A stretch of 64,000 bases of DNA from Chiloscyllium plagiosum (taxonomy: Eukaryota): contig NC_057718.1 in the NCBI RefSeq assembly GCF_004010195.1, positions 65,105,548-65,169,547 on the forward strand, read 5' to 3'. The notes beneath the pieces were generated by a model. It saw nothing but the letters and a program-made list of their open reading frames with translations, did no database searches and was not told the DNA's origin. This document shows, piece by piece, positions 1 to 64,000 of the stretch (positions are counted from its first letter, which is position 1; every line of letters begins with the position of its first letter). Made by a program: the position numbers and the translations under genes.

Positions 1-625
1 AGCTACAGGATAAAAATAATATAATTACATTGCTCAGTGTAGTCTACAGAACACTAACAAGTGGAAAGGATGTACAGGAACAAATCTGCAAGACAATTAC
101 AGAAATACTAATGTATAAAGTAGTTATAATGGGGACTTCAATTTCCAAATATAGACTGGAACACAGGCACAGTAAAGGACAGCGAGTGTTTCTAGAAGAA
201 TTCAGGACAGTTTCCTACAGCATTATGTGTCTAGTTCAACAAGCAAAGATGCATTATTGGACGTTGTCCTTGGAAATGAAGTGGGCTAAATGAATCAAAT
301 GTCAGCGAGGGAACAGGATACAGTAATTATTGTACCACATATTCAAGAATGTTGTTAGAAAATGACATGTTATAATCTAGAGTAAGAAAATTCTGTTGAG
401 GAGTTGACTTTAATGGGGCAAGGTCAGAACTGAGCAGGAACGATTGGAATAAGAGGTTGGCGGGATAAACAGGAACCAAACAATGGGCTACCTTCAAAGT
501 GCGGAATGATGTGACCACAGTGGAAGTATATGGAAAAACATAGGAAAAACAAATCCAGAGTTCCTTGGATAACAAAGGAGGTAGAAATTAATATTAAAAA
601 GAAATGTATGCTTATTACAGAGGTA
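1..625 (+). mobile_element. CR1 LINE ORF2 fragment (endonuclease C-term/linker), decayed; 5' part of an old CR1 running to ~5315
   Basis: gttataatggggacttcaatttccaaatatagactgg resembles VIMGDFNFPNIDW with frameshifts; PWITKEVEINIKKK linker motif. Confidence 0.8.
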
Positions 626-854
626 AGAGACAAAAACAAAACTGCAGATGCTGGAATCCAAAGTAGACAGGCAGGAGGCTGGAAGAACACAGCAAGCCAT
701 GCAGCATCAGGAAGAGTAGCCATCGTCTCGGGTATAACCCTTCTTCAGGATTGGGCGTGTGTGTGAGGGTAACTACAGGTAAAGGGGGTGGTGGGTGTAG
801 GGTGGTGAAGTGGGGATAGATGAAAACAGGTACAGCGTACGACCTGGTTGGTCA
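626..854 (-). mobile_element. Penelope-like element 3' end (pLTR) with degenerate hammerhead motif, runs into gap
   Basis: actgcagatgctgga terminus shared with other PLE ends; minus strand ctgaaga-a-gggt-tat-accc-gagac at ~725-749. Confidence 0.7.
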
Positions 855-1354
855 NNNNNNNNNNNNNNNNNNNNNNNNNNNNNNNNNNNNNNNNNNNNNN
901 NNNNNNNNNNNNNNNNNNNNNNNNNNNNNNNNNNNNNNNNNNNNNNNNNNNNNNNNNNNNNNNNNNNNNNNNNNNNNNNNNNNNNNNNNNNNNNNNNNNN
1001 NNNNNNNNNNNNNNNNNNNNNNNNNNNNNNNNNNNNNNNNNNNNNNNNNNNNNNNNNNNNNNNNNNNNNNNNNNNNNNNNNNNNNNNNNNNNNNNNNNNN
1101 NNNNNNNNNNNNNNNNNNNNNNNNNNNNNNNNNNNNNNNNNNNNNNNNNNNNNNNNNNNNNNNNNNNNNNNNNNNNNNNNNNNNNNNNNNNNNNNNNNNN
1201 NNNNNNNNNNNNNNNNNNNNNNNNNNNNNNNNNNNNNNNNNNNNNNNNNNNNNNNNNNNNNNNNNNNNNNNNNNNNNNNNNNNNNNNNNNNNNNNNNNNN
1301 NNNNNNNNNNNNNNNNNNNNNNNNNNNNNNNNNNNNNNNNNNNNNNNNNNNNNN
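855..1354. other. Assembly gap (500 N)
   Basis: N run. Confidence 1.
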
Positions 1355-2187
1355 GTGGTGAATTAATCAGGATAGAAATAATAGTTAAATGGAAAAAGGT
1401 GGGTTGATTTGGAAGAGGCAACATGGGTTTCAAAAGGGGAAATCATGTTTAACTAACTTTCTGGAGTCTTTGAAGAGGTAACAGAAAGACCCAATTAAGG
1501 TAATGCTCTTGAGGTGCATACATTTTCTAAAGCCATGATCATAATGAATGGCACACAGGCTTGAAAAGCCAAATGGCCTACTCCTGCTTCTAGTTCCGAT
1601 GTTTCAGGAGACATTTGATACAGTGCTCTACATCAGACTTGTGAGGAAAGTTTAGAGGTTATGGAATAAAAGGGTCAGCAACAACATAGATACAAAATTG
1701 AATGATAGGAAATACAGACTAAAAGTCAATGGATGTTTTCAAGCTGGAGGATAATTCATAGTGGAGTTCCCCAGGAATTGGTATTGGGACTCTTGCTTTT
1801 GCTGATTAATGATCTGGATATTGGTGCGCAGGGGACAATCTCAAAGTTTGCCAATGACACCAGATTTGAAAGTATTGCAAGGAGGACAGTGTGGAACTTC
1901 AAAAGGACATTGACAAATTGATGGTGGGGGTGGATAAAGTTCAATATAGAGACATGTGAAGTGATGTAGTTTGATCAGAAGAACACTGAAAGACAACATA
2001 AAATAGGAGGTACAATTTTAAAAGGGTGCAGCAGCAGAGAGATCTGGGTGTATATGAACACAGCTCGTTGAAGATGGTCAGGCAGGTGGGGAGAGCAGTT
2101 AATAAAGCATACAGTATTCTCAGCTTTATTTAAGGGGCACAGAGTACAAGAGCAAGGAGGTATGCTTAACTTGTATAGGACACTTGT
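1355..2187 (+). mobile_element. CR1 LINE RT fragment, decayed
   Basis: QHGF..GKSCLTNFLE, SGVPQELVLG, INDLD, SKFANDT motifs. Confidence 0.9.
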
Positions 2188-4673
2188 TAGAGTTGATAAA
2201 ATGTGGTGCTGGAAAAAGCACAGCAGGCCAGACAGCATCTGAGGAGCAAGAAAGTCAATGTTTCGGGCTTAATACTTTATCAAGACTGGGGAGCGGGAAG
2301 TGGGTTGAGAAATAAATGGGGGTTGGGCCCGAAGGAAAGGTAGTTGAGATGGCAATAGGTAGGCAAAGGTAGGAGATGGTTGTGATAGATTGGTGGAAAA
2401 TGTGGAGCAAATTAGTGGGAAGGAAGATGGGCAGGTAGATCATGTCAAGAGGGCGGAGTCAAGTCGGAGGGTTGGATCTGGGATGGGGTGGGGAGAGGAG
2501 ATATTGGGAAACTGGTGAATTCAACGTTGAGACTGCGTGGTTGTAGGTTTCCAAGATGGAAGATGAGGTGTTCCTCCTCCAGTTTGTGGGTGGTCTTTGT
2601 TTAGGTAGTGAAGGGAGCCCAGACTGGACATGTCATGGGGGGGAGTGGGAGAGTGAGTTGAAATAGATGGCAACAGGAAGGTGGAGTTTGTTGGTGCATA
2701 TGGACCAAAGATGTTCTCTGAACCATTCTGTGAATTTGCGGTTGATCTCTCCGATGTAGAGAAGACCACATCAACAACAACAGATGCAGTAAATGAAGTT
2801 CAAGGATCTGCAAGTAAATCTCTGGTGGATTTGGAATGATCCTCTGGGGCCTTGGATGGAGGTGAGAGAGGAAGTGTGAGCACAGGTTTTGTACCTCTTG
2901 CAGCAGGGAAGGGTGCCAGGTGTGGAGAGGGGGTTGAAGGGGAGCGTGGACCTAACCAGGGAGTCGTGGAGGAAATGGTCCCTACGGAATACAGATAGGG
3001 TTGGAAATATATTTTTGGGGGTGGGATCTTACTGTAGGTGGTGAAAATGATGGAGGATGTTATGCTGGATTTGGAGATTAGTGGGATGGAATGTCAGGAC
3101 CATTGGGGATTCTTTCCTTGTTGTGGTTGGGTGGGTGGGGTTTGAGAGCAGAGGTGCAGGAATTGGAGGATTGAGGGCATTGTTAATCACAGAGGAGGGG
3201 AAATTATGGTCCTGGAAATAGGTGGACACCTGGGATGTCCTGGAATGGAATCACTCATCTTGGGAGCAAATAGGGTGGAGGTGGAGGAGTTGGGAGTATG
3301 GGATCGCATTTTTACAGGGGGCAGATGGGAGGTGTAGTCAAGGTAGCTGTGGGTATTGGTGGATTTGAAGTAGATGTCTGTGTTAAGTCAATTGCTACAG
3401 GGGTCCAAGAAGGGGAGGGAGGTGTCAGAGATGGTCCAGGTAAATCTGAGGTCAGAGTGGAAGGTGTGGGTGAAGCGGATGAACTGTTCAAGCTTCTCGT
3501 GGGAGCACGAGGCAGCACTGACCCAGTCATCAATGTAAGCGAGCGAAGGATAAGGGATGGTGCCAGTGTAACTGTGGAAGATGGACTGTTCCACGTATCT
3601 TATGAAGAGGCAAGCATAGCTCGGACCCATGCAGGTACCCTTACCCTACTTCCGGGATCATAACTTCTCTTCCCATTATCAACATTGCCCTCAATCACAT
3701 CTCCTTCATTTCCCGCACCTCTGCCCTCAAATCCCATTCTCCCTAACTGCACCAAGGATAGAATCCCCTGGTCCTCACATTCCACCCACTAATCTCCAAA
3801 TTCAGCATATCATCCTCTGCCATTTTCAACACCTACAGTCAGACCCCACTAGCAACAATATATTTTCCTCCCCACCCCTATCTGCATTCCGTAGGGACCA
3901 CCGACTCCACTCGTGGCACCTTCCCTTGCTGCTGTAAGAGATGCAAAACCTGTGCCCACAGCTCCCCCCTCAGCTCCATCCAACACCCCTAAGAATCATT
4001 TCAAATCTGGCAAATTGGATATCCTCAATCCTCATTTACTGCATCCATTGCTCTCGATGTGGTCTTCTCTACATTGGAGAGATCGAGTGCACACTTGTAG
4101 AACAGTTCAAGGAACATCTCTGGTCTGTATGCACCAACCAACCCCCTTCCTCTAGCCATCCATTTCAACTCTGTCTCCCACTCCCCCCATGACATGTCAT
4201 TCTGGGCTTCCTCCACAGGGTAAACAAGGTCACCTGCAAACTGGAGGAGGAACACCTCATCTTCCACCTAATCTAGGCAGCCTACAACCACGCAGCCTCA
4301 ACATTGATTTCACCAGTTTCCAAATCTCCTCACCCCATCCCAAATCCAAATTACCGACTTGGCTCTGCCTTCTTGACCTGACCTACCTGCCCATCTTCCT
4401 TTCCACCTATTGGATTGACACTTCCCACCGAGCTATCACAGTCACCTCCTACCTTCACCCACCTTTCGCCATCCCAACTACCTTTCCCCCAGTCCCACCC
4501 CTTCCTTCTATTTATTTCTCAGCCTCCTCCCCCCTCCCCAGTCCTGATGAAATGTTAAGCTGAAATGTCGACTTTCTTGCTCCTCGGATGCTGCCTCACC
4601 AGCTGTGCTTTTTTCCAGTGCCACATTTTATCGATTCTGACTTCTCCAGCATCTGCTTCTCCTCACCTTCTCC
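2188..4673. mobile_element. Penelope-like (Neptune-type) element in inverted fold-back configuration inserted in CR1: minus arm 2188-~3631, plus arm ~3632-4673
   Basis: Minus arm MGPSYACLF..YIDD (RT) plus GIY-YIG remains; plus arm IYCIHCSRCGLLYIGE (GIY-YIG); 12-bp TSD taggacacttgt at 2176-2187 and 4674-4685. Confidence 0.9.
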
Positions 4674-5315
4674 TAGGACACTTGTAAGACCTCATCTGGA
4701 GTATTGTGTACAGCTGTGTGTGTCACATTACTGGAACGATACAAATGCATTGGAGACAGCTCAGAAGTGATTTACAAGAATTGTTCCAGGGGTGAGAAAC
4801 TTCAGTCTTGAGGAAAGATTGGAAAAGTTAGGAGTGTTCTCCATAGAGAAAAGAAGGCTAAGAGGAGATTTGACAGAGTTCTCAAAATCATAAACAAGCT
4901 GGACAGAATAGATAGGGAGCTGCTGCTCCCACTCATAAAAGTAATAAGAACAAGAGGGCATAGATTTAAAGTATTGCACAAATGATATTGCACAAAAAGT
5001 ATTGCACAACTCATAAACGTAATAAGAACAAGAGGGCATAGATTTAAAGTATTGCACAAATGAAACAAGGGCAATAAGAGAAAAATAGCTTTTTCACACA
5101 GCGATTAGTCAGGGTATAGAATGCCCTGCCTGGAAATATGGTGGAGGAAATTCAATTAAAGCATTCAAGAGGGCATTAGATTAGTATTTGGATATAGATG
5201 ACGTGCAGGTATATGGGGAAAAGGCAGGAGATTGGTCCTAGAAAATAGAGCTAGTGCAGCCATGATGGGTCAAATGGTCTCCTTCTGCACTGTAATAATT
5301 CTGAGATTCTGTGAA
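4674..5315 (+). mobile_element. CR1 LINE 3' end (continuation across the PLE)
   Basis: RTLVRPHLEYCVQL, RRLRGDL, TRGHRFK motifs and CR1 3'UTR ending in ttctgtga-like repeats. Confidence 0.9.
4931..5063. repeat. 55-bp direct duplication with tattgcaca filler repeats
   Basis: actcataaa(a/c)gtaataagaacaagagggcatagatttaaagtattgcacaaatga at 4931-4985 and 5009-5063. Confidence 0.9.
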
Positions 5316-6104
5316 ATTATCCATTCTGGATTGGTCACACATTCGGCTGCCCCACCTACTTCCCTCATGCAATCAATGATGCTAATTATGTAACATTTGT
5401 AAATGAAAATGACGTCAATAAAAACAGACTAATAACTCAAATACCACTCATTCCTGTCCAAAAGCTTTTAGCAATAGTCTGTTACTCTCACTGTGATTTT
5501 TTTTTTAAGTAGCCATTTATTATCACAGTACACAAGTAGTCTTTGACTGAGTGATCATTTTCTTGTCACATTATGGAGGTGCAAATGCTCCCAGCTCCCA
5601 GTGAACACTGAAATGGATCCTGTACAAAATATTGCTGTCATCACAAATTGCTGTCAAATCTCAAATTTTACAGTGATCATATTGTAAATTATTTCAGGCA
5701 AGAAGCTGAACTTGTTAAGATTGAAACTTTGCTCCAAATAGTATTTGAGGAAAAATTTAACTCTTTGAAATCATCCAGAAAGGAACAGGTGAAGGTTTAA
5801 AACAAAAAACCTCTAGCTCCATTGAAAACTTACGTTAATATGATTAATTTTTGTTCAGGATAATACTGTCATTAAGTATCAGCAGCAACCTCATTAACAA
5901 ATGTCCATCAGTATCTCAGGGCATTTTAGAATCCTCACCTTCCCAGCTTCATGACACTTTTGCCTATTCATGAGTGAGTGTTTATTTTAGTCTCACACCA
6001 TGAAAAGCAGTCAGGAAGCCAGCAAAGGTAATGATAAAAGGAAGAACATTTCTTAATAAGATCAGAAGGAATACTCTTCAGGCCTAACAAGTTATCTGGA
6101 TCTA

Positions 6105-6346
6105 GATTAAAAACCAAAAGAATTGCAGATGCTGTAAATCAAAATAAAAACAGAAATTGCTGGAAAAGCTTAGCATGTCTGGCAGCATCTGTGAAGAGAA
6201 ATCAGAATTCATGTTTTGGGTCTGGTGACCCTTTCTCCAGAATCCTCTGTTCTGAGGAAGGTTTGCCGGACCTGAAACATGAACTCTGATTTCTCTTCAC
6301 AGATGCTACCAGACATGCTGAGCTGTTCCAACAATTTCTGTTTTTG
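6105..6346 (-). mobile_element. Short fold-back PLE-derived element with hammerhead motif
   Basis: ~95-bp inverted arms (6146-6242 / 6250-6345); TSD atctggatcta 6094-6104 and 6347-6357; gtt-ctgagga-aggt..acct-gaaacatg-aac at 6249-6284. Confidence 0.85.
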
Positions 6347-6539
6347 ATCTGGATCTATACTGCCCTGGCCTGCAAACCCAATTCAGCCACAGCCCCTTCC
6401 CCAGAATTTCCCTTCCTGTTATCAACAATGCCTTCAATCTACAGACCAGACTTCAGAGTATATCACATTGATGATATCTGATGTACAAAGCTACAAACTA
6501 CGTATAACTTTAAGTTGCATTTATATTTTGTATTTTGTG

Positions 6540-7282
6540 TGTTACAAAGGGAGTTACATATGTTTATTATTTTATTTATGAAATTGGGACTTTAGTCCTG
6601 GACAGTCAGGAGGTTTGTCTGCTTACATGCATTTTAATGAGGTTTTAAACTCTTGGATGAATACTTCAGTGCGTTATTATACAAAGGTAGGAGAAAAAAA
6701 TGCTGTCACATAGTGAAGGAGCCTAAACATATTGGGAAACAGAACAATCCAGAAGTAATTCAGTCTGCATGGAAGTGTGTCACACAGTAGAGGTAGGGCA
6801 CACCTAAGTTTAGGAAACTTAGATTCACTCTGAAATATAATGCAATTGTGACCTAAGTGCACTTTAGTTTGTGTGCCTTATGGAAAAATATCTAATAACT
6901 AAAAAGAAGTTTGCCAAAACAAAACTAGTTTCAGATGTCCTAGCCTGTGTCTGAGCAAGTAGCTTTACTCTGAAGCTACAGTAGTGGTGAAGTTTTCACT
7001 GAGATTTGAATGTTTTTTCAGGATATGTTTGGGATAAAAGGGGTGGTGCTTTTCTTGTTTAGTAAAAAAATCGTTTCAAGTTTTGCGTTTGTCTAATGTA
7101 ATAGAATACATGTGTTTTCTTGCTTAATAAATGTTTTATCTTTGATATTAAAAATACACCAGCAACATTTGTGAATGGCTTCAGCAGCTGATCTCCACAG
7201 TTAAAGCAGAAACAAATTTAGGATCCAACCAGCCAAATTTCAGTCTGGGATCTGATTTGTCCAGTATTAATATCAGGTGACA
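6540..7282 (+). mobile_element. Possible solo LTR
   Basis: Begins tgttac and ends gtgaca (imperfect TG..CA inverted ends); aataaa at ~7125; no TSD found. Confidence 0.35.
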
Positions 7283-7949
7283 GATAAAGTTCAACTGAAG
7301 AGTACAAATGAGAACACATGCCAAAACAGTTTAAATAAATTGTGAAAGTCGAACACTTCTAAGTATAATGTACCTAATTTGGGCAATTTTAATTTTACAT
7401 AATACTCTAACTGTGACGTTATAAAGATATAATGAATCTCTGAGAGACTCTTTTCAGTACAACATGTTCCTTTGGTTATAAGGTCAGGTTGTGCAGTCTG
7501 CTTGAAAGTCTCATTATACCCTGTCCCCCTTCTCCTTTTTAAAAATTCTTTTTAATGAAAACTAATCCACATTAGCCACACTGTGAACATTGAATTATGA
7601 TTCATAAGATGATCGACCTTAAATCGAGCAAATTGTGTTATGCTGAAAATGACTTTAATCTCCACATTGTTAAAGAAGGCACCGTTCTCTCAATTCTTCA
7701 ATATATAATGAATCTCTGTGGGGAACAAAGTGATGCTTATCACAAGCATGACTTGATCCACTGTTCAGTATCAACTAGCTTCAATGTCTGTGTTCTATTT
7801 TTAAATAAAACTGAGAATTTTGCATCCTAGATATAGCAAAGTTCAATATTACAATTTCCTTACACAGCAGCCTAAAATGGAAAGACTGAATAATATAAAA
7901 TACAATCTCCCAAATCCTGTGACAATGTTCCTCTCCCTTTCTATAAATT

Positions 7950-8064
7950 CAGAAATCACACAACACCAGCTTATAGTGCAACAGGTTTATTTGACTATAA
8001 CCTGGTGTTGTGTGATTTCTGACTTTGTCCACCCCAGTCCATAACCAGAACCTCCACACCATTG
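7950..8064 (+). mobile_element. Mini fold-back PLE remnant (second pLTR family)
   Basis: tcagaaatcacacaacaccag..tatagt inverted against actataacctggtgttgtgtgatttctga; TSD ctataaatt 7941-7949 and 8065-8073. Confidence 0.75.
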
Positions 8065-8343
8065 CTATAAATTAATGTTCTTGTGTATTTCACAGTGTTC
8101 TCCCACTTTTCATGAAGGCTCTAATTCTTGCTAAGATTGAGTTTAATGAGATATGGTAGCCATTTTGTACTTTGACCTATTAACCATTCTCTACCATATG
8201 ATTAGTAAATGATTGCATTCTTATTTGACTATGGAGGCATCACAATGAAAAGCAATTCTGTTTGTTCCTGTTGTGCATCCCTGATAGTTGCCACTCAGGA
8301 TCCAGAGCCTTTTTTATTGTTTCCTTTCCCTTACTCTGGTTAA

Positions 8344-8585
8344 TGAAATAACTCCACAGAGTTCCGGTATCCTGTCAGCAAATCACCCTTTACTTACACC
8401 TGGAAAGTCCTCGATACTGATCCAGGTCCCTAAGAGTCATCCAATTTTCAGAGTGAATAGGATGTCTGACACTCCTGTTGTTAGCTGTTATGCTAGGGCT
8501 CTCTGATTGGACCAGATTAACAGCTCCAATTAGGGAACTCATATTCTATGAGGTCCACCTAGCTGACTTCATTATAATCACTACA
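8344..8585 (-). mobile_element. Solo LTR (Gypsy-like) with 5-bp TSD
   Basis: Minus strand starts tgtagt and ends ttatttca (TG..CA); flanked by gttaa at 8339-8343 and 8586-8590. Confidence 0.7.
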
Positions 8586-9157
8586 GTTAAGAAATACAAT
8601 GTTGCTACATCCAGCTAACTCAGAAGATAATAGCGTGACTCAGTCCATCATTTAAAGAGCTAATCACTAAATCATGTCAGATCAGGGTGATACACATGTT
8701 TACCAGTCATTTTGCAAGTTTCAAGCTACTCTTTCTGACTTCATTTCTCATTACATTGTTTCATTTGTTCTTGGCTTGCTAATGAGTAGTGATGGATTTT
8801 ACCTCTTGAATTTGTTGTGGAACAAAAACTCACTTTCAGTGGAGATGGAGCAGGTTACAAAACTATTCTTGCTCAGTACCCTACTGTTTGTTGGATGCAT
8901 GATGAGTGCTGTGCACCTCACCCACAGATAATAGGAAGCTGCATAAGCACAGACTGGAAGGATGAGGGAAATGGAATACAAAAGCAGAGCATTGGTGATA
9001 TCATATTTGGAGTATTGTGCATGTTATTCATTGCATTATTTAAGGAAGGATGTAAATGTATAAGAGAAAGTTCAAAGAAAGTTTATTAGGTTAATACCTA
9101 AAATGGAGGGTTGGACTTATGAAGACGATTGGACAGGCTAGGCTTGTATCCACTGGA

Positions 9158-9371
9158 ATCTAGATTAGAGTGATGCTGAAAAAGCACAGCAGGTCAGGCA
9201 GCATCCGAGGGGCAGGGATATCGATGTTTCGGGCAGGAGCCCTTCATCAGGAATGCTCCTGCCTGAAATATTGATTTACCTGCTCCTCGGATGCTGCCTG
9301 ACCTGCTGTGCTTTTTCAGCATCACTCTAATCTTAACTCTGATCTCCAGCATTTGCAGTCCTCACTTTCAC
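9158..9371 (+). mobile_element. Short fold-back PLE-derived element
   Basis: ~80-bp inverted arms; 15-bp TSD cttgtatccactgga 9143-9157 and 9372-9386. Confidence 0.9.
9219..9254 (-). ncRNA. Minimal hammerhead ribozyme motif
   Basis: attc-ctgatga-a-gggc-tcct-gccc-gaaacatc-gata. Confidence 0.7.
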
Positions 9372-10018
9372 CTTGTATCCACTGGAGTTTGGACAAGTAA
9401 AAAGCAACTTGATTGAAACATATAAGATCTCAGAGGTTAATTAATAGAAATAAAAGTGAAACAAGGAAGTATTTACAGTATGTATGTGGAAAGAAGCGTG
9501 TGGATTATGCTGGGATTAGGAACCTTTTGTCTGTCAGCTCCTTCATCGTATGTTTATGTTTCCATTGAGGAGATTGTGCTTCAGTGGATTACCATTTATG
9601 ACTGATATAGCACCAGAGAACTTTAATTGGACCTATGTCCAGTACTTTACTTTAGAAGGTATCAAATGTCACACAGATGCCATTGACACAGTGAGATGGC
9701 CAATGAATATGTCCATTGAGGAGCTTTAAAATTGTTCTCATCAATCTCTTACTCACAAGTTGACTAAGGAAATTCTGTGTCATGGGTACTCTGTGTGCCC
9801 TTGCTTTGCTGAAAACCTGATCCTCGAGTCACATCTTTGGCCATACATTTGGCTCATATTTCCAGGAGGTGAAAGTGTTTCTTGGTCTTAAGATCATTGG
9901 CATTCTTTCTTTCGAGTTCCTTTTCCACACGTCTTCTTGCAGATGAATATTCTTAAAGGATTGTGTCCCTTATGACAGGAGTTTCTTCTAAACCAGTTTC
10001 TTCAAAATGAGTATCTCT

Positions 10019-10622
10019 GTTGTGGTTCTGTTCGCCGAGCTGGAAGTTTTTGTTGCAATGGTTTCGTCCCCTGGCTAGGCGACATCATCAGTGCTTGGAA
10101 GCCTCCTGCGAAGCGCTTCTTTGATGTTTCCTCCGGTGTTTATAGTGGTCTGTCCCTGCCGCTTCCGGTTGAAGACAGGAAGGCAGCTAACAATCCGCAT
10201 ACATGAACATCAACTAGCCACGAAACGACACGACCAGCTATCCTCAGTAGCCACACACGCAGACAACAAGCAACATGAATTCGACTGAGACAACACTACT
10301 ATCATAGGGCAAGCCAAACAGAGAACAGCCAGGGAATTCCTAGAGGCATAGCATTCATCCACAAACTCCATCAACAAACACATCGACCTGGACCCAATAT
10401 ACCAACCACTACAGCGGACAGCTGAAACTGACAACCGGAAGCGGCAGGGACAGACCACTATAAACACCGGAGGAAACATCAAAGAAGCGCTTCGCAGGAG
10501 GCTCCCAAGCACTGATGATGTCGCCTAGCCAGGGGACGAAACCATTGCAACAAAAACTTCCAGCTCGGCGAACAGAACCACAACAACGAGCACCCGAGCT
10601 ACAAATCTTCGCACAAACTTTG
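10019..10622 (+). mobile_element. Penelope/Poseidon-type PLE, 5'-truncated, with inverted pLTR
   Basis: GIY-YIG C-term KTGRQLTIRIHEHQLATKRHDQLSSVATH; ~152-bp near-perfect inverted arms 10019-10171 / 10432-10584; 12-bp TSD atgagtatctct 10007-10018 and 10623-10634. Confidence 0.9.
10509..10548 (+). ncRNA. Hammerhead ribozyme motif (mirror copy at 10055-10094, minus)
   Basis: gca-ctgatga-t-gtcgcct-agcc-aggggac-gaaaccat-tgc; stems I and II pair; cleavage triplet region atypical. Confidence 0.65.
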
Positions 10623-10707
10623 ATGAGTATCTCTCACGTGTTGACATCTATGATGCATTTCTTGAGGGAAGCGTTTGGGGTGTCTTTGAAATGCTTTCTG
10701 CTTATAA

Positions 10708-10922
10708 GCTGAAGGACTCATTCTCAAAGACTCATTTGAATTTTCCAAGGAACCAATTAACTTTTTGTGACATTTTTAGCAGTGATGGTGTAATGGGAGA
10801 TCCAGACAAAGCAAAGATTGTTCAAGAGTTTTTCACTCCGGTTAGTTCATAACCTGCAAAGATTTCTAGAGATGGTAAACTATTTGGCAAAAGCTTTGTT
10901 TCATATGACAACTATGATTGAG
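10708..10922 (+). mobile_element. Gypsy-type pol remnant (RT thumb/connection)
   Basis: EFSKEPINFL, SSDGVMGDPDKAK, LQRFLEMVNYLAK motifs. Confidence 0.7.
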
Positions 10923-12022
10923 TCATAGACTCATAGAGTCATAGAGATGTACATATGGAAACAGACCCTTCAGTCCAACTAATCTGTGCTGACCAGATAT
11001 CCCAACCCAATCTAGTCCCACCTGCCACCACCCGCCCCATATCCCTCCAAACCCATCCGATTCATATACCTATCCAGATGCCTTTTAAATGTTGCAATTG
11101 TACCAGCCTCCACCACTTCCTCTACCACCCTCTGCATGAAAAAGCTGCCCCTTAGGTCTCTTTTATATCTTTCCCCTCTCACCCTAATTCTATGCTGTCT
11201 AGTTCTGGACTTCCCAACCCAGGGAAAAGAAGTTGTCTATTTATCCTATCCTTGCCCCTCATGATTTTGTAAATCTCTATAAGGTCACCCCTCAGCCTCT
11301 GATGCTCCAGGGAAAACAGCCCCAGCCTATTCAATCTCTCCATGTAGCTCAGATCCTCCAACATCCTTGTAAATCTTTTCTGAACCCTTTCAATTTTCAC
11401 AATATATTTCCAATAGTAAGGAGACCAGAATTGCATGCAATATTCCAAAAGTGGCCTAACCAATGTCCTGTACAGCCGCAACATGACCTCTTAACTCCTG
11501 TGCTCAATACTCTGACTACTAAAGGAAAACATACCAAAAACCTTCTTCACTATCCTATCGACCTACGACTCCACTTTCAAGGAGCTATGAACCTGCACAC
11601 CAAGGTCTCTTTGTTCAGCAACACTCCCCTAGGACTTTACCATTAAGTGTATAAGTCCTGCTAAGATTTGCTTTCCCAAACTACAGCACCTCGCATTTAT
11701 CGGAATTAAACTCCATCTGCCACTTCTCAGCCCATTGGCCCATCTGGTCCAGATCCTGTTGTAATCTGAGGTAACCCTCTTCGCTGTCCACTACACCTCC
11801 AATTTTGGTGTCACCTGCAAACTTACTAACTACACTTCTAATGCGCACATCAAAATCATTTATATAAATGTCGAAAGGTAGTGGACCCAGTACTGATCCT
11901 TGTGACACTCCACTGGTCACAGGCCTCCAGTCCGAAAAACAACCCTCCACCACGCTCTGTCTTCTACCTTTGAGCCACTTCTGTATCCAAATGACTTGGT
12001 TCTCCCTGTATTCCATGAGATC

Positions 12023-12106
12023 TAACCTTGCTAATCAGTCTCCCATGGGGAACATTGTTGAATGTAACCTTGCTAATCAGTCTCCCATGGGGAACATTGT
12101 TGAATG
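12023..12106. repeat. Perfect 42-bp tandem duplication
   Basis: taaccttgctaatcagtctcccatggggaacattgttgaatg x2. Confidence 0.95.
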
Positions 12107-13871
12107 CCTTACTGAAGTCCATAAGTCTTCTAAGGATTCACTTGCTCCTTCCTGTTTATACCTGACATATGCTTCTTTCTTTTTCTTAACCAAACCCTCA
12201 ATTTCTTTAGTCATCCAGCATTCCCTACACCTACCAGTCTTTCCTTTCACCCTAACAGAAATAGACTGTCTCTGGACTCTTGTTATCTCATTTCTGAAGG
12301 CTTCCTATTTTCCAGCTATCCCTTTACCTGCGAACATTTGCCCTCAGTCAGCTTTTAAAAGTTCTTGCCTAATACCGTCAAAATTAGTTTTCCTCCAATT
12401 TAGATGGAACTATTCAACTTTTAGATCTGGTCCATCCTTTTCCATCACTATTTTAAAACTAACAGAATTATGGTCACTGGCCCCAAAGTGCTCCTCCACT
12501 GACACCTCAGTCACCTGCCCTGCCTTACTTCCCAAGAGTAGGTCAAGTTTTGCACCTTCTCTAGTAGGTACATCCACATACTGAATCAGAAAATTTTCTT
12601 GTGCACACTTACCAAATTTCTCTCCATCTAAAACCTTAGCACTGTGGCAGTCCCAGTCTATGTTTGGAAAGTTAAAATCCCCTACCATAACCACCTTATT
12701 ATTCTTACAGATAACAGAGATCTCCTTACAAATTTGTTGCTCAATTTCCCACTGTCTATTAGGGGGTCTGTAGTAAAATCCCAATAAGGTAATCATCCTT
12801 TTCATATTTCTCAGTTCCACTCAAATAACTTCCCCGGATGTATTTCCATGAATATCCTCCCTCAGTACAGCTGTAATGCTATTCCTTATCAAAAACGCCA
12901 CTCCCCCTCCTCTCTTGCCTCTCTTTCTGTCCTTCCTGTAGCATTTGTATCCTGGAACATGAAACTGCTAGTCCTGTCCGACCCTGAGCCATGTTTCTGT
13001 AATTGCTTTGATATCCCAGTCCCATGTTCCTAACCATGCCCTGAGTTAATCTGCCTTCCCTGTTCAGCCTCTTGCATTGACATAAACGCAGTTTAATTCA
13101 TCAGTCCTTCCTTGTTCTTTGTTTTGTCCCTGCCTGCCCTGACCGTTTGGCTCACATCTTTTCTCAACTGTACAAGTCTCAGATTGATCTCTTTCCTCAC
13201 TATCTCCCTGGGGCCCACACCCCCACCTTAATAGTTTATATCCTCCTGAGCAGCTCTAGCAAATCTCCCTGCCAGCATATTAGTCCCCTTCCAATTCAAG
13301 TGCATCCATCCTTCTTGTACAGGTCACTTCTACCCCAGAAGAGATTCCAATGATCCAAAAATGTGAATCCTTCTCCCATACACCAGCTCCTCAGCCATGC
13401 ATTCATCTGCTCTATCCTCCTATTCCTGCCCTCACTAGCTCACAGCACTGGGAGTAATCAAGATATTACTACACCCAAGACTTCCTTTTCAAATTCCTGC
13501 CTAACCCTCTATATTGTCCCTTCAGAATCTCATCCTTTTCCCTTCCTATGTCATTGGTTCCAATGTGTACAATGACCTCCTGCTGGTCCCTCTCCCCCTT
13601 CAGAACATTCTGCACCCTCTCTGAGACATCCTTGATCCTGGCACCAGGGAGGCAACACACCATTCTGATTTTTCACTGCTGGCCACAGAAATGTCTGTCT
13701 GTGCCTCGGACTAGAGAATTCCCGAACACAATCAATCTCTTAGAACTTGACATACCCCTCATTGCATTAGAGGCAGTCTTGATACGAGAAGTTTGGTTGT
13801 TCATGCTACATTCCCCTGAGAATCCATCACTCCCTACATTTTCCAAAACAGCATTATTATTTGAAATGGGG

Positions 13872-14191
13872 ATTAGATTAGATTAGATTACTTTACAGTG
13901 TGGAAACAGGCCCTTCGGCCCAACAAGTCCACACCGACCCGCCGAAGCGCAAACCACCCATACCCCTACATTTACCCCTTACCTAACACTACGGACAATT
14001 TAGCACGGCCAATTCACCTGACCTGCACATCTTTGTGACTGTGGGAGGAAACCGGAGCACCCGGAGGAAACCCACGCAGACACGGAGAGAATGTGCAAAC
14101 TCCACACAGTCAGTCGCCTGAGGTGGGAATTGAACCCGGGTCTCTGGCGCTGTGAGGCAGCAGTGCTAACCACTGTGCCACCGTGCCGCCC
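13872..14191 (-). mobile_element. HE1-type tRNA-derived SINE nested in CR1 ORF1
   Basis: Minus strand gggcggcacggtggcacagtggttagcactgctgcctcacag (A box), ggttcaattcc (B box), CR1-like 3' tail with (taatc)n. Confidence 0.9.
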
Positions 14192-15093
14192 ACAAAATAG
14201 CCACAGAATATTTTTGCACTACCTGTCTTCCTCTCTTACCTTTCCCGGAGTTACCCCATTCATGTGACTGTATCTGCAACTTTTCTCCCTTCCTATACCT
14301 GCTATTCATCACGCCCTTTGCTCTTGTAAATTCCTCATTACCTCTAACTGTCTTTCCAACTGATCGATTTGATCTGATAGGATTTGCAATCAACCACATT
14401 TATTGCAGATGTAATCCTCAGTAACATTCGAGCTCTCCCTAAATCCCCACATTCGAGAAGAAGAGCATATTACTCTACTCAGGGCCATGTTTGCTACTTT
14501 CATTGTAAATACCCAGAAAATAGCACCGTCTTATTCCTCTACAAACCACTGTTCCAGTCTAATTTAATACTTATGGCTTATATTTTTAAGTTAGTCAAGA
14601 GACATATCTCAATAAAACATATAATCAAGAAAGAACCCACTCTATTCATTACTGCAAATTTACTTAAGACCACACTTAAAAATTTTCATTTATCTGTTTC
14701 TGTGCTGTGACCTCTCCCAAACAGGTTCCTCCAAGGTTAGTTGTGAATTTCACTGTTTGTTAATTTACCCAGACGCTTTCCAGTGTCCAGCGATACATGA
14801 ATTCAAACAGCAAAGGCAGTAACTGCACAGGTTCACTGCTGTGTCAGTTAGCAGTGTGGATTTCTTTCTCTCCTGCACTGACCTCACTATGTGCTGCCTT
14901 TGGCTATTCCTCTCCCTTTTAAAAGTGCTGTTGTTTTGACTTTTTTTTCTTCGAAGTTCCAAAACAACGCAACAACATATACAATAGTATTTGCTGCTCC
15001 TGGAATTCAATGAAATCACCTTCAACACCTCAAACAAGGAGTAGCCCGTTATAGCCAGAAATTTTTCCCATCCTCCAGCTTGGATTACCCAGA

Positions 15094-15860
15094 ATCCTTT
15101 GAACAAATTCTCAAGAAGATGTTTGAACATACTTTAAGAGGATGTTTTCCAAAAGATCAATTTCATATTGACATTCCCAGAAGTTCCAGCTCATTACAAT
15201 CAATCATTTCCAACCAACAGAGCTATTGATGCTTCATGAACACTGCTCATTCAAAAGCAACCAAACCACTTTTTGAAACTGGTGTTATGCCTATAGGGCA
15301 TTGCCAGACATTATTGGCCCAAAGAGCCAAGCCATAAACCATTGGTCTCCCTATTCAACAAGAAGGAGTCAGTAAGGATGAATACAGAGACTTTAAACCT
15401 GATTTATGAGATTTACATATGAAAGAAGAAATGCTTGGGGGTAGGTAGACATTGGTGACATTGGTAATGTGCTCTCCAGAACAACGGACAGCAACCTCAC
15501 AACACATTCTGAGGAAATTATTTTGAAAATTGAGTCGTATACTTAGGCCACAGGAGTGCAGTGGCTAAGAAGCCAAAAGAGGCTCTTGCAATTGTGACAG
15601 GAACAAAAACAGGACAGTAAATATGGAGCCAATCATCACTATTGTGCCGAATGGTTCACAAACAAAGACCCAGTGGGTTGGCAACGAGGAAATACTTTGA
15701 GCATTGACAGCATTCATAATCGCAGGCAATGCTTTATGATTGTAATTCCAGCTTTGCTGCGGGAAGATATTTTTGACAAGATATACCAGGTTCATTTGAG
15801 GATTATCAAGTGCAGAGTCAGAGTTCGAGCATTGGTGTGGTGACTAGGGATCTCAAGGTA
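15094..15860 (+). mobile_element. Gypsy-type pol remnant (RNase H to integrase Zn-binding domain)
   Basis: PEVPAHYN..IDAS remains; LDKIYQVHLRIIKCRVRVRALVW integrase H2C2-like segment. Confidence 0.65.
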
Positions 15861-16681
15861 TTCACTACCTTACTATGTCTCAATGTATTACATAATCATT
15901 TTTTTTTCTTTTGATGGTAAATATGGCTGATCCAGCAGTCTTTTTTTTAGAAATCTTGGCTACTTTGTGAGATCTGAAACTCTTTTAGAGAACTATTGAT
16001 GTCTATTGTGGATATTCAGTATCCAGTCATTAGATTAAACAGTTGCCTTTAGCCTTCTGGTGGAGAATTTTAGAGACAGGATTATATCAGGAATTCATGT
16101 ACACTTTAATTTAAACTCTACATCATCTTCCATCCAATAAAATGAACGAATAATGTGCCATAGTCATGTTTTGCAAAGCATTTTATTTATAATGCTGATT
16201 CCTATTGAGCCATCACTTACATTTTTACATTGGAAAAGATCAAAGTGATTTAGATCTGGTTAGAATTAAGGAATAGAGGAACTGTAAAAGTGTTGGATGT
16301 ATGTTATAGCCACTCAGTGGTGAGTAGGAGACTGTCATCAAATTTGCAGACGTAGTTTAGAAAGATGCAACAATTATCAAGACATAATAATGGGTGACTA
16401 CAATTATCCTCACAAAGTGAAGATAATATAGGAACAATGTAAAGGGGCAGGAACTCATGAAAAGTGCAAAGTAACAGAATTCTCTCAGCACGTTTCCAGG
16501 ATTAAAAAAAGGAAATCTATGCTGGATCTTGATATGAAGAATGAAGCTGAACAATTTATTGGAGCATTGGGGAAAACAGTAAGCACATAGCATCAGATTT
16601 AGATCTGATCAAGAATTATGAAATATGCAAATATTACAATGGAAGAGGGGCAACAGTGATGAATTGAAAGTGGATTTTAGT

Positions 16682-16820
16682 TATTCATTCACAAGATAAA
16701 GGTTTTCCTGGCTAGGCCAATGTTTATTACCCATTGAGGCAATTGTACACTAAGTAAGGATGGCAGTTTTCTACTCTAAAGGATATTAGTGAACCAGGTG
16801 GATTTTTATGACAACCAACA
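16682..16820 (-). mobile_element. SINE-like fragment: 3' tail of the 21300 LINE family joined to the 5' domain seen at 38570-38630
   Basis: ctggctaggccaatgtttattacccat matches the 21324 tail; gatggcagtt..aaaggatattagtgaaccaggtggattt matches 38572-38620. Confidence 0.55.
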
Positions 16821-18034
16821 CATGAAAAAAATAATAATACAGTATCTAATGAAGAACAATACCAGTAAATGGGATTGAAATTTTGTTAAGGCAAGCTGTG
16901 TGTTTGATAAACTTCATTGAATAAATTAATTAAATTGCAGAGAGAACAATAAGGATAGTGCAACTGATGCATATATGTATTTTCAATTTGCATAGGATAA
17001 AATATGTCATAATAAATCTGTTAACAAAACTGAAGCACATGCAATGAAAGGGGCAATGGTATAAATGTGAAACTGGCAGAGTCAGAAAAAGAGAGCAATG
17101 TGAACCTTACTTTTTCAGACTAGAGGGTAGTGTAAAATGGCATATCTGGGGATCAGTACAGACTGCTGTTTTTTTGTTGGATATTAATAAATTAGTCATA
17201 GGTTGCTTGGCAGAATTTAAAATTATGCAGATGATTAAATTCATGCAAAGAAGTGTAATGTGAAACATTTTGGTTGGATGAGCAAGGGAATGTGATTATA
17301 AATTGTGCCCACAATTGTAAAGTGGTACTGCAGAGAGAAATAGGAATGTGGGTTTTTGAAAAGGAAGCTGTAATAGAGAAAGCTGTTGGAAAAGCAATTG
17401 GGATCACTGACTTTGTAAAGGAGTAACCAAAACTCCCCAAAATAGCTGAAATCTAAAACTTGAAAAATTTAAAATCCAAAACCTACCATACTTTGAACCT
17501 GCCCATGGAGGTGAAACTATAGAAGCTGAGCACTTTCTCTTTCAAGAACAGGTAAGTCAGTAAACCTTTCAGGAGGTTGGATGCCTTCATTTTAACAAGT
17601 TTACTATTTTTTCTTGATGTTGGCCTTGTTTCCTGGACCTCATGTAAGACAGAATGAGCTAAGGAGTAGAAGTAATGCTGCCACCATACCGATAAGCTTA
17701 CCCCGTAAGCTGAACCTGCAATATCCATAATTACTATCCTCACTATCCCCACTATCAACAGCACATCGAATGCACGGCCTGAAAGAGTGGTAAAAGCAGA
17801 TTTATCTTGGCTTTGAAAAGGCATTAAGTGCTTTAATGGAAAGATATGCAAGGCCTGGATGGCAAGGATAGCAAGTGGGACTAGCTGGTTTGGTCTTGTC
17901 TAGAGTCAGTACGGATGCAATGGGCCAAGTGACTTCCTTCTGTGCTGTAACCATTTTTGTGATTCAATGATAGAGCCCAGCAATTTGACAGTGAAACCAG
18001 GAAGTTTTTTTCTCACCAAGTATAGTGGAATTAT

Positions 18035-18248
18035 AGTTGAAACTTTATTGCTGGAACAGCGCAGCAGGTCAGGCAGCATCCAGGGAACAGGAGATTCGAC
18101 ATTTCGGGCACAGGCCCTTCTTCAGGAATAAGGGCCTGTGCCCGAAACGTCGAATCTCCTGTTCCCTGGATGCTGCCTGACCTGCTGCGCTGTTCCAGCA
18201 ATAAAGTTTCAACTTTGATCTCCAGCATCTGCAGACCTCACTTTCTCC
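18035..18248 (+). mobile_element. Young short fold-back PLE-derived element
   Basis: ~85-bp near-perfect inverted arms; TSD tagtggaattat(ag) 18023-18036 and 18249-18262; 34-nt unpaired tail. Confidence 0.92.
18094..18129 (-). ncRNA. Minimal hammerhead ribozyme motif, complete stems I and II
   Basis: attc-ctgaaga-a-gggc-ctgt-gccc-gaaatgtc-gaat. Confidence 0.8.
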
Positions 18249-19209
18249 TAGTGGAATTATAGACATTTTCACTCAAAAGGCTGTGAATCAATTCAATTTA
18301 TTCAGATTGAGATTGAGAGCTTTTTGTTAACTGCAAGTAGCTTTTAAACAAAAGCAATAAAATTTAAGTGCAGATCAGTCATATCTAATTAAACAGCAGA
18401 AAAAGCTTGAAGGGTTGGGTTGTGTAACATCTTCCAATTTCACAACTGCATTAAGCAATATTTCCTCATTTTTCACACTTTTGTGCCAATGAAGGTCCTT
18501 GAGAAATGTGAAAGCAGTTATTACAAGGGTTGATTAGTCAATTTTGATCTATCAATGAGAAAGGGTTCTAAAGGGAAATAGATTACTATGAAAAGTGTTG
18601 CTGAGCTCTTTGCAAGTGAATTGTTGACAAAATCACAAACTAATTTACTGATATTGTTCTTTATTAAATATTGCATTATTATTTCTTTTTCATTGATCAG
18701 ACCAGCTGCAATTTTATTTTGCCCTTTTTGTCAGATTTATTACCCATATTAATAACTTTCCCTGAAACCCAATGTGGACAATCATTTGCATTTCCTGTTT
18801 GTATGCCAACTGCAGCTCCATTATAGCAATTTTGCCTTTGATTTAGAAGTTTGGAGGATGTTGGTTATAGTACTTGAGCACAAAAGGCAGACTGTTCTGA
18901 AGTAATAATCAGGGAGTGCAGTATGTCCTTGAGATGAGACATAAGCTGAATGCCGATCTTCATTATGTAAAACATCCAATTGCACTGACCAATATTTACT
19001 TCTCAATCAACAACGTACAGACACATATCAGGCCATGATTACTTTGCTGGGAGTATTTTAGCTGCCATATTTCCTACATTACAACTGTGATGACCGTTCA
19101 GAAGTACTTAATAGACTGTAAGGCACATAGGAATATAGTGGAAAAGAATACAATGGTGCAGTTCACGATGCATCAAACAAGACATTTAATTTGGTTTTCA
19201 TTTTTGAAA

Positions 19210-20030
19210 AATTAATTCATGGGATGTGCATTTCATTTATTAAGCCAGTGTTACGTCCATCCCTAATTTCCCTTGAGAAAGTGGTGAGATCCCTTCTGTT
19301 ACTGCCGCAGGACATGTGTTGTAGATACAACCAAAATGCCTCGAGGGAGGAAGTTTCAGGATTTTAGCCCAGTGACACTGAAGGAATGGCAATATATTTC
19401 CAAGTCAGAATGGCGAGTACCTTGAGGGAAACTTATACGTGGTAATGCATGTATCTGCTGTACTTGTCCTTCAAGATGATACTGGTTGTTAATTTAGAAG
19501 GTGCTGTCTGAGGATCATTGGTGAATTTCTGAAGTGCACCTTGTTAATGGTACGGACTCCTGCCACTGAGCATTGGTGGCAAAGAGATTGAATGTTTGTC
19601 GATTATGGTGCCAATCAAGCAGAATGTTTTGTCCTGGATGGTGTTGAGCTTCGTAGGACATAGGCAGCAGTGGCAAGGCCAGCATTTCCTTTTCTCCACC
19701 GACACCCTTGTGAATGTGGTGGTGACCTGACTTCTGGACCCATTGCAGCCCATGTGCTGCAGGTACATGTCTGCGATCTGGTGGGAAATTCCAAACTTTT
19801 AACAAAGCACCTACAAAGGAACACCAATATACTTTCGTGTCAGGATGTATGCAAATTGGAAAGAAACTTGATAGTGATACTTTCCTCATGCATCTGTGAC
19901 TATTGTTCTTCTATGTGATAGTTACGTTTTTGAAATGCATTTTAACTATGGCACTTACGGCAGACACAACATGCAACTGAGGGAGCGAATGACTGATTAA
20001 GATAGTGGATGGGATGACAGTAGAAGCATG
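19210..20030 (-). mobile_element. 3' fragments of CR1/L2-group LINE (same family as 21300-23835)
   Basis: Same 3' tail (attcatgggatgtg..catccctaatt.cccttgagaa); KLNTIQDKTFCLIGT. Confidence 0.7.
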
Positions 20031-20031
20031 G

Positions 20032-20885
20032 AAATTTAGACAGGGAATATGTCATTCAGCCCTTTGTGTCTTCTGCACTATTCATGGCTGATCATCCAAC
20101 TCATTCCCACTTTCTCCCTATATCCTTTGATCCCTTTAGCCCTAAGAACTATATCTAACTCCTTTATGAAAACGTTCCAGGTTTGGACCTCAATTAATTT
20201 ATGTAGCAGAGAATTCCACAAGCTTACCACTTCCTGGGTGAATAAAGCTCTCATGTCTGTCCTAAATGCCCTAACCTGTATCCTTAAGCTATGATTCACG
20301 GTTTTGGATTCCCCTGTCATCAGAAACATCCTTCTTGTATTTCTCCTTTCTAGTCCTGGGAGAATTTCCTAGATTTCTAATGAGGTGCCCCTCATTTTTC
20401 TAGTGTGTATAATCCTAACCGATCCAGTATCTCTTCATACATCAGTCCTGCCATCAGTCCTGCAGGAATTAGTCTGGTAAATCTCTCCACAGTTAGAACA
20501 TCTTTCTTTAGAAAAGGAGACCAGAACTGCAGATAATACTCCAGGTATAGTCTCACCAAGTACCCACACACTTCAGCAAGACATCCCTGCTCCTGTACTC
20601 AAATTCACTCACTATGAAGACCAACATATCATTTGTCTTTTTGATTGCCTGAATTACTATTTTCAGTATCTGGTGTATAAAAACATTCAGGTCTTGTTGC
20701 ACATTATCCTTTCCCAATCTATCACTACTCAAATAATTTGCCTTGTTTTTGCTACCAAAATGAATAACCACACATTTATCCACATCAGACTTCATCTGTC
20801 ATGCATTTATCCACTCACTCAACTTGTCGAAATCATACTGAAACATTTCTGCATTCTCCTCACAGTCCACCATCCTACCCACCTT
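20032..20885 (-). mobile_element. CR1 3' fragment
   Basis: DKCVVIHFGSKN, EYRSRDVLL, FTQEVVSLWNSL motifs. Confidence 0.85.
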
Positions 20886-21297
20886 CAAGCAGCCTGCTTT
20901 GTCCTGTTTTGGGGTGATGAACTTCTTGAGTATGCACTCATTCAGGAAAATGGAAAATATTTGACCAATGTGTGGTTTTAGATGATGTAGGAATTTTGTT
21001 AAGAAACTATTCTACCTGATTCTTCAGCACAGGTTTCCCATGTGAAGACTGAGGTCTATAACCTCCAGCAGGTCACAAGGCTCACTCTATGGGCAGTGAA
21101 TGGCAGCATTTCTAGCACAACTTGCTGTGGTCTGCGCCTGTGTTTTCCCCTTTTAAATGTTTAAAGGTTCTCACCTTCTGGGTCATTGGATGTACACTAG
21201 CCAGATTCAAAAACTAGAAACCACAGGACCCTGCATAGGCCCAATGAAGGAGACAATTTTCACTCATATTGCATTTGTATGTTTGAGGATTTTTTAA

Positions 21298-23835
21298 ATA
21301 TTTATTTGTGGGACTTGGGCATCACTGGCTGGCCAGCATTGATAAGCCATCCCTATTTGCCCTTGGGAAGATGGTGGTGAGCTGTCTTCTTGAATCGCTG
21401 CAGTCTACTTGCTGTGGGTTGACCCCCAATGCCGGTCGGGAGGGAATTCCAGGATTTTGACCCAATGACTGTGAAGGAACGGTGATATATTTCCAAGGCA
21501 GGGTGGTGAGTGGCTTGGAGGGGAACTTGCAGTCAGTGATGTTCCCAAGTACTGCTGCCCTTGTCCTTCTAGATGGAAGTAGTCGTGGGTTTGGAACGAG
21601 CTGTCTAAGGATCATTGATGAAACTCTGCAGTGCATCCTGTAGATAGTACACACTGCTGCTAATGAGCACCGGTGGTGGAAGCATTGAATATTTATAGAT
21701 GTGGTGCCAATCAAGCGGGTTGCTTTGTCCTTTGCCAAGTTTCTTGAATGTTATTGGAACTACACCCATCCAGGCAGGTGGGAAGTATTCCATCCCACTC
21801 CTGACTTCTGCCTTGTAGATAGTGGATAGACTTTGGGGTGTCAGGAGGTGAGTTACTCGCCACAGTATCCCTAGTCTCTGACCTGCTCTTGCAGCCACTG
21901 TGTTTATGTTGTGCTTTCTGATCAATGGTAACCCCAAGGATGTTGGTAGTGGGGGATTCAGTGATGGTAGAACTGTGAAATGTAAAGGGGCAATGGTTAG
22001 AGTGTCTCTTATTAGTGATGGTCATTTTCTGGCATTTGTGTGGCACAAATGTTACTTGCCACTTGTTGGCCCAAGCCTGGATATTGTCCAGATCATGTTG
22101 CATTTGAGCATGGACTGCTTCAGTATCTGCAGAGTTGCGAATGGTGCTGAACACTATGCAATCATTGGCAAACATCCCCACTTCTGACCTTATGACAGAG
22201 GGAAGGTCATTGATGAAGCAGCTGAAGATTGTTGGGCCTAGGACACTACCCTGAGGGACTCCTGCAGAGATGTTCTGGAGTTGAGATGACTGACCCTCCA
22301 CAACGACAACCATCTTCACTTGTGCCAGGTATGACTCTAACCATAGAGACATAACCAGGTATGACTCTTTGCTTCCTGATAGCCATTGATTCCAGTTTTG
22401 CCAGGGCTCCTTGATGCCATACTTGGTCGTAGGCGGCCTTGATGTCAAGGGCTGTCATTCTCACCTTACATCTGGAATTCAACTCTTTTGTTCATTGTAG
22501 AACAAAATGAGATCAGGAGCTCAGTTACCCTGGCGTAACCCAAACTGGGCGTCTCTGAGCAGGTTGTTGCTGAGCAGGTGCTGCTTGATAGCACTGTATG
22601 ACCCGTTCCATCACTTTACTGATGATGGAAAATAGACTGATTGGGCATTAATTGGCCAGGTTGGATTTGTCCTGCTTTTTGTGTACAGGACATACCTGGG
22701 CAATTTTCCACATTGTCAGGTGGATGCCAGTGTTGTAACTATATTGGAAGAGCTTGGCTAGGGCAGCAGCAAGTTCTGGAGCACACGTCCTCAGTATTAT
22801 TGCTGAAATGTTATCAGGGCTCATTGCCTTTTCAGTATCAAGTGCCTCCAGCCATTTCTTGATATCACGTGGAGTGAATCAAATTGGCTGGACACTGGTA
22901 TCTATGATGCTGGGGACTATTAGAGGAGCCTAGGATGGATCATCCATTTGGCACTTCTGCCTGAAGATTGTTGCGAATGATCAGCCTGATCTTTTGCACT
23001 AATGTGCTGGGCTCCTCCATCATTGAGGGTGAGGATATTTGTGGAGCCTCCTCCTCCTCCAGTGAATTGTTTAATTGTCTACCACCATTCATAACTGGAT
23101 GTGGAAGGACAGCAGAACTTAGATCTGATCCGTTGGTTGTGGGATTGCTTAGCTCTGTCTATCACTTGCTGTTTATGCCGTTTGGCATGTAAGTACTCCT
23201 GCTTGGTAGCTTCACCAGGTTGACACCTCGTTTTTAGGTATGTCTGATGCTGTTACTGGCATGCTCTCCTGCACTGTCCATTTAACCAGGGTTGATCCCC
23301 TGGCTTGATGGTAATGGTTGAGTGGGGGATATGCCAGGCCATGAGGTTGCAGATTGTGCTGGAGTACAATTCTGCTGCTGTTGATGGTCCACAGCACCTC
23401 ATGAATGCCCAATCTTGAGCTGCTACATTGGTTCGAAGTCTATCCCATTTAGCACGGTATTAGTGCCACACAACATGATGGAGGTTATTCTCAATGTGAA
23501 GGCGGGACTTTGTCTCCACAAGGACAGTGCAGTGGTTACTTTTACGTGTACTGTCATGGACAGATGCGTCCGCAGCCAGCAGATTAGTAAGGATGAGGTC
23601 AAGTACATTTTTTCCTTTTGTTGATTCCATTCACCAACTGCCGTAGATCCAGTCTCACAGTGAAATCCTTTAGGACCCAACCAGTTCGATCAGTAATGCT
23701 GCTGCTGAGCCACTCTTGATGGTGGACATTGAAATCCCCCCACCCAGAGTATATTTTGCACCTTTGCCACCCTCAGTGCTTCCTCCAAGTGTTCTTCAAC
23801 ATGGAGGAGAACTGATTCATCAGCCGAAGGAGCCA
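21298..23835 (-). mobile_element. CR1/L2-group (Crack/Daphne-like) LINE ORF2, EN + RT, with deletions
   Basis: [76 protein letters not shown]. Confidence 0.85.
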
Positions 23836-24658
23836 AATTCTGGATTAACATCATTAGGCCATCACCTCCCCACATGACAAGCAATAAGGCTGAAATTCTG
23901 AAGGTTAATACCTCATCACTCTTTTCACATCCTGCCTCTCTTTTATCCTACCACTGCTTTTTATTACATACCTTTGTCTCACCAGAAATCTACCCCATGC
24001 CTTTCTCCTTTCAGATACTGGAACACTGCAACCTGGCTAGGCATAGGTGCAAGAGCTAATAGAAGAGGACAAAGAAACTCATTGTAAATAACACTATCAG
24101 CTGTTTCCAAACTTGTAGACACCAATTTAGATAATGACACTGTATGTCATCTGGAGAGTAAGGTAGAGGTCAGGATTGACTGCTGTCAGTCCCAGCACAT
24201 TAGCCTGCAGGTAAAGTATAACTTGGGACAAGTGCCAAAGTGTGAGGCCGGTACCTGCATTTACATGCATTGGATTCAAATGAGGATTTGGTGAGGCAAT
24301 ATCGAGATAAGGATGGATGGGCTTGGACCAGAAATGCTTAGTGCATTGGCAGACTTGCCAGAAGGCCTTTAGACACTGTTAGGAAGAAAGGAGAGTCCGA
24401 CATCAACTTTGCACTTGGCTTTGCAGAGAGTTTGGAGAGAACTCCCTTTCCAAAATAGAAGGAGTGGCTAACCCCGTTAAAGTACAGACAGAACCAGCCA
24501 TGATAATGGCCAATGTCATAGCCCCCACTGCTGCACAATGAGAAGCCATCAACACTAGCATCCACCGTAGTTCTGTGTGCTGTATTGGGAGGCCAGATTG
24601 AAGATATTCAAGCTTTGCTTGTTGTTATTCACTCTCACCTGCTGTCCTTTCCCAGGAT

Positions 24659-24724
24659 ATAGTTAAAACAAAAAAATCACACAACACCAGGTTATAGTCC
24701 AACACTGGCTCCTCCACATCATGG
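24659..24724. mobile_element. 66-bp collapsed fold-back PLE remnant
   Basis: Inverted aaatcacacaacaccaggttatagtccaaca fused to 3' tail agtccaacactggctcctccacatca; 12-bp TSD ctttcccaggat 24647-24658 and 24725-24736. Confidence 0.75.
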
Positions 24725-25904
24725 CTTTCCCAGGATGACAGCACTTATCCTCTGAGCACTTTTAGTGCCCTATAAGTCTCGGCAGCCTGCCCAGACTTCT
24801 GATGTGGTTGGTGAGATGGAACAGTTTAAAGCTGAGCCTTCCAGTGAAGCTGTCCTGCACATCAATTGGCAGCTCCCTCACTGGAATCAGTATCATCTCA
24901 TCTGCCTTGCACGGCCTCAGCATAGGAACACCATAGGACAGATATAGCCATGTGAAAGATTGACACTAAGAAAATGCATAAGGATGATGAGATGAATTTT
25001 GTACTTTAATATTGAATGGCTTTCTTGTCAACATCAATTTGAAGTGCTGAATAGGTTTATTTCAGCTTTGTGGTGGCCGAGAGAATGATCATTTGCAAGG
25101 AGGGTTAAAAATGGATCCTGTTGAAGAGTTTGGATCATATTCACCAGTATCACGGTGAGATGAACCAGTCACACAATACTACCTTGCGAAAAAAGATTAA
25201 AAACTTAGGTAGAGGCACCTGTGGCAAGAGCCCATGATGTCTTAATCAGGTTTTCAAATAATTTATGACAATATATCTCAGCCCCATAATACAGAAATAG
25301 AAGAGCACATGTTTGACGACAATATTTTCTGGCCTGCTAACATTAGTGCCAACCGTTTAAATCCAAATAGCTTATTCAGGTTGTTTCCAACATCAAACTA
25401 GCACCTATCAATTAAAAAAAATTGAAGCAGGAGAATTTGCCATGTTTGCTCAGCAGAATCTGGGCGAGTAGACTACTGAAAACACCTAGGGGATTCACCC
25501 ACTGTGTTTTATTTATTCACTTAAGGGACATTCTACCACATTCAGTTCTAGAACATTATAATGAGGCAAAACATTGCACATTATTTATTTAGTCACATTC
25601 CACCTCCCTGTTCTTTTCCATTGTTCATTTACCAACACCGAGGTAACATTCAATTCACATGTTTATTGTTTTCAGTGAATAATCTTGAGGTGATATAGAG
25701 AAACTTCTAATTAACACCTGAAATTTCAGCTACTATTACATTCATGCCCCAGTGCTTAATACAGTATGGAATTTCAACAAAATGCACAAATAGAATATGT
25801 CAGTACTGCTCATAGTGGGAAAATTACAGGTAACTCATACCAACCCACATGATTTATATGCCTCAATGGCATTAAGCAAGTTATTTGCTTAAAATAGAAC
25901 TGAT

Positions 25905-26850
25905 AAATTAAACTGCATTTATTTCAATGTACAAGGCCTAATAGGTAATGCAGATGAACTGAGGGCATGGTTAGGAACATGGGACTAGGATATCATAGCT
26001 TAAGAGATGTGGCTCAGTGATGAACAGGACTGATAGCTTAACATTCCAGGATATAGATGCTAAAGGAAGGATAGAAAGAGGAGTAATAGAAGAGAGGAGA
26101 TGGCATTTTGGTTAGGGATAACATTACAGCTTTACTTAGGAAGAATATTTCAGGAAGTACATCCAGTCAAGTTATTTGGATAGAACTGAGAACTAAGAAA
26201 GGGATGATCACCTTATTGGGATTGTACTATAGATTGTGCTTGCCTTTATTGTTCAGTGTATTGAGTACAGGAGTTGGGAGGTTATGTTGTGGCTGTACAG
26301 GACATTGGTTAGACCACTTTTGGAATACTGTGTTCAATTCTGGTCTCTCTGCTATAAGAAAGATGTTGTTAAACTTGAAAGGGTTCAGAAAAGGTTTACA
26401 AGATGTTGCCAGGGTTGGAGAGTTTGAGCTATAGGGAGAGGCTGAATAGGCTGGGGCTATTTTCCCTGGAGCATCAGAGACTGAGGGGCGACCTTATACA
26501 AGTTTATAACATCACAAGGGGCATGGATAGGGTGAATAGTCAAGGTCTTTACCCCAGGGTAAGGACATCTGAAACTAGAGGGCATAGGTTTAAGGTGAGA
26601 GGGGAAAGATTTAAAAAGGATCTAAGGGGCAACTTTATTCATGCAGGTGGAATGAGTTGCCAGAGGAAGTGGTGACGGGTAGTACAATTGCAATGTTTAA
26701 AAGTCATCTGGATGGGTATATGAATAGGAAGGGTTTAGAGGAATATGAGCGAAATGCTGGCAAATAAGACTAGATTAATTTACGATACCTGGTCAGCATG
26801 GATCAGTTGGACTGAAGGGTTTGTTACCATGCTGTACATCTCTATGAATG
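25905..26850 (+). mobile_element. CR1 with large internal deletion (EN N-term joined to RT C-term and 3'UTR at ~26233)
   Basis: ADELRAWLGTWD, WIELRTKKGMITLLGLYYR then MLAFIVQCIEYRSWEVML..YRTLVRPLLEYCVQFW. Confidence 0.9.
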
Positions 26851-27458
26851 TATATTATATTCTAAAGGCAGATAACTGCATTGAATTGCTGTTCATATGC
26901 AGAAAAATAGAACCGCTGGGAGCTGCCAGAAAAGATTTATTTGGGATGACTATCAATGCTGTCCTTGGAGTGGTTCCATATATTGGAACATAGGAAGAGG
27001 AGGAGCCCACTCAGCCCACTCAGCCCTCGAGCATATTCCACCATTCAAGAGATGATAACTATTCTGTGACCCAATTCCATCTTTACTCCAGTTCCCTTTT
27101 ATACACTTATTCAACAAAAATCTGCTCACCTCAGTCTTGAAATGTTTACAAAGTGGAGATTTATGGTCCCCAGACAGCAGTTTTGAAACTGGGTGGGCTA
27201 AGCTCGTAAAATACACCACACAGCCAGTTCAGTGCTTCATCCCACCCTGTCTGCGGTTTAATAATGGATAGGCCTGGTGGATAGCCGGCAACATTTACTG
27301 AGTGAGCTAGTGTTAGGCAAGAGGATGGAGTTATAGTTCCCTGTGCCCTCTGAAAATGTTCCATACAAGATCTTCCTATGCCTGTATCCTCCTCCCACAG
27401 TTTCTCTCTCAGACCCTGCCTGCCATAGCACTCATCCCCCTTGCAGGGGTCTACCCAA

Positions 27459-27788
27459 CATAGAATCATTCAATTCCTACAGTGTGGAAGTAGGCCATTT
27501 GGCCCATTGAGTCCACAGTAACTCTCCGAACAGCATCCTACCCATACCCATAGCCCTACCCAACCCCTGTAACCCTGCATTTCCATGGCTAATCTACCTA
27601 GCCTACATATCCCTGGACAATATGGGCAATTTTGCATGGCTAATCCACCTATCCTGCACCTCTTTGGACTGTGGGAGGAAACCAGTGCATGCGGAGGAAA
27701 TCCACACAGACAATCGCTAAAAGCTGGAATAGAGCCTGGGTTCTAGGTACTGTGAGGCAACAGTACTAACTACTGAGCCACCATGCCA
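27459..27788 (-). mobile_element. HE1-type SINE (older)
   Basis: Similar to 13872-14191: ctacagtgtggaagtaggcc tail, ggactgtgggaggaaacc core, tRNA head. Confidence 0.85.
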
Positions 27789-30209
27789 AGGTGATAACTT
27801 GCCTCAACCTAGCCACTTTTGAGCCCTACACCTTTGGGGAGAGCTGTAGTCCCAATACTGACCACTGCTCAAACCTGGCACTGCTGAGATTACAGCGTTG
27901 CCAGCCAATCAGATTGAATGGAAACTCTCTATGGCAGGACTTCCTCCTCAGATGAAAGTCTCCCTCTGAGATAATTAATACCCCCCCTGAGCATTTAAGA
28001 AGCTGGTAGTAGCGAGAATGTATCACTATCAATTCTTCGGACAGTAAAGCATTAAAATCCTACCATCTAAATAATGCTGCCCCACATTTCTACTGTGGCC
28101 CAATGCTGGGAAGGCAGTGGCTGCTACTAGTTCTACATCCACACAAGGCCTTGAATTGGGGAAGACCCAAACTACAGGTGAGTTATGGTAGGAGGAAAGG
28201 GTGAGGAAGAAGGGTCATGATGAGGGGTTTAGAGTGGATGCAGTTGGCAGCAAGGGCACAGGTTGGGTCTTAGCAGTCCTCCACCCTGTGTACCACTTCT
28301 GAATGCTGGTTCCCACGATCAGGTACTGAGTGCCTTTAACAGAAGAAATCCAATCATCCACAGGCAAACATGTCAGGGTTTATCTGCTGTGTTCCCTGAG
28401 ACTCCCGCTGCTGCTGGAGGAATACCTGTAAAGCCGGCTTAAACTAAAAATTAAACTGTGTAATAAGGCTGCACTGAAGACATATTAAAAGCTATAAATA
28501 GTATGAAGAACTAAACCCTTAATTGGCCATTATTGCCCACTTAAAGATCTCAATTGGTGGTGGGGTTGGAAAGTACTCCATGGACCTTTCTATTACACAT
28601 TCAACTGGGGTGGAGGTGTCATCACCTGCCACTCTCCACTTGATTAAATGCCCTTGTCAAACTAGCCACAGGGTAGAGCACAAGATTCTACTCTTTATGC
28701 CAGAACATGGGAAGGACCAGCACTGCATTGGACTTGAACGCAGAAGACCCTCTCAAGACCTAACAGGAATAGGTTGGAGACAAGAGCAATACGAGAGCTG
28801 CTCACTCACCAGCAGACAGCAAGCTTGCCTATCCCCGGTACTGAGGAAGCAGTTATGAACAGTAGTGCATTAGTTGTACAACACACAAAACACACTTTAT
28901 GAGGTCCAAAAAAAAGCAGCCACATCCATTCCAACAAAATACATTGGCTGCAAGAAAAGAACTCTGAGCTAATCTCCCTATTGTTAAGCATATTTTAAAT
29001 TGCCGACTAGTCAATGAATTTCCAATTATGGTAAATAATAACATATTCATCACATCAAAACCCTTTACAATAGTAAAGAGCACCATAAATCTGCTCTTGA
29101 TTTTTCTTGTTCCAGTGAAAGTGGTCTTAGTAATTTGGGTCTTCTTATATCTCTAGTTCCTATTGCCCAGCATTCTGCTGGTTAATATACTTCATACTTC
29201 TTCTTGAACACATTACTATATCTTCAAATACAAATGTGATTTTTTTTTGGATTGATATATTGCAGTTGAATGGATTTTCTCTAGACCTATAGCTCAGGGT
29301 GTTACGCAATGCCAATCATGCATGTGCTGCAAGCACATCACTAGCGTCATTCACCTTTAATCTTTGCTGAAGGAATTAAAATCACAGAAGCAAAACGTTA
29401 TGAGAAGCTTGAGGTTCTACTGATATGAGCCAGTGTTCAGATGGCCTGGTGCAATTTCGACCTATTGTGAGTTATGGCAATGTCTGAGAACATCAGTAAA
29501 GATAATCTGACTATTTCCAGCTTTTTATATGCCTTCAATGTAACCTCATTACATAGTTTAATTGTTAGTTATCAGATTGAGTTGCGACTAAATTCATTCC
29601 CTCAGACAAGCACTCCTTATTGTTATTCCACTCTGTCCAACATCAAGAATTTGCACTGACCTTTTGAAATATTAAATTGTCTGGGGGTGCTTCAAACCAG
29701 TAAAGTAAAATTTGACACTGAGCCCACACAGCAATGTTGTGCTATGACCAAAAGCTTGGTCAAAGTGGTAGGTTTTAAAGAATGTGATGAAGAACCATCC
29801 TGGAACAAAGGTGCAAAAATCAAGGGAGTGAATTTGACCATTTAGGTCCTCAGCATCTGAAGGTGCATCTGCCAGAGATAGACTGGTTAAAAGTGAGAAT
29901 GTGGAAGAGGCAGAAATGGAAGCAGCATGTATACTTGAGAGTGAGAGAACTGGCGAGATTAGAGAACTAGGGAGAAACAAAGCCAACAAGTGATTTGAAA
30001 CTAAAGATGTGAATTCTATAAACAAAGCATTACTGAACCGAGGATCAGTTTTGGAGAGTGAGCACAGGGTAAGTGAGTACAGGTTGAAGATGGGGCGTCA
30101 GCCAGGAGTGCATTGGAGTAGTCATGTATAGAGGAACAAAAAACAGGGAAAATGATTTTAGCATCAGATGACCTAAGGATAGAAATAGGCAATAATGTGT
30201 AAATGTAAG

Positions 30210-30431
30210 CATCGACTGTTCTGTTATAATGTGTGTTTCTTCAATGTGAATTGGCTTTTACGCGATTGAAGAATTTAGACCATTATTTGTAGATTGTAAA
30301 CTTTCCTTCCCTGTATTGGGTATAAGGCAATTCCAGCCCCATGAATTTAAATAGCGGAGCTATTGCGTGATTTTGTTATAACGCAAGATCGCATGAGAAC
30401 AGAACTATCGTGTTAAATCAGAACCGACTGT
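30210..30431. mobile_element. Tc1/mariner (Tigger-like) MITE
   Basis: Right end cagaaccgactg with degenerate left counterpart gttctgttataa; CpG-richer than flanks. Confidence 0.45.
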
Positions 30432-31124
30432 GAGCGGTATTAGTGATTGCAGAGTCATGTGGCCTGAAGATCCTCTCATGGTCAAGTATGATGCTGTCTG
30501 GATCAGCTTTAGACATTTAGGAGGGAGAGAAATGGTTTCAGAAGCTAGGGAGAAAACTTGCAGCCTGCATTGCAGATAATAGCTAGCCTAAAATTTAAGA
30601 AATTTCTGCTCAAATTTGATGTCAGAGAAGCAGACTGACAACGTAGATCCAGTAATGGGGGGTAGGGTTGAGAGAGAGATGGTGGTGAAGTGGTGTAATA
30701 GTGTGTGTGTGATGAGTGTACATATAGAAACAGACATGTTTTTGGATAACATCACTGTGGAGCAGCACATCCATGAGTATAGGAGGGATCTAAGGATAGA
30801 TATTTGCTACACCAGAAGTAAGAGTGTGGGAAAGGGAAGAAAAAATATTGGAAGTTGCGTGTTGGCTATAATTATTTAAGAATGGAATCAGAGAGTGCAG
30901 TCCCACGCAACTGGACAGTTTAGAAGAAGATGCCATGGCTAGCCATGTCAAAGGCTGAAGACATATTGAGGGGGCAAGGAGGAATAGTTTACCAAGTCCA
31001 CAGCCACATAGAATGATGTTTATGGCTTTTAAACACAATTTGGTATTCCATCAGGAGTGTAATCTTCTTTGGAATCATTATATATGGTGCTATTGGACTA
31101 ATAGACATGGTTTGGGAAGGCAAC

Positions 31125-31230
31125 AACAAGGAACAAAAACAAATTGGTGGAGGAACTCAATAGGTTAGCCCATATCTGTGGAAAGAAAGCAGATGTAATG
31201 CTTCAAGTCCACTGACCCTTCTTCAGAACA
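31125..31230 (-). mobile_element. PLE pLTR fragment (6105 family)
   Basis: Similar to 6146-6242 arm; minus gtt-ctgaaga-agggtcagtggactt-gaag. Confidence 0.55.
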
Positions 31231-31865
31231 TATTATTAGTCTTTGAAGAGGAAATAAAGTTGAAGATAAGATGATGGCTTACGATGGAAGAGGGGGTCAA
31301 AGGTGTTTTTCTAAGGGATGATTCTGTCAGATTTAAGAGACAACATCTTTGTAGAGAAAACTATCAGCTGACATGGATGACAGGAAGAGAAGTCATCTGG
31401 CCAACAGTTTAATCGGACTAGGTTCCAAGCAGCATGGAATGAAGCTCATGGACAAGATGAGCTTGAGCAGGGCTTGAGAGAAAGTAACAGCAAAACCTGA
31501 CAAAGGCATCCAGAGAAATGTCGGGGTCTGTGTAAACAGCTCAGCCTGGTGGACAAAGAGAAAGGGACAGAGGTAGGTGAACAGATGATCCCTATCCCAG
31601 TGTGAGAGAAATCCATAAATTCCTTTCTATATCATTGAAAGTGTGGGCCAAGGAGGCAGGAGGGAAGAGATTTACATTAAAGAGCAAAAGCCATGTGTTA
31701 ACTTTGCATTCCAGGATGATTCTGCAATAGTGAGGAATGTTTGCAGAAGAGAAACCAGACTTTTTGTAAACTGGCACTGAATGGTGAACTCAGTTGACAG
31801 TCATAAACATTCATGTTCGCATCTCATGTATGTAAAGATGTGGAGTGAGGGTCACACTGAAGAAC

Positions 31866-32217
31866 AGTGGCTTAGTGGTTAGCACTGCTGCTTCACAACA
31901 CAGGGACCTAGGTTTGATTCCACCCTCAGGCAACTGTCTGTGTAGATCTTTGTACATTCTCCCCGTGTCTTGGTGGTTTTTCTCCAGGTGCTTCAGTTTC
32001 CTCCTACAGTCCAATGATATGTAGGTTAGGTGGATTGGTCATGCTAAACTGTCCATAGTATCTAGGGATATGTAGGTTAGGTGGTTTAGCCATGGGAAAT
32101 GCAGGGTTACAGGGATAAGGTAGGGTGTTAGGTCTGGTGGGATGCTCTTCAGAGGTTTGGTGTGAACTTCATGGGCCGAATGGCCTGCTTCTATGCTATA
32201 GGGATTCTATTCTATGA
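31866..32217 (+). mobile_element. HE1-type SINE
   Basis: gtggcttagtggttagcactgctgc head, ggtttgattcc B box, ttctattctatga tail. Confidence 0.88.
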
Positions 32218-33080
32218 AATAACCCGGGTCTGAGCAGAGAATGATTTAAAAGGTAGATAACAAAGGTGGAGATGAGGATATGGCTGAACAAATCAGTAGC
32301 TGTGAAAAGATAATTGGAACCAGAGAGATCGAAAGTGCATTGTAAGTAAATTGAGGGATAAATTTTTGTTGGTGTAGGAAGGAGCATGTTGGGAGAGGTT
32401 TGAGGTATGTGGCAGAAAGCAATGCAATGAAGATTGCTATGATGGAAATAACAAGGCTAAATCTGATGAGAATGCTATAGGGATGGAGACAAATACAATT
32501 TGGGGAATTTATACTGAGGGAGAATTTAATGAAAAAAAAGGAAGACAGTGAAGTCACGGGCAAAAGAACACAGTGAACTGAGTTGTAGTCTGAAATCTTC
32601 GAGGACGAGATAGTAGTCAGTGCAGAAGCTGAACAAAAAAACTCATGAAGTATCTTGGTGAGAAAATGAGCACAGTAGTTGAGTGAGTGATAGCAAATTG
32701 AGATTTGAAATTATTGATTAGCAGGGTGTAACATTCCTTGAAATGTTCAAGGGATGAGAAGGTGTCAGAGGAGCAGGGAATAGGCCAAAGTGTGATTAGT
32801 GACAAGAACCAGAACTCCTTCCTGGCAATTTGGGTGGACCAACCAGTGTAAGTTAGAGTCAAGCAAAGAACCTTTATTAAGGGAGAAGGTTTCATTACCT
32901 TAAGGCAGACCAGGATGTCAATGTACCCAATTGCGATAAAGAAGGCCCTGCCAACCATGAGTTTATGAGTGAATGGATATTACAGAGAAAGATGCAATGA
33001 AGGGCATTTGAGCACTGATCCCTAACAAAGTCCACACAATGTCAGCACTGACAAAGTTAGGTTGAGCAGCAAGAAAAATG

Positions 33081-33273
33081 GGAGAAAGTGAGGACTGCAG
33101 ATGCTGGAGATCAGAGTCAAAAAGTGTAGTGCTGGAAAAACACAGCTGGTCAGGCAGCATCTGAGGAGCAGAAGAGTCAACGTTTCAAGCATTAGCTCTG
33201 ATGAAGACCTTATGCTCGAAACATCGACTCCCCTGCTCCTCGATACAGCCTGACTGGCTGCTACACTTTTCGA
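33081..33273 (-). mobile_element. Short fold-back PLE-derived element with hammerhead remnant
   Basis: Inverted arms around ctgatga..gaaacatcgact (33198-33229); TSD cagcaagaaaa 33067-33077 and 33274-33284. Confidence 0.85.
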
Positions 33274-33370
33274 CAGCAAGAAAAGTGGAACGATTAGTCT
33301 TCAAAAGATTTGCTGGATGAGAGATTCAGCGAGATATAAAAATGGGGCACTTGGAATTGTTGCCTGTGAG

Positions 33371-33699
33371 CACTGACCCTTTGCATGGCTACCAAGAAAG
33401 ATATGGGGAAACTGTTGGCTGTGAAAAAGGTCAGAAAGTTTAGAAATGCTGAATTTTGGGGTAGGGAATTGTGGAGTTTAGGTTTGATTTGCTTTGATTT
33501 GATTTCAACCTAATATCCGGGAACCCCGCACTGCCACTGACCCTTTGCATGGCTACCAAGAAAGATATGGGGGAAACTATTGGCTGTGAAAAAAGTCAGA
33601 AAGTTTAGAAATGCTGAATTTTGGGCTAGGGAATTGTGGAGTTTAGGTTTGATTTGCTTTGATTTGATTTCAACCTCATATCCGGGAACCCCGCGCTGC
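33371..33699. repeat. ~164-bp tandem duplication spanning the PLE 5' junction
   Basis: cactgaccctttgcatggctacc...gggaaccccgc(a/g)ctgc at 33371-33534 and 33535-33699 with a few differences. Confidence 0.95.
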
Positions 33700-35277
33700 C
33701 TGGTTCTACCACCTTCCCAAGATCCACAAGCCTGACCACCCTGGCCGACCCATTGTCTCAGCATGCTCCTGCCCCACTGAACTCATCTCTACCTACCTCA
33801 ACACTGTCCTATCCCCCCTAGTCCAGGCACTCCCCACATACGTTCAGGACACTACCCATGCCCTTCACCTCCTCCAAGACTTCCATTTCCCTGGCCCCTA
33901 ATGCCTCATCTTCACCATGGATATCCAATCCCTCTACACCTCCATCTGCCATGACCTGGGTCTCCAAGTCCTCCGTTTCTTCCTCTCCCGATGTCCCCAA
34001 CAGTACCCTTCCACCAACACTCTCATTCGTTTGGCCAAACTGGTTCTCACCCTTAACAATTTCTCCTTTGAATCCTCCCACTTCCTCCAGACCAAAGGGG
34101 TAGCCATGGGCACCTGTATGGGACCCAGCTATGCCTGTCTCTTTGTGGGCTCCATAGAACAGCCATTTTCCGTAATTACACCGGCACCACTCCCCACCTC
34201 TTTCTCCGCTACATTGATGACTGCATTGGCACCACCTTGTGCTCCCGCAAGGAGGTTAAGCAATTCATCAACTTCACCAACACACTTCACCCTGACCTTA
34301 AATTTACCTGGACCATCTCTGACACCTCCCTCCCCTTCCTGGACCTCTCCATCTCCATCAGTGACGACCGACTTGACACTGACATCTTCTACAAACCCAC
34401 CGACTCCCACAGCTACCTGGATTACACCTCTTCCCACCCTACCTCTTGCAAAAATGCCATCCCGTATCCCCAATTCCTCCGCCTCCGCCGTATCAACTCC
34501 CAGGAGGAGCGGTTCCACCATAGAACACACCAGATGGCCACCTTCTTTAGAGACCGCAATTTCCCTTCCCACCTGGTTAAAGATGCCCTCCAANNNNNNN
34601 NNNNNNNNNNNNNNNNNNNNNNNNNNNNNNNNNNNNNNNNNNNNNNNNNNNNNNNNNNNNNNNNNNNNNNNNNNNNNNNNNNNNNNNNNNNNNNNNNNNN
34701 NNNNNNNNNNNNNNNNNNNNNNNNNNNNNNNNNNNNNNNNNNNNNNNNNNNNNNNNNNNNNNNNNNNNNNNNNNNNNNNNNNNNNNNNNNNNNNNNNNNN
34801 NNNNNNNNNNNNNNNNNNNNNNNNNNNNNNNNNNNNNNNNNNNNNNNNNNNNNNNNNNNNNNNNNNNNNNNNNNNNNNNNNNNNNNNNNNNNNNNNNNNN
34901 NNNNNNNNNNNNNNNNNNNNNNNNNNNNNNNNNNNNNNNNNNNNNNNNNNNNNNNNNNNNNNNNNNNNNNNNNNNNNNNNNNNNNNNNNNNNNNNNNNNN
35001 NNNNNNNNNNNNNNNNNNNNNNNNNNNNNNNNNNNNNNNNNNNNNNNNNNNNNNNNNNNNNNNNNNNNNNNNNNNNNNNNNNNNNNNNNNNNNNNNNNNN
35101 NNNNNNTCATTTATCTCTCCACCCTGCAGGCACTCTGCCTGTATTCCTGATTAAGGGCTTTTGCCCGAAACATCGATTTTCCTGCGCCTCGGATGCTGCC
35201 TGAACTGCTGTGCTTTTTTAGCAAGACTCTAATCTAGAATCTGGTTTCCTGCATCAGCAGTCATTGTTTTTCCTTAC
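33671..35277 (+). mobile_element. Penelope-like (Neptune-type) element: RT region, gap, 3' pLTR
   Basis: LPKIHKPDHPGRPIVS, MDIQSLYT, QTKGVAMGTCMGPSYACLF, RYIDD, LPFLDL, YKPTDSHSYLD; hammerhead-like motif at 35143-35178; (tttga)n on both flanks. Confidence 0.93.
34594..35106. other. Assembly gap (513 N)
   Basis: N run. Confidence 1.
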
Positions 35278-36044
35278 TTGATTTGATTTGATTTGATTTA
35301 TTGTTACATGTATCTTATTACAAAATACAGTGAAAGTTTTGTATAGTGTCATCACTCTCTGGCGGCACAGTAAAATACACCAAAATGTAAAATATAAAGG
35401 CAGAAAAATGAAGGAATAAAGAAAAAATGTTAATCTTTACAGTATTCCATCATGGACCATGGGTTTGGTGGCCAGGCATGAGTTTCCTTCACTGCACTAT
35501 CACCATTGGAATGAAAATTGCTACTTTTATTTGCCATCTTGCCTCCAGTGACACCCTCGCCACTATGAGTTCTTGATGAACCTCGCCAGTGCAGATGCCA
35601 CCATTGCTGCCAGTACTGTATTGGCCCAAACATGACTTCACCACTGCATGACTTTGCTTTAGGCCCACCTTAATAATGCAGCCACTGCTGATGCTGCTGG
35701 GTCTCATACTGGGCCCAAAACTGCCTGTGCCACCATCTCCTTGAACCCACGCTGGACATAGAAACTGTCAGGAACCTCTGTCACAGCAACCATGAGTTGG
35801 TACGAGGACCAACTTGACAATGTAGAAGCTGCTAGCAACCCAAATTCACCTCCAATGCCGTTGAGACAGGTCCACTCAATTTGGCCTAGTCAAGTTCTTG
35901 TTGCTTGGCTCACTTGCTGCTGTGATCAAGCTCTTCACAAGAGGTAAGTAAAATAAAAAAAAAAACAAGTGAAGAGGGAAAAAAAGAAATGAAAAGAAAA
36001 GTATATGGAGCAGACTGGCCAGGGCTCAGAAGCCCTACTCCTCC

Positions 36045-36218
36045 GAGGTAAAAACAATGACTGCAGATGCTGGAAACCAGAATCTAGATTAGGGTGATGC
36101 TGGAAAAGCACAGCAGTTCAGGCAGCAACCGAGAAGCACTAAAATCGACATTTCGGGCAAAAGCCCTTCATCAGGAATACGGACAGAGTGCCTGAAGGGT
36201 GGAGAGATAAATGAGAGG
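36045..36218 (-). mobile_element. 5'-truncated PLE 3' end (same family as 35107-35277) with hammerhead motif at 36143-36178
   Basis: 14-bp TSD agccctactcctcc 36031-36044 and 36219-36232; attc-ctgatga-a-gggc-tttt-gccc-gaaatgtc-gatt. Confidence 0.88.
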
Positions 36219-37984
36219 AGCCCTACTCCTCCTCCCTATGAAAAGAGTAGTGCAGTAGAAATGAAAAGAGGCATGATGACAGCAGAAAGGATTCAAGATG
36301 AAGTAAAGAATAAAGGAGATTTAAGTGGGAAGAAAAAATGGAACTAGGTGAAATTGTTGGGCCAGAGTGACAATTAAAATGCTCAGATGGGTTGAAAGTA
36401 ATGACCTGTCACCTTGCAGCACTGGTCAGTATTCCAGAGTTTACAGGCAGCGGGAAAGACAAGCCAGTTAATCTTCTGCTCAGTTCGTTGATTGACAACA
36501 TTAATAGGAGGATCGAATTACATCTCCACATGAGACATCACGTTTTAGAAATTGTGTTCATATTTATCTGACAGATTGCAGTTGTCACTGTCGAGCAAGA
36601 TGCCTTGATTCCTGAGTAATTGTCTGACTTTTGTCATATCGCACATGTGTTGAGAAACGGGTAAAAAGTTTTGAGTTTGAGTATGTATGCATGAAAACAT
36701 GTTTCCGTAAAGCAAGGAAAACATCTCCTCTGCCATGGAGAATGACAGGTCAAACATGCGGATTAAGAATTTGGCTTGGGCTTTGGGAGGCCACTGATGT
36801 CTGCAGTGCCTCAACCACAGGTCTACAATTTCAGGAGAGAATGGAAGGAAAATACAAAGGGAAGCAGTACAGAAATGGGAGCAAGACAGCTAACAGGCTC
36901 AGGATATTAAAGCTGCAAAGTATTGATGCTACAAATGAATATTACAATTTCCTATTGTGTCGGCATTTGTATTAAAATCTGAATACTAAAATGTATGAAC
37001 AGAAGAAGCTACTGAGGTAAAATCATTGTGCTGTGAAAGCTACTCAGCCTCTTGAGTTTTTTCTGCCCATTTAATTAGATGGTTGATTAGTATCACAACC
37101 TCATTTCACCACTTTTCATCCATATCGCTTGATACTCTTACCTGAGAGGTCAAGTTGGAGGTAGTGAGGACCATAAGGAGTTGTTTTTTCCTTAGGACAG
37201 GAAGAAGATACCAGCCAGCCAACCAAAGTAAACAAGTGTGGATATTGCAGAGAATGTGAACACCCTGGGGAGAGATTGGAAAAGTCCGTCTCGACCATGA
37301 GGGCAAAGATTTCTAGGGCATTTATGCCAATATACCTTTGAAAGAGAGACCATTCTGATGGAGAAATAGAATTGGCAGGAAATAAGTGTGTAATGGTCTT
37401 GACCAATGGGCTGTATGTTCTATCTCCAACTTTACCTGATGTTTATGAGAGGGAAAATTGAGAAAGGATACACAATGATACCCTTATTTCTCATCCCTTG
37501 TTCATCTCCCTCCCAAAGGATCTCCATTTGCTGCTTCCTGCACAGTCGCCAGGTCAGCATTTACCCAGAAGCAACTGGGGCAATCTTTGCAAGAACCACA
37601 CAAGTTCTAAAGCCACAAGTCACAGAGCAGGAGGTCAAGCAGCCTGCCTCCAGTTTAGATGAAGCCATAGTGATTACATCACATAGGAGTAAGAGGAAGT
37701 AAATGCGAAATACTTATTACATGTTTATGAAATTAATTCTGACGACAATGATTGAAACATTTTATTTAGACTCTTCAATCTCCTGGCCTGTTTTACTGCA
37801 TCCTGACATAGCCTTCAACTGAATTGGATGATCTGGTTATATGAAGAGGGATGGAAAACAAGTATGTTCTTTTAAAAATTTAAATTGCTCTGGGACAGAA
37901 GAAAGGGGTATTTCTTTAGGTCTCAGACACTCAGATTTGGTGAGCCATGCTTTGAGGAGGGCACTGTGAGCTTCAATGTCGGTC

Positions 37985-38800
37985 AGGTGAATGATTGGCA
38001 TTGAAGTCCCCCTCCCAGAGTATATTCTGTGTCTTGGCTATTGTCAGTGTTTCTTCAAAGGAGTACACAGAGGCGAGGAACAATGATTCATCACTTGTAA
38101 AGTAGTAAGGGGTGGAGCAACAGGTGATAAGTCATAATTAGCAGAAAGTTTTCTTATCCTTGTTTGGCCTGATCCATGAGGATTCATGGGGTTCAGATAC
38201 AAAGTGGAGGACTCCCAGTGCAACAGTCTCCTGGCTGTATACCATTGTGCTACCACATCTGTTAGACATACACAAGGATGCTGTGGTCATATCTAGGCCA
38301 TTGTCTGTAAGGTATTATTCTACAAGCATGAATATGACAGCTCTTTCAAATTTGTTACAAGTCCCCAAACATTATTACAGAGGACTTCAGTGTCAATACA
38401 CTTATATGCCGTTATTATTTGCAGTGTTCAAATAATATGCTCCTTCACTTTTATTCCTTTTTGACTTTTCTGCGATGCTCTGATACCAACTACATAGCTC
38501 ACTAGCCAGATTTCAGAGGGCAGTTAAGAGTCAACCACATTAATGTTACCTGTCAGCCTGACCAATTAAGAATGGCAGATACCCTTCCCAAAAAGACATC
38601 TGTGAACCAGATGGATTTTGTGACAATCGAAGCTAGCTTCATATCACTATTACTGACAGCAGCTTTCAATTCTAGAATTCTTTAAATAAATTATTTGAAC
38701 TTATGAGTTACTTGGATGTAAATTTTACTAGCTGCAATAGTAAATATTGAACCCAAGGGTGTGTAAATCACTGGTTCAATGACATTACCACTATACCATC
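37985..38800 (-). mobile_element. 5' end of the CR1/L2-group LINE family: tRNA-like head followed by endonuclease N-terminus
   Basis: Overlaps 23725-23800 (ttgaa.tcccc..cccagagtatatt); GSTMVYSQETVALGV..EPHESSWIR remains; head tggtatagtgg..ggttcaata. Confidence 0.6.
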
Positions 38801-39311
38801 ATCTACCCAGGAATCTTAATAGCTTTAGTCATGTGGACAACTGATGCCATCCTGTCCTCAATGGCAAGCAACTTATAAGTGGCTAGGCATTTTTTTTAAA
38901 AGTGTGCTGAACTTTATTCCTTTTTTTTGGTTAAGGAGACGGTAGTGGTTTATTAAGAGGTGGAAGGGCATAACTTACCAGATCTTCCAGTTGCCAAATG
39001 CCTTACCGCTATTTTGATTGAGGTCAAGGCACAGGTGGCTTCAGTACCCATCTAAAGAAAACAGGTGCTTCACTCAAATATCTACATCAAGGTACCATAA
39101 CATCAGTAGGATCTCAACACAAAATTCCATTGTGAGCAGTGTATGCTAAGCACATGCTGTCTTTGAAACCTTGCACATCAACATCATTACCATTTGTTCT
39201 TAAAGGGGCCACTGTAGACACTCAACCTCTTAAAGTGGTTTCTTCATCCACTGTGGTGCCTGCAACCTTCCTTTGAGACTTCTTCACCCCCTCACATGAA
39301 CTCCTTTAATT

Positions 39312-39770
39312 TATAAGACATAGGAGTAGAAATTAGGCCATTCAGTCCATCGAGTCTGCTACGCTATTCAATTATGGTTGATAAGTTTCTCATCCCCATT
39401 CTCCCAACTTCTCCCTATAACCTTTGATCCCCTTGATATTCAACAATCTATGTATCTCAGTCTTAAATACATTCAATGACCTGGCCTCCACAGCCTTCTG
39501 TAGCAGTGAATTCCACAGCTTCACCATTCTCTAGCTGCAGATGTTTATCCCTTTCTCCATTCTAAAAGGTCTTCCCTTTACTCTGAGGCTGTGCCCTCAG
39601 GTCCTAGTCTCTCCTACCAATGGAAACATCTTTCCAACATCCACTCTGTCCAGTCCATTCAATATTCTGTAAGTTTCAATTAGATTCCCCCTTATCCTTC
39701 TACACTCCATCGAGTAGGGACCCAGAGACCTCAAACATTCCTCATATTCGTCACATTCCTGGAACCATTC
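39312..39770 (-). mobile_element. CR1 3' fragment
   Basis: ataagacataggagtagaaattaggccattc tail; RIRGNLIETYRIL, TRT*GHSLR remains. Confidence 0.85.
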
Positions 39771-41565
39771 TGTTCAATGCTAATGCCACAGGATTTTCAT
39801 TCCTCCCTGCTAAGCAAGCACTGATATCATTGAAATGAATAATTTGTTAGTCCTGAGATCGATTAAATTGGATGGAATGTGAATATGTCCCACCAGTTTT
39901 TTGCATCATGGAATCAGATACACCGTCCAAATTTTCACAAAATCAGGAAGATTCTACATACCTTTAAAAATGGCAGGCAGGGCCCAGATACAGAAATTAT
40001 ATCCAATTTACATCTGAAACCATTTCTACTGGTGGTGGTATAAGCTGGGTATTTTTCACATATTGAGGCATATCATATTTTTGATGGTCCATTTAAAAGT
40101 AATTGAGAATTGAAACAGTCTCCACTTTGGGTATTGCAAAGGCCTTAATCCACAATGTACGCGTCACAAATTGCTTCATTAAGTTTCATAAACTACAATT
40201 ATCCCATCAGGAGATTCCAAGTTCAAAGTTTGATTGACAACTTAAAGACGTTAGTAAAGATTTGGTTCTTTTAACGTACTTAGTGAAATATATGTTTGTT
40301 TTTATAAGAAATTAAGCACTTGAGAAGGTTTAAAAGCTCTGAATGGTTTTTGTGATTTTTTTTCACTACCAAATTATAGGAATGAGAGCTACTTGAGTTT
40401 ATTAAAAACATTTTTTTTAACCTTCTCATGGTGGCTGAGGTCTGCCTATGGGGATACTGAGTGGCTATGGAGATGGCACAGACATTATGAGGAGCATGGG
40501 AGTAGATGGCAACTAAATTGACATGGGGCTAGGAGAGAACATAGGAGTGACAGTTGAGAGGTCATGAGGGGTGAAGATAGTAGGGCCAAGCAACTTCTAA
40601 AGTAATGGTGATAAAATCTAAGATAAATGAGGTGGACCTTCTATTGAACCCTAATCAGCACTCGGTATCTATGCTCCACTTCCAGGATTGGCATGTCTGG
40701 CTCCATTTCAGGCCTCACAAGCCAAGAGTTAAACTTACTCTATTTCAGGATACTTTATACAAGACAGACGTGGTGCGTCAGGAAATACTCGAATACAAGG
40801 TACTGGCCTTGGTGCCCATAATCCAGCCCATAGATATCTAAGCCAGTGAGTGAAAATTACTATTATTTAATCCAGGACAAATGCACATTTGGCTCAGGAT
40901 GCGAACACCAGTTTCATTCAGGACACCAATTTTGTCCTACGGTGTAAACTTCAATGAAGGATTGTTTACTGATCAACAGTATTAATTTAGGTCTGCACAG
41001 AATTAATGGACTGAAAGCTTTTAACACTTCATTCTAAGCAGAACCAGATTTTCGTGAGCCTTTAATCCCACAGTGGCCGCTACAAAGAAACCCATACTAA
41101 TGTTTTACTATTGAGGAAGCATTTCCATTGGATGAAGCCTGCAGCACTCTATCATATAACTCTCATGGACCATTTCTAAAAGCTGCACCTTTTGTTTGTG
41201 AAATGTCCTTGTTTGCTGAGTGAAGTGTACAGCTCAATCTTTCTTAAACAAGAATAAACAGGCTCCTGCTTCAAATGAACTGCACTACTTACTCCTAATC
41301 TTTTGTTATCACTCTCAGATTCAACTATTTCAATGTGCTCTTAGCTGTTCTTCAGCCTTAAAATAAATGTGGATGCATCCAAAGCTCTGACGTGATATCC
41401 TATTTCACATCATTAATCCTCCACTTGGCACCTGGATTCTGCAGTGCCTTAAAATAATATTTTCATCACTGGGTTTAAATCCTTTCATGGCCTTGCCTTT
41501 GCTTTTCCATAATCTTCTTCAAACAAACCTTGTATCTGAGGCTTATAGGAGGCAAATAAATAGAA

Positions 41566-42050
41566 ATCATAAGTCACACAATACCAGTTGAGAGTCCAAC
41601 ATGTTTATTTGAATCATTAGCTTTTGGAGCGTTGTTCCAACATCAGGTGAAGTGAAGGAAAGCACACCATCTTATTTTTGATTTGTTGTAATTATCTCTC
41701 TGCTTTGATTAAGTGAACCATACGTCATCCCTTCACTTGCTATTCAGCTGTTGACATTTTACTCACACCATTTGACACTTTTGATCACCTGCAAAGACTT
41801 GTTATTCAGCCTGTCCACATTCCACTCACATCATTTGTACAATCTTTTGACACTCTAAATTATCTGGAGTTATCTTGCAATTATCTCTCCACCTATAAAT
41901 TCTGTGCCTGTGTATTTCCCTCCACTTCACCTTGAGAAGGAGCAGTGCTCTGAAAGCTTGTGATTTCAAATAAACCTGTTGGACTATAACCTGGTATTGT
42001 GTGACTTCTGACTTTGTCCACCCCAGTCCAACACCAGCACCTCCACATCA
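41566..42050 (+). mobile_element. Fold-back PLE-derived element (second pLTR family) with degenerate hammerheads
   Basis: ~100-bp inverted arms 41567-41668 / 41910-42011; TSD caaataaa(t/c)agaa 41553-41565 and 42051-42063; 39-nt tail. Confidence 0.8.
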
Positions 42051-42909
42051 CAAATAAACAGAAGGAAAACATGAGAAGGCTGCTCAGGTTTGCTAGCCTA
42101 AATGCTCTGACTATATCCTGGAAGTTATGCTGGAAGTAATGAGGACCACAAGTGAGGCCTGTTTCCTCAAAAAGGAAAAGGTCAACCACTCAAAGTTAAA
42201 AGGACTTGGCTGACCTTTGCAGAAGTCATCAATAATAAGGATGAGGTAGCCAGGACCTCACACAAGATTGATATAGAGACATAGTCCACGAGGTATCACA
42301 GGCATCTCCCTCCATTAGAGAATGGCAATTAGTTATATCTAGCTTGAGGGTAACCGCTTCACAAGCATGGGGTAAAGCAAGGAGGCAGATTTTGAAAAAC
42401 GGCCACAGCTAGTACAGTGATTATTTTGCACTGCACTATAGTCATCTAGCCAACTGAACTAACCTCCCCTACCCAGTAAAAAATCTAAAGAATGTTTAAT
42501 GACCCCAGTAGGTCAGGAAGGAACAGTGAATATGACTTTTAGGTGGCATCTGTCACTTTCTGACTTCTCCTGCAACTACTCCTCTGACCAACATGCCTTA
42601 CAGAATCACTCAACTACTCATTCATTTCCCTCCAGGCATCTCCTCACACCCCCATCAATTGCCAACATTCACATTCAACATATCCTATTGCCTTCTTACA
42701 CACACTCTATTGCAGCTAACAAATCTTCCTTCAATCAAAAAACTCTCCATTCCAGGCAACATTTTTACAATTCTAAAATAATGATCTCAGAAGTATTTTA
42801 GAAACATGTGAATAATTAAAAAGAAATAGTGACACTAATTACAGGACTAAAGAAGGAAATTGATAGAGGTACTGAATATGAATAGTCTGGATCTTCCTTT
42901 TAAAAGTTT

Positions 42910-43340
42910 ACAGGATGCCTTGTGCTGGCTGGTACAGAATTTATCATTTATCCCTAACTGCCGTTATGAAAGTGGTGGTGAGCCATATTGTTTAACTCCT
43001 AATGTCTATGCAGTGAAAATATTTCCATACTCGTGTCTTGAAGAGAGTTTCAGGAGTTTAACCTGCAACAGTGAAGGAACATTGGTGATATATTTCCAAG
43101 CCAGGATGATGTTTGAGCTGAAAGGGAACATAATGGCATTCCCTGCTTCTGCTGCTCTTGTCCCTTATGGTCGAAATTGCCAATTGGGAAAGTGCTACCA
43201 AAGAAGCCTTGATGAGTTGCTGCAATGCATTTTATTGGTGTCTTACACCACAGGCATGATCTGTCAATGTTTGATTGAGTACTTAAGTTGGTTGATATGA
43301 TGTCAATCTTGTTGGAGTTGCAGTCAACCAAGGCTAGTGG
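42910..43340 (-). mobile_element. 3' fragment of CR1/L2-group LINE (21300 family)
   Basis: ctggctgg..atttatc..atccctaa..ggtggtgagc; gtgatatatttccaag. Confidence 0.7.
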
Positions 43341-43344
43341 GAAC

Positions 43345-45222
43345 AGTGATCAAACCATGGCTTATGAGGGAACTTAGAGATAGTATTAAATGCAAAGCAG
43401 AGGCATACAAATTGACAAGAGAAAACAAGAGACCTGAGGATTAGGAAGTCAACAAAGGAGGACCAATGGATTAACGAAGAAGGGAAAAATAGACTATCAG
43501 TAAGTTTGCAGGAATCTAAGAGCTGACTGTAAACGTTTCTATAAGTATATAAAGTGAAAAAGATTGATGAAAAGTGATGTAGGTCCCTTATAGTCAGAAA
43601 TAGGGGAATTTATAATGGCAAACAAAGAAATGACTGACAAACTAAATTCATACTTAACTTCTGTCCTCACAAAGGAAAGCATGAATAAGAAATGAGAGGA
43701 TTTAGTGACAAGGCGGAAGTGAATCAATTCTGTATTAGTAAAAAAAGTGTTGGAAAAATTGATGGGCTTGAACGCTGATAAATCCACCAGAGCTGATAAC
43801 CTATATCCCAGAGTTCTTATGGAAGTAATCCCAGAAATAGTGGAAGCAGTTGTGATCATCTTCCAAAATTCTTTTAGATACTAGAACAGTTCTTACAGAC
43901 CAGAGGGTAGTTAATGTAACGGCACTAATTAAAAACGGTGTTGGGAGAAAACTGGGAATTATAGACCAGTGAGTCTGACATTGGAAGTGCAGAAGATGCT
44001 AGAGTGCATTATCAAAGATTTTATCACAGAGCACTTAGAAAACAATAGAAGAATCAAATTAGAGTCAGCATGCTTGACTTATTTACTGGAATTGTTCAAT
44101 GATGTAACTAGTAGAGGTCAAATTGGGGAGACAAATGTGGTTTATTTGGATTTTCAGAAAGCTTTTGACAAAGTCCCACAAAATAGATTAATGTGTAAAA
44201 TTAAAGCACATGTGATTGTATTTAGATGGATAGAAAATTAGTTAGCAGACAGGAAATAAAAAGCAGGAATAAATGGGTCTTTTTATCAACAGCAGGCTGT
44301 GACGATTGCTGTCGGGATTAGTACTAGAACTCCAGATATTTACAATATATATTCATGATTTAGATGAGGGAATTAAGTGAAATATCTCAAAATCTGCAGA
44401 TGAGACAAAATCTGGGTGGAAGGGTGAACTATGAGGAGAATGCAGCAAAGTTGCAATGTGATCGATGCAGGTTGAGAGAGTGATCAAATGAATGACCGTC
44501 ACAGTGAAATGTGGATAAATATGAGGTTATCCACTTTGGTAGCAAAAGTAGGAAGGCAGATTATTATTTGACTGTAAATTGAGAGAGGGGAATGTTCAAT
44601 GAGACCTGCACCAATCACTGAGAGTAAACGTACTATTGCAGCAGACACTAAAGAAGGAAAATTCTATTTTGGCATTCAAAGCCAAGAGGATTGCAGGAAC
44701 CAGGATGTCTCACTGCAATTTATATAGGGCATTAGTGAGACCTGGAATATTGGCCTCCATTGTTGCTAGGACTACTTCCTTAAGAACTCTGGGATATAGG
44801 TTATCAGCTCTGATGGATTTATCAGCCTTCAATCCCCTCAATTTTTCCAACACTGTTTCTTTACTTATACAGAATTGATTCAGTTTTGGTTTCCTTATCT
44901 GAAGAAGGATTTTCTTGCTATCGAGGGTGTGCAGTAAGGGTTTACCAGACTGAATCATGGGACGGCTGACTGATGTACAAGGAGAGATGAAGTTGGTTAG
45001 GATCGTGTTCACTGGAGTTTAGAAGAATGAGGGGGAAATCTCATAGAAACCTATAAAAATCAAACAGGAGAAGACAAGTGTTCCAGATGATGGAGGAATT
45101 CAAAACGCATTGTTTAAGCACGAGGTAAAGTTTTTAAAGTCTGAGACAAGGAGAAATTTCTTCACCAGATAGTGGTGAGCCTGTGGAATTCACTACCACG
45201 GAATGTGGTCGAAGCCAAAACA
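43345..45222 (+). mobile_element. Old CR1 ORF2 fragment (linker-RT-3')
   Basis: ADKSTRADNLYPRVL, NYRPVSLT, VVYLDFQKAFDKVPQNRL motifs. Confidence 0.88.
44753..44882 (-). repeat. Inverted ~130-bp copy of 43720-43847 inserted within the same CR1
   Basis: Reverse complement shares aatcaattctgtat..gagctgataacctatatcccagagttctt with the upstream segment. Confidence 0.85.
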
Positions 45223-45224
45223 TG

Positions 45225-46255
45225 GCAATAAATGAGTGTTATTCTGTCTGGCAATCAGTGATTAGCGATGTGCCTCAGGGATCAGTGTTGGGACCATAAT
45301 TATTCACAAGATATGTAGATGACAAGGAGTTGGAGACCACGTGTAGTGTGTCAAAGTTTGTGGATGACACTAAGAGGGGTGCAGAACAAAGTGTGCAGAG
45401 AACTATGAAACTTTGCAAAGGAACATAGATACATTGAGTGAGTGGGCAAAGGTCTGGCAGATGGAATACAATGTTAATAAATGAGAAGCCATCCATTTTG
45501 GTAGGAGCAATAAAAAAAGGATTTTTACTTGCAGCATGCTGTTATGCAGAGGGACCTGGGTGCTCTTGTGCATGGATCACAGATGATTGGTCTGCAGGCA
45601 CAACAAGTAATTAGGAAGGCAAATAGTCTTTGAGGGATTGAGTTTAAAAGCAAGATGGTTATGTTGCAGCTGTACAAGATGCTGGTGAGGCCATACCTGG
45701 AGTACTGTGCGCAGTTTTGTCTCCTTACTTGAGAAAGGATGTACTGACACTGGAGGAGGCGCAGAAGAAGTTCACTAGGTTGATTCTGGAGTTGAGGGAA
45801 TTGACTTATGAGGAGAGACTGAGTAGACTGGGATTATATTCATTGGAAGTCAGAAGAATGAGGGGGGATCTTATGGAAACATGTAAAATTATGAAGGGAA
45901 TCGATAAGCTAGAAATAGACAGGTTCCCACTGGCAGGTGCAACTAGGACAAGAGGGCATAGCCTCAAGATTAGACGGAGCAGTTTTAGGACTGACTGAGC
46001 AGGAACTTCTTCACCCAGAGGGTTATGAATCGATGGAATTCCTTGCCCAGGGAAGTCATTGACATCTCTTCAGTTAATATTTTTAAAGCTAAGGTAGATT
46101 TGTTTTTGAACAATAAAGGAAATAAGGGGTACGGTGAGAGCATGGGTAAGTGTAGCTGAGTCCATGAAAAGGTCAGCCATGATGATATTGAATGGCGGAA
46201 CAGGTGTGAAGGGCCAGATGGCCTACTCCTGTTCTTAGTTCTTATGTCTTATGTA
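45225..46255 (+). mobile_element. CR1 3' half (separate copy)
   Basis: [36 protein letters not shown], tail ttcttatgtcttatgt. Confidence 0.9.
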
Positions 46256-48533
46256 TGTAAATGGCCTACTCCTGCTCCTATCTGTTACATTGTTCACTCA
46301 TTTCCCAAATGTCCTGTAGAGGGTGCTCTGTTTCCATCTTAACCTTCCTGCAATATAGAATACAAAATAAAAAATCAACTAAAATAACAGGTAAGGGCAA
46401 GTCGGTGGCATTATGAAGCACACCTTTTGAAGTTATTTCTGTTATCATTGTAACCATATTTAAATATTTCCCCTCAGCTTTTTAGAAAGCATTATTGGTT
46501 CCAAATGTGTTTGCCATGCTCCATCTCGAACTCCCTGTTTGAATGTCAAATCTGCCTCAATGCTAAACATACCCTTATGGAAGTCACAAAGTACATCCTA
46601 TATTACTGTGACAAGGGTACACTCTCCATTTCAACATTCTCGAGCTGACTGCCATTTGGCAGAATTGACCTCATCTTCTCTCCCACTACCTTTTAGTTGT
46701 CTGGGAGTAAACCTGCTTGACTCTATTCTTATTTATTCATCCTCACCATAGGACCACTTTCAATGGCTTCTCCTCTCCTACTCCATTTTCTCTGATGCCT
46801 CCCAATGATCTATTCCTCATCTACATTCTGCTCCACAGACACATCATCTGATAAACTGCATTAGTTTTCACAGGAATGCTAACATTCAGCTCATTCTCAC
46901 ACTTTTTTTCTCATTATAGGGGAAAACAGTCCACAATGAGGTAGAGAGAGTGAGCCTGTACAGGTGGAGGAGTGCCAAACATCTGTGTCCTCGCTCCCTA
47001 CAAAAGGGGATGAACAGGACTGCTCTTAGATGGATGCCAAAGCATCCATGGCCCACTCTTCATTCTGCAGCAACTCTCATTTTGTGAATGACAGTGGTGT
47101 TAATCACTGCACGCCATTTCTAACTACTGACTGTCACTGTCTCTCTCTTCTCTCTTATGCATTCCACTAAGCCTCCCAACAATCTTTGTGCTCAGTTCGT
47201 CCAGAAGTGCCCTTACAAGAATAAGAGTACTGAAGCTTGAGAGGAATCATCAAATAAACTGCCTCCTGTACCCTCAACCAATCCGGGAGAAACCGTAGAC
47301 AGGGAGTGTGGGTACACAAGCTGGTCAGAGGCAGCTCTATATCTAGCCAAAGAAGAAATATTCAAGTGACTGGCACTCAGAGGACAGCCGGAGACTAGGC
47401 ACCGGCTCAACCCCAGGCAGGACAGGATCCTTTGGTGTCAGCAATTAGGGGCTTCATCCTCATGCACAAGGTGGAGCAGCAATGGCAGACAGGTGTGTGG
47501 GACACAATGGCTCTCATTACCCAGAAGCTGCAGCATTGCAATAACCATCTGTCCTCCTTAATGGACAGATTGGCAGCTGCCATGGAGAACAGATCCAGCA
47601 TCATCAGGGTCTGCTGAGAGGCACAGACACCTGCATTCCATTGCCCCAGCCATTAGTCCCCAGGACTGAAGGCATGGCAAAGCAAGGGCAAGCGGAGAGT
47701 GGGTGGAGGGATATCTCTGATTGCAGGCTGGTTCTGATAACCCCTCCTCAAAAGGAGAGACGGTGGTACCGAGAGTCATCCAGCTAGCGATGGAACCACA
47801 CAGGCCTCTCTGCATTTTCCACTCAGGAACTGCAAGAGATGGCTGGATCCTCCATCTCTACCCTCCCAGCCTCCTCCAACCCTTGGAAGCTCAAGGTGAG
47901 GAGGTCAACTTTGCCTCTGGCAAAAACATCCTTGACATGTCTGACAGTCTCATCACTCCACTCCTAGGTCACCCCACCAAATAGGCTCCATTCCACCCTG
48001 ATTATGGAATTCCATCAAGGACTACACTGGGATGTTGGAGAGTGTATAGAGGGCACTTTGGTGGCATAGATGAAAAAGACTTGTTTGTCACTTAGTTTCT
48101 GCATAAATGCTCCTGATGTTAACTTAAGGGACACAAGTGAGTCTCTCTGTGTTAGCTCTAAACATATCTTCACATCATCTGGCATCACTTTGTGACTGTA
48201 AACAAGGCTCCATGGTTGGAGGTCTGTGCTGAGAACCTACTGCACAATCTGGAAGCTGGGGAAACAGAGGCAATCTTTGTCCCTCCTCATTCAACATCCT
48301 TCACATTTGGCTCCATCTATGCACAAAGATGTAGCTATCAAAGCATTGTCCAGCAGTGGCTATGTCAAGGAGATACAACAGACAGAGGGTGTCAATGCTG
48401 TGGGTTGACCAGGGAGTAGGCAGCTTATATGCCTATGAGCTGTAACCAATGTTCTTTCCCTTTTAAAAGCCCTACACTCAGTGTTTGCTGCGGCCTCCTC
48501 CCTTACAGGTCAAGTGGGACATAAGCTGACCAT

Positions 48534-48850
48534 GGGGCGGCACGGTGGCTCAGTGGTTAGCACTTCTGCCTCACAGCAGCAGGGTCCCAAGTTCAATTCC
48601 AGCCTTGGGTGACTGTCTGTGTGGAGTTTGCACATTCTCCCCGTGTCTGCGTGGGCTTCCTCCGCATGCTCCATTTCCTCCCAAAATCCAAAGATGTGCA
48701 GGTCAGGTGAATTGGCCGTGCTAAATTGCCCATAGTGTTAGGTGCATTAATCAGAGGGAAATCGGTCTGGGTGGGTTGCTCTTTGGAGGGTCGATGTGGA
48801 CTGGTTGGGCCAAAGGGTCTGTTTCCACACTGTAGGGAATCTAATCTAAT
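48534..48850 (+). mobile_element. HE1-type SINE
   Basis: ggggcggcacggtggctcagtggttagcac head, gttcaattcc B box, (tctaa)n tail. Confidence 0.92.
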
Positions 48851-49039
48851 GACATCTCTGGTCATTTACTGGAGTTTAGAATGATGAGGGGGAGTCTCAT
48901 AGAAACGTAGATCCTAAGAGGACTAAGCAGACGAAAAACAAGAAGGATGTTCCCAATGACTGGGGATTCACATTCTAAGGATGTACATTAAGCCATATCG
49001 AACTGAAATAAAGAGAGTGTAAACTTCCCAGTTAAAGAT

Positions 49040-50250
49040 TCCCAGCAAACTACCCAACTTTCACCATACAACCTTGTCAAGGTAGACGGTGCAAGATGTG
49101 TCAGAGTGTCGACACAGATACCACCATTACACGTGGGGATATCACCCACCATGTACACAGCAGGTACCCATGTGACTCAGCCACCATTGTCTACCTCATA
49201 CGCTGCAGACAAGGATGCCCTGAGGCATGGTACATTGGCGAGACCGAGCAGAAGCTACGGCAACGGATGAATGGACACCGTACAACAATCAACAGACAGG
49301 AGTGTTCCCTCCCAGTCAGAGAACACTTCAGTGGCCCAGGACATTCGACCTCGGACCTTCGGGTGACCATCCTCCAAGGTGGACTTTGGGGCAGGCAACA
49401 ATGCAGAATGGCTGAGTAGAGGCTGATAGCCAAGTTCAGTACCCATGGGGATGACCTCAGCTGGGACCTTGAGTTCATGTCACACTACAGGTGACTCCAC
49501 TGCACTATACAAACACACAGATACTCCAACAGACACACATACACTCCTGTACGCACACACACACACATTCCTACAGACCCATACAATCATGCAGACCCTC
49601 TCTCATACACAAGCGCTCTCTCATACACACACACATACACCCCCTGACTCACACGCACCCTCTCACAGACTTATACCCCTTTACACTCACACTCACACAC
49701 ATACACATCCACAAACTCTCTCACAGATACTCATTTCCCCTGCACACACAGACCCACATGCACCACTCACACATACACATTTAAGTTTGTGGGGTGAATT
49801 TGTCCTTGCAGAATTACATTTTATTTTGCTCAAAAACTGCATGAATCCATGTAAGATTCTGTAAATCCGTTATTTAGATAGAATCAGTCTGACATTGGGG
49901 CACAGACAGCCTCACACAGAGCACCTCACACCTTTAATGCATTATCTGGGCCGACATGGCATCTATTGTTAAAGTTCATTTGAGAATGTAACTTTAAAAA
50001 AGTTCTGTAACTTACATATGGAAAAACTGAAACCAACACGGTCATTCTAAAAGATGAGAGACTTAACAAACAATCCAGGTCTTTATCAATATATAGTTTC
50101 AGTTACATCACACTGTAAACTTTTGCTATAAATTCTGTGTCTTACGATCTTATATTCCACAACCACCTGCTGAAGGAGCAGCGCTCCAAAAGCTAGTGCT
50201 TCCAAATGAACCTGTTGGACTCTAACCTGTTGTTGTGTGATTTTTAACTT
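49040..50250 (+). mobile_element. Neptune-type PLE 3' part: GIY-YIG, CA-rich 3'UTR, pLTR with mutated hammerhead (50164-50198)
   Basis: CQGRRCKMC..CDSATIVYLIRCRQGCPEAWYIGETEQKLRQRMNGHR; cac-ctgctga-a-ggag-cagcg-ctcc-aaaagcta-gtg. Confidence 0.9.
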
Positions 50251-50750
50251 GGTGCACCATTCATGCAGGTGGGTTCGACCTCTGCAGGAACTGAACGCAC
50301 AACCGCACTAAGTGGCACTTTATAGTCTAAAATTTTGCCTCGTTTCCAGTATCACGCTATCAATTCCCTGAATAAGCGCTTACAGTACATGATAAAGAAA
50401 CAATGACCATGCAGCAACTCATTATTACAAACGATTGCTGAGGGGGAGAAACATAGTTTGATTCGCCAGCAGAAGATCACACATATTAGCAACATAGTTA
50501 CAAACCAATGGTTTAATCATTATGAACTAAAACTTGAATCGACTGTCTAATTGGGAACAGTTTATCCCCAGAATTGAAAACACACATTTAGATCTGATGA
50601 GCTCAGTATTATTGAAGAAATAAACAAGTATTTCTTGAAATCTTCCTGTTATAATTTCAGCATTTATTATTGAAGAAGACAGCTTCCTAACTACCAATAA
50701 TTCCAATAACGTCAGAACTCCTAAGAGGTTACATTCAACATTAAACAGGA

Positions 50751-50853
50751 ACTCTCCCACTCTTCACAGATGCTGCTAGAGCTGCTAAGCTTTTCTGACA
50801 TTTTCTGTTTTTGTTTCAGATTTCCAGCATCCGAACTATTTTTGCTTTTATTT
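50751..50853 (+). mobile_element. PLE pLTR 3' fragment (6105 family)
   Basis: tcttcacagatgctgctagagctgctaagcttttc..tttctgtttttgtttcagatttccagcatc. Confidence 0.65.
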
Positions 50854-51119
50854 CGTGTTGTATGACAAAGTATTTACTTCAGATACAAACTTAGCCAAAA
50901 CATTATAACTGTTGCAACCTTGAGTCTACATTTATGTGATGCATGCTTGATTGAATTGGACAGTGTAGAAACATCTGGAGAGTCTCGATCGCTACCAGTG
51001 TGCTTATCTATTGGATCAATGCTCTTTTTAATTCACCTCAAAACTTTTCAAAAATGTTTTCATTTAAATGTAGTAAATCTTCATTTTTAGCACAAAGAAT
51101 AACTTTTGACTAAAGTTCA

Positions 51120-51578
51120 TTAAGTTCACTAGGATGATGCCCGATATGGAGGGATTGTTTAATGAGCAAAGGCTAAATCGGTTGGGCCTCTACTCACTGG
51201 AGTGTAGAAACACGAGAGTTGATCTCATTGAAACATATAGAATTCTTAAAGGACTTGACAGTAATTGCTGAGAGGATGTTCCCCCTCAAGGGAGAGTCTA
51301 GGTCGAGACAGCATAGTCTCAAAATAAAGGGACACCAATTTAAAATGCAGCTGTGAAGAAAATTCTTCTCTGAGAGTTGTAAATCTTTGGAAATTCTTGC
51401 CACAGAGAGCTGTGTGGGCAGAGATAGATAGGTTCTTGATTAGTCGGAAAATCAAGGGCTATGGGAAAAGGACAAGTGGACATGAGGAGTTTTGGATCAG
51501 CCATGATCCTATTAAATGACAGAGGTGGCTCGTGGGGCTGAACAGCCTACTTCTGTTTCTATTTCTTACTGTCTTGAG
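51120..51578 (+). mobile_element. CR1 3' fragment
   Basis: RLNRLGLYSLE, DLIETYRILKGLD, 3'UTR agccatgatcctattaaatg. Confidence 0.85.
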
Positions 51579-51653
51579 TTATATCAAATCATTTTCCCTT
51601 CTATTTTGGCACACTTAACCATTTCCACCTCTCTCTAGTCATTCTCATTAAGG

Positions 51654-53010
51654 TCATAAGGTAGAGGAGCAGAATTAGACCATTCGTTCCAACGAGTCTG
51701 CCAGTTGACCATGGCTGATATGTTTCTCAACCCAGTTCTCCTGCCTTCTCCCTGTGACCCTTGACCCCTTTACTTATCAATACCATATCTATCTCAGTCT
51801 TAAAGACACTCCATTACTTAGCCTCCACGGTCTTCTGCGACAATCGGTTCCACAGATTCACCACCCTCTGACTGAAGAAATTCCTTATCTCAGTTCCAAA
51901 GGATTATCCCTTCGCTCTGGGGTTTTGTCTCCAGTTCTAGTCTCTCCTATCATCTTCTCCATTCCACTCTATGCAGGTGTCTCAGTCTTCTCTAAGTTTC
52001 AGCGAGATCATCCCTCATCCTTCTAAACTCCATTGAGTACAGACCCAAAATTCTCAACTGCTCTGCTTATTACAAGCCCTTGCTCCCTGGATCATCCTTA
52101 TGAAACTCCTGAGGACCCCTTCCAATGCTAGCACATCCTCTCTGAGACACAGGGCCCCAAAACTGCTCACAGTATTCCAAATGCAGAATGACCAGAGCCT
52201 TATATAGCCTTAGCAGTACAGTATATCTCTGCTGTTCTTCTCTAGTCCTTGAAATGAATGCTTACATTCATTTCTTCCTAACTAATAAATGAACCTGTAC
52301 ATTAACACTTGAACTAGGACTCTCAAGTACCCTTGTGCTTCAGGTTTCCAAAGTCTTTTCCCATTTCGAAAATAGACTATGCCTCTATTCTTACTACCTT
52401 TGACCTCAGATTTTCCCACATTATATTCCATTTACGATTTCTTTACCTACTCTTCTGGCCTGTCCAAGTTCTTCTGCAACTGCTCTGCTTCCTCAATACT
52501 ACCTATCCCTCCACCTAACTTTGTGTCATCTACAAACTTAGTAACATTGCCTTTATTTCCTTCATCCAGACCATTAATGAATACTGTGAAAGCTGCATTC
52601 CCAGTACTGACCCCTACGGAACTCCACTTGTCATCAGCTAACATCCTGAAAAAAAAACCTTTATTCACATTCTTTGCCTTCTACCAGTCAGCCAATTCTC
52701 TATCCATGCCAGTACATTGCCTTAAATACCATGCGCTCTTATCTAATTTAGCAGCGTCCTATGTGGTAGCTTGCCAAAGGCTATCTTTGACAAATAGATC
52801 ATGTCCACTGGCTCTTCTTTGTCTAACTTGCTCATTATCGAAGAGATTTGTCAGGCATGACCTTCTCTTGAGATCCCGTGTGACTCAGACCTATTTTACC
52901 AAGACTTCCAAGTATTCTGCAATCTAATCCTTAATAATTGTCTCTCAATTCTTCCCAATGATGAGAGGTCAGGCTAACCAGTCTATAATTTCCTGCCTAA
53001 TGCTCCCTTC
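51654..53010 (-). mobile_element. CR1 RT-3' fragment
   Basis: FINGLDEG..TKFVDDTKLGG, LQKNLDR motifs; CR1 tail at 51654. Confidence 0.85.
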
Positions 53011-53389
53011 CTAAATATTCCTGCTCTTTTTATTCTCATCAATCCCAACTTAACTAAAAATAATTTCTCTAATGCCAGGTAAACTTTGCTCTCAGGTTTC
53101 TCTTAGTTTCCAACATCTTTGCTCTCCACCAACTTGAACGCCCCCAAAACCTGCCATCATCACCATCAACCATTTGTAGTCATATGTATGTCACACTTTT
53201 CAGTTTTCCATCTGTGCCACAGTCCACTGCAGAGAAGCTCCCTCTCACCAAATAAACCCACCAACTGAAGGACCCCTTAAATCAACCAACCAAATATTGA
53301 GACAGACAAGCACCATATTTAAACATCAGTTCATTCTGTTTATAGTTATCAGAACCAATAAATCAGCCATATGTGAATTATCACTACCA

Positions 53390-53946
53390 TGTCATTTTAT
53401 TTTCTGTATTTTTGATTGTGGACTAAAAGGCAAAAGGACTGTGGAAGGAATTGCTACTCACTTGAAAACAAGTTAATGTGTTTACATTGTGGTGTTTACA
53501 TTGCCGCTTTATACAAGCAGTGGGGTGAAGATTATTGTGAATGGTCCAGGATGTGGGTGCAGAGTGAGATTTGGCCAGCAACAAGTAGCTGATTGGTTTG
53601 TGCAATTGTAACCAGTGGATGACCAAAGCTGACGATTGGTTTCTGGGCATCTGAACAAGTTGTGGGTTTGCACCATATAGGGAGAAGCCTTCAGAGTAAT
53701 GGAAGGGAAGGTGGTGTCTTTCTCTCTCTCTCTCTATCTCTTTGTAGTAAAAGTACCTAGTTATTTTCTCCCAGTAAGCTGTTGCCTTTAACCAGTAACA
53801 AAGAGACTTTGTAGTTAATATACCAATCATGCTGTACTCTTGAGAAAAAGAGAAGAAACCAGGTGAAAGGTGATTGAAGAATCAGAAGTTTGAGCACATG
53901 ATAAGAACATTTCAATGCACCTATTGTCTGGTGCTATTGAACTGTA

Positions 53947-53980
<34 letters not shown>

Positions 53981-54170
53981 GTTCTAAAAGGGGCTTAGAG
54001 TTTTAAAGCTAAATGTTGATAGTTCATAGATATTTCTTGCGATTAAAACTTTCTGTTGATCTGTTTCCAACAATTAGGTAAATCAGGGACGTTGTGTGCT
54101 TTTGTAGCAACCCTGAGAGGAGTGAGGCTTGAGCATCAGCACACTTTTCTTTCCCAACAGGGTCATAACA
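53390..54170 (+). mobile_element. Possible solo LTR containing (TG)n
   Basis: Ends gggtcataaca; tgtcat start; attaaa at ~54042; boundaries uncertain, no TSD. Confidence 0.3.
53949..53978. repeat. (TG)n microsatellite
   Basis: ~15 TG units. Confidence 0.95.
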
Positions 54171-54590
54171 GAACACAATGAACAATAGGGAACACTTTGC
54201 TAATCAAAAGGTGTTATACAAATAAAGTTGCTGTTGCAACTAGATCATGAAAATCTTGAAAAGCCCCATACGTTTGACCAGCAGTGAAAAGTTTACATTT
54301 CCAGTGCCGGTTGGAATCTATTATTACATACAGTAACTAATGCTCTAAATAAATGGACAACAGGTAGTTGTCTGCCCAGAAAATGCATCTAAAAGCCCTC
54401 AAAATGGTAAAGACAGAGGTAACCATTTTGAATTTGTTATCCAGTTCCTAAATTTCATGTAATTTAGCTTGGAAATGCAAGTGCAGAAAAACATTTTGTT
54501 TCAAAGGAGGTGCAGCAGCAGATATGCTTTGGAGTCAGAATCTACAAAGAGTTGCTGCTCTAATTACTAAGTCTGTCTCTAATGTTATTG

Positions 54591-54764
54591 AGGCAGCATC
54601 CAGGGAATAGGAGAGTCGACGTTTCGGGCATAAGCCCTTCCTGAAGAAGGGCTTATGCCCGAAACGTCGACTCTCCTATTCCCTGGATGCTGCCTGACCT
54701 GCTGCGCTTTTCCAGCAACACATTTCCAGCTCTAATCTCCAGCATCTGCAGACCTCACTTTCTC
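54591..54764 (+). mobile_element. Young short fold-back PLE-derived element
   Basis: Perfect 50-bp inverted arms; 15-bp TSD ctctaatgttattga 54577-54591 and 54765-54779. Confidence 0.92.
54641..54672 (+). ncRNA. Minimal hammerhead core with intact conserved nucleotides
   Basis: ctgaaga-a-gggc-ttat-gccc-gaa-acgt-c-gact; 5' strand of stem I replaced by the inversion junction. Confidence 0.75.
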
Positions 54765-54779
54765 CTCTAATGTTATTGA

Positions 54780-55043
54780 TCCAACTCTTCTTACTTATCT
54801 GCTCCACCCTTCCCACTGGCCAATACAATAACCCCCTACCTGCATCTACCTATCACTGTCACATCTACTTTCCCCCCAGACCCAACCCTCCCTCTCTTTA
54901 TTTCTGAGCACCCTTCCCCTTCCCCAGTCTTGACCCAAAACAGCGACTTTCCTGCTCTTCCAATGCTGTCTGACCTGTTATGCTTTTCCTGCTCCACATT
55001 TTATCGACTCTGACTTCCAGCATCTGCAGTCCTTACTATCTCC
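54780..55043 (+). mobile_element. PLE 3' fragment (family of 3632-4673), ribozyme core deleted
   Basis: Similar to 4390-4673; ends cagcatctgcagtccttactatctcc. Confidence 0.75.
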
Positions 55044-56685
55044 TTCTAGTGACAAGCTCCTTCTTGCCTGCTCATGTTGCTCCTTCAGAGGCAGGAGCTA
55101 TGGTTGGTGGAGCAACAATGGTGAAAAAGAGGCGAGCTGTGATAGAAGGAGCTGAGCAGCAACATTGTGGTGGGGATGGGGGTGTGGGCAGTGGTGAGAA
55201 AGAGAAAGGGGTTTCTGACCATGTACACGTGTGTGCATGTGTGTGTGTGAATATATGTATGAGAGAAAGAGACAGAGAGAGAGGGAGAGAAAGAAAGAGC
55301 AGGGAATTGACAATAGAAGGAGGTCTCTTAGGGTCAGATAGATGGTGAGGGAATCAAGCAACAATTGCAGCTTATTGTATATAAGGTATTAGGTTTTGAA
55401 TAGGTTAATGCTGAGGAGTGCATTAAGTACTGTCCAATCTATTGAATTCATATTGACTTGGGCAGAAGAACAGCTGTAGTTGGAAGATGATGGATCTACT
55501 AATTTTGACTCTGTCACAATCTTTGTAACAATGCATATCATACCAGTGCAACTTGTACTTGATTAATAATGCCCAATAGACTTGTTGAAAACTGAAATGC
55601 CTTGCAAAACATCATAAGCTGTGGTGAGGATTCATCATACTGAACAAATTATTTTGTTGACTTCTATGATTTCCCAACATATTTTGTTTTAAAGGTTTTT
55701 TTTCTTCTAAAATCCTCCTCCTGAACTGTTTTCATACTATTGCTGGAACAATAAGCAAACCAAAAAAAAATCAAATCAAATGGTTTTTATCCTTTTTTAT
55801 GCTTGTCCAAAAATAATTTTGAAAGTAGAGCTTAAAATTGACAAATCTCTCTTGAGGTAAAGAGAGAAAATTATTGTGAGCGAAATCCAGTTTTTCTTTG
55901 ATTTTTCTCAAACTTATAGACATGTCACAAATGATTGCTAGTGTGAGCATCTTTTTTAATAAACATGTGTGAAAAAAATTTGCAAGTCAAGTTGGTCCTT
56001 TAAGGGAGGTTTAGAGTAAATTTGTAAATTCCTGTGTTGAGAATAGTTTGACTTCCATCTTAAATCCTTTGACCAAAGGAGAGCCTGACAACAAAAATGT
56101 AGTCTCTGAAAATCAAAAATGGTTATCAAGAAAATCTCAGAGCCTTCAAAAAGACAAAAAAATTGACGTCTGACTGTAACCATGTATTAGAAAGGGGAAG
56201 AAGTCAGTTCAATAGGCTGATCAATAGGCTATGATGGAAAATAGGCATTTGGTTATAGCATGATGACCAGGTAAGTTGAATATCTTTCAAGAACTCATTA
56301 ACTCAGTACAAAGAATAACCTTTTGCCCAAATGTCCAAAGGGTTCCCAAAGAGCAGTTAGAGAAACATACCCCAATACCCGAAAGTTATTTTTGATTTCC
56401 AGCTAAGCAAAGATAGTGAGTTTCAACTTCAAAACACTGCATATTTAAGTCACTATACAAATTAACAAATGTGCATCTGGACTCTTGGACAATAATACCT
56501 CAGCCAGCAATAAAAATCAATACACTGCGTATTTTCCCCTTTTCTAGATTATTTGGATTCTTACTCAAATACACACCACAAGCAGTAGAGTCTGGGCACA
56601 AAGCTCTCTAAAATCCCTGTTTTCCATCCATCCTCTATTGTTCAACTCCTTCTAAATGTGTTGTCCCTATGCATGTCCCTATGCA

Positions 56686-57688
56686 GAGCTAAGAGCAGCA
56701 AGGAGGGGACATGAAAGGTCCTTAGTCGGTAGGATTAGGGAAAACCCTAAGGCTTTCTATAGGTATGTTAGGAATAAAAGAATGACTAGGGTAGGAATAA
56801 GTCCAGTCAAGGATAGTAGTGGGAAGTTGCGTGTGGAGGCGGAAGAGATTGGGGAGACACTGAATGAATACTTTTCTTCAGTATTTACTCAGGAACAGGG
56901 CATTGTCGTCGATGTGAATACTGAGTCACAAATAAGTAGAATGGATGGCTTTGAGGTATGTAGAGAAGAGGTGTTGGAAATCCTGGAAAAGGTGAAAATA
57001 GATAAGTCCCCTGGGCCTGATGGCATTTATCCTAGGATTCTCTGGGAAGCAAGGGAGGAGATTGCAGAGCCATTGGCCTTGATTTTTATGTCCTCTTTGT
57101 CTACAGGAGTAGTCCCAGAAGACTGGAGGATAGCAAATGTGGTTCCCTTGTTCAAAAAGGGGAGTAGGGATAACCCTAGTAACTATAGGCCGGTGAGTCT
57201 CACTTCCGTTGTGGGCAAAGTCTTAGAGAGAATTGTAAGGGATAGGATTTATGAACATCTGGATAGGAATAATGTAATCAAGGATAGTCAGCATGGTTTT
57301 GTGAAGGGCAAGTCGTGCCTCACAAACCTTATTGAATTCTTTGAAAAGGTGACGAAGGAGGTTGATGAGGGGAAAGCGGTAGATGTGGTATATATGGATT
57401 TTAGTAAGGCGTTTGATAAGGTTCCCCATGGTAGACTACTGCAAAAAAATACGGAGGTATGGCATTGAGGATGAGTTGGAGGTTTGGATTAGGAGTTGGC
57501 TGGCTGGAAGAAGACAGAGGGTAGTAGTTGATGGCAAAGTTCCTTCATGGAGTGCCGTCACTAGCGGTGTTCCGCAAGGATCTGTTTTAGGACCATTGCT
57601 GTTTGTCATTTTTATAAATGACCTGGAAGAGGGGTTAGAAGGTTGGGTGAGCAAGTTTGCGGATGATACGAAAGTCGAAGGAGTTGTG
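56686..57688 (+). mobile_element. Young CR1 ORF2 RT fragment (open ~250 codons, one frameshift at A7 run ~57443)
   Basis: [73 protein letters not shown]. Confidence 0.95.
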
Positions 57689-57892
57689 AGAAACTCATTA
57701 ATACGCAGAAACTAATACAGACATGGAATGTCTGTCGGTATTTCTCTTGCTCCAGGGTGACCTTGTCAGCATTTCACTTGCTTTGTCTGGTGGGTGTCAG
57801 TATTTAAGTCTGTCCTCAGGGAGTGTGTGAATAGTGCACTTCCTCACAATAGTGAGTGAATCGGTATTTCTGTGTGGTGTGTGACTGTAGGA

Positions 57893-58255
57893 CAATTTCA
57901 AAATATGCAGATACTAAACCTGGAAGAATTATAATGTTTGTGATGGACAGTGTGGAACTCCAACAGGACAGTGACACATTGGTGTAGTTTTCAGGTTTAT
58001 GGCAGATGAGGATTAATGCAGAGCAGTGTGAGGTGATGCACTTCGGTAGGAAGGACATTGAAATACAGTATAAAACAGGCTGTAAGGTTAGCAGTGGTGG
58101 ACTCTCCCTCTTTATGGGCATTTAAGCGGGCATTGGATAGGTATATGGAGGATAGTGGGTTAGTATAGGTTAGGTGGGCTTGGATCGGCGCAACATCGAG
58201 GGCCAAAAGGCCTGTACTGTGCTGTATTCTTCTATGTTCTTTTATGTTCTATGTA
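57893..58255 (+). mobile_element. CR1 pieces: older RT segment plus a 3'UTR with (ttctatg)n tail
   Basis: SKYADTKP, WQMRINAEQCEVMHFG; gagggccaaaaggcctgtactgtgctgta..ttctatgttc. Confidence 0.8.
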
Positions 58256-59645
58256 TTCAATATGGTGGGTGAAATGGCCATATCCTAAAATTTTCATTTA
58301 TATACAATGAATTAATATGAAGAATGTAAGCTTCAGTCCACAAATATATTTATCATAAACAGTGCAAATGAAAAGAGGGAACTACTGAGCCTGGGTAAAC
58401 TGTTGTTAATCAATAACATGTATCTAGCTTTTTGTTGAAAAATTATATTTGACCCAACACAGTGATAAAGGGAACAATAGGTAAATTTCAAATCCTGATA
58501 AGGCACTGATAGGGCACCTGATGAATGATGAAATAAAAAAGGGCGATTATGAAATGGTCATTAGGGAAGCTGCCTTACATGCAACACTGCAATATTTGAT
58601 GTTGAAGCTTATCTAATCTTTATCTTAAGTAGGTTGTACAGCATACCTAAGACAATGTGGGAATAGTTTCAGGACAAACATTTATGGACTATTTAGATTA
58701 ATTATGTGAAGCCTCTTGGGCCTCTCATTTATCCATGACATTTTAGTTATTTTCTGCTTAATTTTGGGTGCTTCAGTATTCTGGAGTGTTAAATAGACTG
58801 AAGAGTTTCATCGCAGACTCACAACAATTGCTACAGCTTTTGATATTGTTGACTAGATGTGACAGCAATTATTGACTATGGTCTATCCAAATGATTATTG
58901 CGTTCAATTCACATACCAATAGAAAAGTGATTTAACACCCATTTCTATCTGTATTACCATACAATATTGAATAAAATACATATGATGGTAAGCGATATAT
59001 GATCTAAAAACCAACTTAAGGAAGTGCACTTGACTGCAGGCCAATTTGCACAAAACAATTTTCCATTTTTTCTCATAATCAGACCTTCCCCTTTCACTGA
59101 CCTGGGAAGTAGTTGGCTCTGCTCTATTGCTGCAAGGTCACGAGACTCACTTTAGATTTGTCTCACTGCACCTCCTGTTCCCACATAGTACATATTCCTA
59201 CTCTCAGCTCCAAAGAGTTTAAATTTTGCTGGAAGCTGGTAAAAATGACAAGTGTGAGGTTGATCCCCAAAATAGTTCACTGGAAGAATAAGTGAGGAAA
59301 TGAGTCAGGGACTAATTTTTCAACCAAAGTAGAATAATCTTATGCTGTGAAATCAATGATCCCGTTTATTTGAATACATCTAAAGCTGCTGATAGGAACT
59401 GAACTTGTAATTGATTGAAGAGTTTTCCATCAAAGAGGTAACTGCACCAAAAGGAGCTCTTACTGGAATGACAAGACCCAAAATTAAATGTAATGTAGGT
59501 CTTCACTAAAAATCAAGTGATTGTGAGTTAATTTCAAAAAGGAGCAAGTGGAAACTATGCTCAGCAACAGTCACCCCTCTACTTTTCTGTGTCACTCATC
59601 TTGAAAGATTCATGTCATAAAACCTCTGACAACAAGGTGGTTTCA

Positions 59646-59659
59646 GTTACTATAGCAAC
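59646..59659. promoter_or_regulatory. RFX X-box-like palindrome
   Basis: gttactatagcaac fits GTTRCYATRGYAAC. Confidence 0.3.
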
Positions 59660-61313
59660 ACTGCAGCTGGTTTGTTCCTCTGAATGCTTTCAGCCAAATC
59701 ACTCGGGACAACATACTGTGGATATTCTTTTGAATCTTATATTCTGCTCCTTCATGACAGTTCAATGAAGTCAAAATACAAATGTTCATGGTTAGAAGCC
59801 TTTATCTGTAAAATAACATTCTTTAATGCAAAGGGAGAACCAATTCAACTCTTTAGTTTGAAAAGACCCCTTGTGAGGATTATTTCTATGGCATCATTAA
59901 TGTTGAGATGCTGAAGTGATGAAAGCTCTCAGTGCATTTGGATGTCATTTACACAGATAGAACTACGTGGATATAAGATCTGCAGCATGTTGACACTGAT
60001 CACAGGTTCCCTTTTCAACTTCCTGACCATAAATAAACTCCAAGTGACTTTCAATATGCCTTCATATAGACGTCAGAGCAATAAAGCAAATTATTCCTTG
60101 GCAACATGACACCATTTCAATAAAATATTAGAAATAAAATAATAACTCCACAAGAAGGCTCAATATGCACCCACCAGTGTCCAAAGACTTAGAGAAGCAT
60201 CAGGCAAATCTCACTCTCAGCAGCAATGCAAGGTTTCCAGAGGGAGTGCATCTAAACACAGTGAGTCCCAGATCGTCAGTTCAATCTACTAAAGACACTG
60301 CACTAATTTCATCATATCATATTTGCTCTTATCAATTGGTCAAAAGAGTAAGAACTTCTTGGCCAACCTTGCAGGATAGAGGAAATCAGTAGTAATGTAC
60401 AATTATCTTGGCCACCTCACAACTCACTGGCAGGTAACATCACTGACCAATTCCACATTGTTCAGGTCGGGGAAGCACCATTGTAACCAATTATAAGAGG
60501 AAAAGGGAACATCCTAGTCATAAGGTATTAGACATTGCTACTGCATTCAAACCTTCATATGCAAGTTTCCACCTTTGTAAGGAATCCTTGTATCATCTTG
60601 AGGCAAATTAACAGCAGCAAATGTACAGATACAGTGCACTGTTCCTCACATTACTGTTTAATAATAGCTGATGATTTAAAAATGTTATTATGTCATTTAA
60701 ATCCCAGATGAGCAATTCAACAATTTTAATTAACTATCACAGAACACTTTGTTTCACAAGGTCAGAGTCCTGATTATTGGCTTACCAGTTTCTTTAATTA
60801 ATAATACAGTAAAAAGACATTTATCATTTATTGGTCATGACAAACCAAAAATGGAAGGTGTATAACAGATGAGTCAGCGCATTTGTACCGTTGCTGTCAA
60901 AGGCTATATGATTACACTACTATAACGCAGGCAATGAGACAGCTTCCAATATGGAGGTTGTATTTGTGCTGGTCTAGCACCTTTGTCACAGCACATAACA
61001 TGCTGAACAATTTCTTTCTCCAGCTCCATCTCTCTTCTGAATGTACAGCACACATTCTTCTGTTGAACAGGCTGCAGCCTGCAAGTGTATTCAAATCTAC
61101 CTTTCATTAACTTTTTTACAACTTAATCAGAGAAAAAAACTGTCAGAAAACAACAGTCATGACTGGAACTGATGTAGGATATTCATTAATTTCTTGAAAA
61201 AAAAACATATTAATAAAAATACATCTTAATCTACTTTTGCCACTCTTCCATATCAGTGCAATACAGATCCTAACAACTCACCCTGTAAAAAAAATTCTCT
61301 TCATCTCACTTCT

Positions 61314-63145
61314 AAATTGGAGAAAAGCCAATTTTCACAGTATTAGGCAAGAACTTTCAAAAGCTGATTGGAGGCAGATGTTCGCAGGGAAAGGGACGGC
61401 TGGAAAATGGGAAGCCTTCAGAAATGAGATAACAAAAATCCCGAGAAAGTATATTTCTGTCAGGGTGAAAGGGAAGGCTAGTAGGTATAGGAAATGCTGG
61501 ATGACTAAAGGAATTGAGGGTTTGGTTAAGAAAAAGAAGGAAGCATATGTCAGGTATAGACNNNNNNNNNNNNNNNNNNNNNNNNNNNNNNNNNNNNNNN
61601 NNNNNNNNNNNNNNNNNNNNNNNNNNNNNNNNNNNNNNNNNNNNNNNNNNNNNNNNNNNNNNNNNNNNNNNNNNNNNNNNNNNNNNNNNNNNNNNNNNNN
61701 NNNNNNNNNNNNNNNNNNNNNNNNNNNNNNNNNNNNNNNNNNNNNNNNNNNNNNNNNNNNNNNNNNNNNNNNNNNNNNNNNNNNNNNNNNNNNNNNNNNN
61801 NNNNNNNNNNNNNNNNNNNNNNNNNNNNNNNNNNNNNNNNNNNNNNNNNNNNNNNNNNNNNNNNNNNNNNNNNNNNNNNNNNNNNNNNNNNNNNNNNNNN
61901 NNNNNNNNNNNNNNNNNNNNNNNNNNNNNNNNNNNNNNNNNNNNNNNNNNNNNNNNNNNNNNNNNNNNNNNNNNNNNNNNNNNNNNNNNNNNNNNNNNNN
62001 NNNNNNNNNNNNNNNNNNNNNNNNNNNNNNNNNNNNNNNNNNNNNNNNNNNNNNNNNNNNNNNNNNNNNNNNNNNNNNNNNNNNNNNNNNNNNNNNNNNN
62101 NNNNNNNNNNNNNNNACAAGGTTCCCCATGGGAGATTGATTAGCAAGGTTAGATCTCATGGAATAGAGGGAGAACTAGACATTTGGATACAGAACTGGCT
62201 CAAAGGTAGAAGACAGAGGGTGGTGGAGGGTAGTTTTTCAGACTGGAGGCCTGTGACCAATGGAGTGCCACAAGGATCTGTGCTGGGCCCTCTACTTTTT
62301 GTCATTTACATAAATGATTTGGATGCGAGTATGTAAGGTACAGTTAGTAAGTTTGCAGATGACACCAAAATTGGAGGTGTCGTGGACAGCGAAGAGGGTT
62401 ACCTCAGATTACAACAGGATCTGGACCAGATGGGCCAATGGGCTGAGAAGTGGCAGATGGAGTTTAATTCAGATAAATGCTAGGTGCACAGGTGGATAGA
62501 GTGGTCAACAAGGTATATGGTATGTTTGCCTTCATCGGACGGGGTATTGAGTATAACAGCTAGCAGGTCATGTTAAAATTGCACAAGATTTTGGTTCAGC
62601 TGCATTTAGAATACTGTGTACAGTTCTGGTCGCCACATTACCAAAGGATATGGATGCTTTGGAGAGGGTGCAGAGAAGATTTGTGAGGATGTTGCCTAGT
62701 ATGGAAGGTGCTAGCTATGAAGAGAGGTTGAGTAGGTTAGATTTGTTTTCATTAGAAAAAAGGAGATTGAGGTGGCTCCTGGTTGAGGTTTACAAAATCA
62801 TGAGGGGTATAGACAGGGTAGATAGAGATAAGATTTTTCCCAGCGTGAGGGATTCAATAACGAGAGGTCACGCATTCAAGGTGAGAGGTGGAAAGTTTAA
62901 GGGGGATATACGCGGTAAGTACTTCACACAGAGGGTGGTACGTGCCTGGAACGCGTTGCCAGCAGAGGTAGTAGAGGCAGGCACTGTAGATTCATTTAAG
63001 GTGTATCTGGACAGATGCATGAGTAGGTGGGGAGCAGAGGGACACAGATGCTTAGGAATTGGGCAACAGGTTTAGCCAGTGGATTTGGATCAGCTCAGGC
63101 TTGGAGGGCCTATTCCTGGGCTGTAAATTTTCTTTGTTCTTCTTC
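61314..63145 (+). mobile_element. CR1 ORF2 linker-RT-3' (10923 family up to ~62486, different 3' subfamily after), spanning gap
   Basis: [64 protein letters not shown]. Confidence 0.92.
61562..62115. other. Assembly gap (554 N)
   Basis: N run. Confidence 1.
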
Positions 63146-64000
63146 TTTGCTCAGTGTCGGTAAGGTATGGCAGCAGCAGAGCTCGGTTTCTCCTGGGGCA
63201 TTGGCACCATTATTGCTGTTTCTGGAGCGGGACTCCTTAAGGACCGGAACATCATGCAGAAATCTTGTAGAAGCCCTGAGCTTGTGCTTGACCCCAATTT
63301 AAACTGAAGACAAACTCTTATTTAGGTAATTTCATTTTATTCTTATTGTATCACAAAAAAGCACTGGATTTGGTGACAAAACACTTTTCACTGTATCTTC
63401 AAGATATAAATGACAATAAATAAATCATTCATCATTCAACAAAGATTATCTCATGTAAGTACAGCCAATCATTTTACTCCCCACCCTCATGTAGCACCTC
63501 AGGTTTTCTGACTTGGTCTCGAGAACATAGGATCTTTCATATATTTTTCACCAAATGGATTTGTTCCTTGAATCATCTACAGTGGTACCTCCACTCCATC
63601 TGAGTACCCAAAGAGACAGTCATTACCAAATAGAAGAACCTCCTTAGCTAGGTTTATTGCAGTTTTCATGGGACAGATTCCCCACAGAATGTATTTGACT
63701 TTTTCAATAAATTCTCTGGCAAAACTCAAGCATGGCCATATAATTGTCTAATTCTGCTTTAATCTTGTCTTCAACGCTCTATCCTGTTTAACAGTATTGC
63801 ACTCACACAGCTGTTTATAAACAGGCCACCTGTGTTTGCTAGCCTGCTGCAGCTTTTCATTGGTCTTTACAACAATAGGTTCTTCGTCTTCAGCTGCGGG
63901 GCTTTTGTTGTCCTGCCTCTAGGTCAAGGGTTGCTATGTTACAAGAACTAGTATTTCACGTCACTTAAAACAAAGTATAGTTGTCCCTTTACTTTTGATG

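Follow-up and report, generated by a model that had tools for sequence, protein, structure and literature searches.

We examined a 64,000-nucleotide stretch of the genome of Chiloscyllium plagiosum (the window), in which a 214-bp hairpin, here called the type copy, lies between direct repeats that we treat as target-site duplications (TSDs; Table 1). Its coordinates are given below together with element numbers, in which +1 is the A of TCATTCC. The two inverted arms are 94 nt long and 96% complementary, and a 34-nt unpaired tail extends the right-hand arm, so numbered +11 to +129, on one side only. Beyond the tail, the parent element runs on into an ORF leader. The predicted RNA fold of the type copy has a free energy of -178 kcal/mol (z -22), and none of 200 shuffled sequences equals it. 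The hairpin, tail and repeats described at position 18035 in the initial annotation are real, and the flanking repeat, TAGTGGAATTATAG, is exact over 14 bp. That annotation also placed a hammerhead motif at the hairpin apex. The core is whole only on the minus strand, in the left arm, with a CpG-type change within its short helix III; the plus-strand arm begins at +11 and is without CUGANGA. If the type hairpin forms, the hammerhead is predicted to be sequestered in its duplex.

Table 1. Features of the type hairpin and of four other fold-backs in the window.
Feature	Position	Strand	Basis
TSD, left copy, 14 bp; final 2 nt also match the element	18023..18036	+	
Tail-less inverted arm, element +95 back to +1	18035..18129	-	
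Whole minimal type-I hammerhead motif (ATTC-CTGAAGA-A-GGGC/CTGT/GCCC-GAAA-TGTC^GAAT)	18094..18129	-	motif scan and fold
Sense arm, +11 to +95; hammerhead without 5' core; predicted cut after 18151 (+32)	18130..18214	+	
Unpaired tail, 34 nt, +96 to +129, between the two putative priming sites	18215..18248	+	
TSD, right copy	18249..18262	+	
Fold-back of the same layout, different PLE family, 11-bp TSD	6105..6346	+	
Older related fold-back, 15-bp TSD	9158..9371	+	
Older related fold-back, 11-bp TSD	33078..33273	-	
Related fold-back, shortened left arm, 15-bp TSD	54592..54764	+	

The type hairpin is the pseudo-LTR (pLTR) end of a Penelope-like element (PLE) of the GIY-YIG kind, and a very young one. 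At two loci, L141 and L142, the unit lies directly downstream of a frame with a Pfam GIY-YIG match (E 8.4e-05, above the cut-off), and copies that extend further 5' run into a GIY-YIG frame preceded by a CX4CxxC linker. The L141 translation has CTRRRCNTC at this place, that is, a CX2-5CxxC linker before GIY-YIG, which marks Neptune and Nematis PLEs (PMC8557442). We place the parent as probably of Neptune/Nematis type by this cysteine linker, because the RT region of the best copy, L141, falls in an assembly gap; a related fragment in the window matches RVT_1 only at E 0.008, below the cut-off, and an intact RT was not found among 20 fetched stretches. In the other direction, copies that extend further 3' enter an ORF beginning MPSLKKL about 38 nt past the tail. 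The subfamily shares with EN+ PLEs a 30-40 bp tail on one end and both inverted and tandem pLTRs. Many long copies adjoin assembly gaps, and at L141 the parent ORF has a 39-bp proline-rich tandem repeat beside such a gap (minus strand, 1490-1696).

Similar insertions had been listed near 6105, 9158, 33081 and 54591. All four are fold-backs with TSDs of the lengths given in Table 1, but they are not one family. The unit at 6105 matches the type copy over about 66 nt only, at 79%, and thus belongs to another PLE family, while likeness to the type copy is 88% at 54591 and 74-76% at 9158 and 33081. The density of one per 13 kb that was given for these insertions pools several families; with an exact probe, the type subfamily occurs about 2.8 times per Mb. 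The window also contains, at 10019-10622, a fold-back of another PLE family, presumably Poseidon-like, with 154-nt arms (99%) that enclose a C-terminal ORF remnant, a 37-nt tail and a 12-bp TSD. A further PLE family is represented by fold-backs at 7950-8064 and 41561-42050, each with a one-sided tail and flanked by direct repeats of 9 and 8 bp respectively, so that the layout recurs in about four families in the window. Longer, older PLE remnants with RT-like frames are found at 2683-4145, itself a long inverted pair, and at 33902-35270. The inverted pair at 43717-44885 (106 + 30 nt, about 900 bp apart) is unlike PLEs and resembles LINE sequence.

A 38-nt tail probe matched 9,927 loci in the 3.56-Gb assembly, and its reversed control matched none. 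We took as a sample the first 94 matches on contig C1, bearing in mind that an exact probe favours young copies. They comprise 45 short fold-backs, 7 long fold-backs, 38 copies without a detected inverted partner and 4 that were filtered out. Two copies (L037 and L050) were not counted as fold-backs because their inverted match belongs to another element, and one true short fold-back (L076) was lost to the distance filter. Scaling 45/94 to all matched loci gives an estimate of about 4,700 short fold-backs genome-wide. They are very young: comparison of the tail arms with one reference copy showed 3 differences in 2,068 bases, a figure that reflects the preference of the exact probe for young copies. 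The tail ends at +129 to +131 in 68 of the 94 sampled copies, and the inverted arm ends, at what we call the inner site, at +94 to +96 in 38 of the 52 fold-backs. TSDs of 12-17 bp flank 38 of 41 short fold-backs, and all 41 controls gave 6 bp or less.

The hinge between the arms is variable. We found 38 hinge types among the 45 short fold-backs, the commonest occurring five times with 3 nt of microhomology; at two copies (L081 and L082) the hinge contains about six untemplated T after an arm end at +1. With fixed outer ends and variable hinges, alignment across copies supports the reading of most of them as abortive integration products, one of the two options that the initial annotation had offered. 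The hinge of the type copy occurs at only 5 loci genome-wide, once with the tail on the opposite arm, and when these loci were compared for private variants none carried that of the type copy, so we regard the type copy, too, as a one-off product. The other option, a non-autonomous hairpin retroelement, is true of a minority described below and not of the type copy. An A specific to the left arm in most of the 30 best matches was considered as a family mark and rejected as query bias, since the unbiased sample has G.

The inner limit of the arms is sharp. In the genome as a whole, +1 is reached by 9,376 arms and -8 by only 4,621, a drop of which mutation accounts for a small part. About half of all arms stop between +1 and -7, at the 5' edge of the hammerhead in TCATTCC, and solo arms, tailed or tail-less, also end at +1 with their own TSD. 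The motif TCATTCC fits the initiator consensus YYANWYY. Penelope of D. virilis has an internal promoter with an initiator (PMC2377424). Position +1 of the element studied here is a probable transcription start. Among the first 100 matches the base at -1 is G in 44, A in 45 and T in 11; many of these are explained by hinge or TSD microhomology, and a cap-derived G signal is ambiguous. RNA reads from run X19 gave 733 matches on both strands, 91% of them continuing into unlike sequence, without a start peak, and run X20 gave no matches; these reads do not serve as evidence here. A 3' splice site at +1 was ruled out, as there is no AG there.

By motif scan and by the fold of +1 to +39, a minimal hammerhead occupies +1 to +36, and its cut is predicted to fall after +32. 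The pLTR of the subfamily thus appears to carry a minimal type-I hammerhead motif, in agreement with the published description; an Rfam search of the 64-kb window did not return a hammerhead among its results. We considered ribozyme cleavage as the origin of the hinge and rejected it, because only 5 of 142 sampled arm ends fall at +29 to +34, with two more near the predicted cut (+30 and +33) among further long arms. Arms end instead at +1, some 31 nt to the 5' side of that cut, so the ribozyme does not set the hinge. The scarcity of arms ending at the cut agrees with uncleaved RNA as the main template in PMC11167929. At two loci, L341 and L252, inverted arms with a TSD begin at about +34/35, adjoining the predicted cut, and these were possibly primed on a cleaved RNA end.

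Some hairpins have multiplied as such. In the V family, one hinge occurs at 99 loci and a private A-to-G change on the tail arm at 79, with both at 52 unlinked loci; 25 of the first 30 loci with the variant carry the V hinge. In the W family, with 34 loci, all 30 viewed have the same hinge and variants. Identical hinges with diagnostic mutations at unlinked loci, which had been named as the mark of a propagating family, are therefore seen in this minority (the 52-locus and 34-locus sets) and not for the type copy. Together with new TSDs, they indicate that the V and W subsets, about 1-2% of the subfamily, are propagating non-autonomous families.

The marked V copies allow the two arms to be followed separately. 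Where the second arm of a V daughter covers the marked site, it is unmarked in 14 of 14 cases; 13 of these arms terminate near +95, and for most of them a new TSD can be seen. Sixteen V loci have one host junction in common. One of them, the source site L341 on contig C26, has the 13-bp TSD of the original insertion, and its inverted arm begins only at +35; the other 15 have new 3' flanks and carry between 22 and at least 1,500 nt of host DNA copied from upstream. At L334 and L337, a tail-less arm that extends to -149 or -100 completes the insertion, and the TSD matches. A far tail-less arm of this sort is also present at L346, where a TSD was not found, and L347 has a short one with a TSD; the far arm of L338 looks diverged, and we do not count it as strong evidence. 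The far tail-less arms of L334 and L337 are absent from the source stretch, so their two arms came from different templates. This is direct evidence that a single insertion can draw on two templates, and it points to V daughters being made as two cDNAs from two RNAs. In two complete V daughters, the tail-less arm has a variant that is also present in an unrelated copy, L042. Today L341 is without the V variant and has a different hinge and a deletion, and the active master was thus likely another allele or an early daughter. The changed hinge at L341 also shows that hinges can alter after insertion, so part of the hinge variety and of the asymmetry between arms may be later decay of the palindrome. 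A model in which marked arms switch sides in each generation was dropped once the source locus had been found.

Other derivatives of the element were seen at unlinked loci. Long hairpins have common hinges at -71/-162 (L138, L140, L137, L310, L312 and L319) or at -90/-123 (L297 and L321) and are probably further propagating masters. A 224-bp head-to-tail unit, in which the 90 nt immediately following the tail are fused to the pLTR and each unit has a complete hammerhead, occurs at L125/L126, L123/L124 and L144-L149, with pairs spaced by 224 bp on C1, C2, C3, C4, C6 and C8; it looks like a retrozyme-like derivative of the PLE of the type hairpin. Three unlinked sets (L038, L048, L114 and L115; L273 and L289; L033 and L119) have in common the host sequence on their upstream side, beyond which some copies show fragments of a PLE ORF, and may be more 5' transductions.

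We propose, with a probability of roughly 0.7, that the unit is the pLTR end written twice, head to head, between TSDs of 12-17 bp, and that both target strands were nicked and each primed one cDNA. Specifically, the enzyme would nick both strands of the target, and the fixed ends at +94/95 and +129-131 would be two internal start sites of reverse transcription. Both cDNAs would run off the 5' end of the RNA at +1, after about 95 and about 130 nt, and their 3' ends would be joined through 1-3 nt of microhomology or short filler; the hammerhead would leave the template RNA mostly uncut. In the type copy, the tail-less arm at 18035-18129 would be the cDNA primed at the inner site. Work in vitro with a PLE enzyme showed cutting and extension on both strands, from two internal starts that bound a 30-40 nt tail (Frangieh 2024, PMC11167929), and the fixed outer ends seen here fit these two priming sites. 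Most copies, including the type copy, would be one-off products, while a few hairpins, read through from outside promoters, would act as templates in trans, the tail arm being made from hairpin RNA and the tail-less arm from normal PLE RNA. Arm lengths place a constraint on the choice of template: among the 52 fold-backs, 45 are short-short, 7 long-long and none mixed, against about 7-12 mixed pairs expected if the arms were independent, although about 5 mixed-length pairs were seen among 38 further long arms. Such agreement speaks for a single RNA or a single site in the ordinary case, and is awkward for two freely chosen RNAs.

Head-to-head PLE repeats, with palindromes at their inverted junctions, have been read as self-priming on an antisense template (Arkhipova 2013, PMC3846280). 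Here, a single cDNA or antisense template would fold back to give a near-perfect palindrome, and later central deletions would vary the hinges. The agreement of the arms in length class suits this reading, L341 and its V daughters can be derived from a plausible +1/+1 ancestor by deletions with microhomology at their borders, and ten of the short fold-backs fit simple self-priming, which counts against two cDNAs. However, the tail-less arm extends further 5' than the tail arm in 29 of the 45, less far in 10 and equally far in 6 (p=0.003 for 29 versus 10), and a simple fold-back of the tail cDNA cannot give this, as it predicts the opposite. Self-priming also leaves unexplained the tail-less solo arms with TSD and the far arms of the V daughters that are absent at the source locus, and we consider it unlikely.

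The synthesis of two cDNAs could also be combined with a different cause of the stop at +1, namely a protein or structural roadblock at the hammerhead edge instead of the RNA 5' end. Yet half of the arms go through this very stretch and continue for hundreds of bases, the two arms of one copy mostly either both go through or both stop, and a helix should presumably hold up the enzyme on its 3' side, at +33 to +36, which together give a roadblock a slim chance. Least probable of all is that the 214-bp unit is a single ribozyme-processed, retrozyme-like hairpin family copied whole. Thousands of near-identical units with fixed ends, and the existence of true propagating hairpin subfamilies (99 and 34 loci), would be in keeping with it. 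For the type copy it is largely refuted by a hinge that is found in both polarities and without common private variants, by the diversity of hinges in the sample, by a hammerhead that is incomplete on one strand and would lie within the duplex of the hairpin, and by unit ends that do not lie at the cut site.

Beyond the proposal of two cDNAs for the unit itself, a wider generalization is tentative, and we would put it at somewhat under even odds. PLE integration may be a two-RNA, two-cDNA reaction with fixed roles, in which the inner site is used on the element's own RNA and the tail site on any tailed RNA. Short run-off cDNAs, similar to retroviral strong-stop DNA and integrated head to head, would be its commonest outcome, and the resulting hairpins could found a novel type of palindromic non-autonomous retroelement carrying more than 1 kb of upstream host DNA.

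Close opposite-strand hammerhead pairs, inverted truncated copies, tails and minimal hammerheads have already been described (PMC8557442, PMC3846280, PMC4209133), and the origin of the inverted repeats and tail of PLEs is presented as an open question in the available text of PMC8557442 and PMC11167929. Our search of the openly accessible literature, at the level of listings and main-text passages, returned no paper on short head-to-head PLE units as the main product, on hairpin daughters or on two-RNA chimeras. The architecture is thus known, and within the literature so searched the in-vivo evidence for two templates and the propagating hairpins are without match. To within a few bases, the roughly 4,700 very young short fold-backs pinpoint the two priming sites and the inner limit of the template, and the marked families separate the origin of the two arms, so that the mechanism can be tested directly with two differently marked RNAs. 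They also outline a route from an abortive product to a new mobile family and to the copying of upstream host DNA, and they mean that a single animal genome carries a great many near-perfect palindromes.

In L1 twin priming, two cDNAs cover different parts of one RNA. The units described here are similar in that two target ends would each prime a cDNA to give an inverted insertion with a TSD (10.1101/2024.12.14.628481); in contrast to L1, both cDNAs would span one stretch of sequence, starting at two fixed sites, and possibly come from different RNAs. Like non-LTR retrozymes (10.64898/2026.07.22.740005; Cervera 2014, PMC4209133), the units are non-coding, derived from the pLTR, equipped with a type-I minimal hammerhead and dependent on the PLE enzyme. 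Retrozymes, as described there, are head-to-tail tandems with whole ribozymes, whereas the units here are head to head with ends away from the cut site, and the type unit, with one broken motif, does not appear to be a retrozyme.

A biochemical parallel is Poseidon PAc of Anolis, which in vitro cuts and extends both strands from two starts that bound the tail (PMC11167929); its use of uncleaved RNA as main template and its predicted dimer count as further likeness. That work, in its available text, covers the steps before joining and second-strand synthesis. Unlike PAc, the parent element here has a Neptune/Nematis-type cysteine linker, and the first in-frame ATG comes only after its putative start sites. 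As in EN+ PLEs generally (Craig 2021, PMC8557442; Arkhipova 2013, PMC3846280), an inverted truncated copy stands beside a direct copy with a tail on one end and a TSD, a minimal hammerhead lies in the pLTR and host DNA is captured in trans. The units differ from EN+ PLEs as described in the available text of these papers in that the two copies, shortened to about 95 and 130 nt, end at a sharp inner limit that they share, in that such short units form about half of a 10,000-copy subfamily, and in that some have founded hairpin families. The units are mostly explained by known PLE biology, and they offer an unusually clean in-vivo record of the integration step.
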